Below, in pieces: positions 1-64,000 of a stretch of DNA of 64,000 bases. Position numbers and translations under genes: made by a program. Every line of letters starts with the position of its first letter. The first letter of the stretch is position 1. The stretch is taken from assembly GCA_964252035.1 (NCBI GenBank), contig OZ176202.1. The stretch is one strand, 5' to 3'. Below the pieces are notes generated by a model that saw nothing but the letters and a program-made list of their open reading frames with translations, did no database searches and was not told where the DNA came from. This stretch comes from Podarcis erhardii (lineage: Eukaryota).

Positions 1-1779
1 ATGGCTATAAGAGGCTAAAGATTCACTTAATACAGAGTTCATTTCATGTCACATATGTTATGTAACCATTTTGTAAAATGCTGATTAAGTGGTGGCAACA
101 TTTGATCCAGATTTTTGCAGTGTAATTTTTCTCACCTGCTTACTTCCCGGTTGCCACTTTGCTCTCTGCTTATCAAACATGAAAGGCACAAGTCCCAAAA
201 CTGGATATGACACTTTGTTCCAAGTGGATTTGCTCTGAGCAGTAGACTAACATGATTCTGCTTCCACCCCATTATTTGCCAAAGGAATAATGCATTGTTT
301 CAAGCTGAAACATTAGAAGAACAAGCCTCACTCCTACCTCAAGTTGCCTAAAGTATTTTACATTTTACCGTTATGAGATATTCAAAACTTAAACTGGTAC
401 CCACACACTTTCTGTTCTTCAAGATTACAACAAAGGTGAACTTTCTTTACATTTCTTTATGATGATGATAAGTTTAGACATATTGTGCCATAACTACAAC
501 TATCACAAGGCCTGTGAAAGCTATCATGGCTCACAGATTACAGCTAGAACTTCCTTACAATGTGAACACATTACTAGTCAAGAGAAAAGAGATTGCCAAG
601 TATCATTTCAGTTGACCCTGGGAACTGGCCTATCCACTTCCGCTGTGTCATCTTTGCTTGCCCAGTGACACATACACAACTCATCCTATTCCATACCCCA
701 CTTCAAAACAAACTTCTTCCATGAAATCTTTTCTGCCCCTTTTCAGTTGAACCTTCATCAACCTGGTGCCCTCCAGATGTTTTGGCCTACAAGTCCCATT
801 AGCCTCTGCTCACAAGGCAGCTCAAATGCAAGCCTTGTCCTCCTTATACCGATTCAAAGCCAGGAAATGTTCGATTTCGCTTTTTAAAATAATATTTAAA
901 AAAACCAAATAGTAGCCCCTGCATATTCTTATGCAGGGACAGAATGCCTTGTATATTCTATGCCGTGCTAAGCACACCTTTGTTGCTAGATAGCTAAAGG
1001 AATTCCTGAGGAAGGCCAAATTTGTCCAGGTGCAGCGCTTCCAAATATGATAAGAAAGAAAGCCAAAGTTCAGAGCCCCATCAGTTGCCCTCTGCTTCTT
1101 GTTATCTGCTGCCACTTCCTAACAGAAGCTGTTTTGTCCCACCTATTTCCCAAGCCACCACAGATATCACTGTGTGAAATAAACTGGCAGCTGCCAGAAG
1201 ACAGTGGCGGCATTGCAAATGGAGTATTGGCTGCACTGTAGCCCAACATTTTGCTGCCCAGTTCTGAGCTTGCCCCACTGATAATAACCTCTCTGCAGGG
1301 TTATGCTAGGGCATATAACCATAGCAGCTTGTATGTTATATATGGCAGAAGGTTTCAAATCCTGGTCCAACGAGCTTCCCCAAAATGTAACTGAAATCAG
1401 TGTCAGGTCCCATTACAATGCAGATCAAAAGAAATTGGAGGAGAGAGGGAGGGACCAGGGTCAGGTGAGGTCTAACTTATTCCAGGAAAGATAAAGTAGG
1501 GGTGGGGGGGGTGAAGGGGATGCATTATTTCTAATGGTAGCAATCAACATAAAGAACGAGAATAATAGACTATTGCATTATGTAGCAAAGCAGTGAATTG
1601 GGGCTTACATTGTGCTTTATTTCGTGATCCAGATAAGACATTTCATATATGCACATCACCAGATGTCTTGCAAACAAGCGATGGTCTAAACACTGAACTC
1701 GTCACAAGGATGCTAGCCTCTAGTGACAATATTTATTTACCTAAAATATTTATATGCTTCCCTTCATTTTGCAAAATTT

Positions 1780-2260
1780 GCAAGGTGAATAAAACAACAA
1801 CTCCCAAGACTGTTTCACAACAATAATAAAAAAACAATATCATGCACAGTAGAATGCAACATTAAAACCAACCCAACAAATACAAGCATAAACCCAGCAG
1901 AATCAGTAAAAAAACCAACCCTGAGTTTAAACCAGCTTCAATGACATGCTGGAAGGTCTGGGTAAATCATTGCCTGGTGTCAGAAGGACATCAGATTCAG
2001 TGCCAAGTGAGCCTCATGGGAAAGGCATTCCACCTCCACACGGGACAATTGAGGGCACAGCACACAACAGTCACCACCAGCTCAGCTTCAGAAGAGTGGA
2101 AGGACTCAAGGAAGGGTCATTGATGAGGACTGTAAAGTTTGGTCAGCTCAGGTGGGGAAAAATAGTCTTTTAGAGGTATCTGGGTCCTAAGCTGTTTTGA
2201 GCTTTTAAAAGCAGCAGAAACTTTGACTGTGCTTGGTAACTGAATAGCAGCAAGTGTTCT
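1780..2260 (-). mobile_element. L2 LINE 3' fragment
   Basis: GGGAAAGGCATTCCAC and CCAAGCTGTTT-like L2 3' signatures read on the minus strand, with an A-rich tail side; boundaries approximate. Confidence 0.5.
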
Positions 2261-3083
2261 CATTTTTCAAAACAACTATTTCCCACAGCCATTCCCAATT
2301 AATAGTCAAGCATCTCTGTTTTGAACTGAAGTTTCTGAAATGTCTTCAGAGGAAACCCCACATACTTCAGTCTAATATGGAGATTACTAGGAAATGGATA
2401 CCAGTAGCCAGGTATTCTCTCCCTCCAAGGGGAATCATAGCTGATGCAAAGGCAAAAGAACAGGGAGGCACTGATTTGAGCTATAAAAGTAGATGCAATC
2501 CAAAAAGTGCAGGAAAAATAGCTTTCAATGTAGAGACATTCCAACAAATGTTTTGCATCAGACATGCTGTGAACAAATTGGCTCTTCCTCAGAGGGTTCA
2601 AAATTCAGCTCAAAATTCTAGTCTACCATTCTAGTCCTATTCTTGCAAGGGCACAAGGCCCGCTTACAATTACATGCCTACAATACATTGTGCACATGTG
2701 CGTCAGTGTGCATGCTGCACATCACGTCTGACCAGAATTGTGCCAATTTGTACTTTATGCTTTTGAGTATGTTTCATGGATTGTTCAATCAACAGTCGTC
2801 TCTTCATGTTTTCTGTTTGATCAAACTGCTTTCATAATCATGTGCAGAAAATAAAGTTAAATACCGATTTTCACACAGATGGAAAGCCAAATCTAACTCC
2901 CAGGGTGTGAAGGAAGAAGAAGAAGAAGAGGAGGAGGTAAAGAAGGCAAGGGATATACAGAAAGAGACATATGACTCGAACAAGAAGTTTCACAGGAAAA
3001 GCTTCAAGCTTATGTAGAAGGAACATTTAAGGAAATGACTTACATGAAACCAACAAAACTTCATTAGGAAGGAAAGCTCTTAC

Positions 3084-3190
3084 CTGTTCAGTGCAAATGC
3101 ATAATGAAACTTCACGTGATGATGCAAAGCCAAGTCAAAGGTTGGAAGTTTTTCTAATGTCTCTACCAGCTTCACAATAGAATCATAATC
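3084..3190 (-). CDS. MAP3K5: MAP3K5 coding exon 6 (107 nt); gene continues beyond the window start
   Basis: DYDSIVKLVETLEKLPTFDLALHHHVKFHYAFALN(R); AAG acceptor after a pyrimidine tract and GTAAG donor. Confidence 0.96.
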
Positions 3191-3483
3191 CTTCCAAGAA
3201 ACAGAATGAAAGGATTTATTTAAGTCATTATAGCAAGAAAGGGAAATAAGAGTAAACTTTCCTGGTGTACTTCTGACATGACAAAACGATTTAACAGTTG
3301 CACCTGAAGAGGCACAAGTTAAAGTGGACACTATAATCATAATGTTCTTCATTATGTAATGAAAGAGCTTTTACTCAACTATCCTCTTTCTGCTTCCATT
3401 CAGCTGCCACCAACTTACTTCTGAGCAGACATGCATAAAATTGCACTGTTCATTTTAAAAACACTAATTTAAGCCTGATGTCC

Positions 3484-3519
3484 CCAATGCAAGGGGGACC
3501 TCCAATGCAAGGGAGACCT
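3484..3519. repeat. 18-bp tandem duplication
   Basis: CCAATGCAAGGGGGACCT followed by CCAATGCAAGGGAGACCT. Confidence 0.85.
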
Positions 3520-5510
3520 CCATACCTACCAAGGCAACTTGCCCACCCACCAAAATGAGGGTTTGGGGGAGGGCTGCCTCCCTTTTAGTCTGTGTTATAT
3601 TGGTTGGTAGGGTAGTAATAGATCTTGATGCCTTTTTGTGTGTTTGTGGGCTGGTTCTGAACATCACCAGTTTTTCTTTTGTGAAATGCATATTCTGTGG
3701 TGCCAGAATTCCAAATGTGCCCCTGAACTGAAAAAAATAATGGGCTGCAGATGGTGACTGAATTAAGCATAATTAAGCCATATTTCTTTTTCATAGGAAA
3801 ATGGACTATTAATAGCAAATAACAAATGAGGTAAAATGAATAATTAAAGCTTTCTCTACACACAGGAATAGAAACTGACACAGGTATAATTAAGAGAGGT
3901 TATTCAAAGGGCAATTAACATAGGCTAGTTATCACCAATCCCCCACCTGTATTTATCAGGAAGTAATAAAAACAGACTGAATTTACAAGGAGGAAATGTT
4001 TCAGTTAAAAGGCACAAGAGCCTTTGAAAAGCTTCAATAATGCCTTGCATCTCCAAAGTAGACAGGCTGCTGCTTTATTGCAAAAAATGAAACAAAATAA
4101 AATGCAACTCAGGTCTCAAAAAACATTAGATGCTAACAGAAAACATTGAAATGCAACAGGCTGACAATGATGCTGTCTGGATGCCCCATAAAAAGTGAAT
4201 GAAGGATGTCAGTGTGGGTTTGTGTGAAAGCACCCTAAGAAACCAAGAAAATATAATGTGCAGTTCCTGGGCACATAGCTATATAATCATTCCAGAGCTC
4301 TCACTCAAACAGCAGCTCCTCCTGTCATACCGGAAGTGGATTTCTATATAAAGTTTGTTGGGCACAGGAAGCAGAACACGGACTGTTTGAGCAGAAGCAC
4401 TACCATAGGCTGTTAGGATTCCACAGACGGATTTTAAAATAGTTTTCATTTAGAATGATGCAAGGAGATACAAGTGAGCCCTCCTGTCTCACCCTCCTCC
4501 AAGTAGGGGTTTCTAAGCACCATCACAGGAGCATGTGAACAAGTACATGAAGGACCAGAGCTCCGTTGCAGAGCACTCACTTTAAGGTCCCAGCGTCTCC
4601 AGATAGGGCTGGGAATATTCCTGGCTTGAAGCCCTGAAGAGCTACTGCCAGTCAATGGGGGCAATATGGAGTAAGGCAGTATAAAGCAGCTTTCTGTGTT
4701 GCACTGGGACTCCTGCAGCTTAATCTGACAGTAGTTCCTTGCATACTATCAGATGTAGGGTTAACGCTACAGAAGTGATTCTCCCCCCCCCCTCACTTTG
4801 TGAAGTGCTATAGCAAGAAAGGGGATCTAAGTCAGTATGAGAGAACTTCCTATGTTGCACTAGGACTCCTTCAGCTTGCACTAAAAGTCCCAGCATAGGC
4901 ATGGAATTTTCTCACACAAATTTCTTTATAACCCAGCTACCAAACTTAACCCAGTGTTCTCCAATATGCATAATATAATAGACTTTTTAAAAAAGGAATT
5001 CAGAATCCTAGCCATTATACACCCACCCCTTTCCACAGGCCTAGGCATAGATGTACACAAAGTTGCCATGGCAACAAAGTTCTGTTTTAAAATCTGGCAA
5101 CTGCGTGAGTGCTTTCACTCTGCAGTGAGACATAAGTGCCAGTGAGCCATTTGTCCAGAGCTCCCTGCATGCGTCACCATGCTCTTTTCACTGGAAGCAG
5201 CAGCTGACCCAGATCCATTTACTGGGCAAGCATTTGCTTTGAGAATTTCCTGAAATGGGTGCCTGCAGCAGATATTAATTCCCTCTATTTCTGATGTTCA
5301 GGTGTGTGTGCCACTCACTGCTCATGTAGCCAAAACCCATGTTATGGAGCAGAGGTGTGGAACCCAAGGGCCACATTCCCTTCTGTGCAAGCTTCTGAGG
5401 GCCACACGGCCAATGGTAGGTGGGCTGAGAGACAAAAGTGGGCGGGCAAGCTAATGCAAAGTTTACTTTTGTGTGGTAGGCATTACCAAGGTTGTAGGAC
5501 ACATTTTGAC

Positions 5511-5782
5511 GGGACGAGGGTGGCTCTGTGGGTTAAACCACAGAGCCTAGGACTTGCCAATCAGAAGGTCAGCGGTTCGAATCCCCGCAACAGGATGAGC
5601 TCCCGTTGCTCGGTCCCAGCTCCTGCCAACCTAGCAGTTCGAAAGCACGTCAAAGTGCAAGTAGATAAATAGGTACCGCTCCGACAGGAAGGTAAATGGC
5701 ATTTCCGTGCACTGCTCTGGTTCGACAGAAGCGGCTTAGTCATGCTGGTCACATGACCCGAAAGCTGTACGCTGGCTCCCTC
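5511..5782 (+). mobile_element. Sauria SINE lacking its 3' tail
   Basis: Closely matches 29407 onward along its length, then stops after GCTGGCTCCCTC. Confidence 0.88.
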
Positions 5783-6283
5783 TGAGGGGGTGTGGCCTGG
5801 GAAGTGTTGTAAGGGCAGATAAGAGAGGCCTGGAAGAATAAGGTTCTCCAGTCTAGAGGGAAGTATTAGCAGGCTCAGGAAACCTACTGGTTTTACCTTA
5901 TTTATTTGTTAAATATCTATCTCCCCCACCCTACCAGGAATGCAAATGTCAAAATGATAAATCAATACAGACTTACAGTAGGAGAAAAAGACCTTTTGGG
6001 AGGGGAACCTTAATGGGGGCAAGCCTCCTCTGAAATAAGGGCCTTGTGTGTTTATTCAGCCACGGAAAGCTGACTGACCAGGGGTGTGTGGAAAACTGGT
6101 TGGGAGGTGGAACTCGAATGAAATATATGTGGAAGAAGGCACACCTGACTTCTAGGAACAGTGAACAGGAGCACTCCACAGAGTATGATTTTGTTATAAT
6201 GGATTAAATATGTTAGTAGTGAGAAGAAATATGTCGGTGGAATAACAGGAGCAATACATTCAAATTCAACAATAGGGGCCTAC

Positions 6284-6452
6284 CTGAATATCTCTGTAAG
6301 ACAACAACAAGTTTATCACAATGTCAGCAGACAGAAGCTCAATGTTATCCACCCGTTGTCGTATCCTGGCCAGTTCTGTGGCTAGTTCTTCTCCCGTGTA
6401 TAAGTTACGTGCTTTTCGAATATCATTAAGAATTGACTCCCTGAAGTATTGA
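6284..6452 (-). CDS. MAP3K5: MAP3K5 coding exon 5 (169 nt)
   Basis: (S)[56 protein letters not shown]; TTCTAG acceptor and GTAGG donor. Confidence 0.97.
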
Positions 6453-7038
6453 CTAGAATGGAAAAGAAAACTATCAATTTACGCCTGAATATTCAAGGAC
6501 AGCTACTTGATTACCTAATTCTATAGCAAACACAATTATAAAGTACGAACGTGAGGCTCTCATTCTACTGCTACTGGGGACAATAACTGGCAGTAAGAGA
6601 ACCAGGAAGATGAACCAAGGTAATGCAAAGGTGATGTCAAGAATGATAGGAGTTATAGTCCAATAACCTCTGGAGGGGCAAAGATTCCCCAACCCTGCAA
6701 TAAAGACCTACACATATGGAATGAATGCAAGAAACTGCAAGCTGATCACTTCTGTAATGCAGCTATATAACATGCTTTATCCCTTTAAATTCAGAAGAAC
6801 ACAAAATATTTGCAAATCATGGGATGCATGAACAGAAGTCACATCCCATGTTTCATATACATAGTTCAGCATGGTAAGGGATGTTGGAAGCTGGAAGAGA
6901 GTTGTGCACTTCTTTTTCTTGTAGAGACCAAGGCTCTCCTACCATATGCTATACTTGTCTCACTGATGTTTTTTCCCCTCTTGAAAGGCTTTCACATGTG
7001 AATTTGGCAGAAGATTGCATTATGGTGAGGATCCTTAC

Positions 7039-7232
7039 CTTGAGCTGGCCTGTGCCACCTTCAAAAGCTGAATGAAACGGTCAACCAAAGGTAAACATAT
7101 TGGCCCGAGCAGAAGTTCAAAGCTGGGCTGCATCAGCTCAGTTAGTCCTTTCATAAAACTGCTGTCACAACAGTAGACTTTGTTATGGGGAGTTATCATA
7201 TATGGTACGAATATGTAGTTGCCAGTGCACAT
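7039..7232 (-). CDS. MAP3K5: MAP3K5 coding exon 4 (194 nt)
   Basis: MCTGNYIFVPYMITPHNKVYCCDSSFMKGLTELMQPSFELLLGPICLPLVDRFIQLLKVAQASS; CTGCAG acceptor and GTAAGG donor; retains the GPICLP cysteine (human Cys250). Confidence 0.97.
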
Positions 7233-7993
7233 CTGCAGGAAAAATAAAAGTATACACTCTGTATGAATTACGGCATGAGAATGCTTTATTAAAGCCAAAC
7301 CGTTGGACCCACTGAAATCAATGGACTTGAATAACATGTCAATTCATTTCAATAAGTCTGATCTGAGTATGACTTAGTTGGATATAACCCAGTGCAACCT
7401 ATATTCAATGCTTTTCTGTTGATTACAGCAATCCCTTGAGGGGTTATCTGTCAAGGACCACATGCCAGTTGCAGTCAGGGCAAAAGCTAGCAGCTAGTGG
7501 GGCAAAGCCCAAAGAGGGCAGTGCACAGCCCTTTCTCTTTCTTTCTTTCTTTCTTTCTTTCTTTCCATCATCTTTATTTTATCTCTCTGTGTGTTTCTGT
7601 CCAGCTGGGAGGGGAGACAGGTTGGCTGAGAGCTGAGGGTCTCATAACATTAGACCAAAGGTTGCAGATGGCTCACATTTGCTTTAAAACAATTCAGGTT
7701 TGGGTTTGTAAGTAGTTTTAAAAAAAAGGATATTGTTTCCAAGCTCAGTGGTACACTGAATGATTACTATTTAACTTACTATTATTTCGCATTTCCACAC
7801 ATGTGGATCTGCAAGGCCGCGGACAACAACAGAGCAATAAAACATTGCTAACCCAACAGCAAAAGCAAAACTAACCACAAGGATCACAAAGAGATCAACA
7901 AAACTGCCTTGAGGTGGGGGGCTTGTTTGTTTCTTACAATCAAGCAGTATATAAACTGTATGAAATAAGCAAATAATTTCATTGGAACAGTTA

Positions 7994-8260
7994 CCGTATT
8001 TTTCTGTGAATAAGGCTAGGTTTTTTAACCAAAACATTTGGTTTAAAATTGGGGCTCGTTGTATACATGGGTAGTGCTGAAGGGTGTTTTCTTAATTTGG
8101 AGTCCCCCAAAACAGGGGGTGTCTTATACATGGGGGAAGAAGAATAAGAGTTTGGATTTGATATCCCGCTTTATCACTACACTAAGGAGTCTCAAAGCGG
8201 CTAACAATCTCCTTTCCCTTCCTCCCCCACATAAGGAGTCTTATACACAGAAAAATACGG
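7994..8260. mobile_element. Tc1/Mariner-type MITE with a nested insertion
   Basis: 21-bp TIRs CCGTATTTTTCTGTGAATAAG / CTTATACACAGAAAAATACGG (20/21); TA on the left, CA on the right. Confidence 0.78.
8136..8231 (-). mobile_element. Retroposon 3' tail fragment with a (TTC)n-like end, inserted in the MITE
   Basis: Minus strand TGTGGGGGAGGAAGGGAAAGGAGATTGTTAGCCGCTTTGAGACTCC...GCGGGATATCAAATCCAAACTCTTATTCTTCTTC resembles lizard L2-type tails. Confidence 0.5.
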
Positions 8261-10157
8261 CATGTTTTTAGTAGTTGTCTCCTCCCTAGTAACGATGAAG
8301 CTCAATGTACCTCCCTCAGGAGGGAATTTCTCAGTCAACTTACAACTACTCAAACAGCCCTACCTTGTATCACCCATGACACTTCAGATGGCAAGAAAGG
8401 TGGGCTTCTAATGACTGACTGAAGAAGTAGGTCCACGTGGTAGGTTATTTACAATGGATGTTAATGCCATGTTCAGGTGTTTTGAGTATTCAGGCAAACT
8501 TCTGTATCTGTGAATTGGGGGCAGCACAGGTACTGATGCAAGCACTGCCCTCAACCTTCCTATGTCCTCAATTCCCAACCATCTCTATGTTGTGTGTGGA
8601 AGGCCTATAGGGGCTTCTACTCAAAGAAGCCCCCTGCACACCTTCATATAACAAAGGGAAGGCCAGGAACTGAGGGGGATGTTGGGTGGGGCTTGCATGT
8701 GCCCCTCTGTGCCCCCATCTACACTGTGAGCTTTCACATTTTAGAAATTATGGTTGAAACTTCATTTCGGTGTCAGAGAGCTCAAGCAGAGTAAGATCAG
8801 TTTCTTAGTATATCTCCAGTGGTGTCCTTATCAGTGTTATACTGCTGTAGGGAACGTTACAGGGAAATCTCAGAAGATATCTAGTTTCTGTTACTGAAAT
8901 ACGAACAACCCTAAATGAGAACTTAGAGCAAAAGACTGGAATTAGAAAGTCCTGTTTCCTTAAGCCACATTGGGACTTATTTCCAAATAAAAAAGCTAGC
9001 AGTTGTATTATCTATATTCCCTCTATATAAAGATCCTGCCAGCTCTGGAGAAGCTATGACACGTTCATTATTGAGCCTGTCACCACTACACCACAACAAG
9101 GTGGTAATCTCACAGCATTCATTATTACGTCATCCAGTACTTATGCTTGGTTAGTGTGATAGCGAAATTGCCAATATTATTGTGGTGATGAGTCGGTGAT
9201 GAATCAGTTCTTCTTTCTACAGCCCTTGATGTGTCTCTTTCAGAGACCATCCATAATAACTGTATTGCGTAAGACTTATTGTTGAAAGTACTTCTCTGCA
9301 GGGTTTTCCTTTCAAACAGTTGTAACAGATGGCAAAATTTAGAGCATACTATTAAGCCCATTTCTCACATAATTTTCAGCGATCAAGTCAACATGTGCTA
9401 ATATTGTGATTAATACAAATATACAGCAGAGACTCCACTTTTACAAGGAGAAAAATAGATAGCTTGCTATCTAATAGGGATAAGACCAACACACATTTGC
9501 AGGATATTGAAATGTTGACAAACTTTCTCATCTTTCATTAGTGGAGCAATTCTCACAATTGTTTTGAGTGTGATAAGCTAGGGGTAAGGAACCTCACCCA
9601 CACTTGTATTTCATATAGCCCTCTGGATCCCCTTCCAGCCATTAGCTCTTCATCAGGGAGTTGCTAAGAGGGTTAAGAGCTTTGATGTGGTGAAATTACA
9701 AATATCTGCTGCATGAAAATCAAAACAGAAGGGGCACAGTCCTAAGCAGACTTGCGTTTCTTGCAAATATGAAAACAGCAGTCCATACATTATGCAATTT
9801 CATGCATGCAATATTCAGGATGTGATTGCATTTTGAAGTTTGAGGCTTCAAATAACTGCATTGCTTGCAGTTCAGCTGTGTGCTGACCTTATTTGCAGCC
9901 TTCTGCTGGGTTTGCTGAGTCCTTGGTGCCTTTTGCACAGTCATGATAAAGGCTGCTGAAGAGCTTTTTAAAAATTTAAACTATAAACCTTGTTTTTTTT
10001 ATTTAAAAAAAACTCTCAAGGAGGTGAAACCTGAGTGGAATTACTAAGAATTAAAACATGACTTTGTTTCCACAGGAAATCGCTCTGGGTGTATGTGTTT
10101 TAAAGGTGCATGCTTGCATGTCTAAAATGTGACCCTTGAACAGCTTTCCACTAGGGG

Positions 10158-10505
10158 AGGGGTGTCCAACAGGTCAATCGGAATCGATAGGTTGATCCCC
10201 GGCAGGTTCCAGTCGATTGTGGGCTCCTTTTACTTTGCGTTGGCATAAGAGCATCCTGCCCCAGCCCCTCACCACGGCCTCCATTTTTGCATGATCAGTG
10301 GAACAATCTGTGAGGCAGATTGTTTCCTTAGCGATTTTTGGCTGAGCGATTTTTCCCTTACCCCTTTACTCAATGTTGACATTTTCCTCCATAAAAACAG
10401 CTCAACAAATTTGAGTTGTACCCCCCCCCCAAAAAAATGGGACTTTCCTCCCTAAAAAAAAAGCTCAACAACTGATCCCCTCAAAAACATGAATGGGGAA
10501 CCTAT
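10158..10505. mobile_element. Degenerate hAT-like non-autonomous element
   Basis: GGGGTGTCCAAC-type end and recurring (A)GCTCAACAA motifs also seen, inverted, at 46.4-46.7 kb; boundaries approximate. Confidence 0.42.
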
Positions 10506-12206
10506 GCTCTTCTAGCTATTGTTGAACCCCAAGAACCCCAACTACCGTCATCTCTGGGAGCAACATATGAATATGGCAGGTTACCCTACTTTGCATTATA
10601 GAGATTTATGACAGGCGTCCAGAGGATACCAGTTTAACCTGTTAATGCGAGATAGAGCATATTAAGGTGTCAACAGCACAAAACACTTCAATATCGAAAG
10701 ACCTGTCTGCATAATGGAAACATCCAGAAGCCTCCTGTGTCTTGTTTCTAAAATATAATCTCTTTGAAACACATTTCCGGTTCCTGATGTAGCCACAAAA
10801 TATATAGAATAAAAACAAAAATATCCTGTCCATCTTCCCTACTGTTCCTCCTTTGCATGATTGCAGCTGTCTATAAAGTGTTTTGGGAATGCACTCACCC
10901 AATGATTCCCACCAGTCAAATTCTTGTAGAAGGACTGCTCCTCACACAACGGGGCTCCCCTCCCTTTCTCCCCAATACTGGCTAGGTGCGGGGGTTGAGA
11001 GATCCCCCTGAACATCACACAAGGGGAGGAGAAGGAGGACTGTTCCATCTGACAAACGGAACAGTTTAGATAATTGTGATGCCAAACAAAGGAGAAAACC
11101 CACAAGGCCAGCTTCCTTCCTCCTAATAAGTTCCAACAGTTTGAGGCAAATATGAAAGAAAACCATATTCAGCTGACAAATGGTTATTCTGAAAAGCTGA
11201 GGAACAAATGTTTCCCTGTTGTTGTTTGTTTGATTGATAAAATTTATACACCACTCAACTGTAAAAACAAAAAACCCCAAAGTGGTTTACAGAAAGGTAA
11301 AACAATAAAAGTTAACAACCATGCTTACAAACATACAAAGGTTAAAATATTAAAACAGATTAAAATTGTCATTGCTATAACCCCCTTTTCACCACTCTTC
11401 TCATTGAAAGTAGAACCACTCTCCACAATCCTATATGGTTTTGTGCACTATTTTAAAGCAGCCTGCCAGCAATTCTTCTGCCACGTCCCCAAATTAACTT
11501 GACTTTCCACATTCTGCTCCAACAACAAATTGCTGAATCCTAAAAAGACACAAGACAAGCCTTAGGCTAGGTGAGCAGTCAACAGTTGTATAGTTAGAGG
11601 TCCACCTCTGAATCTCAGAAGTTGAGGGACAAATGGCAACAACCTGCTTGTGGCTTCCTGGAAGCATCTGATGTTTGGATTACAACCATAAGAAACCAAA
11701 TGCTAGACTATATGAGCCTCTAGTCTGATCATGAGAGCTTTCCTTGTGTCACGAGGATGTTGTATGGGAATTGTGGGCTAAATGCAGTTTATCAGTCCTG
11801 GGCATTTGTAAAAGCAGGAAGCTTATCTATCTGTACATAGTTTCCAAAAGCAGGAACAGGAAAGCAACTTGCTTAAAATCAAGCCAAAGGGAAGAAATAA
11901 GAGTAGGAATGGGAGAAGGGAATGCATGGGGGTAAGAATCAAGGAAGTTTGCTTGTGTGAAGGGAAAAGAGACAAATTGTAGAAAACCTGGTAAAGACAA
12001 TATGAAATGGTAAACATGGCACTAGCAACAGGTTAATTAATGTGATTTCTAGTATTTGCTGCTGGAAATTCAGGCATTTTGACCTGAGTAACAGAGATAT
12101 ATGGAATAGGTGTATCAGAGAAAACTGAGTGGCATACTTTTAAACCTTCAGCTAAGTCACAGGGCAATTCATAACACAATTTACTATTTTTGAAAAATAT
12201 ACTTAC

Positions 12207-12230
12207 ATTATTCTTCTGGCAAATAATTTC
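12207..12230 (-). CDS. MAP3K5: MAP3K5 coding exon 3 (24-nt microexon)
   Basis: TTCTTTATAG|GAAATTATTTGCCAGAAGAATAAT|GTAAGT encodes EIICQKNN and fills the gap between exons 2 and 4 (human EIICQKNT). Confidence 0.93.
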
Positions 12231-13417
12231 CTATAAAGAAAAAAATATAGATATCAATTGTATAAATTGCAGATGATAACTAATACAGAACTTTGGACCT
12301 GAATGCCATTATGCTTGTCCTTGGAATTTTGCATTTATTTTATGGGATTCCATTGCCTAGGGAGAAATCCCCTTTGTATTGAATGCAAGAGATACAGATA
12401 CAGTTACTGAACCTTCTCTTGTGCCTTTAACAGCAGCCTGGACCACAGAGATTAAAAACGGACACTTTCCCTAACATGAAGATAAAAGGGACAGGAAAAG
12501 ATTCACCATTCTGATTTATGGACTGGTGGTGACTTGAAGGCAGGCTTTTTCGATGTTAGCACCAGCATCCGAAATATGAGAGCCCCATCTGTACTGGCAT
12601 TCCACTGTTTTTTGAAGGCACACCTGTTTACAAAGGCATTCTCTTGACCTAAGTCTCCTGTTTTAACTGCCGTGCTGTTTTCATGGAATGGTCTTACTCT
12701 ACATTTTAAATGCTGTACATTTTAACCATGTTATGTAATGTAATTTTATAAACCATTCAGAAGCCTTTTTTGGCATTAAGAAGTAGTTCGATTGATCGGT
12801 CTGATTAATAATGCTACATGTCAGACTGTTGTTGAAGGTGCAGGAGTAAAGAATTGTGGCAACCTTAGATACAAAACTGGGCAAATGTTACCAATTCCTG
12901 TTAGCAAGATAGCAGTTGAATTTGCAACAATATGCCAACCAAGGTTATTTGTTAATAAATCCATTACAATGTCCATTCTGAAGATTTGCGCCGGCACAGC
13001 TACTTGACAACTATTTTTATCCAATATATTAAATACTAGTTGCTATTATTGGGAACTCATATTCATCAGTTATCATTATGAATATCTTGCTGTGCTGTCA
13101 GTTGCCATGGACACGCCTTTGAATTGACTGCAAGGGAAGGACTTAAAAACATCCAGATGCTCCACACTATTTCTGAATGACACAATAGAAGGGATGTGAG
13201 GAAACCACAGGTTAGCTACATAACTTCATCTGTTCGAAAGTCCAAACAGCTTAGCATTTGTAGGCCTGAAGTAAGATAAGGTGTATGCTTGTGCAGAGGG
13301 AGGAGTTGTGGTTAGAACTGATTTCGTTCACTTTTATTTAAACAGTTCTATCCCACCTACTTCCCAGACAAATCAAGACAGCTAACAAACCAAAATACAG
13401 AAGTAATATTTCAAATA

Positions 13418-13670
13418 CAGTGGTACCTCTAGATACGAACGGGATCCGTTCCGGAGCCCCGTTCGCATCTAGAAGTAAACGTAAGTAGCAACGGCACGTC
13501 TGCGCACACACGCGTCGCTTTTTGCCGCTTCTGCGCATGCGCGTGACATCATTTTGAGCATCTGCACATGTGGCAAAACCCGGAATAACGCGCTCCGTTA
13601 CTTCCGGGTTGCCAAGGAGCGCAACTCGAACGCGCTCAACTCGAAGCGTATTCAACCCGAGGTATGACTG
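13418..13670. mobile_element. Tigger/Mariner-like MITE
   Basis: TA|CAGTGGTACCTC ... GAGGTATGACTG|TA; TA target duplication; CpG-rich interior. Confidence 0.85.
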
Positions 13671-14800
13671 TACAGAAAAATCAACAAGGAAAACCCACTC
13701 ATAACAACCAACAATCCCCCTCCTCACACCCACCCACAAACACCACAGTAATAATTCCAACACAACCAAGCCCCAAAGTCCTTTTCAGAAAGTCAAATCT
13801 TTACCGGCAGCCTAATACACCTCAGAATCCCATACTGATTCAATTCTGTGTTTGATGCTCCTATATATCACAAGGTGTATGTATGTTTACATATATTTGC
13901 ATCAGCTGCTGTTTCAGTTTTGTTTTTTGCCCACAGGTTTCTGAAACAGGAAGTGAGACCAGTTGTGGGGTGCGGGGAGGGGGTGGAATGGGAGAACCAG
14001 CTGTGGGGTAGTAAAAGCAGTGTCTCAGTCATTACTTCCTGCAATTCCAAGAACTGAATGCCATACGCTGTCAAATTAAGTCAACTACTGTAGTAAGGCT
14101 AATGTGGAATGCATTGTGCAGGATCAGACCCCCATGGGCTCAGATAGTACAAGCACTCTCATCACACCCAGGCTTACCCTCCATGGTTCTGTAGTTTTAA
14201 TTCGCTAGGGTAGTACGATGAGGTTGATACTAGGAAAAACTCCCTAACTCTAATTACAGTGCAACAATGAATTGTTCTGCCTAGGGAAGTACTGCTATTT
14301 TCTCCCTTGAATTTACCAGCATATACTGGATGGGCATCCGTCTTGGATGCTTTAGGATATCCTGTCACAGGAATGACATACTGGGTTCCTTCCAACTCTG
14401 TGGGTATGTCTGAACTAGAGTCTCTGTGGGTTACTTAATTTCATTTTTTAATTTGTTCTTCAACATGTCCCACCCGTCAGTTCTTGCCGCACTGCTCTTT
14501 GAACATTTAAGGGGCAAAGAGCAACAGGGAATCAATGCGGGCAAAAAGAGCGGGGCAGGTGAGCGGACAGGCGGAGGAGGAATACAATAATTTTAAAACA
14601 TTACTTTAATGCAACAGGAAAATTAGTCACGGTGGAGTGAAGTAGACGTGGAATACTTTTTGGGTGTTTACTGCGATTTCCAAAACCTCTGTCCCAGGTT
14701 TCTTTCACACTGAGCTTTGAAGCAGTTTGACAGCAAGCAAGAGTAAGTGGAAAGACATTTTGTGGTTCCCTTAGCATAGTATTTTTTATTTGTAAATCTC

Positions 14801-14933
14801 TACCCTGTGAGGTAGGCTAAGCCGAGAGGCAGTGACTGGCCCAAGGTCACCCAGTGAGCTTCATGGCCAAATAGGGATTTGAAACCTGGTCTCCCAGGTC
14901 CTAGTCCGGCACTCTAACTACCACACCACACTG
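14801..14933 (+). mobile_element. MIR/L2-tail-like SINE fragment
   Basis: CCCTGTGAGGTAGG...GGCCCAAGGTCACCCAGTGAGCTTCATGG...GGATTTGAAACC; related copies at about 40705-40890 and 51530-51720. Confidence 0.58.
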
Positions 14934-15095
14934 ACCCTGTATGTTTGGCATCTGATTGTGTTTTCCTTTCCAGAAATTATGACGACAAATAAAACTGAGA
15001 ATTGAGGACTTTAGCTCAATGCAATAAGACATTTCTCTGAAATTCTCAGGTCCCCTCCCACTTCAATCTTTTCAGGCTACAAGAGCATCACTTAC

Positions 15096-15235
15096 CTTCA
15101 ATGACTGCAGAGAGTCTGCATTTGTATCACAGTAGAGGATAATATTGTTGGCCATGCTGAAACTCTCTCGGACTCCCAGGTGATAGAAGAGGGAGGGCTG
15201 GCGGAAAGCGTCACTCATCTCCACCACTGCAATAT
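15096..15235 (-). CDS. MAP3K5: MAP3K5 coding exon 2 (140 nt)
   Basis: (D)IAVVEMSDAFRQPSLFYHLGVRESFSMANNIILYCDTNADSLQSLK; TTGCAG acceptor and GTAAG donor; frame continues from exon 1. Confidence 0.97.
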
Positions 15236-16387
15236 CTGCAAGGAAGAGCAAAAGATATGCTTGTCAGTCTTAGTTTTAAAATTCCAGCCCTGCAAATATA
15301 TTTTCAATTAACCTGATGGCTTTTCTCAGCAACCATCAAAGGTAGCTGCTGTCCTGGAGAACAGAAGTTGCTTTTAAAGCCAATTCCAAAACCAGTAACT
15401 AGAAAATGAACTACAGTGATGAAATGAAAAAGAACTTGCAACATTTTTTTTGCTATGGAACAACAGATCTAAGCTTTTGTTCCAACAAGGCTGTACTTTA
15501 AGGGGAAATGGCAGAAGAGAAGGGATTTCCTCTTTGAAATAAATAAATAATTGATTCTTGAGGACTCTTCTAGTAGTGGTTCCTCATTGCAGCACTGGCA
15601 GCACATCTGTGAGCTATGGACAATTCAAATATTTTGCGTTTATGGGTTCCACCTTTAAAGTGTTCTCATACAACAGGGAAGCATTATGCGGCTTTTATAA
15701 CTTTCCGTTAACAGAGCCATTAGATTCCTGGCTGTTCACAGTATTTCACTCCATGGTCTACCAGATTCCACATAATGCTTCCACATAAAATAAAGTCAAA
15801 TCATTTTCTTTAAAAGTCGTTCCACATCACCTCATCTACCAAAGAACCCTGTGCATTAAAGAAGATTCTGGGACATGCCATAAGGTGTGCAGACAGTTCA
15901 CATACAGAACTGGCCTGGCTTCCTGGGCATCATCCTTCCGATGCATGAAAAAAGAGTAAAACCTTAGAACGAACACTCTGTGCAATTTCACATTACAGGG
16001 AAAGATCAATGATAGAGGAAAATCATATTTCAGAAAAACTTGTCTGCCTTTGAATAACTTGCAATGAGTTTCAAAATTTACCAGAACACAGACTGATATA
16101 CCAATATACAATTTTTTCCCCTTTCCCAGAACATTTTTGTGATTGGTTACATGCAGGTTCTCATCCTAGAGAACTGAAATGTTTCTTGGATTAGATATTT
16201 ATAAATTAAACATCCTAGAACTCTGGAACCCTTTAGCCATCCTCTCCTTTGGTGATCTGATAATTTACACCAGCCATACAGTGTAAATTGCAAGCAATAT
16301 GTAGGAGTAATAGTAAATGATAAGGATACATATTCATCACTTTAGAGTCATGATTTGTATGTTTACAACTTATTTATGAAGAGCTGC

Positions 16388-16975
16388 TGTCAGGGCTGGA
16401 GCCAAGAGCAGGTCAGAAAGCAAGAAGCAGAGTTTGTCAGTGAAGTTAACTATTAAAAGAAATAGCATACAACTCAGCAACACTTCCCAGCAAGTACTGC
16501 CCCTATGGAGCAGTGGCCAGGACTGATGGTCCCTGCCTTCAACCCCCTCTAAGGCCCCTCCTCTGCCAGATGTTTCCAAAGCAGTCTCAAACTGCTGTAG
16601 GGGTACCTTTAATCTCTGCTCCACTCTATGCATCATCCCGTATGGCCTTGATACAAGGGGTGAGGGGAGCTTGTTGCGGTTTACAACACCTGGGAGACAG
16701 ACTCCTGGGATTATTCTGCAGCCTCTAGGCACCCCTTCTCTGCTTCAGCCTCTGAGTCTGAACTACTCCCTGTCACAGGCTCTTCTTGCTCACTAAATCC
16801 CATTGCCTCTTCAGCACCCAATAACTCCCTCCACTCCTTGCCCTCTGACCTCTTGTCAGTGTCCCACCACCAATCTTCTGGCTTTGAGTCTTCCTCCTCT
16901 GGGGTGTCCCTTGGGAGTTCCCTGGCTGGTGTCTGCCACCACTCCTTGTCATCCAGCTAATCCCTCATAGTTACA
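16388..16975 (-). mobile_element. Possible solo LTR
   Basis: TG...CA termini; on the minus strand a purine-rich GAGGAGGAAGACTCAAAGCC segment and AT-rich 3' part resembling lizard Gypsy-like LTRs; no target duplication found. Confidence 0.4.
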
Positions 16976-17071
16976 TAAATTTCAGAAAGCTGAATTAAAT
17001 GCAAGATTCCACATCTCAAAAGCAACAAACTAATCCAGAGGTATCTTTTATCAGAGAAAGTAACTATAGAT

Positions 17072-17330
17072 CAGAGGTAGGCAACCTAAGACCCGGGGGC
17101 CAGATGCAGCCCAATCGCCTTCTCAATCTGGCCCGCAGACGGTCCGGGAATCAGCATGTTTTTACATGAGTAGAATGTGTCCTTTTTTAAAATAAAATAA
17201 AATATGCATCTCTGGGTATTTGTGGGGCATAGGAATTCATTCATATTTTTCCCCAAAATATAGTCTGGCCCACCACATGGTCTGAGGGACAGTGGACTGG
17301 CCTACAGTTTAAAAAGGTTGCTGACCCCTG
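17072..17330. mobile_element. hAT-type MITE
   Basis: CAGAGGTAGGCAACCT ... AGGTTGCTGACCCCTG with a perfect 8-bp target duplication CTATAGAT. Confidence 0.87.
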
Positions 17331-17384
17331 CTATAGATAGTAGTCTTCCTACTTCTGCCTCCACAATAGTTTCTGAATACCAGT

Positions 17385-17530
17385 TGTTGAAAACTACAGG
17401 AGGAAGAGTGTTCTTATGCTTGAGTCCTGCTTCTGGGCTTCCCATGGACATCTGGTTGGCCACTGTGAGGACAGAATGATGGACCAAATGGGCTACTGGC
17501 CTGATCCAGCAGGCTCTCCTTGTGTTCTTA
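17385..17530 (+). mobile_element. CR1 LINE 3' end
   Basis: GGCCACTGTGAGGACAGAATGATGGACC...GGCCTGATCCAGCAGGCTCTCCTTGTGTTCTTA. Confidence 0.62.
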
Positions 17531-18544
17531 TACCATATGTATTGTCTTTCTCTTTACATTATAGTAATTACTTCTAAATCTGCATTTGCTTTTTTCGTGA
17601 TACGTGTTCTCCTTTTGGGCAAGGCATAAGTGGTCTCTCTAGCTGCACTCCTGTCAGTCTATCAGCTTCACCAGAGGTGAATTCACAAAGAACATCATTA
17701 GAAGTATCTTGGATTCTCTTGTGTGGCCACACTCACGTTACAGGACTGGTTGGTTTTAAAATAGTGAAAGGTGTTGTCTCTGGGTAGGCTATCTACCACA
17801 AACCTGTACTGTAGGTTAACATTTACTGCATATGCCTCAGTGCCATAATTCTCCTTAGTAACGTAGCTAGCTTTGCGTTATTATTAAAGCAAGCAACCTT
17901 CTGCTCCTACAGCATCATAAAAAGGCAACATAGAAGACGTGTCTTTTCTCGTGAACATGCCATCTGCCTTTCTCACCCACAACACTTCCTTCCCCTAACC
18001 ATTCAGTAAATTGTGCTGATTTTTCAAAGGAAAAAAGTGGGGGAGAATCTGTAAAGAGTTTCTCAGAATCTAATAAGCAAATGGATATTTTCAGTTGTTA
18101 AAAATAGAGTAATATTTTGTTTTCAACACTATTTCTATCTATAAAGTTAGAGACACTTCTACTGACAATTCAAGAGTAGAAAGTAAAGTGCCGTTAGTAA
18201 TACTTGTTAGATTAAGTAATTATTTTTAAAAAACAACCCTCAAACATTTAATTGACTGAAGAGTGCACCCTAATAACCAGTCAGTAGAACATTTATACCT
18301 TTTTAATGCCAGGGCTTATAAAAACTGCAGATGGCAAACACTAAGAGGCATCTCCCCTGTTCTCCCACATAGGATGGATCTTCTAGGATGATCTGACACA
18401 AAACATGAACACATAATTTGAAAACTATATTTCTTGCTTCTGAAATATTGTTTTTAACCATACGCAAATTTAATGAATGGGTTAATTTTAAAAACCTCAT
18501 ATAACCTAAACTTTATGTTCATTTGTAAGCACAGCTTGTATCCA

Positions 18545-18808
18545 CCAAGAGCCATGCATTCAGTATTGTGGGCCCAATTCTGTGGAACTGCCTCCCAACT
18601 GAGATCAGGTAGACCCTCTCCCTGTTGAACTTCACCTAGTGAAATCCTATTTCATCGGGCATTTAAGTACGTTTTCTTATTTTTCTAGTTAGTTTTAACT
18701 GGTTTTATCTTTGTAGTGTCTTTTAAACCTGACTTTACACCATGCACAGACTAAGGTGTTAAGCAGTATTTAAGTTGTTGAAATAATAAATAAATAAATA
18801 AATAATAA
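18545..18808 (+). mobile_element. L2 LINE 3' end with (AAAT)n tail
   Basis: CTGTGGAACTGCCTCCCAACTGAGATCAGG... ending in AATAAATAAATAAATAAAT. Confidence 0.58.
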
Positions 18809-18825
18809 CTAAGGTAACAGCAAGA

Positions 18826-18918
18826 GCCTGGAGTATAACAGTTGGTAGAGCATAAGACCCTTAATCTCAGAGTTGTGGTTCAAACCCCACACTGGGCAAA
18901 ATATTCCTTCACTGCAGG
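18826..18918 (+). mobile_element. Degenerate head of the tRNA(Lys)-derived SINE
   Basis: CAGTTGGTAGAGCATAAGACCCTTAATCTCAGAGTTGTGGTTCAAACCCCAC, same family as 55713-55858. Confidence 0.58.
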
Positions 18919-19469
18919 TTGATTATTATTTTCTGTTGCCTTTTGTAGCGTTCTGCTTTAAATGATGTATTTTTTCAATTTTAACCACCATGGGGTTCTG
19001 TGACAGGAAGGGGTAGGTTATAAGAAACAAGGAGACTGGCTTCATTCTGGCTTAAGGTTTTAGTCTTTTGTATAGACACTGTGAACAATTCTATGCATCT
19101 TTACTCAGAATTAAGTTACAGCGGGCCCAGTGAAGATTATTTGTAGGTAGATGTTCATGAGATAGCAGCCCACGTCTCTTAGGAGATAGCACCACAATCA
19201 TGAATAATTCTGTGTTTTGTTTTTACAGCAGTCTTGTAAATAAAAACTCTGAGGAAGATCACATAAATTCCCTCAAGTTCTCTCAGATGAGAGGATGTAC
19301 TTCACAGCAAAATAAATAAATAAATAAAAATCATTAAATTATGGAACTCACTACCACAAACTGTAGGGGTACAAAACAAATTCATGGAGGAGCAAGCTAT
19401 CAATGGCTACTAGCCCTGCCAGTTGTATACCACTTCCAGTATTGGAGGCAGTATGCCTCTGCATGCTAC

Positions 19470-19622
19470 TTGTTGGAGAATACAAGTGGGGACGGGGCTG
19501 TTGCATTCATGTCCTGCTTGTGGATTTCCCATACTGGTTGGCCACTGGTAGCCAGTGATTGGCCACTGTGAGAACAGGATGCTGGACTAGATAGGCCTTT
19601 GGTCTGGGGACTTATGTTCTTA
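19470..19622 (+). mobile_element. CR1 LINE 3' end
   Basis: GGCCACTGTGAGAACAGGATGCTGGACTAGATAGGCC...TTATGTTCTTA. Confidence 0.58.
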
Positions 19623-22600
19623 AATATGCCTTGAATGGATTTCAGAACATAAAGCTTACAGCCCAATTCTATGCACCGATGGCCACTGTTTTCTATCATA
19701 TTATAATATGATAAGCGCTGTAGTAAGAAGGGTGAACACCCACTATGACAAACTTTGCACTTAGCTTAAATCAATACTATTAATCACTAAGGTGAATTAC
19801 CAAAGTTGAAGTGCTCTCATTGTTCTTTGCCATGTAAGCAGCCCAAGAACCAAATGATTACTTCCCATTTAACTATACACTCCTGTTTGCCTCCTAAGGG
19901 ATTTCATTTAATTTCATACAGGACAAATGAACTGGATCTATAAATGAGCCAGACCAATTTCCAATTGAGCTACATCATGGATTTTCTGGTAGTACTGATA
20001 GGACAGCTTCTCATGCTAATACAATCAAATATTTCTTCACTTTCCCTCTAGCTGGGCTCTGTGGTGAAAGGTGATTAGCAGAACATTAGCCCCTTGAAAC
20101 TGAAAGGGGGCTAATGATGCATTTCTTTTCACTGTAGTCTTTTAGCAAACACAATAAATCTGTTACCCATTTGTGGTATACCAAGCACATCAAACGGTCT
20201 GATAAAAGAGCAGAATAGATAGAGACAGGAAGACAAAAGTAACAGCTGTATGTCTATTAAGTTCCATTTCCACCAACACCCATCATTAAAACAAACAGGC
20301 AACAGCTTTATCAATCATAGTGATGTCTAGAGTTGAAACAACTACACCTGAAACAGAAAGAAATGAGATACTAAACAGCTTGCCTAATTCACTGCCTACT
20401 GGGCTCTACATACTTCACAAGGTCAAATGTGAGCAATGATTAACAAACCTAAATACCAGACCTTCACATGGCCTATCAGATATACCGACTATGAAAAAGA
20501 TATACTTCTCAGGGGGTGGGGGTTATAAATCCCATTCCTAGAAGTTTATCTACAGAAGCGTTCAGGTTGGTTTTTATTTTAAACAAACCGCTTATGTATA
20601 GTACAAATACTTAAGAAAGAACACTGAGAACTGTAAGACTGGTCCACAGTATCATTGGAATTATCCAACCAGACTACAATATCTCTTTTATTTATTAACA
20701 AATAAAACCTTTGTTATGAGAAAACTCAGCTGAGCAATACAAATAACAATAAAAACAAGAAAGTCAGTGAAATACAGACATGAGCATGAAGAAGAAATTA
20801 AAAAGGGGGAACCCACAGAGGATGCTTCACATGTTTGGCTTGGGCAATTGGCAATATCAGTGAGGTTTATTTTTGTTTAAAGCCCAATGAGATCCAGAGT
20901 TAAGAATGCTTGTAAGAAGTCTTTCAATAAGTGCCTTTGTGCTCTTTGCATCACTCTAGGAATCAGTGCTTAAAGGTTATAAGGCACTTCAGATTATATC
21001 TATGAGCACTGCAACAAGATTTAGTCATGGTATTACTGGTATGCATATGATAATTGCAACTACCACCTACTAGCTCAGGAAGTGCTGAAGTTTCTTATAA
21101 ACCTAGCATGTATGTGAAATATTCATCAGGGGTAGGAAAGCAATAATAAACTGATCAAATCACACAGGAGCAGTTCCACCAGTATGAGATTATTGCTGGA
21201 GGGTCATGGGAAGCAGAAATACCATTAAAGGTGACTGCATCACTCAGTTTGATTTGTTCTCAAAATTAAAAATCGACTTGAATTGAAGCAACCAGATAAC
21301 AAGGCAACAGGGTTTCACCATGTGAGTGTAGCTACCTGGGTCTGTTTGTCCCTGTCCAACCCCTGCATTTAGAATTCTCAAAGCCCATTGGCTACCTGTT
21401 ACTTTTGGGTGTTAAGAGTGCTAGGGGAGGGGCAGTTACTTCCCCTTCCTTCCCACAAAGGCAAACACAATACAGTAGCTATCTTTACTGAGAGGAGCAC
21501 TCACTGGAAGCCTGCTGCCTGCTTATTGGAGCCAAACAAGTGCTCCTATGTTTCAGTTCATTAGTCTTTGTTATTCAGATGAGGTAGCTTGGGGGGGGGG
21601 TTAGCTTTTACTGAAGGAGTTGAGTTTTCCCAAGAGAAAAAATGATTTGGGAATCTGAATGTGAGGTAAGAGTGCTACAATTCAGCCCATCAATATTTCA
21701 GACAACTATCTTGACTGTGGTTTGTCAATGGTAGAAAACAAGGTACTAACTTTGTACTTAGGATTGTAATGTCTGGTTTCCTGTTAGTGTCTAAGGAACT
21801 CAGTGCTTTTCTAAAAGGATGGATTCCAAGGCTTGCCTAAATTATTATTATTATTATTATTATTATTGATTGGCCGGTTACTGACTCACCTTTTATACAT
21901 ATTTCAAAGTGATTTAGAAACATATAATAAAAGCAATTATAATTTTTTAAAAAAACAGTACAAAACACAACTATATACAAGTTTAAAAACAATACAAAAC
22001 GATCACCTAGAGACTTTTCATCCTGTTAGAAAAAATTGCTGAAACAAAAATGTCTTCAACACTGATGCACATCCTATTCTTCCTTCCCTGGGAAATGTTC
22101 TCAGTAAAATCAGACATGTAGAAGCAAGTTGAGATTTCTCCACAACACAAGGCCATAGGCTACATTTCCAGGGCAAAATTGTTGCAGTGAAAGTAGATTC
22201 TTCCAATTTTTTATGTTATTTTCTGTGTTATTTTTCTGTACTTGTGGTGATTTTGCTCTTTTGACTTTCCAGTATGAACTAGAAAAGTAATACTGAACTG
22301 TTTTCCAGCTACCAGATTTTTAATCAGTCATTTCTTTATCTGTTCTTTTCTTTTAAGATTCATTTGGAGTCTCAGCTACTGGCTTTTTAATTAGTCGTTC
22401 CTTTCATTTGCATCTATATTACTACTATTACTACTACTACTACTGTTTATTAACTGCTCTTCACAAGCAGGTAGGTCCCAGGGAGAATTAGAACAAACTA
22501 AAATTCAGTATTAAAAACTGTTAAATTATTCACAGGAATAGGTTGGGTCCTGAAAACACACATCTCAGGTGTCAAAGGCCAGAAGTGCATCTTCAGTATT

Positions 22601-22775
22601 CACAGAAAGATGAATAGTGAAGGCGCCAGTTGTGCCTCTGTGGGGAAGGATTTCACAGCTTAGGAGTCACCACAGGGAATCTCCTCTTCTGGCCCATCTC
22701 TCTCCCATCTTCTAAGGGTGATGAGACTACCAAGAGAGTCTTCCTGCTGACGGTAACATATGAGAGGATCTATAG

Positions 22776-23092
22776 CAGGGGTCAGCAAACTTACTGCCAG
22801 CGCCGATCATGCGGCAGGCCAGAGGGTGGGGGAGCAAGTGCCCATATGCATGCGCACACGCTATTTCCGGAAATAGCTTGTGCACATGTGCACGGGCCTC
22901 CTCCAACCCGGATGTGCACCAGAAATAATGCTTGTGCATGCGCACAAGCTATTTCTGGTGCTCCTCTGACCCGGAAGTGGGCAGCCACGCAGTGCAGTGC
23001 TGGTAAAAGCGGGCGGTGGAGGTCGCCGCGGGCCAGATAAATGAGTCCTGCGGGCCTTATCCAGCCCGCGGGCCTTAGTTTGGGGACCCCTG
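22776..23092. mobile_element. hAT-type MITE
   Basis: CAGGGGTCAGCAAACT ... AGTTTGGGGACCCCTG; 8-bp target duplication ATCTATAG/ATCCATAG; internal palindrome GCTATTTCCGGAAATAGC. Confidence 0.87.
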
Positions 23093-24139
23093 ATCCATAG
23101 GGACAGGTATTTGGGGCCTGAGACATTTAGACCTTTAAACACCTTAAATTGCGAGCACCTTAAATCTGGCCTGGAAATGAACTGGCAACCAATGCAGCTG
23201 TTTTAGAACGGAGTTTATATAAGTTCTAAAGGCTAAGAATTTCCATCAGCCCCAGTCAGTGGGGACAATGATTGGGAAAGATGGGAAATGCAGTTCACAA
23301 GACCTGGAAGGCACCATGCTGGTCACCTCAATATCCTTAAGCATTGTGTGTATTTAGTGCCATTTGAGCAGCTCATTATGACAAGGGAATGGAGGATGAC
23401 AGGGCAATGGCCCACCAGCAGTAAAGAGTGGGGGAAGCTGGCTGCCAAGTTCTATTGCCACAAATGCAGCTCATTCCTCTGCCTCTTTGAGTATTTGCAG
23501 CATGAGAAGAGTGGTAGATGCCACCATCAAGAGGCTAGATTTGGCCCAAGGAACTGCGGTAAACTGACTTGTATTCAGTTGTATAGGTGACCAAGATTAA
23601 CTTTGCTGAGTATTTATATTCATGCAAGAGAAGCACATGTGTGAAATTACCAGCATGGCAAACAAGGAGTTATTATGTATGCTACTAGACTAATATTATC
23701 TAACTAGTAATTAAGTTATGTTAAATTGCACTTACGTATCCAATACAGAAAGCGGATATGACTCACCCAAATTAAGATTCTTAACACTCTGCATGAAGGC
23801 TGTCCAACTTTGTAACATGAGATTAAACAAACATGATAAACAGGTTTGCTTTCATTTTTCACTGGTAGTGCCTGATAGCTTCAGCTTGTGACTGCAGTGA
23901 CTTAGTTCTTATTCATTCAGTGTTATAGCCAAAAGGTTCAGGGTATCAAATGTTATTGATATGCAGAGTACACTCACTGAAATCAATCAATATGGCTAAC
24001 TTAGGTCCACTAATTTAAACGGGTCTGCACCAAGTAAACTTAGTTGGATACAAACATTAAATTCAGAGAAAAAACCTATTATTTTACAAAACAGCTTTAT
24101 TAAAAACGAGTAGCTTCATTATTATTTTTGCATTCTAGT

Positions 24140-24234
24140 GCTACAGCAAGCCACTATGAACTTTGACAGCTAGTGATGTCATAATGATGTCATGCGCTTG
24201 ACAGCTGTCAAAGTTCATAGTGGCTTGCTGTAGC
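24140..24234. repeat. Perfect 32-bp inverted repeat with a 31-nt spacer
   Basis: GCTACAGCAAGCCACTATGAACTTTGACAGCT (24140-24171) is the exact reverse complement of 24203-24234. Confidence 0.95.
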
Positions 24235-24744
24235 TGCCAATTAGCTCTCATTAGAGGTTACAGAGACCTCCTTTGAAAACACTCCTTTGAGTACATAGTT
24301 GCAAAAAGCCCATCTGAAGTCTGCAGATTAAAAATGCTCCTTTTGTAGGAAACAATCTTGCCCCAAACTTATATTCATTAAGATGAACGATAAAAACCTC
24401 AGCTTTTAGTTCAGCTTTTAGAGACTAATAGGCTGAGTCATTTTTAAATTGCATGGTTGCTGATTATGTTATTTAGGCATTTTATGAGAGTTCTTGTTTA
24501 CAACATAATTTTATTTTGCCCTATTTTGTTGTACACCACCCTATGACCATTTTTGATGAAGGGTGTTACAGAAACCTTGTAATAAATTTTGTAATAAAAA
24601 TAGGCTCCAGAGTTACAGCAAAAAGAGGCAATTTGTAAAAATTGCTTCTTTCACCTTCCTTTAAGTGCAGCAATGAAACTTCTATGAGTGGGGCAGGGGG
24701 CACAGCCCCTTATATGTAGAGTTTCATGCATATAGCATTGTATC

Positions 24745-24975
24745 ATGTACATTACAGTCCTGCTGGATCAGACCAAAGGCCTCTGCTGGATTAGTCCAGC
24801 ATTCTGTTCCCACAGTGTGAAGCCAGATGCCCCCAAGCAGTACCTGAGTGTGACAGCACCCTCCCACTTGTGATGCCAAGAAACTAGCATTTCCGAGGCA
24901 AGCTTCCTCTGACAGCGGAAGCAATGCATAGCCATCATGACTAGTAGTCATTGATAGCTCAACCCCCATGAATTT
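24745..24975 (-). mobile_element. CR1 LINE 3' end
   Basis: Plus strand CCTGCTGGATCAGACC...AGTCCAGCATTCTGTTCCCACAGTG, the reverse complement of the CR1 tail seen at 17.4 kb. Confidence 0.58.
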
Positions 24976-27900
24976 GTGAAGAAACATGCATGTCAGGGGC
25001 TGTTGCTATTATTATTAATTGCACTTATCAGTTTGATTTCCCCCACCCCACCCCCCAACAAAGTAACTCAAAGAAACCTACAAAATACTACAAAGAATAA
25101 AACCAGTATAAAGCTAAAACAGAATAAAAACATAAAAACACAAAGCCTAAAAATACATATAAAAGGCAGGTCTAACACATTCCACCTGTCAAAAGAGGCC
25201 ACGAGTATATAAAATCCTTCAAATTAAGGGCCAACGGCCTGGGTAAAAAGAAACCTAACAGAGTGAAATTGCATATAATTGAAACCCATTGAAAAAGTCA
25301 ACAAACACCCCGTTCTGCGCTTTTAGTGATATTTCAGGGACCTCTTTATGACGTTTCCATGATACTTCCAGGTTCAACATGATGTGCATATACATGGTCA
25401 TGCACATATTGAATGATTATCTCTCTTTTTGTACCCTGAAAAAATATGGGCATTAAATTAAATGGCTAGGTTAATATCACATTCAATATAGTACAGCCTA
25501 GTTCTTTTCTCCCCACAGATTGGGGGAAAGGGAGGACAAGGGTGAGACTTCACCCAAAACTAAGGCCAGATTGTGTGTTCTCCCCAGAATATAATGCATG
25601 AACAGGCTTAGTTAAGTACTCAGCATTCTTTTACCAATATGGTCCAGAAAGCTCAAATGTTTTTATTAGTCTCACTCAAGTGCTGCAGCATTCCTTGCAG
25701 TCTTTCAGAGTTATGACACAGACACGCAACAGAAAGAAAAGAAGCAATAAACCGGCACTTGAAACTATGTCATAATTTATACATTTCCTGTTTTCATCCA
25801 GGTGTTCTTTTTCAGTTGAGCAGTTGATTGACCAATGCATGAGATCAAATTAACCTTTTAAAACATCATTTATGTCATTCACAATAATCACATTTCCGTT
25901 CTACATCATGACTGTACAATTAACGCTCTACAGTTCTCTCACCGCATTGGAATCCTGCTGTGTAATATCAATATTCACAGGATTCCTGCTGAGTAACATC
26001 AATGTGAGGCATATGATGAAGTAAACTGTAGTCCACAGAAGGTCATGCTACATTATGTCACAAGATCAGCCTCATTATTAGTAGTACACTTTCCCATTTT
26101 GTCAATGGAGCTGCAATGCTGATGCCTTTGGTAATGTTTAGTGTATACTTCCTTTCTGAACACTGGAAAAGATGGAATGTACAAAGCTGAAGACTAGTGC
26201 AACTACTAAAATACTAAAGAACTCACATATGGCACTTACGTATTCATTTGTTATTTTAGTCTTTGGTTACAATGTGTACATAAGAAGCACGATCCATCCA
26301 AAGTTAAGCACTGTTAAAATGAATGTGATTTCAAATAAAGACATTTAAACATCTGTGTTACCCTCTGACTGAAATCAGTAGGCCTTGTTCACAGCAATCC
26401 TCTGATTATCCCACTGAGTTCAATGGGACTTCCTCACAGGTTGGTGAGTACAGAATTACAGCCTGAAAGTGCTTAACTTTGGCTGGATCATGGGTTAGGT
26501 GGTGCCCTTTTGAAGTTAGTATAACCTACAGTGGATTATGAATCTGTATGATGATCACAGCTAAAGATTGAAACATGTATTCTAGTACTATTCAATGAAA
26601 ATATAAAGAACCTCCAGTGTTCCACATCTGCTCTCCGGGTGTCTTGATTCTAACATACCATCATTAACAAGTGTGCTGAACACATAAAACAAGGTGGAGT
26701 GCCATACGGTAGCTAAGTGTAGCTAAATGAGCTGGAGGAACGCAATCTTAAATGTGTGCACAGAACAAATATCTGTGTAGGTGGAAGCAGAACAGCTGAA
26801 GCAGACACAGCCCCTAAGTTATACACGCTCATTTCAATTTGTGATGCCATCCTCCATACATACTGTATACACACTGGGGTTGTTTTGAGTAAGGTGAAGA
26901 ACCTGCTGCCCTCAAGCCACCTCCCTGCCTAGGATGCATTTGTTTTATTTCCATTCGACTTCTGAAAAAGGTCCATAGCCTACCCTTGTACTACAAATGT
27001 AGGATTTTTTTTTATAAAAAAAGAATATCTTTGATCATGACGGTGGAAAAAAAGGAGCTATACTATGATATGAAATAAGTGATTATAGAACAACTGTTGG
27101 TACTTTCCCACAATATCAGGCCTTGAACACTACCCACCAGGATTTATGCTGTGAGAACAAAAAGTTTAAATTGTGATTAGCATGTGCTCAAAACCTTTGA
27201 TGGGCAGAGCAGTACATTCTCCCTTTGCACCAGGGAGCTGGATAGAGTAGAAGTATCCCTTGGTCTGGCTTTGCTGGCTTCCATCAGCCTTCTAGAAGGA
27301 ATCCACTGGATCCCAAGCCAGCCCCACTGGGCCTGATCTGACTCTGATCATGGTGCCAAATCCAGCAGCAATCTGCCTGCAACCCAATGTTCACCCCAGC
27401 CACCACGTGGGGCATGACTCCTCAATTCAGCCCCACCAGGCAGACGCCAGTGTTACAACTGCCCCCAAAACTTGAATGTGGCAACTCTGGTGCTACAGAA
27501 CCAAGCCATGGTCAAGGATAGTGTGCTAGATTACAAACTGAATATTTGCAAGGTTGTGCCATATTGCACAAAGCAACCATGCAGCTCATAGACTGAAAAA
27601 AAGTAACCTCTCCCATTGCGATACAGCAAGCCCTGTTCAACTGCTCCTGTTATTGCAAGTAGATAATGGGCTATTATCCTTGCAGCATAAAGAAAGCCAA
27701 GTTAAATGTGTACTGTAAAGGGGCCTTCAAATTACAATCAGATTGCAACCAATTTAAACATTCAATAAGCATACAATAAACTGAGCACGTGTAGAGCAAG
27801 TTCATATGTTACATTATCCACACAAATGCAGCTATCACGCAATAATGGGAATTTGTGAATCTATTATGATTCTATCAGTCATCTCTGCCTCCTACTACAT

Positions 27901-29406
27901 CAGTCCATTTCTCAGCAATATAAGACAAGGGTCAGTTCCAACAACGTTTGTCCTCCTGTGAAGAAGTAGTCACACAAGGGGGGAAAGAAGAAAAAAACCT
28001 AAAATACATATTGCAGGGGGAATTCCAAAATCACAGTAACACAGTTTTTATCTGAAAGATATCCCTGCCCCCATGGTGTCACTTTTTGCTTTCTGAGCCT
28101 AAACAAAGACAACAAAAATGTTCTGTATGCCAGTGACTCAATAATCAAAGCTTATTATTACAGTGTAGCCTCACTAGGCACTACTCCAAGCACTAGAAGA
28201 AGGTCCTTTTAATCTGTTTAGGAACAAACCCTGTCCAAATAGTTCGGGGGGGGGACGGGACAAAAGAAACATTTGAATAACCCCTAGCTAATCCAACACA
28301 TGATGCATTGCAGATGGGTGGAGGTGGGGGTGGAGGCAAGCAGGCAGAGACTTCACTTAAGGGAAACAAGTAGAATTAAAAGTGAAATTTATTAATCACT
28401 CATTTTTATTCTATAACTAGTAGTTATTATTATGCTGGAACTGATTTTCAGCCACTACAAACAGCAGATGTTGTGGGAAGCAGGTATTTCTGTGCTAAAA
28501 TGGGGTTTGGAAATCACTCAATCCACTATTAATACGGGGACAAAAGTGTTTTAAGAAGCAACGGAATGTTATAAGAACTCCAAGACAGAGAGAAAGCCTT
28601 AACATTACATTTCATCACAAATTCCAGGAAATCCAAAAATAGGAATAGTTTTGTAACCAACATTCTGGTTCACAGTGTCAAAGGAAAAAGCCTTGGAATG
28701 TAGCATCTCCCAAAGGTAAGCAAGACACTATCAGAAAAGAATCACTGGAATTTAGAAAGAGTTGCTCTGCTTCTTGCATTCCCTATGTCCTTGTATGTAA
28801 AGCCTTTGAGTCTGCAGCCAAGCAACCATGGTACAGACTCACTTCTGTACATTCTGGACAACGTCAAAACTTTGTAAAACAGTGAGAGCCAATTTGCATT
28901 GTTTTGTCGTGTGCAATTGTAAAAGCCTTTACTCACTGACAAGTGCATTTAAAACTGCAGTGCAATTTGTTGCTTGGCTGAAAACTGCCCCCTTTTCCCA
29001 TACACCCAGGGGGCAAATTACACATGTAAACAAGAAAGTGGGCCAGGCATGCAGATGCCATAGGACCAACCAAGGGAGGCTGGCTGCACGTGCAAGTGCT
29101 CCTTATCTCTTACATTTCCTGAAGAAGCAGAATTGTCCTTTAAGGCTAGGAGGCAAGGGCCATACCTCCAGCAAACTGTGGGACACAAGTGTGCTCTGTC
29201 TTTAAAGAGCTACTGACCTTTTCAGATTAGAAGATAGACAGAGCTATGAATACAACAACCATACCACAACAGGGACTCCAGTGAAGCACAACAACAGTTC
29301 ACACAAAGCCCTCTGTCCCTTCCACCAGTGGAGAGTGATGATAGCCACTTATCCTCTGAATAAGGCAGCTAATAAAAGTAATTGGTGACAACTAACGGCT
29401 GCAAGT

Positions 29407-29761
29407 GGGACGCGGGTGGCGCTGTGGGTTAAACCACAGAGCCTAGGACTTGCCGATCAGAAGGTTGGCGGTTTGAATCCCAGCGACAGGGTGAGCTCCC
29501 TTTGCTCGGTCCCTGCTCCTGCCAACCTAGCAGTTCGAAAGCACATCAAAGTGCAAGTAGATAAATAGGTACCGCTTTGGCGGGAAGGTAAACGGCGTTT
29601 CCGTGCGCTGCTCTGGCTCGCCAGAAGTGGCTCAGTCATGCTGGCCACGTGACCCAGAAGCTATACGCCGGCTCCCTAGGCCAATAGAGCGAGATGAGCG
29701 CCGCAACCCCAGAGTCGGTCACGACTGGACCTAATGGTCAGGGTCCCTTTACCTTTACCTT
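29407..29761 (+). mobile_element. Full-length Sauria SINE (lacertid type)
   Basis: GGGACGCGGGTGGCGCTGTGG head, body with GCCAACCTAGCAGTTCGAAAGCAC, Bov-B-like GAGTCGGTCACGACT and (ACCTTT)n tail; flanked by an imperfect target-site duplication TAACGGCTGCAAGT/TAATGGCTGCAACT. Confidence 0.92.
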
Positions 29762-31749
29762 AATGGCTGCAACTAGTGGCTGGCAGGTAATTTGGAACTA
29801 ATACATGAAATATTGTGATGCTGCACACACCACCACCTCATGGATGTTAGCCTTGCACAAATCCTTGACCCACTAACCCCAGCTTTAGCACTAAAAGCTC
29901 AGACACCTACTTCAGCCCCTATACCCTGGGAAAGGATCTCTACCAACCGCCTCTTTATCTCAGATCCCTGTTAACCATCGGGAACTTCTGACCCAGGAGC
30001 TTCTCTCCCTAGGCCACACAGCTCACTGGCCCAGCTTCACACCCCCAATATTTTTGCATGGCTGGAATGCACCCTTGAACTCTCATAATGCTTCTTTATT
30101 GTCTGGATGGAGAACAGAGACGAGTGGGGGAGTGCATTCAGAAACCAACCTAATGTCCAAAGTGGGTGCTACTCCATCCACTCGTCCTTCTGACCCCACC
30201 CACCATGAGCATGTGGCCTTTGGAAAGTTTACCAGAAGGGAATGTAGTCCTTAGGTGAAAAAAAAGTGCTCCCCACTCCTTTGTTCCATTGCCTTCACAT
30301 GGGTCCCCCCTCCCTCTCCACCAGCACAGTGTGTAAACCAAAATTACTCTTCCACTCAGATGCCAGTTAATTGCATCATGTCTGAAATTTCTATGACTGC
30401 CCAGCATGAGAATACTCGTGAATGATCCATGACATCGCAAGAACTCAGTCAGTAGCCAGGAGGGAGACTTGCTGGCAAATGAAATGTTCAACCTCCTTTA
30501 TGTATGTGAGACAAGTGTTTTCGTTTCTCACTCCAGCTCAGAGATAAAATAATGTAGCCAATGTCTAAATAAAGTCTCCCATTTGGCCTCCATGATTTTG
30601 CTAAGCTTCCACAAGACTCCTCCTGTTTCCATTATCACTTTTAAACTGCACTACTGAGCTCCTCCAGCCAAAACCTATGCAAAAGGGAAGATGAATGGCA
30701 CCAGACCGCATGAACTAGTTTGATTTTTCTAACCTGTTAACTAGCACTTTTATATTCCAATACTTATTATAAGAGAAATAGACATATTTCCCTACAGTCC
30801 ACGACTTCCTCTGAGAAATCCAGCTGCTTTAAATTCTCCTCATCACATAGTAATTAAAATATTTTGAGAATTGTTATGGTTGAGGAAAAGTAAGACAAGC
30901 GCAGTAAGTTAATTAATTAAATGAAAGACACAGAAGCATTCTTCCGGCCAAGAGCTAGCAATTCTAACCTGAAGCACAAAGCAGAAAATAAAGTAGCACC
31001 TTGGGATGCACTGGCTAGAATAATGTTTTATGTAACAGGAGTTAATCCCTATGAGTCAGAAATTAACAGCTCAAGTCGGGAAAACATGTTTTAGAGATGA
31101 ACAATAATGATGCTGTAAGGAGACAATGCAATGGTGAAAAAATGCACATCAATAAGACAGTGATTTTGACTAATTAAAGAGTTTTGTATGCACTGACACA
31201 CTGATTTGAAATTAACCTTTGTATGTCTTTCAGTGCTGGTGCAAGATTTAGCAAGGTCTAACACAGGGATGGGGAACATCATTCAGCCCAAAGGTCCTAT
31301 TTCATTTCGGTCAACCTTTCACAGAAACATTGAACTGCAGATTTGGAAGGGACCCCAAGGAACATCTAGTCCAACCTCCTGCAATGCAGGAATCTCAATT
31401 AAGCATCCATGACAGACCAAAGGTTAAAAAAGTGAGAAGAGCAACAGAGATGGGAATTTTTACCTCCATGCAATAGTTTCTGCACACACTCATATACCCC
31501 TCTATATCCTCCATCCGGGCAAGCGTGAATCATTATTAGAGTTCAAAGACACATTCGAGCCAAGCAAAACCATTCAAGGAAGGTGCAAAGCAAGGCTGAC
31601 AAAGGATGTGGCCAGGCAAAAAGGTGTGTGGCTAGGTGTGGCTGAGACCTGGAGAGAGTCCCAATGTCACATTTGGCCCACAAGCCTGAGGTTCCATCTC
31701 CTGGGTCTAATATATACTGCAACATATACTATTATATAATAGGAGGCTA

Positions 31750-32076
31750 CAGTGGCGCCCCGCAAGACGAACGCCTCGCAAGACGGAAAACCCGCTAGAC
31801 GAAAGGGTTTTCCGTTTTGAAGGCGCTTCGCAAAACGAATTTCTCTATGGGGTTGCTTCGCAAGACGAAAATTTTTTGCGAATTCCCGCGTTTTCCCCCG
31901 CTCCCCCCCTTTCCTAAGCCGCTGATAAGCCGCTTAACAGCTGATCGCTAAAAGCCACTAGACTGCTAATAGCGCTAATCCGCTAAGCTGTCAATGGGCT
32001 TGCTTTGCAAGATGAAAAAACCGCTAGACGAAGAGAATCGCGGAACGGATTCTTTTCGTCTTGCGAGGCACCACTG
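31750..32076. mobile_element. Tigger/Mariner-like MITE
   Basis: TA|CAGTGGCGCCCCGCAAGACGAA ... TTCGTCTTGCGAGGCACCACTG|TA; 22-bp TIRs (20/22). Confidence 0.88.
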
Positions 32077-32880
32077 TATATAGGACAGCCTTGCAAACAG
32101 GTACTAGCTTGCATTTTTCTTTACCAACCTGTTAGATGGATGATGGAATGGGGTGGGAGGTTGGAGAATTCCACCTACAGCAGCCTGCTGCATGCATTTG
32201 CTAGGTGTGAAGTGGGAGGGGGGCAGGAGGTTCTCCTTTGGCAGAGTGCTTGGTTTCCCTGCTGGGTGCCATGAAGAGGCAGAAAATTCCATTCCCCCCA
32301 CCACCAGCAACAGGAGCCTGCTCCCTCACCTACATGCAACTCCTTCTCACCAGTGGCTACCAGGCTACACACGTGCATGCCTATGTTTCTAGATGCTACT
32401 GGTAGTCCCCTGGCCCGCCAAATCTAAGCTTGACAAGGCAATGGAACACCCACAGAGCCTTATTCAAGTTCCAAGCTGCCATCTCTGTGTCACACTCCAA
32501 CATGATCAAGAAATGAAACTTATGGCAGGAGAAGAGGCAGGCTCAATCCCCAGTGCATGAATTCAACAGCACAAAATAAACTAGAAAAGAGTCTCCTTTG
32601 TCTCCTTTGCTTTCTTTGTTAACCGCTCACTGTCATTTTCCACTCACTCTCTTTCTGTATATCACAGCACTTGCATTCCTCTTTTTCTCCTTTACTACAC
32701 AACTGTAGTCACATGCCCTCTTCTCTTTCTGTCTACCTACCCACAGGAGTTACTACAGGTATATTCCTAAATTATCTCTGTTCCCACCCCTCCTACACAA
32801 GGGAGACGGGGAGTACAGAAAAACACATGCAGCAATCTGCACAGCGATCTGGAGCTGACTCATTTCTAGCATGCCTGGAA

Positions 32881-32907
32881 TTGATTGATTGATTGATTGA
32901 TTGATTG
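32881..32907. repeat. (GATT)n microsatellite
   Basis: TTGATTGATTGATTGATTGATTGATTG read directly. Confidence 0.9.
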
Positions 32908-32987
32908 AGTTTATACTACCTTATATCCAGAGGTCTCAAGGTGGTTCACAGCAGAAAATCAAAACCACAAAATACATAATCAAAATA

Positions 32988-33227
32988 CCGTGATACCTCA
33001 GTTCCCAAACGCCTCTGCTGCCGTATGTTTCAGTTCTCGAATGCCAAAAACCCAGAAGTAAATGCTTCTGTTTTCAAACATTTTTCGGAACCCAAAGGTG
33101 CGGCATGCCTTCCTCTGAGTGCAAGAAGCTCTTGCAACCAATGGGAAACAGCACCTCAGTTTTCGATTGTTTTGGAAGCCAAACAGGCTTCCGAAATGGA
33201 TTCCGTTTGAGAACCAAGGTACCACTG
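32988..33227. mobile_element. Tigger/Mariner-like MITE
   Basis: TA|CCGTGATACCTCAGTTCCCAAACG ... CGTTTGAGAACCAAGGTACCACTG|TA. Confidence 0.82.
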
Positions 33228-33517
33228 TAAAAACAACAACCCAATAGCCGCCGCCCCCCAGAAAAAACCCCCCACGTTTTGAATTCTCTTTGCACTTTGT
33301 ACACATTCTAAAGTTGACAAGACTCATGATTAAAATGACTTTGTAATTTTTGGAACTGAGTGTGCCCACTGTTGCTGTACTTCGGAATGAACCCATCAGT
33401 CTACTTCTGGTCAGCATCAATTTCGCATGTGTTCACTGGTAAATCCATTCTGTCTTCATTTCTGTGTGCATGTTCCGAAACATTTTTTTTATACACGCAC
33501 GCGCGCACACTATTTCA

Positions 33518-33790
33518 CCTTACACTTTGGAACTCCCTGCCTATTGAGATCAAGCAGGTACCTTCACTTTACTCTTTTTGGAACCTGCGAAAAACATTTC
33601 TGCTTAGACAAGATATCTCAGATGCTTAGAAAGTTTCGGTAATCTTAATCTGTTTTAGTATGTTAACTTTCATATGTTTTAAAGTAGGGTTGTCTGTTTT
33701 TTTTCTTGATTTTACGGTTTTATCTTCTGCAAACTGCTTTGAGGTTTTTTATAAGGAAGTGGTGCACAAACTTTTATGAAATTAAATAAA
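33518..33790 (+). mobile_element. L2 LINE 3' end
   Basis: CTTTGGAACTCCCTGCCTATTGAGATCAAGCAGG...AACTGCTTTGAGG...ATGAAATTAAATAAA. Confidence 0.58.
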
Positions 33791-34431
33791 CAAATCAGGA
33801 TTTCTGTAAGTCTCACTGAGTCCTAGATGAAAAGCAGGGTAAGCATTTTCTTAATTAATATATAAACCTTATAATTCAATAACGTATGCCTTTAGCTCAC
33901 TCCAACCATACTTGCATATAAGTGTAAGCATGTGGGAGTGCTACTAATAATATTATTATGGTCCTAATCCCGTATTCCATTAGTAAATATTATTCAGTAT
34001 TTTCTGCTCCAGTATTGCTGAAGTTACAGCTGTTGATACCACCCATTAACACTTTTTTGGCTAACACATCACATTAAGCCAAAGTTGTTGCTATTGCCGT
34101 TTTAATGCCTTAATGTGAACATGCAATGCTGGTGAACACACGGCTCAGAAGTTCTTGCTGAGTTCCTCCCTGGCTCCTGCTGCTGCCACACTGACAGGAA
34201 ACAAGCCAGAGTGTGGCTTGTCATGCCCTCAAACCCGAGCTTTTTCTCGAAACAAACCATGATCCCAGGTTCAGATGTTGTGAGGGGACACTCTCTGGCT
34301 TGTTTCCCAGCAACTAGAAGGAAGAACACAGTGAGAACTTTAGAGCAGTGTGTACTAGTGAACTGCATGTTCACATTATGCATAGTTTCTTTAACTATAG
34401 TTTAGTGTAACATGCGAAGTGGGCCACCAGA

Positions 34432-34594
34432 AACATAGGAAGCTGCCTCATATTGAGCTGGACCATCTAGCTCATTGGCTCTCCAGGGTTTCAGGCAGGG
34501 AACCTGCCTAACCTTACCTGGAGAAGCTGAAGATTGAACTTGAGACTTTCTGCCTGAAAAGCAGATGCTCTACCACTGAGCTACAGCCCTTCCC
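34432..34594 (-). mobile_element. tRNA-derived SINE with a CR1-like tail (second family)
   Basis: Minus strand GGGAAGGGCTGTAGCTCAGTGGTAGAGCATCTGC head and ...CAGCTTCCTATGTTTC tail; related decayed copies at about 38195-38340 (-) and 40346-40515 (+). Confidence 0.68.
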
Positions 34595-35565
34595 TTATGG
34601 TAGAACAACGTTTATTGTGTAACCCTGGGACAACATTTCCTCACCAACGGTGCTGGTGGTCATAATAAACATCGTCACCCGAATTCTGTAGTCAGAGCTT
34701 GCTAAGGTAAACAGTGAGCTAATGCTAGTAGCACGTCAGCTGTTTTTAAAAACTACAGTGACAAAAATGTTCCTTTATAGAGCTCTGACATCACAGGAGC
34801 TAAATATAAAGAAGGCGAAATTCCCATACTCCCACACCTTCTGTTGACCTTTTGGCTGGTAATTGCTTGTTAGCATATCATTTACAGCTGAATAATTAGT
34901 ATTTATTTCTTAGGTAATTCTGTTGGGGGGGGGAGGAAATAGGCGTGTATATTCTTATTTGCGGGGATGTTGCCATTTTTAACAGAGAACAGTTAATCAA
35001 CTCTCTTTAATCATGCAGACAACTAGGACTGTCAAAGAGTGTAAAGGGGTAGTTGTCACCAACGTGTGGATGGCAGCTGGAGGAGGAGAAGACAGAGGGT
35101 GAAGAAAGAGCTGTGAGCGTAGAAGCCTTTCCCCCATCCTTTGTACCCTCTGGAAAACTCAACAGACCTTCTGCACCTGGAACAGGGTGTGGAAACAGCT
35201 GTGGGCAAGTGCCTGAGGAAGTACGGTCCACTTTGGGACTGACCATAAAAAGCAAGCCTAGAGTGAGAGACTAGAGTGATGTCTCCTGTTTCCAGGAACT
35301 CTTATTGCTGTGAAATGTCTGTGGTTGAGCTGAGTTTGCTTGGACCCTGGGTAAGAACCCAGAGACTGAGATGGAAGTTGTGTCAGAAGGAAAATGGACT
35401 GAAAAGGATTTTTATGTATTAGTAACTTTGCATTGTTATATGTAACTGTGTATTTTTGTTATATTTTTGTTTGAGCTGTCTGTTGTTGCTTCAGGTTTCT
35501 GTACACTCCTTAGAGATATTTTAAATATATTAAGTGGTATGACAATTAAATAAATAAATCAAGTC

Positions 35566-36330
35566 ATATGGCAATCAACTCTGTCTCCGTTCATCTGACT
35601 TGGAAGAGGCAGTTGAGGTACTGGACAGGTGCTTGGAGGCACATAAAGACCAGGTGTGGACAGATGAATGGAAGCCGAGCCCTGAAAAGGCAAACATGTT
35701 ATGTGTTCCAAGTTCTTGTGCCCAGGAAGAGGGGAGACAGTGTGCTATGCATGGGGTTTCACACACCCCTGCCCAGGAGGATCAGGTCTGAAGCTTGGGG
35801 TCACTGGAGACTCGGGTGGCCTTGATGACTAAGAGTGCCTATTCTGAGCGAAGGATGGTTTGTCAACAACTTTAGTAACTCCTAGACTGGATTATTGCAG
35901 TGTCGTCTATGTGGTGCTGCACTTGAAGAGGCCTCTTGAAGAGGTCCAAAAAGCAGCAACCAGACGACTAGCTGTGGTACAATTTTGAACTTACCAAACC
36001 TCTTTTTTTTAAATGGCAGCACTGGTTGCCAGTTCATTTGAGTCCAAATCAGGGTGCTCCTTCCCCACAGACTCTATTGGACACAAAAATTGTCAGAGGG
36101 TATCCTCCTGGTAGTTCCACCACCCTTAGAACTTTGGGTATCAGTGGTCCAGGAGAGGGCATTTTTGTGTAATGCCCTCCTCAGAGAGGTGTGTCTGGCA
36201 TCATCATTATGTAGTTTTTCTCTGTACACTAAGGAGGCACCTCTTTAACCTGGCTTTTGATATATTATTAAAGGGTCTAACCTGTTCCCTGATCTTAAGC
36301 TGCTTAAGCTGTTTTTAAATTGTGGTAACC
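35566..36330 (+). mobile_element. L2 LINE 3' ORF2 fragment, degraded
   Basis: TTAGTAACTCCTAGACTGGATTATTGCAGT (LVT.RLDYC) and CACTGGTTGCCAGTT (HWLPV) motifs; boundaries approximate. Confidence 0.62.
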
Positions 36331-36528
36331 TGCCCTGAGGCCTCATAATGATTGATTAGATTCTTACCTGCCCTTCACAATCTCTTTCCTATACACTGTG
36401 GGAGAGGAGTCATGTCCTAAAACAGGGACGAGGAATCTGGTTTTCCAAATGTTATTAACCTACAAGTCCCATTGGCCCTATCAAGCATGGTAAATGGAAT
36501 GAGGGGATCTGTGCTCCAACATCTGGAG

Positions 36529-36574
36529 GGCCAAGTAGATTGATATATTTATAGGCCAAGTAGATTGATATATT
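36529..36574. repeat. Tandem duplication, 21-bp exact unit at a 25-bp period
   Basis: GGCCAAGTAGATTGATATATT occurs at 36529 and 36554. Confidence 0.9.
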
Positions 36575-37642
36575 AAGCACTGCCTCTAAGGACCCATTCA
36601 TATGATTAATCTGGCATAGTATGCCTGTGGGTTTAAGACGTTTCTGGGATATACTGAAAAAGTTATGTGTGCCAGCTCAGGACCCAACCTATATTTACCA
36701 TGCTAGTGGTCAATACACTTTCAGCAGCTGGTCAGTAAACACAGGCTAGGGGGTGAACTGAGTGTGGTGAAAGAGTTGCACAAATGGTCCCACCACACAA
36801 AAACTAAGCCTGGTTTTGCTCAGCCCATGTTCAAACCACACCAATTAGACAGTGTCACATGAACAAGTCCAAAGCCACATCAGTGGCTCTGAAAACAGAA
36901 ATAGAAAGGTGGATGAATTAATTCTGAATAAATCTTTATGTTCCCAGGGAATCCCTGGGTGTGAACAGACAAGAGTGGACTACTTATTTCCAAAGACTTC
37001 CTGCCAAAAGACTTAGCACTGAAACGCCTATTCACCTTTGTTTACAATCCTCAGGTACTACTGGCTAACAGCAGCTGCAGAATATGGACTGATTGCTATC
37101 ATTGGAGCCAAGGAAACTATGAATAGCACAAGATGTGACAAAACACTTTAATTATTCTGTCTTCCACACAAAAGCCTAATAACAAATACACACAATCAGC
37201 TTTCCCAAAGACTAGCCCAGGTTTACTTCACAGACTAGGAAACAGCAGAAAGCATGTCACATGCTACTGACCTTCCCCAAGGGCCAGATCCCTATGCTAA
37301 TACTTATCTAGGTATTTAAAATATTTCTAATCTACTGTTCAGGTCACATTGTCCTTGCAAGGCAGTTTACAAAAAGTTTTAAAAACAAGTAACATAATAA
37401 AAACAGGACTCTGTCTAAACAGGTGATAAAGATGATAACATGCATGATTGGTTAGAAGGGCTGACTCCCAAATAAGGCCCTCAATTGAAAGAAAAGTTGG
37501 GTATGATAGTGTAAACTGGTTCCAACTACACCAAGTTATTTACTTTAGCTTAAACCCAGATCTCAGTGGCTATCACAGGAATTGGGCTAATATATCTTTA
37601 TCAAGGTTTGAGCAGCTGATGATTGTGTCTCACTAATATTTA

Positions 37643-37789
37643 CAGTGGCGTAGCGTGGGTTGTCGGCACCCGGGGCAAGGCAAGTAATTTGCGCCCCCTA
37701 ACCCGTGGATTTGCGCCCCCTAACCCTAACCCCCAGATGTTGCGCCCGGTGCGGCCGGCCCCCCCTGCACCCCCCACGCTACGCCACTG
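37643..37789. mobile_element. Short (147 bp) hAT-type MITE
   Basis: Perfect 16-bp TIRs CAGTGGCGTAGCGTGG/CCACGCTACGCCACTG and perfect 8-bp target duplication AATATTTA. Confidence 0.9.
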
Positions 37790-38639
37790 AATATTTATAA
37801 AATCTTGATAGTGAAGGCAATGGGATCAACCCAAAGCTTAAAAGACTCATGGGAACAGTGTTTCATGAAATAAGAGAAGAAAGGAAGTGGAAAGTACTGG
37901 GTATGAAAAACGATTATATTCAGTCTCAGCGAAAATATGGGGAAATTCCCTGAAAGCTACTCTCTGCTGGTATCAACTACCCTTACTCATATTTTTATGG
38001 TGCTTAACATCACCAAATGTTGGAGGGAATGTGAGGCAGGGGGACATATTTCCTTATGTGGTGGGAATGCATTCTTCAAGGAGCCGGGATTGGCTGCAGC
38101 TCTTTACCAAGCATGAACACGCGGTGGCAAACCTGGATTTGCTATTTTATAACATGTGTGAAATCTCCCCTCATTTTATCTTTAGGAAGCTGCCTTATAC
38201 CAAGTCACACTATTGGCCCATCTAGCTCAGAACTGTCCACACTGACTCTCAGCAGCTTTTCAGGGTTTCAGGCAAGGGTCTCACACAGCTTTACTTGGCG
38301 CTTTCACGGACTGAACCCGGGACCTTCTGCTTGCAAGCGAACACAGCAAAAACAAAAATGTGCTGTTTGAATTTCAGACAAAATGCCAAACAGCATTTAA
38401 GGGTCACTTGTGTAGATGACCTCAAGACCTTACTCCATGTGCCATGTGAATGATCCAGAATAAATAACTGCCAACAACAAGGCCACCACCTGGATGAGGC
38501 TCAGCAGGTCTGGCCAGTGCCTCGATGGGTAAACACCTGGGAACTGCACTTGTGCAGCCCCCGTTTCCCTAACAGAAGAAAGTCGGCATAGAAATGTAAG
38601 AAAACACAGACATAATGCGTATTCCTCTCTTCACCCTGC

Positions 38640-39990
38640 TTAGGTATTGAGAAGAGGTAAACTAAGCCCGAGGCCCCTCGCTTGCCCCACCACCTGCATG
38701 CGCGTGAGGGAGACTCTCCTCAGGTAAGCGCGCTTTCGGCTGCAGGCGCGGCGGCTTTTGCCTTCCGCTCGCCGGAAGGAAGCTCGCCTGCCGACTCACC
38801 CGCGTTGTAGAAGCGGTCGAGCACCGCCGTCTCGCCGAAGTCCAGCTTGCCGAAGTGCAGCGTCTGCAGGTCGGCGCCCACCGCCTCGCACGCTTCCCTC
38901 AGGCTCTGCAGGGCCCCGCTCTCCGCCGCCTGCAGCAGCCCCGGACTCGCCTCGTTGATCACGTAAGACACTGTGGTGCTCCTGTTGCTGTGGCCGCCGC
39001 CGCCGCCGCCGCTGTTGTTTTTGGCCCGGGCCGCCGTGTCGCTGGCGGGGCAGACGGAGCTGCTGTCCTCATTCCAAAAGGTGCCGGGCGGCGGCGCGCC
39101 TGGGCCGCCCAGGAAACCCCGGCCCGCCGGCCCCTCGCCTGCCGCCGGCGCTCTCCTGGCGAGCCCATCCTCGTAGAGCAGCGGGCAGCCGCCGCCAAGA
39201 ATGCCCGGCGGGCTGGGCACCGAGAAGCTGATGATCCCCGCCTCGCTGGGGTCGCTCATGCCGGCTGCTCCTGTCCCGGCCGCCTCCTTGCCCCGGGACG
39301 AGACTTTATGCAGATGCCATGCCGCCGCCGCCGCCGCCGCCTTTCCCCCTCGACCTGCTTTCTGCAGTTGCCTTGTGCGAGCTGGAAACCGGAGCGGGAG
39401 GGGAGGAGGGAGAAAAGGAGCCCTTCTTTGATTTCAAGCTGCAGCGGCGCGGGAAACGCGGATTCCTCCGTTGCCCGCCAAAGCCACCATTGCGCACTCC
39501 TTTCCTGAGCCCCGCCGGCTCCTCAGGTTGGCGATCGGCTCATCCGGCAGCCCCAGGCGCCTTTGCAAGGGTATTATTGCACGCCAGCCGCCCTAGCTCT
39601 CGCAGTTCTTCAGCAAACCCGCCGCCGTTTGCGGGAGCGCGCCTCTCGCCGGTACGCAGCCTCTACCTCGCCCGAGGGGCTTTGCCAACGTGAAAGACCG
39701 GGGGAAAGCGAGCGAGCGAGCGCCCAGCCACTTGTTGCATTGCTACTGTGCAAAAGCAGCACCCTGCCCAGGAAAGGCTCCGCCCTCCTACCTTAGCCAC
39801 GCCCCCTGCCCTGTAGTAGAGAGAGAACTGCGCATTCCTGCGCTTGTAAACATAAGACGAGCGCCAAAGTTTGGTCGAGAGGAATCGTGCGGCGCCTGAA
39901 CCGAGAAGTGGCTCCTGTATGATAAAGCGCCCTCTGCTGTGCTGCTCCTCTCGTCGACTTTGCTCAAGGTTGCTTTTACGCAAACGGGAG
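38640..39990. promoter_or_regulatory. CpG island covering the MAP3K5 promoter, 5'UTR and exon 1
   Basis: Sharp rise in GC and CpG content against an AT-rich background; E2F-type sites at 39449-39456 and 39861-39868; forkhead core GTAAACA at 39846-39852; boundaries approximate. Confidence 0.85.
38800..39259 (-). CDS. MAP3K5: MAP3K5/ASK1 coding exon 1 (460 nt)
   Basis: Translates MSDPSEAGIISFSVP...TTVSYVINEAS...LQSLREACEAVGADLQTLHFGKLDFGETAVLDRFYNA, matching the ASK1 N-terminus; GTGAGT donor starts at 38799; phase 1; lies in a CpG island. Confidence 0.97.
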
Positions 39991-42044
39991 CCCGTTAAGT
40001 AAAGAGGCTTCGCTTTACAGTCCCCACTTTCATTTCCTTTTTAAATGCAGAGGCAAGTAGTGTTGCAAGATCCTCACCGAGTATTAATTTATAAATTTCA
40101 GTCCATTTTGATTTTTTTTGCTGGCATATTCTTCTTCCCTGCCCTTCTCCCCAAGGTCCCAGGGTGGGTTACAGCATTAAAGCACGTGGCATGAACCTTA
40201 TTCTTGAAATACTAGGTGGGAAATGGGATGAAGTTAAGCACATATACGAATTCTTATTCTGTTCTTCATCTGTTCAAATATCTTGGTGGGAGGGGGTGTC
40301 TTGTTCTCGTTAGAGCTGGAAGGTAACAATGAACTGTTCTCTTTGGCAAAGGGTTGTAGTCAAGTGATAGAGCACATGCTTTTCATGCAGAAGATATTCC
40401 ATCCCAAACATCTCCACGTAGGGTTCAGGAAGGCCATTGTCTGAAACCCTGGAGAATTACTCTCTGTCTTTGGACTATAATGAGCTAGATAAGCTAATTG
40501 TCTGATTGGATAAGGAAACTAAGTTTCCTATTCTTATTTATTTAGTTATAAATTTTTATACACATCAAAGCAATCCTAGGGTTGTTTCCACCAAGATGTT
40601 TCAACAAATATGTTCCAGGTTTTACTTTCAAGTGTACAGGACTAGGGTGGGTTCCATAGGGCTATAAACATTAAAGGCCAGAGTGCTTATTGATTGGTTG
40701 ATTGCATTTATATCTCACCTTGTTTTTCCAAGAGATCTGGGTAGCATACATGGTTCTCTCCCCTGCTCTTTTAATTCCCACAACTACTGTGTGTGGTAGG
40801 CTAGGCTGAGGTAGGTCATGGCCGAGTGGGGATTTGAACCCTCTCCCAGTTCCCACTCCAACACTCTAGCAACTATAGCACACAGGCTCTACCCATTGAC
40901 ACCCCCCCCAGCATGTGCAACATAGTGTCCTTCTGCCTAAAGAATGCATATATTATTATTATTATTATTTATTATTATTTTTACATATGAAAAATAAGCC
41001 TATCAAAAATAAACTTTCTGTCCTAACCTCCTTCACATGCTCATCTTCTGTATGCATGTGCATTTTGCTAGGGGGAACATTCAAAGATACCACCATCCAA
41101 CCTGTTCCTTGAAACCAAGTTCGGGTACCAATCCCATGCATCCACCAACATGCAGAAATAGCTTCCCTGTCTTCTTTGTGACTCTTTTCTTGCAATAGAA
41201 CAACCACTGTTGTTGATACCTCACGGGAAATAATCCCCTGGCATAGCCATAACAGATGATGTAAGTGCAAATGCAGAACTGGAGACAAACAGACTGGAGG
41301 TAGTATGAGTTAAAAGGCTATGGGAATAAACTTTTATTTGTTTTATAAATGTAGGCAACATTTGAAGTGACAGGTCTGTTTGACATTCAAGCAAGTTTAT
41401 TTACAACTTGTGCCCAAGACATCTTTGCATTGGCTCAACACTATTAGAAAAAATATAAATAAAAAATACTTCATATGGGATCCACTGTTACACAGTGGTT
41501 ACAATGTTTGTCTGAATTGGTAAAAGTCAGTATGTCTCGATTTCAATACAACCAGTGGTAAAAATGGGAACAGTGGTCAAGTTAAGTTAAACAAAGCTCT
41601 TTGCAATGCAATTGAATAAATAGGATGAATAAAAAGGGCGGAATCTAGCCACTTTCTCACAGCTTTCATTAAATATAATGTTGCTTACAGTGTGACCCCT
41701 CCTAACACCAAAAAATGTCAGGGATTTTAGTTCTCATTATGTATAGGATACCTTTTGTGTAGCCCAAAATGCTCAAGGACTGAAGCACATGTTCAAACAT
41801 GATAACTGGGCAATTGGTGATTTCTGATTAAATTTTTGGTGGCATCTACACCTGTCCACAATTTAATTAACCTATTCAATATATATGGAATGAAAATCTA
41901 TCTGGAATATCCTGAAATACTGCAAGAGCTCCCACAGCATGTTTTTCCTAGGGGAATTTGCAATTTATAGGGGAAAAGAGCCTGTAGCTTCTTAAAAACT
42001 AAATAATCTTTAAGCATAAGGATTCATGAATTATCTATGTGCTG

Positions 42045-42125
42045 TAATAAAATTGTCATATCTTTAAAGTGTCACAGCCCTCTGTTGTTTCTGTTAAAAC
42101 AGACTAAAATAGCTCTCAGTCTGGA
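42045..42125 (+). mobile_element. Decayed Penelope-like pLTR fragment
   Basis: AATAAAATTGTCATATCTTTAAAGTGTCACAGCCCTCTGTTG...AACAGACTAAAATAGCT resembles the reptile Penelope terminus; no ribozyme core retained. Confidence 0.4.
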
Positions 42126-42431
42126 AGTTTTTGCATTTTTAGTCCTTGGCTGCCACCTACTGTTCTCTTGAGTGGATCCCCTTTTAGGACACTGTTACAT
42201 CACATAACAATATAAATTACATTGTTGTTTTTTACACTTAAAATGTTAAGAACCACCATTAACTTTTCAATGACAAGTGTGTTAGTGATTTACAGCCATT
42301 TTTCTAGATCAGACAGGAACACTGTAGTATTTATGTAGCCTGGTCTGGAGGGAATAAGACTTGTCTTGAAGTAACATAATCAAACTTTAAAAATTAATTG
42401 GCCTTATATTATTTACTTGTGTCTAACACTG

Positions 42432-42553
42432 TGGAAAGTGTTCTTGAAGCTACGAACATGAGTTTGACCAAGCTGGGGGAGGCAGTGGAAGACAGGAGTG
42501 CCTGGCGTGCTCTGGTCCATGGGGTCACGAAGAGTCGGACACGACTCAACAAC
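42432..42553 (+). mobile_element. Bov-B (RTE clade LINE) 3' fragment
   Basis: GGAGTGCCTGGCGTGCTCTGGTCCATGGGGTCACGAAGAGTCGGACACGACT followed by a (CAA)n tail, characteristic of the Bov-B 3' end. Confidence 0.82.
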
Positions 42554-43916
42554 AAAATTTGTATTAAATATATATTAAAGGAAAATGATTGCCCTTCACC
42601 TTCAGTTCAAAATTAGTTTAAAATTTGGCCCTGGTAATAATTGTTGGCCTAGAATATTTTAGGAGCAGACACAGAGCCCAATTTTGGGGTAAACCTTTAA
42701 CCCATAATTTATAACAGGGCTGGGGCACCTCAAGCCTTGGGGCCAAATGCTGGCCTCCCTTGGGACTTTTACCAGGCCATATCTCCCCCCTAAGCCTTGT
42801 TTCACATCTTCCTTGAGTGTTTTGGCCTGGCTGGAAAATGTCAACCCTGATGGTACTCTCTGCTTACCTGGATGGTGATAGAAGGGTGCATGAGTATGTG
42901 TAGAAACTAGTCTACTATATGGAGATAGATTTTACATTAATTACTCCACACACTTTTTCCTCTGGCACTGCAAGCAGCCCCCAGATGGAAATGCCACTCA
43001 TGGATTGAAAAAGGTTCCCTGCCCAAGACGTATAATGTAAACCACCAGCCAATGCTTCTTTATCTGCATGTATTTATCATGTATATGGCTGGGTTGGCTG
43101 CTTTGCCAGATTATAAACTTAGAATCCTTGCTTTTGAAAATAACTTTTATATAGGGGGAAGAATTCCCCTATTCTGCTCCCACATTCACTCCTCTTTCCC
43201 CTCATTAAGACAGTGCCTGGAAGAAACACTGCTACTATCTTCCTCAGCAAGTTCTCATCTGTTTGTAATTCAAGGAGTATCACACTGCAGCCAATTTAAA
43301 AGGATGCACAATTCCTCTTCCTCTGCTCTAGCCTTGCAAAAGCCTCCCACTTCCTCAATGACGCAACCTTTCAAAAGGGAATCAGCCCAGAGAAGACTGA
43401 GAGGGAAGGAACTCTCTTCCACATACTCTGCAGCTGTTGCTGCATGCCCCACAAAATCAAGCAGAAGAGACACACATGAGCTTCTTGAAACACAAACACA
43501 CACACTAGCAGCTAATCTAGAGGGAGCCAGGAGGGTGGGCAGAGGCCTCTATCTCTTCAAGCATCCAGCACAGCACAGTCTTCCACTCACACTTTTGCTT
43601 GGGATTCACCAGGCTTGCTAGGTACTGTGGCTGCACTGCTCTTCCCAATGCAATTGGTATCACAATTAACACTGAACTGAGAAAGGCTGAATTCTTGTAT
43701 CTACATTTAGAAGGCATTTCTATTATACAGAGCCCCTTGCCCTTTTCTGATACAAGATTTTTGAGAATTCTCATGTATGGCAACACGGCTGTAAATTTGT
43801 AAGTTTCCCCAGGGCTTCTTGTTCTGGGATCCTGAAGCACACAACAGAAACGCTTCTTCTCAAACCTTCTTGTTTTCAAAGCTGGGACAAGGGTCAACAC
43901 TGTCTTTGAGAGTCAG

Positions 43917-43963
43917 CTAATTTACTCCCTTCACTTTTCAGTCTAATTTACTCCCTTCACTTT
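43917..43963. repeat. Tandem duplication, 21-bp exact unit at a 26-bp period
   Basis: CTAATTTACTCCCTTCACTTT occurs at 43917 and 43943. Confidence 0.9.
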
Positions 43964-46112
43964 AATTAGAGGATTCAGCCTAAGTATATTTTAGAATCAG
44001 GTATCAAATTTAAAAATTAGTTTCTAACTTCTGAGCGGCAAGGTCACATCCTGGATTCTCAGTACAGAGCACTTCATATGACAAGAATGATGTTTTTTGA
44101 TGGGTGGAAAATGATATAATTCCATAATTTCTTGTGCACACAGGGTACTTTTGATAAATCTAATGCACAAATTAACATGTTTAGTCAAACAAAGTTGTAC
44201 TTTGTATTAAAATTGCTTAATGGTTATGCAACTCTTTTGAAAAATCTCATTATTTATGCTGCTTATCTTTCAGCCACCTACGCAGCTTGAAACCGATTGA
44301 AACTTTAAGGCTTTTTGACAATGCCAACAATAACACATCCATGCAAGAAATGTTAGAGGCTAAAATAATTAGGCACTGCTTTTTACATGGCATTGTTTAT
44401 CATTCCAAGTTCAGAGTAGCAAAAGTGTGTGTCTTAAAACATTTCAGTTATTACAGAACAATGTAATAATTTGCAGAACGATTACTGATAAAACTCTACC
44501 AAGTGAGTCATTGGACTTTTATCATGCAAAAACTGATAGGATTTCACAACAAACAGAGCTGCAATCCTATGAGATAAAGTGGTATTAAAATCAATTAAAC
44601 TTTCTTCTCAGAAAACATGCATCAGATAAGTCTCAAAGCTGCTATCGGAAAAGCATTTGCTCTTGAAAAAACTGACTCGAAAGGGACATCAAGCCCACAA
44701 TGTTAGATATACTTATTAAGATGTGGCGTGTATGTTTCTTGAATCATGGGAAGGAAGGAGGCAGACAGGCTTGGAGGAAATAAAACATACAGAAAGGGGG
44801 CAGAGAAAGAAATTAATCTCCCTCGCCCAAGAAGCAACAAACAGACCACTCAGAAAAGAGAGGCAGGAGAAACCAAAAAGACACATGGGAGCAGGTGAGG
44901 GAAGGGAAATGAAACGGAAGGTGCCTCCAGACTGTCAGTATTTTGTGGGAGGGAGTCTACGCATATTGGAAATTAATGTTTGTGCAATTAAAATGGATTT
45001 AAGTGCTCTGCTGCTCTAGTGCTAGTGCAAAAAAAATTAAAAAGAACATTGCCTTTTTGTGGTTTGGAAAGTGATGAGGAAATGCACTGAAAAGTGTGGG
45101 ACGCATGAATGATTAATAGGAAAACGCCCACAAGCAATTCAGGATGAATGCTCATTATGATATAACCTCCCAGCATGCTTTGTGTAAGCAAATCAAAATG
45201 AGTGCTGAACACACTGGACACGCCCATAGAACTCTGCTTTCTTCTTGGTGCCAATCTCAATCTGGGGGAAAAAGAGAGAGTGGTAAGAAACTGGAATCAG
45301 TGATACTCCTCCTACTTCCTTTCAAAGCTTTCTGTAGTTTTCCAATGAGAGATTGTTCCTTTCTCAATTCCAAGGAATACAGAAAAGAAGTAAACTCCTG
45401 GAGAGGGGCAGGAGTGCAAAAGTTTCACAGGCACTGGAGGAGGCTTTCAGGGGCACCATTGCATCTGCCACACTGGGGACACCAGGCCTAATATAATGGA
45501 TGCTGTCAGGTGAGAGCTTATGGTGGAAGGAATCTGGCATTTCAACAGAGCTGGTACTTTTGGTAGTCCTGCATCACAGATCTTTGCCAGGATCTGTGTT
45601 ATCAACACATTTTATGAATCACCAGTTAAAAATGTAATTATCACTTTTATTTCATTTCCTACTTATCTCACCGTTTACAATTCCCCATACACATCTCCTC
45701 AACAATGTATATTCTCCTGTGATTTAGGATAATACTTTTATGCATCAAATGAAGTATATCAGAGATAGCCAATATGCTGCTATCCCATCATAACTTGTGG
45801 CACAGACCTTTCTACCTAGCATTCTCCCAAGAGAAAAAGGCTTCACACAACTCACTCTTCTTCCAGTTACATACAATCCTCCATATGTGGAGCAAGAATC
45901 AGTTTTAAAATGAAACTGAAGAGAGACTGGGTTAGTTGATCTCTTTTGTTGCAAATGCTTTGAAATAATTATGTGGTAAACCACCCCCTGGGGGGGACCA
46001 AGTGTTTTTTGTTCCTTGTTTGTTGGAACAGAACTCTGGTTCTATTCTGTTGTTTGGGGCCATGCAGACTGGAGAAAGCAGTCAATGAAAAAGTTAAAAG
46101 CTGATGGTGTTT

Positions 46113-46183
46113 CCTGCTTGGCAGGGGGTTGGACTCGATGGCCCTTGTGGTCTCTTCCAACTCTATGATCTATGATATTCTGT
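46113..46183 (+). mobile_element. CR1-type 3' tail fragment
   Basis: GGCAGGGGGTTGGACTCGATGGCCCTTGTGGTCTCTTCCAACTCTATGAT. Confidence 0.6.
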
Positions 46184-46308
46184 GAATAGAGATTAATTCT
46201 TTCGTAGTTATTTCAAATAACACACATTTTAGAAACTCAAAGCTGCCTCTTTTCAATCCTAGTAATGCTATCTTACTGACAGAAAGTAAAGCAGCATTCA
46301 GATTACAC

Positions 46309-46785
46309 CAGTGTCCAAACTTTTTTCAAAGAGGGCCAGATTTGATGAAGTGAAGTGCCATGAGGGCCGACCAAAGGGCCAACCAATGTTGTTGACCTTT
46401 TTTTAGGATTGAAGTTGTTGAGCATAGAGTATTTTTCCAGATTAAAAGGGAACCATTAAACAGATTTTTAAACATTTGCCATGTCAAACCAGTTCACTAA
46501 AATCTGAAGTGAACATTTTATAGGACTATGGCAGGACCCATCTAAAGCTTATGGCAGGGGTGGCCAACTCCCAAGAGACTACGATCTACTCACAGAGTTA
46601 AACACTTGCAGTAATCTACCCCCTTTTGGGGGGTTCAGGTCAAAGTTGTTGAGTTTTTTCAGGGAGGAGGTAAAATGTTGAGCTTTTTTGGGGGGGAGCC
46701 ACAGTTGTTCAGCTTCTTTGGGGGGAGCCAACGGTCTACCAGTGATCTACCGCAGATGCCCATTACTCATTGCTAGGCTTCCTCT
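46309..46785. mobile_element. Composite of hAT-like non-autonomous elements
   Basis: CAGTGTCCAAACT and CAGGGGTGGCCAACT ends, GATCTAC motifs, GTTGTTGAGC repeats; boundaries approximate. Confidence 0.45.
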
Positions 46786-46954
46786 TTTTGTTAACTCTGC
46801 CTTTTTGCTTTGGAAAACAAACTTGCTAAATGCACCCTGCCACATGCTCCTGTGCTTTTTAGAGGCCTAATTACAATAGTATCTTCGGTTTAATGCATTT
46901 GTCTATTTTTAACTTTGTAAATTACCCTGGAATCATGAAGATCAACATTAAAAA

Positions 46955-47185
46955 ATTCCTTCCAGTAGCACCTTAGAGACCAGCTAAGTTTGTTATTGGT
47001 ATGAGCTTTCGTGTATGAGCTTTCGTGTATGAGCTTTCGTGTGCATGCACACTTCTTCAGATACCATGCACGTGCATGCACACAAAAGCTCATACCAATA
47101 ACAAACTTAGTTGGTCTCTAGTTGGATTTTTTTTTAATTTTGTTTCAACTACAGCAGACTAGCACGGCTACCTACCTATATCTAG
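46955..47185. mobile_element. Penelope-like retroelement pLTR remnant, inverted pair
   Basis: GTAGCACCTTAGAGACC...TATGAGCTTTCGTG...CTTCTTCAGATAC and downstream CAGCAGACTAGCACGGCTACC resemble reptile Penelope termini; 36-bp inverted arms at 46974-47009 and 47085-47120 (35/36 identical). Confidence 0.7.
46997..47066 (-). ncRNA. Putative minimal type I hammerhead ribozyme (Penelope-associated)
   Basis: Minus strand reads UGGUAU-CUGAAGA-A-GUGUG(CAUG)CACAC-GAAA-GCU-C-AUAC..., i.e. the CUGANGA/GAAA core, a 5-bp helix II, a palindromic AGCU helix III, a CUC cleavage triplet, and helix I UGGUAU/AUACCA. Confidence 0.65.
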
Positions 47186-47381
47186 AAGATCAACATAGTT
47201 CTAATTGAAATAAATTTAAAAATTCAATAGCTACACAGCCTTCTCAACTGCTGCATCTCCTATGGCGAGGGCTGCAACCCCTGTGGAAGTATTTCGCCTT
47301 TGTACTATCTTTAATGGCCCCAAAGCCCTGCCCAACCCTCATGCTTCTAAGCCTTGTGTAGTCTGCCTTTTACATAAGAGG

Positions 47382-47583
47382 CAGGGCCAGCCCCTTCATG
47401 AGGCAAGGTGAGGCAACTGCCTCGGGCAGCAGAATCCACAGGGGCAGCAGATCTAGATGTAAGTCTTCAGTCCCCCTCCATGTTGCCTGATGTAGATCTT
47501 CAGGCACCCCTCCATCCCTGGTGGGGAGGGGGAGGCCGCCATTTTGTGGCTCGCCTCAGTTGCCTCAATGTATTGGGCCACTC
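47382..47583. mobile_element. Degenerate hAT-like MITE next to the PEX7 CpG island
   Basis: CAGGGCCAGCCC left end; subterminal TGAGGCAA/TTGCCTCA inverted motifs; right end decayed. Confidence 0.42.
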
Positions 47584-47589
47584 CTTTGC

Positions 47590-48540
47590 ATTGGGTTAGA
47601 GAACAGGATTAACGGCGCTTCGAACCACGGCAAGGAAATGAAGCTCGCCCAACTCTGCTCGCTGTCGTGTTTCACGTTTCTTCCCCGCACGTGGGGGGAA
47701 ACGTCCCTCGAGCTGCGACGAGGAACCGGAAGCCTCGTTGAAGAAACACCGAGCAGGCTACTGCTATTGCAAGCCCTAGGGCGCTTCTCCATTACCGCCC
47801 CGCCCTAGAAACTGGAGAGGCGGCGCTCTTTGCCCAAACCTATGATGGCGGCGGAGGCGACCTCTGCCCACAGTTCCGGCGGCCGGAGCTGGGCGGGGCG
47901 ACGGCGACGGGAGCGGGACCTCCCCACAGAGAAGGAGAGGCGGCAGCGCCTCTCCCGCAGCCGGCCCGGGATAGCTCGAGCGACGCGGTTGAGGCTATGA
48001 GCCGCGGCGGCGGAGGTGGTGGTGGCGCGCCGGCGAAGCCCCCGAGGGCGCAGGCCTTCCGCCTGCCCGGCCGCCACGGCTACGCGGTCGAGTTCTCGCC
48101 TTACCTGCCCGGGCGCTTGGCCTGTGCTGCCTCGCAGTACTACGGAATTGCAGGTGAAGCGGCAAGCAGAGTGCGCATGCGTGGAGAGGGGCAAAGCCGT
48201 GTTGTGTTTTCCAGGCTGCCCGGTTCTTCCGGACCATCGACGTTGGTTGAAACATGTGGTTTGCCGGGCAAGCAGTTCTTCCAAAAAGAGTAATCTAAAA
48301 AGAAATAGAACGGCATCCCGTTTGCATGTTTGCTCAAGCCCCGCTAATTTAGGATTACCTTCCATGCAAGCGTGATCATCTCAGCCTTGTTGACTTGACA
48401 GCAAAGCCCCACGGATTTCGGTTGGGCTAGTTAGTTGCTGCCGCCTAGGCTTGAGGGCTGCAGCCTTTAGATGAGTATGCGCTCAGTGGGGCTTGCTTTG
48501 GGAGCAAGCACGCTTGTGGTCGGGCTCGTGCTGCGACGTT
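47590..48540. promoter_or_regulatory. CpG island covering the PEX7 promoter and exon 1
   Basis: GC- and CpG-rich; GC boxes (CCGCCCCGCCC near 47797, GGGCGGGG near 47891); NRF1-like TGCGCATGCG at 48172-48181; boundaries approximate. Confidence 0.85.
47997..48153 (+). CDS. PEX7: PEX7 (PTS2 receptor) coding exon 1 (157 nt)
   Basis: [52 protein letters not shown](G), matching PEX7 [18 protein letters not shown]; GT donor at 48154; lies in a CpG island. Confidence 0.95.
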
Positions 48541-48997
48541 GAAAGGTTCCCACAGTGCATAGTAGAAAAAGGCAGTGCTTTTTTTCTTTAAAAATGTTTA
48601 GGGGTGCTCTCATTTGGACTCAAGAAAACCACCATTTTATAATTCAAATCGGGAAAAATAAAATAAATGGATAAAAGTACGAAGATTTGCAAATGTTTAG
48701 GGGTATGTGTACCCCCAGAAGAAAAGCACTGGAAAAAAGTGTTTATAGAAGGCATCCGAATGGAAGAAGCGTGCTGTAGGATTTCTTGTAAGATTCTGAG
48801 CTGGAGGAAAGAGTGTTAAAATAGCTCTCCTGTTATGTGCAGTGTCAAAACTGTTTACTAAAACCCGCATACCTAATCCCAATCGTTTCCATGGTTGTTT
48901 CAGCTGATGATCTGACATAGGATGTGCTTTTTTGAGGTACTTGTGGCTGATACTTAGGTATAAAGACCAACCTAACAGTGTTTAAACATAAGGGCCT

Positions 48998-49200
48998 AAG
49001 AACAGTCCTGCTGGATCAGACCAAAAACCCAGTGGCCAGCAATATGCCCATGGAAAACCCATATGCAGGACACTCTCCACTTGTGCTCCCCAGCGACTGT
49101 CATTTACAGGCATATCACCTCTTCTACGCACTAAAGGACAACTTCATATACTGTATATGCCACCATAGTATCTTCTTTGTTTTAGAAAATGGTTGATTCC
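48998..49200 (-). mobile_element. CR1 LINE 3' end
   Basis: TAAGAACAGTCCTGCTGGATCAGACC...CCAGTGGCC on the plus strand; same family as 24745-24975. Confidence 0.52.
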
Positions 49201-50240
49201 AAACTGTAACACTTAACCGTCTGTTAAGATAGATAGGTTTGATTGTGTAAGTGGAAAAAACAACTTGAACACCGGGTATTTTATAGAATTGTTTTGCAAT
49301 CCTATGCATGCTTTCCTGAAAGCAACTCCTGTAAGTCAGTCTTCTTAAATCACCATTTGGTGGCATTGGACCTGACATTCAAGCTTACTTAAGATATCTA
49401 GTAATGTTCAGCTGAGGTTTTAAAATCCTTTGTATTAAGACTACTGTTGAGTGTCCTGTCACTTCTTACCAATCCCATACCAAAGAAGAACATGGTTCTG
49501 GTCTTGCACCAATAGTATTAATTTCATTGGATTTGTGCAAAATAATGTCCTGGTGAATTATGTGCTTGCATGACTTAATATATAAAACAACAGAATTCTA
49601 CACAGTATGTTTACATAAAATATGTAAGGTTTGCTGTATTAAGTGGTGCTTACTTAACAGGTAAATATACTGCAATTGACAACAATTAAGTGCATATTTA
49701 TACAACTTAATGAAGTCAATGGAGTTAAACTCCCACAACTTTCTGTGGCTACTGTTTCTTTACTAAGGTTACAAGAGTAGTAGTTTACAAGCATTTTATT
49801 GTTGATTTCCCCACCCTTCTGCTTCAGTGTCTAACTTTGCATTTTCCCCATCACACATTTCTAGCAGTTGATTCCTGCCCACTTTGGCATTTGGACTCTG
49901 TTTTTTTGAACTGCAGCCAGGCCAAGTGGTCAATGCAGTGCTAGACAGATAAATAGCCTGGCATGCTATAGACAGCTATCATCCTAATAATTCAAATACT
50001 TCACTCTAATCTAATTATCCTAAAGTATAGTCTAAAGATAGATAAGACCACTGTTTGCTACATTAAACCAGATTGAAGCTAGTCTATTCCTGATATTTCC
50101 AGGGAACCACAATTATGCCACATTGGGTTCTATGGTGGATTAATGACTATAAATTAAAGAAATAAAATAAAGAAAATAAATACTATATTCTACTATAAGG
50201 TATTTCCTTGTTTTCAAAGGGTAATATTTTTCTTTTTCAG

Positions 50241-50298
50241 GTTGTGGAACTCTGGTAGTATTAGAACAAAATGAAGCTGGAGTTCATCTCTTTAGAAG
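50241..50298 (+). CDS. PEX7: PEX7 coding exon 2 (58 nt)
   Basis: (G)CGTLVVLEQNEAGVHLFR(S); TTTTTCAG acceptor and GT donor; frame consistent. Confidence 0.94.
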
Positions 50299-51824
50299 GT
50301 ACTATTGTTCTATAATTTATTAATAAAAATATCATATAACCTTGATGTGTAGGAATTGTCTCTAACAATCAAAATCGGAGCAGTCAAATAAAGGAAGTTG
50401 CGATCAACTTTTGGACTTCAATGTTATTTTAGAAACTTCATTTTGCTTCTGAATCCAAGCCAAAACTTGGATTTAATGGAACAAAAATGGGATCCTTGGC
50501 TGCCTGGGATATATTTCCAAAATTAATTTCTGATTATTCTTGAGGGATAATCTTTAACTACTTTAGCTAGGCTGTAGCGAGGATCATTCATGTGCTCTGA
50601 TCCTTCAAGGGCAAAGTAGGTTTATTCACAGGTCCAAATATATAGAAGTGCACAAACTTTGGAGTGTCTTGGTGAGCCACAAGGTAGTGCCCTGTTCCCC
50701 TCACCACCTCTACACTTTAAACTTAAGGGAGAAGGGAGACTTTCTGCTTCAGGGATGCTGAGAGGGTCTCCAGCGTAGTCCAGCTGAAGGGATATGATAC
50801 CCTTTCTCCTCACTAGATTCAACTACTGGGGCTTGTCACACTCACCAGAATGCCATGAGAAACACAATGGCAAGCATGACAATTAGAATTATGGATTCTT
50901 GCAGGTTTGTTTCTGCAAAATGATTTGCATTCAGAAGAGAATGTGTGGATGGGGATACCTGTATACACCCATTTAGGTGCCAATGAGTGCTTCTATCTGC
51001 AGTCTTGGTGCCTAAGTTGTGTCCAGTACCTTGTGTGTGACTACATCTCTTGACTGAGACCGTGGAATTTTAGCTACAATGCTACTTGAATGCTGTTTAG
51101 AACATAAACCCTTTAAGCTGAGAAGGGATTTAAAAACCAATAATGGGTAAGTGGCTGAGGCCTACCATTTGGCAGACTGAGGCCTACCAGACCCCAACCC
51201 TTACATAAAGTTTTAGGGCCTTGAAAACAAGGCCAGGGGAAGCAACTGAGGAGGTGGGCAACAACACTCTTGAGATTCCTGACCAAGACGTCAGCTTATA
51301 GGTTTTACAGCCAGCGCAGGTGGTGGAGGGCACACACAAGTTGTGCTGCCCCTTATGGAGATGCAGGAAAGCAAAGCTTAAAGCAGTGGTGAGGAACCTG
51401 TTGACTCTCCAATGTTGTTGCACATCAACTCCCATCATTCTAGTTCAAAACATAGGAGAGGCACCAAGCTAGGGAAGGCTAACTTTGTGAATCAGACAAG
51501 TTATTTATTAGTTTTTAAAAATCCTACCCTCCTCCTAAGGAGTTCAAAGTAGCATTAGTGGTTCCCATCTTATCCCTACACAATCTCTACGAGGTAAGTT
51601 AGGCTAAGACAGAATGTGTTTGGCTATAGAGTGCTCAGTGAAGCTTCATGGCTCATCCAAGATTTTATTCCTGGTTGTTCCCCAGTCCAAAACTATCACT
51701 CTTTCTATGGAACTATACTGACTCCTGAGAAGTAAAAAAAATCAGACTGCTATCTTAGCATATGAATTTATTTAAGTTATGTACCATTTCTCATGAACTA
51801 ATGTGTTGGTTGCTATTTCTTTAG

Positions 51825-51975
51825 TTTTGACTGGAACGATGGCCTGTTTGATGTGACATGGAGTGAGAACAATGAGCATGTGCTTATCACATCCAGTGGA
51901 GATGGATCATTACAAATCTGGGACACCGAAAAGCCCACAGGTCCACTTCAAGTCTATAAAGAGCACAGTCAAGAG
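51825..51975 (+). CDS. PEX7: PEX7 coding exon 3 (151 nt)
   Basis: [52 protein letters not shown]40 repeat; AG/GT flanks. Confidence 0.97.
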
Positions 51976-53704
51976 GTATAATACATGATGTTGTTGCATT
52001 TCTTTTCATTCATAAATAGGGACCTTAACACTTAGGCCTACCAAATACCTACTAAGTTGGTACAATGATAAGTGCAGTATTGACTTTACTCTTTGATTTC
52101 ATTTTTCATCCTTTTTCGGGGTAATAGCTTGGAATTGGCTCTTTGAGCTGAATTCTCCTAATCTTTCCATTGGTTTCTTGCCATTGGTCTTGCTCCACTT
52201 TCTTGTGTTGTTTTTGAAAAAAGGAAGATCATCTTAAAATTTAAAGAGTACTTTTATAAAGGTTAACTTATTTTTGAACACAGGAAAATCATATTAAAAA
52301 ATTTAAGAGAAGCACTGCAGATGAGTTATAATTCCTTACTAAAAATTACACCCTCTAGGAATTGTAGTAATCTATCCTGAAGTTATATTTTATTTATCTT
52401 TTTCAGAGTTCCCACACATATTGAGTTAAGCTGTTCATGTAAATGTGACTGTCTATTTAAGCAGAGCAGTGCATAGCATATAGCTTTTCTGATCCACTCG
52501 GGGAAAAACCACAGTCATTTCATCATCCATAGCATTAATAGCAAACATAAAAGTTTTCACATTCTATAAACTGAACTCAAAAGATTTTTTTCTGGGCTAC
52601 AGAAATCATTAGCTTGTATTCTCCTATATCATATGAACTTCTGCCTTCTGAAATGAGTTATTACTTATTGGCTCTCATAAAGATGCCTAACCTATTTTTT
52701 TTTGCAGACATTGCAGCTATACGGGTTTCACAGAAGCGTGCTGACTCATAATGTTCTGCTAGCCTTCTAATATCTGAAAAATCCTTCAAGAATTATAGCT
52801 AATTTTGCTGTGGTTCATATCTGCTGAGGATTGTATTGATCATATAATTTATTTGCCCAGTGAAAAAGAATAAACTTCCTCCTAAGTATCAGAGGTTAGA
52901 AAGAAATTCACTGTTTTGGGAAGACCTGTTTTTAAGCTATTCCTATGACAAAGGGCTTGCCTCCTCCACTTATAAGTATCAAAATCTGGTGATTTCTGGA
53001 GACAATTTGAGAAGAATATGAAGACTACAAGTCTGAGCCAAATCTAGTCTCTGGGCCTACCCTTGAAAGTGTATTGTTTATTGAAAAAGGAAAGGTGATT
53101 GCTCAAGAAACTACTTGGACATTTTTTTTACTGTCTGATGCAAATTCCCCACCCTGTGAAGTGAAAGCAACCCATAATGTTTGACTCCAGGGTCATCACA
53201 TCAGTACAGAGGAGACACACAATCATTCCATTTGTGCTGGTGTTTGAGCCAGCACCACTGATGTGTCAAGGAAAGGGGCATGTTGCAGTGAGATGGGCTT
53301 GCTGGCATCACCTTGGGCTTCACCTTCTAGCACAAGCAGAGTGTTTCCCCAGTAAGTTTCTGTCAGTAAGGGAACTGGGGTCACCATTTGAGGCAAGTGA
53401 GACAGAGGCCTTGGGAAAGATTGGATGCCCCTTGGGTTGTGGTGTTAGTTGTTAAAATGGTGGCACAGGCTCTCAGTTCTTAGCATTAAGAAGTAGTTAC
53501 AAGTAGTTTGTAACTACTTCTCAATGCTAAAATTATATTTGTAGAATACAGCACAAGAAAAGACTTGATGTCCAGTGTCTCATCATTGGGGAGCGGCACT
53601 TGAATGAGCAGTACAGAGATGGGATCGAAGGCCAATAGGACAGATCACTAGGGATCATGCATAAGCCAGGCTTCTGTCTGTCTGTCTCCCCACTCCAAAA
53701 TGAA

Positions 53705-54150
53705 TGTCTTTTTTTAAAAAAATAATATTTATTAAGAGTGTGAAGATTACAAAAAGAAGAAAAAAAAGAATTAAACATGACAATATAATAAAATACAAAA
53801 CCAAAAACACTACATGAAACATTGAATTAACAAAACAAAACAAGAACAATTAAAAACACTTCCAATATCTTCAATCTTAAGTTTCATTCACTTGTTTCAT
53901 TGACTTCCTCACGCCTCCCTTTTTGTATTCCACTTCAATTAACTGTTTCAGCAATTCCTTTCCATCTTCATCTGTTTTCTGTCCTGTAATTAATCTTAAC
54001 ATATTCTAACCTTATTTTTTCCCTTTAATACATTAACAATCTATCTGTACCTAGTTCCTTATAACATTTCTGCCAAAGCCATATAACTTCATTCTACCAT
54101 TTTTCTATAGCTCATTAATTTTACAATATTTCTGTAAATAATCTTTAAAT
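53705..54150 (-). mobile_element. L1-like LINE 3' end (end of ORF2 plus AT-rich 3'UTR)
   Basis: Minus strand FKDYLQKYCKINEL* then an AT-rich UTR with AATAAA; strong strand asymmetry in base composition. Confidence 0.55.
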
Positions 54151-55712
54151 GCTGTGTCAGGGCCACACAGCATACAAGCAGAAGTGCCGGATTGGTGCTT
54201 TGGGTGACAATTCAACATCATATAAAACTCATACATTATCTTCAGAGCAAGGATTAAGTCTTGCACATCAGATACTCAGAGCAAGAGGAAATCTGCCTCC
54301 CTCCCTCTCCTTACCTTTGGGTGTCACATATCAGAGTTTGTGGCAGCTTGTGTATAAATATGTAAGACATAGTCTTTGCCCTAAAAATGATAATATTTTA
54401 CTAAAATATTACATTTTTTAAAACATAGTTTGGGGATAGTATAGACTGTATATTGCTTAGGAAGCAAGAGAACTGAAGGCATCAGCCATGGATTAGAGAC
54501 ATTTGTAGCAAAATGTGTACTGTGAGATAAAGAAAGGACTCTTGCAGGTCATCTAAACATGTAGCAAGATTCCAGACTGGAATATGGATACAGATATCTG
54601 GCTGCCATTGCTTTTGAAGAATATCTTAATGCTTAATCCATTTCTTATGAATACTCTCATTAATGTTAATAATATTTCAGAAATAAGCCTGAGAGCTTTT
54701 CGTTATTGTTGAGAATAAATCCTAATCCTCCCAACAACAAGAGAATAAATAATATAAATATTATATAGATCTTTATTATCAGAGAGACTGTTGCTTTTCA
54801 TTCTACCATTGACAGACTTGGCACTTAAAAATTCTCTGAGTGATACAACTACTTGTTTCAGAGAATAATGCTGTAAACATCACATTTGATTATAATTTTC
54901 TTTTACCTTGCCCTTGTGTTTGATCTTGTATAACCACACACACACACACATTACCATCAAAGCCAAACTTAAAAGTAGTCACTTGCCTGGTTGAAGGGTA
55001 ATAATTGTCTCTAAGCAATATTTTTATTTATTAGGGTAGTAAAAAGTTTCACGCTAATAGCATCTCTTAGTTTGCTTACAAGGCTTATCAAAAGAAAATC
55101 AGCTGGTACAGATAAAAGTAAAATGTTTCTCATTTAAAGTCTTTTTGCATGTTGGTGGGTTCCATTTGTGCAAAGCAGGTGTCACAGGCCCAGCAGGTCT
55201 ATTTTTGCATACTGTATCAGGATTAGCATTCGACAATTATGGGAATGGTGTTCCACAAACAGTGATGACTTTGTGAATTAATGCCCCAAGAGGCTTATCA
55301 CGGAAACCTCAATATAGTGGTTGTGCTGCCAAATTATTTGTGTTTTGCAGCCTAGTTAACTCACAAAATAGCTATTGTTAGTCATGAGAGGAAAATAGTC
55401 TTGCAATCCTTCATGAGTTGCCTCAGATTATACTTTGTGAAGTACAGTTGTTGAGATATACTTTCAGATTTTTTTTAGCAGAGTGGACAAATGAGGCTGG
55501 CAGTTCTGACATGTTCGAATCAGAACTGTCTGGATGTGGTATTCCTCCATTGTGAATCTCTGTATAGGGGGATCCACTGGTACTTTGAATTGTGAAAGAG
55601 ATACAGTGCTCAAAAACCTAGGGGCTTTCTTGGTTTGGACATTGCCTTCTGTACACAATAGAGGGAGTGGAGGAAAGATGAGGGGGAAATGTGTCAGCCT
55701 GAGGATAGCCTG

Positions 55713-55858
55713 ATAGAATCATAGAACTGTAGAGCTGGAAGGGATCACAAGGCTCATCTAGTGTAACCCCCTACAATGTAGGAATCTTTTGCCCAACATA
55801 GGGCTAAAATCCACAACCCTGAGATTAAGAGTCTCATGCTCTACCAACTGAGCTACCA
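55713..55858 (-). mobile_element. tRNA(Lys)-derived SINE with a CR1-like tail
   Basis: Minus strand GTAGCTCAGTTGGTAGAGCATGAGACTCTTAATCTCAGGG head (A box) joined to CCCTTCCAGCTCTACAGTTCTATGATTCTAT tail. Confidence 0.8.
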
Positions 55859-56451
55859 GAACAGGGGTGAATAATATCTGGGCAGAGGTTTAGGAGATAG
55901 TCATAGTGAGCAACAGAAATGGCTCTAATCATTTGGACCATAGGGACCGTCTTGGAGAGCACATTGTAAATTGCTTTGAGGTTACTTTTTAACAATCAAG
56001 TGGTATGTGAATTTTATGAAATAAATAATAAGTAACAGAAAGGTTTCAGCTTTCTGTTTTAGGAAGGGGAGCCTCGGTTCTAAAGTAAAGACTGCAGTAG
56101 TACATTTCCACAAATAATACAATGCATCTACCTACTCATTTATTTCTCATTTCATATATCATATCATGTGGCTAAATAAGCTTGCATCTTTATGAACGTG
56201 TTACTGAGACTTCAGGTATCATTAAGCCTTATATAGCAAATAGTTTAATTCCTGGTGTTAACAAGAGAAAGCTTTCATTGTGGGGCTTTGTTTTGCTAGA
56301 TATGTAAACATTTCAGAAGGTTTATGCTTTAATTGATTTCATAACAAATATTCTCACTGGTGGCAGGACAGAAAAAAACCACTCTAACTATAGTTTGTCT
56401 AACTTGGATGCTTTGTGAACTTGTAAACTGAAATTAATCCAATATTTGCAG

Positions 56452-56529
56452 GTTTACAGTGTTGATTGGAGCCAGGCCAGAGGAGAACAACTAGTAGTAT
56501 CTGGGTCGTGGGATCAAACAGCAAAATTG
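56452..56529 (+). CDS. PEX7: PEX7 coding exon 4 (78 nt)
   Basis: [26 protein letters not shown]; TTGCAG acceptor and GTAGG donor. Confidence 0.97.
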
Positions 56530-58110
56530 GTAGGTTTGTACTTCTGGCTATTTAAATTTTGTATTAATTCAACATGCAGGAAGAGAATCCTCTCTTAACC
56601 TGTTCCATTCTGTTGACTCTTTGTTTGAACAGATGCTACCTTGCTCTCTTTGCTGAAATTATACTGGCTTAATAAAAATGAAGATGGTTTAGGTCAAGAA
56701 TGGGGAATCTCGGAATTCTAACTCTCATAATCCTTGACTATTAACCATTAACCATGCTGGTGGGAGTTGCAGTCCAATAGCAACTGGAGGGCCATCCCTG
56801 CTTTATTTCTTGCAAATGCCATAGGCAGTGAATGAATTCAGCATCTGTAGTCATCACAGGATGTGGTTCTCCACATAGCAGAAGACCAACTGTTCAAACC
56901 TGTGTGAGAGATTTAAGAAAAAATTGCCACCGACTCACTGGGTTGATGATGAAAATAATTTTGAACATAATATTATGTGAAGCAGAATTCCTGGGAAATG
57001 AGCAAAACTACAGGTGCTGAAGTATTGCTTTTGGACCTACATGTCCTGCAGTAAGAAGTGAATAAGATGAAAACAGAAAAATAGTACTGCCACTGACATA
57101 GAAAGGATATTAGGCCTGGTCTGAGCATTCAGTTGAATGAGATAGTAGAATTCTGAACATTGTTCCCCTTCAGCTGTAGGTGAAGGCACCATTTTTTAAT
57201 CCATCTGAAATTGCCTACCTCCAAAAAGTCTATCACTGTTCTATTTCTTCTTGAATAGGTTCTGCTAGCATGTTGTCATATGCACCAATTAAAAAAGTTT
57301 CACGAATAACAAAACCAGAAGTTTAAAGTTTGCTGTCATAAGTGCTGGAGAGAGACTTTTTGCAACACAAACAAGATAAGGTGGTAACGAGATTCCTCTA
57401 TGCACAATGTAGGAGTATTCAAGCACTCAGGTTGTACAGAATTATTCATGCGGCAGGATGGAAAATAGCTAATTTTCAGATATATAAAGCAAAGCTGCTT
57501 CATAGGTGCACATTTCTAACAGATCTTAGATTCACACTCCTACACAGAGAAGTTGTTCTAGTGGAAGATGACACCTTTTTATTTTGTATTATTTTCAGGG
57601 ACAAACATGACAACAACTAGTTATTTTTTCTTTCATTTTTTTGCAATGCCAAAAGGAAGCATTTTTCTGTCTTTGAATTGGCTCTGTTTTTAAAACTATC
57701 TGGGGCTATTTAAAAATAACGAAGTTCATCCTGTGCATGTTTATGCAAACATAAATCATAGTGATTCCAATGACAGTTGCTACCAGGTAAGTGTACCTAT
57801 AGTTATACCTTAAGTTTTTAAAAAGTCAAGAGGTGACATGACTGAATTTAAAATGAAAACATAATAAACATAATAAAAAACAAAGTTACTTTGTGTAGTA
57901 ATTTTTCTCTGCTCAGTACTCAGTACTACTCAAAAGTAGAAAATGCTGCCCTGTTTATGAACATCTTATAATAGGACAATAATGTATGCTGTAGTGCACA
58001 TATTTAGCAAAACAAACCTATGTTTTTAATGTGAGCAAATAAAATTCAGTATATTGCCTTAAGTTATTACACTGCACAAACAGCTGTTTATTTGTTTACA
58101 TTATATCTAG

Positions 58111-58219
58111 TGGGATCCTGCAGTGGGACAGTCTTTATGTACTTTTAAAGGCCACGAAGGTGTCATTTACAGCACAATATGGTCTCCGCACATCCCAGGC
58201 TGCTTTGCATCTGCCTCAG
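58111..58219 (+). CDS. PEX7: PEX7 coding exon 5 (109 nt); gene continues beyond the window end
   Basis: [36 protein letters not shown](G); CTAG acceptor and GTAAAT donor. Confidence 0.97.
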
Positions 58220-59269
58220 GTAAATATTTAACTGTGCAGTCATACTCAAAAGGGGAACATTATTTTTGATTGCTTTCAAATCCTGTCCAGCAGGTGGTGG
58301 TATAAATTTACAGAAGTGGCAGAAGAAATGATAAATGTATAGCTATAATTGAAGTGGAGGTTCAGTAGTTATCTTTTAAATCCACTGACTTGGTCTCTCT
58401 ACATGGATCAGCAATTGTCTCACTTGAGTGAGCTAGTGGCAATTTTTCACACTGGCATTTCCACCCCACCCCCCTCTTCTCTTGAAAAAGTTTTTTTCCC
58501 CTTGCCTGTTTGTTTGTCTGTATGGCAGTGTAGTGCATTGCTATACAATCAGCTTCACATCTTTTACCTGATATTTCTGTGTCCATGAGATCAAGGCGTT
58601 CCCTGAAAAATGCACCTCAGCAAGGCTTTAGGTAGTGTGTTGATTAAATTTTGAAGCCTGTGGTTCATAAGAATCGAAAACCAACCATTGTGTAACTTCA
58701 GCTCATGCTTATTTCTTGTGTATCTGGCTGACTTTTTATCAAAATGATTAGTATCTCTTGGGGCAAGCTGAAATCCTCACAATGATTTGAAAAGGGATTT
58801 GGGAGTATAATGAAAAGGTTCACTGCAGTAAATATGTTTTTTAAAAAAAGGATTTCTAGAATATTCTTTAGGCTAACACCATCATACTGTTGCACCAATT
58901 TACTTCCTATGGTTTTCTAGGATTATTGTAGTGGCGGCATTAAGACTTAATGTTTGGATCATGCTTTTGAGTGTTCAGAGTGCTTTGTTCACATTACCTT
59001 ACTGCTGTTTTTGCAACAAATCTTATATATATACTGCAAAAGGCGGGTAGGTTGAAGGCAAACATGAGCAATAGTGGCATCCTATAGCCAATGTTAGTTT
59101 GCAAAGTAAGATATCAAACCACAGTTTTATTCTTGGGTTTTTTTTCTCCCCAACTGCATTTTGTTAGTTCTCTGAGTACATAGCATGGAATTGTTGCTTT
59201 CAGTAATGATGTCTTGAGGTTACTAATGCATGAATTACTGTGGCCTGACTGCCCGGGTCTAAGAATGGC

Positions 59270-60065
59270 TGCAGTTGGCATACCAACCATATCTGGTAAA
59301 ATTATTTCATAGCCACTAAGCTACATGAGCTTCCAGTGAGAAAGAAGGATTCAGGAGCACTCCCAAGCTCCAAACCTGTTCTTTCAGAGGGAATGCTATC
59401 TTGCCCAGAACAGGCAACCAATCAATCTCTCGGACACCCACAGTGCCTCCTGTTTCCCAGAGTCGAAGCTCAGTTTACCATCCATTCCATCACTGCAGCC
59501 AGATAACAGTCCAGATAACGCACAGTCTCTTTTGACTCAGATGTTACAGGGAAGTAGAGCTGTGCGTCATCAGCATACTGACAACATTTTGCCCCAAAGC
59601 TCTGAATGACCATACCCAGTGGCTTCATATAGATATCAAACAACATTGGGGACAAGATTGTTCCTTGCAGTACACCTGAGTACGAGGACCAGGGAGCCAA
59701 AACACAGTTTCCAATGCTACTCTCTGGGCATAACCTTTTAGGTAGGAGTGGAGCCATTGTGAAAGAAGTGATTCCATACCCATCCCATGGAATCAGTCCA
59801 AGAGGATCCCATGGCAAATGTATCAAAAGCTGCTGAGAGATGGTAGAAGCAGTAACAGAGGTGTACTCCTTGCATCCTGCTCTTGATACAGGTCATCCAT
59901 CAGGGCGACCAAGGCTGATTCAGTCCCTAAACTGTGCCTGAACCCAAAGTGAAATGGATCCAAGTAATTCATATTCTCCAGGAACTCCTGCAACTCCTTT
60001 GCCACCACCTTACCCAAGAAAGCAGTATTTGCCAACAGGTGGTAGTTGTAAGCCATAGGACTCAC
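59270..60065 (-). mobile_element. L2 (CR1-L2 group) LINE reverse-transcriptase fragment, degraded
   Basis: Minus-strand peptides FLGKV...YLDPF.FGFR..LGTESALVALMDDL and VLQGTILSPMLFDIYMKPLG...CQYADDAQLY (YADD motif), split by frameshifts. Confidence 0.85.
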
Positions 60066-62917
60066 ATATTACACATTTTTACCTTTACAGCAATAAACAT
60101 TAACTAAAAATTAGGATTGTGTTTAAGGAAAGATGTACCCCGTGTGTGGGTGTTATTTTTAAAGCTCAGCATGTTGTGGAGCTTCTTTGCCTACTGAAGC
60201 AGCATAATTAATCTGTTTGATTAGTAGCAGCATGACCATTTCTCTTCTGTGTACCAAATGGATAGGTCAGCCAGATTTTTCTTTCAAGTGTAATGCCATT
60301 TAACACTTCAGAGTGATGCATCTTCCTTTCCACTCCTGAACCTGAATTATTTGAAACCAAATCTAATTTGTTTCAATTGAAATCAGTAAGAAAAGCTGGC
60401 TCTAGCCCTCAGCCACATGCAGCTCCTTCACTTGTTGCATGCCTAAAGGATGCTTGAACTGCAAGATTTTGTACATTTATTGCAATTCACTGGCTTCTAT
60501 TCTTCAGTTAGTTTCCCCACCTACCCACCATTGGTAAGGGCAGGCAAGAGTCTTCTGAGCCAAGCTCCTTCAGATGTAAAACAGCAGATAAAAAAATGCC
60601 CTTTCACTAAACAGTTGTGCTGGGCTGAAAATTTTAGACCCAAAATTGGACACATACTGCAGTGAAATGGGCATGCTGAACTATACCTTCCATTTCTTTT
60701 GACAGGCCCTTTAAGGACTATTTAATGAGCCATTTTCTCAATCTTTTTGATTAATGAAACACATTATAGAAAGAACAAGATCCAGCACATGGAGGTAGAA
60801 CACGGGCATCTCACTGGCTGTACTTCTAAAGATGTTGTCCTTTTCTGACCTTAGTGTTCCAGACTTGCTTTTTCTGCTGCAGCTGCTGCAGCTTTTGCAG
60901 GGAAAATATTTTATGCTTTGGCAAACTACAGACTCCTAGTTTTTGTTATTCTTTATGGTACAGAGGTCGAGCCAGGCCAACAAAGCAGCTGTGACCATTA
61001 TAGACCTTGTTTTGAAGAAGATGCCATACACAGGTCTTAAGAGAAAAAGACATTTATTGCTGTGCAATAGCAAGAAAAGTTCCAAATAATGAATGATCAT
61101 TTTACCTGCTTATGTTTCCCATCAGTTTTGACTGATTTCTGGGTTAATGGACCAGACCAGAAAGCAATGCAGTTGACTACATTGGGTACTGGAAAAGCAC
61201 AAAATGTATTCTTCGTTCTCTGGGCTTTCCTTTTAAGAACTGTTCTAGGTCAGTACGTTGGGACATCTGGCTAGTTCTGTATTTAGTTATTAGTGTTGAC
61301 AGTGGCTGGGATCCAAAGAGCCACTTACTCAGTATTGCCCTTACACTGTGACCTTTCCAGTGATACCTTGTTTGATCTGATTGGTTAAGATGAGTGCTGA
61401 TAAATCATTTTACTAGGAGAAAATGTTAGTCTGTTTTTGTTTGGTTTTGCTGCTTTGGATTTCCACATCAGATGGATCTCAAGATACAGTGGTTAAGAGT
61501 AATTTATCTGGATAGCTTTAAGAGACGTATGATGGGAAGCCACAAATGATGATTTGCCGCTTATGGATGTGATGTAGAAGCTATTTCGTTCTCTGGATTA
61601 TTCTGTACTATGCAATACAGAAACACATGGCTGCTGTCAAACACTTGGCTTTATTATGTTATTATTATTTAAATATTTATACCACCCTTCATCTGAAGAT
61701 CACAGGGTGGTGATCTTATATTAAGGCAAAATATGAATTAACCTTTTGCACATATACATAGCCCCTTCATTCCTTCGTGACATGAACAATCAAGCGAGGA
61801 AGTCTCAAATTAACCATAGTTTCCCATTTTATCTGGACCAGAAAACCATGGTTACCAGCTTTTGATAAAACAGGAAACTATGGCTACTTTGAGACGGCCT
61901 GATTAATTAGGGTTATTTAGAGACTGCATTCATGAACAGGCAAAAGGCTTATTCATATAATGGCTTATTAAGTTGAGAGAGGATTGTCTGAACTGGATTT
62001 ATATCTTTGGTTGTTTATTCTGCATAACCTTACATGCAATCAGTGCTGATTGTCCATCTTTCCCCCAACATCCCTTTTTACCATGTTGGTTGATGTAGCA
62101 CTTTGAGATGACATTTTCAAGGAATGACAAAAAGCAGCCTTCCTCATCCTAGTGACCTCCAGTTGTTTTGGATTACGGCCCCAGTCAGCACAGGCATATT
62201 GGCTGGGGCGGATTGTGAGCTGTTACCTCCTGGTGCCTTAGACATCAGTTTGGGGAAGACTGACCTACAGGGATGACCAAGATCTTTCATGAGCTGTGAA
62301 CATATAAACAACTTTCTTAGCTTGTTATACCAAAAATATCTACGTATATTGGCTTTCTGGATTTTGTATATTTTGCTGATTAGGTTGTATCAAATGGGTT
62401 GGCTGGTGCTGCTTCTTAAGATAGGTGGGTTAGCTTGATTGATTATATGTACGTTTTGCCTCTTACATTGTTTCCAGCTCAATAACATTTAAACTGTCTG
62501 CCATACCTATGAGATTTTTGTATGGGTTACCGGTCAAGTCACTGCAAGAGATTAACTGCAGAAATCTGTTTCATTTTAAGTTGGCTTGAAAATGTCACTT
62601 GCGAGGCATTTGTGTTCAGCATCAAAATGGGTAGGGGTCCTTTTTGAATGACACCCACTTACTTCTACACAAGCTGATAACAAAATGGCGCATGTGGTGG
62701 GTGCCAACAAACAGGAGCGCCCTGCCATTCACAAGTTTTCCCAGCAGTAACTGCACACAGCTGGTCATGTGAATGAACCCTGAGCCACTAGCCTGAAAAT
62801 GAAACATCCTTTGAAGTTATTCAAGGCTGCTCTAAGTGAGGAGCTTTGCTTGCTACCATGATAACAAGGATACTAGTTCATGGAAGAATTCAAAATGGCA
62901 TTCTTTTCTTAGCTGTG

Positions 62918-62984
62918 ATTCCTGCACTGCAGGGGGTGGACCTAGATGACCCTCTGGGTCCCTTCCAACTCTACAATTCTGTGA
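62918..62984 (+). mobile_element. CR1-type or SINE 3' tail fragment
   Basis: ATTCCTGCACTGCAGGGGGTGGACCTAGATGACCCTCTGGGTCCCTTCCAACTCTACAATTCT; a similar minus-strand copy lies at about 31322-31396. Confidence 0.6.
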
Positions 62985-64000
62985 AAAGAGTTAAATAGAA
63001 AGCTAGCAAATATCTTACTGTTAAATTAGATTTTTCTATCTGCTGTTCTCCAAAGGCCTAACTGCTGGTATGTGTTTCTGTGTGTTGCACACACATCCCA
63101 TCCTATACACGTGAATGGAATTGAAGCTGCAAATGGTTGTTTTATGGAAAAAATGCATTGACAGCTTCAGGCTTTTTATGGAATTCCTCCCATTAATGCA
63201 GCAGACACTTAATCAGATAGTCAATATATAGATATATTACAGTATGTATGACAGTATGTAAATCTCTAAACTCTACTTGAGTTCCTTGTTTGGGAGAAGG
63301 GGAGAATATTATAGGAGAAAAGCAAACAGAAAAATCTCTGTATTTATTGTCTAAGAAGTAGAAATAGAAAAAAGTGATTAAATACTTAAGGGTCTGGAGT
63401 TGTGCAAATTACACCCATGAGCACTTATTTGAACAAGAGTAGATTATTGGGGGTGATGGGGGTGGCCCTGCCTGAATGGCATTTCAATTAATGTGTATTC
63501 AGCATTAAATACATTTTCCATTTGGAAAGGTGCAAAGCACTTTGCAGAGCTGTTAATACTGTATTCAATCATCTGCACTCCTGTGGGAACTTACCCAGTT
63601 GCTTCAGCCCTTGTTTAGAGCCCAAGATCAAGATAGCAACCATGAGTTGTTAAATCGATGTTGTCTATTCTATTCTATTCTGTCATGATGTCAGTACCAG
63701 TTTCTGGACTGATAAAGCCGGGTGGGAAATCTGGTGGAAGAGGCTGTTGTGGCTCATGGGTCTGATAAATGTCTGGCTGACAACAAAAGGCTAGCCATGT
63801 GGAAAATGTGATTAAAGAAATGACATAAATAACAAAACCGCCTGGTGCTTAAAAGGGTTTAATGAGTCATTGTGCCATTTGCCCAGAAGGTCCCTTCTTC
63901 CTACCTGGAAAACAAAACTGAGTATCACGTAAAGAAGGCCCAAATGCATCTGATACTCACATTCAGCACTCCTGTGTGATCTTTTGCCATTCAGTCTTCA

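What the first reader, a model, noticed from the sequence alone, without database searches (positions are those of the whole stretch)
46997..47066. Penelope-derived hammerhead ribozyme whose 14-nt triplication may make it a monomeric self-cleaver upstream of PEX7
Seen: the minus strand reads UGGUAU CUGAAGA A GUGUG CAUG CACAC [GAAAGCUCAUACAC]x2 GAAAGCUC AUACCA. This contains the CUGANGA and GAAA core, helix II, a CUC (NUH) cleavage triplet and helix I. Established: Penelope-like elements carry minimal type I hammerheads whose palindromic helix III needs dimerisation, and an extra A between A9 and G10.1 is tolerated in a viroid hammerhead. Inference: the AGCU of unit 1 can pair in cis with the AGCU of unit 2 (10-nt loop) or unit 3 (24-nt loop). 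Only unit 3 restores the full 6-bp helix I (UGGUAU/AUACCA). A slippage duplication may thus have turned a dimer-dependent ribozyme into a monomer. It lies about 0.95 kb upstream of the PEX7 start and points away from PEX7, so divergent transcripts from the PEX7 CpG island could run through it.
Basis: partly seen in the sequence, partly recalled or inferred. Interest (0 to 1): 0.8.

Follow-up and report, generated by a model that had tools for sequence, protein, structure and literature searches.

The report
Penelope fold-back relic with tripled hammerhead piece
This is one decayed copy of a very abundant lizard-type Penelope retrotransposon end that carries a minimal hammerhead ribozyme motif with a 14-base piece tripled by slippage, and because it sits inside a long hairpin it is probably an ordinary relic, not a newly self-sufficient ribozyme.

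Summary
On the minus strand, 47066-46997 holds CUGAAGA, an extra A, a 5-bp helix II, then GAAAGCUCAUACAC twice, then GAAAGCUC and AUACCA. The 14-nt repeat has 3.1 perfect copies. PEX7 exon 1 starts at 47997 on the plus strand.

All sequence hallmarks of the published Penelope-like-element (PLE) minimal hammerhead are met. Reads show the block 46948-47163 belongs to a hugely repeated family whose usual copies carry a single unit.

The motif is the minus arm of a 231-bp fold-back insertion (46949-47179) flanked by a target-site duplication. The insertion is two head-to-head, 5'-truncated PLE ends, one with an extra ~42-nt tail, which is the known PLE insertion signature.

Any transcript entering from the PEX7 side makes a hairpin of about -80 kcal/mol. 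A fold using units 1 and 2 at the hairpin tip lies about 9 kcal/mol above it. Even the isolated 70-nt RNA gives the active fold only ~0.3% of the predicted ensemble, less than an inactive unit 2:unit 3 pairing.

One RNA-seq run showed no reads in the unique flanks. Short-read contigs broke at the repeat, so the triplication was not verified independently.

Verdict: an ordinary PLE relic with a slippage repeat. Monomeric self-cleavage is unsupported but not excluded. Other first-stage notes of this scan (280 mention hammerheads in this genome) describe the same kind of fold-back on other DNA.

The parts
46932..46948 (.). Left copy of the target-site duplication (ATCATGAAGATCAACAT)
   Evidence: Direct repeat D3, 15 of 17 identical to 47180-47196. 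It abuts the point where read depth rises from single-copy to repeat level. Sequence read.
46949..47064 (-). Minus arm of the fold-back: a PLE end 5'-truncated 4 nt before CUGAAGA. It carries the intact minimal hammerhead, the tripled unit, the 3' flank and a T-run.
   Evidence: Family similarity stops at 47064 (loose ends of 46-118 records) and at about 46950 (table 7). Summed word depth is about 1e6 against about 25 in unique flanks (table 2). Arm-to-arm alignment.
47027..47064 (-). Complete minimal (dimer-type) hammerhead motif using unit 1: GUAU / CUGAAGA / bulged A / GUGUG-CAUG-CACAC / GAAA / GC / UC / AUAC
   Evidence: Only descriptor match in the window; 0 of 200 shuffles match. The features are those listed in PMC4209133.
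46997..47066 (-). AUACCA). It includes 2 bases of junction filler, which lengthen helix I to 6 bp with unit 3.
46999..47042 (.). 14-nt tandem repeat, 3.1 perfect copies, each unit starting and ending in AC. It is a slippage-type expansion of GAAAGCUC plus the 3' strand of helix I.
   Evidence: Most family copies have one unit: the loose-end consensus before 47027 runs straight into the flank ...ACCAACTAAGTTTGTTCTTG (table 7).
47065..47071 (.). 7-nt filler (CATGCAC on the plus strand) between the two truncated 5' ends
   Evidence: It lies between the family boundaries at 47064 and 47072 (table 7).
47072..47179 (+). Plus arm: an inverted PLE end 5'-truncated inside helix II. It has no CUGANGA box, its GAAA has decayed to AAAA at 47084, and it carries an extra ~42-nt tail (about 47138-47179).
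   Evidence: Inverted repeats I1-I3. The loose-end consensus before 47072 is ...ATCTGAAGAAGT in other copies. At 47084 the window has A where most family copies have G (tables 3 and 7). Alignment.
47180..47196 (.). Right copy of the target-site duplication (ATCTAGAAGATCAACAT)
   Evidence: (D3).
47997..48155 (+). Context: first coding exon of PEX7. The ORF opens with [14 protein letters not shown]...[29 protein letters not shown]. The exon end is approximate.
   Evidence: The PEX7 identification rests on my own recall of the human N-terminus and was not tested with a search.

Best explanation
The motif is part of a 231-bp relic of one Penelope-like-element (PLE) insertion, flanked by a target-site duplication (46949-47179). 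The relic consists of two very short, 5'-truncated copies of the element's end joined head to head (a fold-back). The minus arm happens to keep a complete minimal hammerhead of the dimer-dependent PLE type. The plus arm lost the CUGANGA box by truncation and its GAAA by CpG decay. Later, replication slippage between AC dinucleotides tripled a 14-nt piece (GAAAGCUC plus the 3' strand of helix I) in the minus arm. The locus most likely does nothing. If transcribed from either side it folds into a long hairpin rather than a hammerhead. Shown: the anatomy, membership of a very high-copy family, the single unit in most family copies, and the predicted energetics. Inferred: one insertion event primed on both DNA strands, slippage as the origin of the repeat, and lack of function.
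For: - Inverted repeat 46974-47014 / 47080-47120, 41 nt, 95% complementary, plus inner arms.
- RNA hairpin of -80.1 kcal/mol, z -11.8.
- Candidate TSD, 15 of 17 identical, exactly at both ends.
- Reads: 46948-47163 has a summed word depth of about 0.8-1.4 million against about 25 in unique flanks. About 9,800 contigs were laid in run X1 and about 8,900 in a second species.
- The loose-end consensus shows that family copies have one unit, continue upstream of 47064 with different sequence, and carry CTGAAGAAGT before 47072.
- A contig of a relative about 5% diverged (X15 record 16, 47130-47370) bridges the right junction, so the insertion is older than that split.
- Literature: PLE insertions are highly 5'-truncated, often have an inverted 5'-truncated copy directly adjacent, and have a 30-40 bp tail at only one end (PMC8557442). 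The Anolis PLE protein cleaves and extends both DNA strands and starts reverse transcription at two internal sites (PMC11167929).
- Min-HHR hallmarks are in PMC4209133, which also reports dual min-HHRs on opposite strands and occurrence in turtles and snakes.
Against: - No reverse-transcriptase ORF lies nearby, so the link to an autonomous PLE rests on the motif and the insertion signature. The one lizard PLE consensus I could read (Poseidon_Ac) has a hammerhead of different sequence.
- The three units are 100% identical and keep all three CpGs while the other arm lost its CpG. That fits a recent expansion but does not exclude selection.
- A small run labelled 'RNA?' (X15) has a contig at 47130-47370 that stops at the element, with nothing on the far side. 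I cannot explain this.
- Nearest-neighbour energies ignore hammerhead core and tertiary stabilisation.
Confidence: 0.85

Rival explanations
1. One reading: the triplication supplies a cis helix III (AGCU of unit 1 with AGCU of unit 2 or 3). This would turn a dimer-dependent minimal hammerhead into a monomeric self-cleaver acting on divergent PEX7-promoter transcripts.
For: The pairings exist on paper. Unit 1:unit 3 gives 4-bp helix III, 6-bp helix I and an intact core. Unit 1:unit 2 gives 4-bp helices I and III. The unit 1:unit 2 fold can sit at the tip of the long hairpin when the upstream arm pairs with unit 3, at a predicted cost of +9 kcal/mol rather than +34. A helix III engineered into single PLE min-HHRs gave some cleavage in vitro (PMC4209133).
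Against: The predicted share of the active fold is 3e-3 (unit 1:unit 3) or 7e-5 (unit 1:unit 2) in the isolated RNA. The inactive unit 2:unit 3 pairing is more favoured, at 5e-2. In context the shares are 7e-25 and 4e-7. In growing-transcript folds, a 25-bp hairpin with unit 1 is already the minimum-energy structure before units 2 and 3 are fully made. There are no loop-loop tertiary contacts. Published engineered cis versions cleaved mostly at non-physiological Mg2+. No reads in the unique flanks in RNA-seq run X23; the one-directional promoter-upstream reads end by about 47490. No reads ended at the hammerhead site of the active Anolis PLE either. It is a single locus with no evidence of selection.
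Confidence: 0.05
2. The fold-back acts as a hairpin RNA (a source of small RNAs or an editing/dsRNA substrate) or as a DNA cruciform or boundary element near the PEX7 promoter. On this view the hammerhead is irrelevant.
For: A near-perfect stem of about 45 bp, -80 kcal/mol. Weak resemblance to miRNA-hairpin models (mir-466, 34 bits, E 2.5e-4). Repeat-family reads are present in RNA runs.
Against: All miRNA hits are far below their gathering scores (34 against 85) and appear equally on both strands, as any long hairpin would. The RNA reads on the repeat run on into unlike sequence (share 0.99), so they come from other copies. Thousands of similar copies exist, so nothing singles out this one.
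Confidence: 0.05
3. The triple repeat is an assembly or polishing artefact in a hard-to-assemble PLE fold-back, and the true locus has one or two units.
For: No contig shown spans 46972-47130. PLE tandem/inverted structures are known to trouble assemblies (PMC8557442).
Against: A 44-nt array of period 14 contains no repeated 31-mer, so it is not intrinsically unresolvable. The flanks match run X1 with 0 differences (records 5-8). Perfect short expansions are common natural slippage products.
Confidence: 0.05

Closest known systems
Minimal hammerhead ribozymes (min-HHRs) of Penelope-like elements (Cervera and De la Pena 2014, PMC4209133)
   Same: Type I topology; CUGANGA and GAAA boxes; an unpaired nucleotide between A9 and G10.1; the G10.1-C11.1 pair; no loop III with palindromic 15.2/16.2 (AGCU); short helix I (4 bp in the family); massive copy number; occurrence as dual motifs on opposite strands; presence in reptiles.
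   Different: This copy has the GAAAGCUC-plus-helix-I-3'-strand piece three times. Helix II is 5 bp with a CAUG loop, at the short end of the published range.
PLE insertion architecture: inverted 5'-truncated copy plus a one-sided 30-40 bp tail (Craig et al. 2021, PMC8557442; Anolis PAc biochemistry, PMC11167929)
   Same: Head-to-head 5'-truncated copies; a ~42-nt extension on one arm only; flanking target-site duplication. The plus arm ends 88 nt after its cut site, close to the PAc reverse-transcription start (111-118 nt into the ORF, with the cut site at 26 nt).
   Different: Both arms are tiny (116 and 108 bp) and there is no ORF. The hammerhead sequence differs from the Poseidon_Ac consensus, so this is another PLE or a non-autonomous family.
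Single min-HHRs given an engineered helix III (S. mansoni and D. virilis constructs, PMC4209133)
   Different: Those were designed stem-loops mimicking the dimer helix III, and even they cleaved weakly and mostly at non-physiological Mg2+. Here helix III would be 4 bp closed by a 10- or 24-nt loop, with a competing inactive register.
Animal non-LTR retrozymes (PMC7229834; bioRxiv 10.64898/2026.07.22.740005)
   Same: PLE-related type I hammerheads in non-coding repeats of reptiles and amphibians.
   Different: Retrozymes are tandem repeats of whole units (51-972 bp), each with a full hammerhead. Here only 14 nt is repeated and there is a single CUGANGA box.

Membership tests
PLE minimal hammerhead (min-HHR) | Conserved core: C3-U4-G5-A6-N7-G8-A9, G12-A13-A14-A15.1, U16.1, H17 | tested here: met
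   CUGAAGA ... GAAA GC U C on the minus strand, 47060-47031.
PLE minimal hammerhead (min-HHR) | [quoted passage not shown] | tested here: met
   CUGAAGA-A-GUGUG...CACAC-GAAA. The feature is listed in PMC4209133.
PLE minimal hammerhead (min-HHR) | No loop III, with palindromic 15.2-16.2 so that helix III forms between two copies | tested here: met
   A-GC-U = AGCU. The single-unit homodimer is predicted at -40.4 kcal/mol, but that predicted structure pairs helix II and helix I between the strands rather than forming the double-hammerhead helix III.
PLE minimal hammerhead (min-HHR) | Member of a large consensus family within the genome | tested here: met
   Summed depth of about 1e6 against about 25 in unique flanks; about 9,800 contigs laid; the same family is present in a second species.
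PLE minimal hammerhead (min-HHR) | Located in the pseudo-LTR of an element that encodes RT and GIY-YIG endonuclease | tested here: inconclusive
   No full element lies in this window. The insertion signature (inverted truncated copy, one-sided tail, TSD) fits PLEs. The Poseidon_Ac consensus has a different hammerhead sequence.
PLE minimal hammerhead (min-HHR) | Self-cleavage (as dimers) | not testable with these tools
   Needs in vitro transcription and cleavage assays.
Canonical type I hammerhead (Rfam Hammerhead_1 and relatives) | Match to the Rfam covariance model | tested here: not met
   No hammerhead family listed at E up to 10 in 46000-48000, nor at gathering score in the whole window.
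Monomeric (cis-acting) hammerhead | A helix III closed in cis, stable enough to make the three-way junction the main fold | tested here: not met
   Active folds have P 3e-3 and 7e-5 in the isolated RNA, and 7e-25 and 4e-7 in context. This is prediction only, not an assay.
Non-LTR retrozyme | Tandem repeats of a unit that each contain a whole hammerhead | tested here: not met
   There is one CUGANGA box. The repeat unit is 14 nt.
miRNA precursor families (mir-466, MIR1222 and others) | Score at or above the Rfam gathering threshold | tested here: not met
   Best hit 34 bits against a threshold of 85, with similar scores on both strands.

The most novel reading that the evidence does not exclude
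Slippage gave a dimer-dependent PLE hammerhead its own helix III, and also gave the fold-back enough slack. With the upstream arm paired to unit 3, units 1 and 2 could form a small hammerhead at the hairpin tip and cut after 47017. This would be a natural one-step conversion from a dimeric to a monomeric ribozyme, sitting in a promoter-upstream transcript of PEX7.
Probability: 0.04. Interest if true: 0.55.

Novelty: new member of a known kind. Interest (0 to 1): 0.15.

Why it matters
As it stands it matters little. It is one of thousands of Penelope-derived hammerhead relics in a reptile-type genome, and both the motif class and the fold-back insertion architecture are published. Three points are useful.

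- The locus is a clean, small example of the PLE signature: a head-to-head pair with a one-sided tail and a TSD. This fits the both-strand priming seen in vitro for the Anolis element.
- A motif reading that ignores the 50 nt upstream can mistake a hairpin arm for a free ribozyme.
- If the triplicated RNA did cleave as a monomer, it would show how easily slippage can change the dimer/monomer regulation of hammerheads. A one-day in vitro assay could test that.

Tried and rejected
- Rfam at permissive E and at gathering score over the whole window gave no hammerhead hit. It returned only sub-threshold miRNA-hairpin look-alikes on both strands, which I rejected as generic hairpin matches.
- Looking for other copies in the window by pattern with 3 mismatches, by blastn with word size 7, and by a loose regex found only the locus itself and its own inverted arm.
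- One pattern call failed on gap syntax.
- Read laying could not verify the triplication, because Logan contigs break at the repeat borders.
- I tried to read Lunse et al. 2017 on PLE hammerhead dimers, but it is not held, so I cite it only through the review PMC6765202.
- I compared the motif with the Poseidon_Ac consensus from the supplement of PMC11167929. The architecture is the same but the helix sequences differ, so I rejected 'this is Poseidon_Ac'.
- The search of earlier findings by place near the locus, by sequence, and by 'monomer helix III duplication' returned nothing.
- I considered an ORF starting at the AUG in loop II, as in PAc. The plus arm hits a stop after about 29 codons, so I did not pursue it.
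- I did not try to identify the species. Other notes of the scan call it a lizard.

Full report
**Observation.**
- Tandem Repeats Finder reports a 14-nt period with 3.1 copies and 100% matches at 46999-47042. The repeat finder shows the same three copies in register (D1).
- I wrote a descriptor from the published features of Penelope-type minimal hammerheads. It matches once in the 64-kb window on both strands, at 47064-47027 minus, and never in 200 dinucleotide-preserving shuffles.
- That match uses unit 1 alone with a 4-bp helix I (GUAU/AUAC). The ordinary dimer-type motif is therefore complete whatever one makes of the repeat.
- The ORF starting at 47997 on the plus strand opens with a PEX7-like N-terminus. 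This identification rests on my recall of the human protein and I did not test it.
- That ORF lies in a CpG island at about 47500-48500. The stated distance of about 0.95 kb and the divergent orientation are correct.
- No Rfam hammerhead model matches, even at E up to 10. The only hits are far sub-threshold miRNA-hairpin models, on both strands.

The motif is one arm of a long inverted repeat.
- The repeat finder gives arms 46974-47014 and 47080-47120 (41 nt, 95% complementary) and inner arms 47027-47050 / 47072-47095 (24 nt, 96%).
- As RNA, 47125-46960 folds into one long hairpin of -80.1 kcal/mol, z-score -11.8.
- The 74-nt motif on its own folds no better than shuffles, z -0.66.

**Repeat family.** Laying four public runs on 46300-47900 showed that 46948-47163 is a very high-copy repeat.
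- Summed word depth is 0.8-1.4 million there, against about 25 in the single-copy flanks of run X1. About 9,800 contigs were laid. A second species (organism D, run X9) shows the same picture. The tool warns that this is not a formal copy number.
- The loose-end consensus tells what typical family copies look like:
  - Before 47027 they run straight into the flank (...ACCAACTAAGTTTGTTCTTG), so they have a single unit.
  - Beyond 47064 they continue with different sequence, so the family's helix I is GUAU/AUAC. The two extra pairs seen here come from junction bases.
  - Before 47072 they carry ...ATCTGAAGAAGT, so the upstream arm is a plus-strand hammerhead copy cut off inside helix II.
  - At 47084 most copies have G where the window has A, so the plus arm's GAAA box decayed to AAAA at a CpG.

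**Anatomy.** The repeat block is bounded by a 17-nt direct repeat, 46932-46948 and 47180-47196, with 15 of 17 identical (D3). I read this as a target-site duplication.
- Between the two copies lie the minus arm (47064 down to 46949), 7 filler bases (47065-47071) and the plus arm (47072-47179).
- Aligning the arms shows they match through the hammerhead 3' half, the flank and a T-run. After that the plus arm alone continues for about 42 nt.
- This is the published signature of Penelope-like-element insertions: strong 5' truncation, an inverted 5'-truncated copy immediately adjacent, and a 30-40 bp tail at only one end (PMC8557442).
- The purified Anolis PLE protein cleaves and extends both DNA strands and starts reverse transcription at two internal sites that define the tail (PMC11167929). 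It is my inference that this produces such fold-backs.
- The plus arm ends 88 nt after its cut site. That is close to the 85-92 nt implied for the Anolis element (start 111-118 nt into the ORF, cut site at 26 nt).
- The Poseidon_Ac consensus has a hammerhead of the same architecture but different helices, so this is another family.
- A contig of organism D, about 5% diverged, bridges the right junction (X15 record 16, 47130-47370). The insertion therefore predates that split.

- All the sequence features are met here.
- Association with an RT-encoding element could not be tested in this window. Cleavage cannot be tested with these tools.

I evaluated them with ViennaRNA constraints.

| RNA | Fold | Predicted result |
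|---|---|---|
| Isolated 70 nt | Ensemble | -13.2 kcal/mol |
| Isolated 70 nt | Unit 1:unit 3 helix III, 6-bp helix I (active) | -9.1 kcal/mol, P about 3e-3 |
| Isolated 70 nt | Unit 1:unit 2 (active) | P about 7e-5 |
| Isolated 70 nt | Unit 2:unit 3, which puts 14 nt between helix II and G12 (presumed inactive) | P about 5e-2 |
| Real context | Unit 1:unit 3 | +34 kcal/mol above the ensemble |
| Real context | Unit 1:unit 2 at the hairpin tip, upstream arm paired to unit 3 | +9 kcal/mol, P about 4e-7 |

- Snapshots of a growing minus-strand transcript show a 25-bp hairpin with unit 1 already by position 47026, before units 2 and 3 exist.
It is the least unlikely route to activity.
- These energies ignore core and tertiary stabilisation. 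Against that, this motif has no loop-loop contacts.
- Published single min-HHRs given an engineered helix III cleaved weakly and mostly at non-physiological Mg2+.
- For the active Anolis element, no RNA-seq reads ended at the hammerhead site, and catalytic mutants did not affect insertion in vitro.

**Transcription.** In the one true RNA-seq run laid (X23, organism D, about 12% of the run read), the unique flanks 46786-46893 and 47218-47379 have zero reads.
- Reads on the repeat itself run on into unlike sequence (share 0.99), so they come from other copies.
- A few one-directional reads cover 47488-47757. If the library is of the usual stranded kind, these would be a short promoter-upstream antisense transcript that ends well before the element.
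- A small run of uncertain type (X15, 'RNA?') has a contig at 47130-47370, depth 6, and nothing at 46786-46893. I cannot say whether this is RNA, which strand it is, or why it stops at the element. It remains unexplained.

**Verdict.**
- Supported: the identification as a Penelope-derived minimal hammerhead.
- Not supported: the functional idea. The locus is best explained as a decayed PLE fold-back with a slippage expansion.
- Not verified: the triplication against independent reads.
- Odds: I give about 5% to genuine monomeric self-cleavage at this locus and score interest low.
- Other notes of this scan: other first-stage notes describe many Penelope fold-backs with hammerheads in this genome (280 notes mention hammerheads). 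I saw them after establishing the fold-back here and treat them only as agreeing leads.

Noticed in passing
window 47130-47370 (and 47488-47595): A contig of run X15 (small library, type guessed 'RNA?', related species) covers the unique stretch between the CpG island and the fold-back at depth about 6. It stops at the element, with zero depth at 46786-46893 and at 47596-47900. The true RNA-seq run X23 has no reads at 47218-47379. Strand and nature are unknown.
   Followed up: partly
window 47488-47757: In RNA-seq run X23, a few reads, all with the first mate on the plus strand. This would fit a short divergent (promoter-upstream antisense) transcript of the PEX7 CpG island that ends before about 47380.
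   Followed up: partly
window 46300-46460, 46516-46785, 47380-47487: Three further blocks with repeat-level read depth (thousands to about 230,000 against about 25). The middle one contains a 29-nt tandem repeat, 2.9 copies, at 46647-46730. These are other interspersed repeats around the fold-back and were not identified.
   Followed up: no
window 34520-34590 (-) and 55790-55862 (-): Two tRNA-like matches above the Rfam gathering score (40.9 and 33.6 bits). ARAGORN calls only the first one, as tRNA-Glu (TTC). Either may be a gene, or a tRNA-derived SINE or pseudogene.
   Followed up: partly
window 47997-48155 (+): The PEX7-like first exon opens with a run of seven glycines after MSR, encoded in the GC-rich core (GC 0.69) of the CpG island.
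   Followed up: no
window 47027-47042, 47013-47028, 46999-47014: All three repeat units keep their CpG (CACGAAAG), whereas the single copy in the opposite arm has lost it (CACAAAAG, 47084 A). This is compatible with a recent expansion or with low methylation at the CpG-island shore.
   Followed up: no
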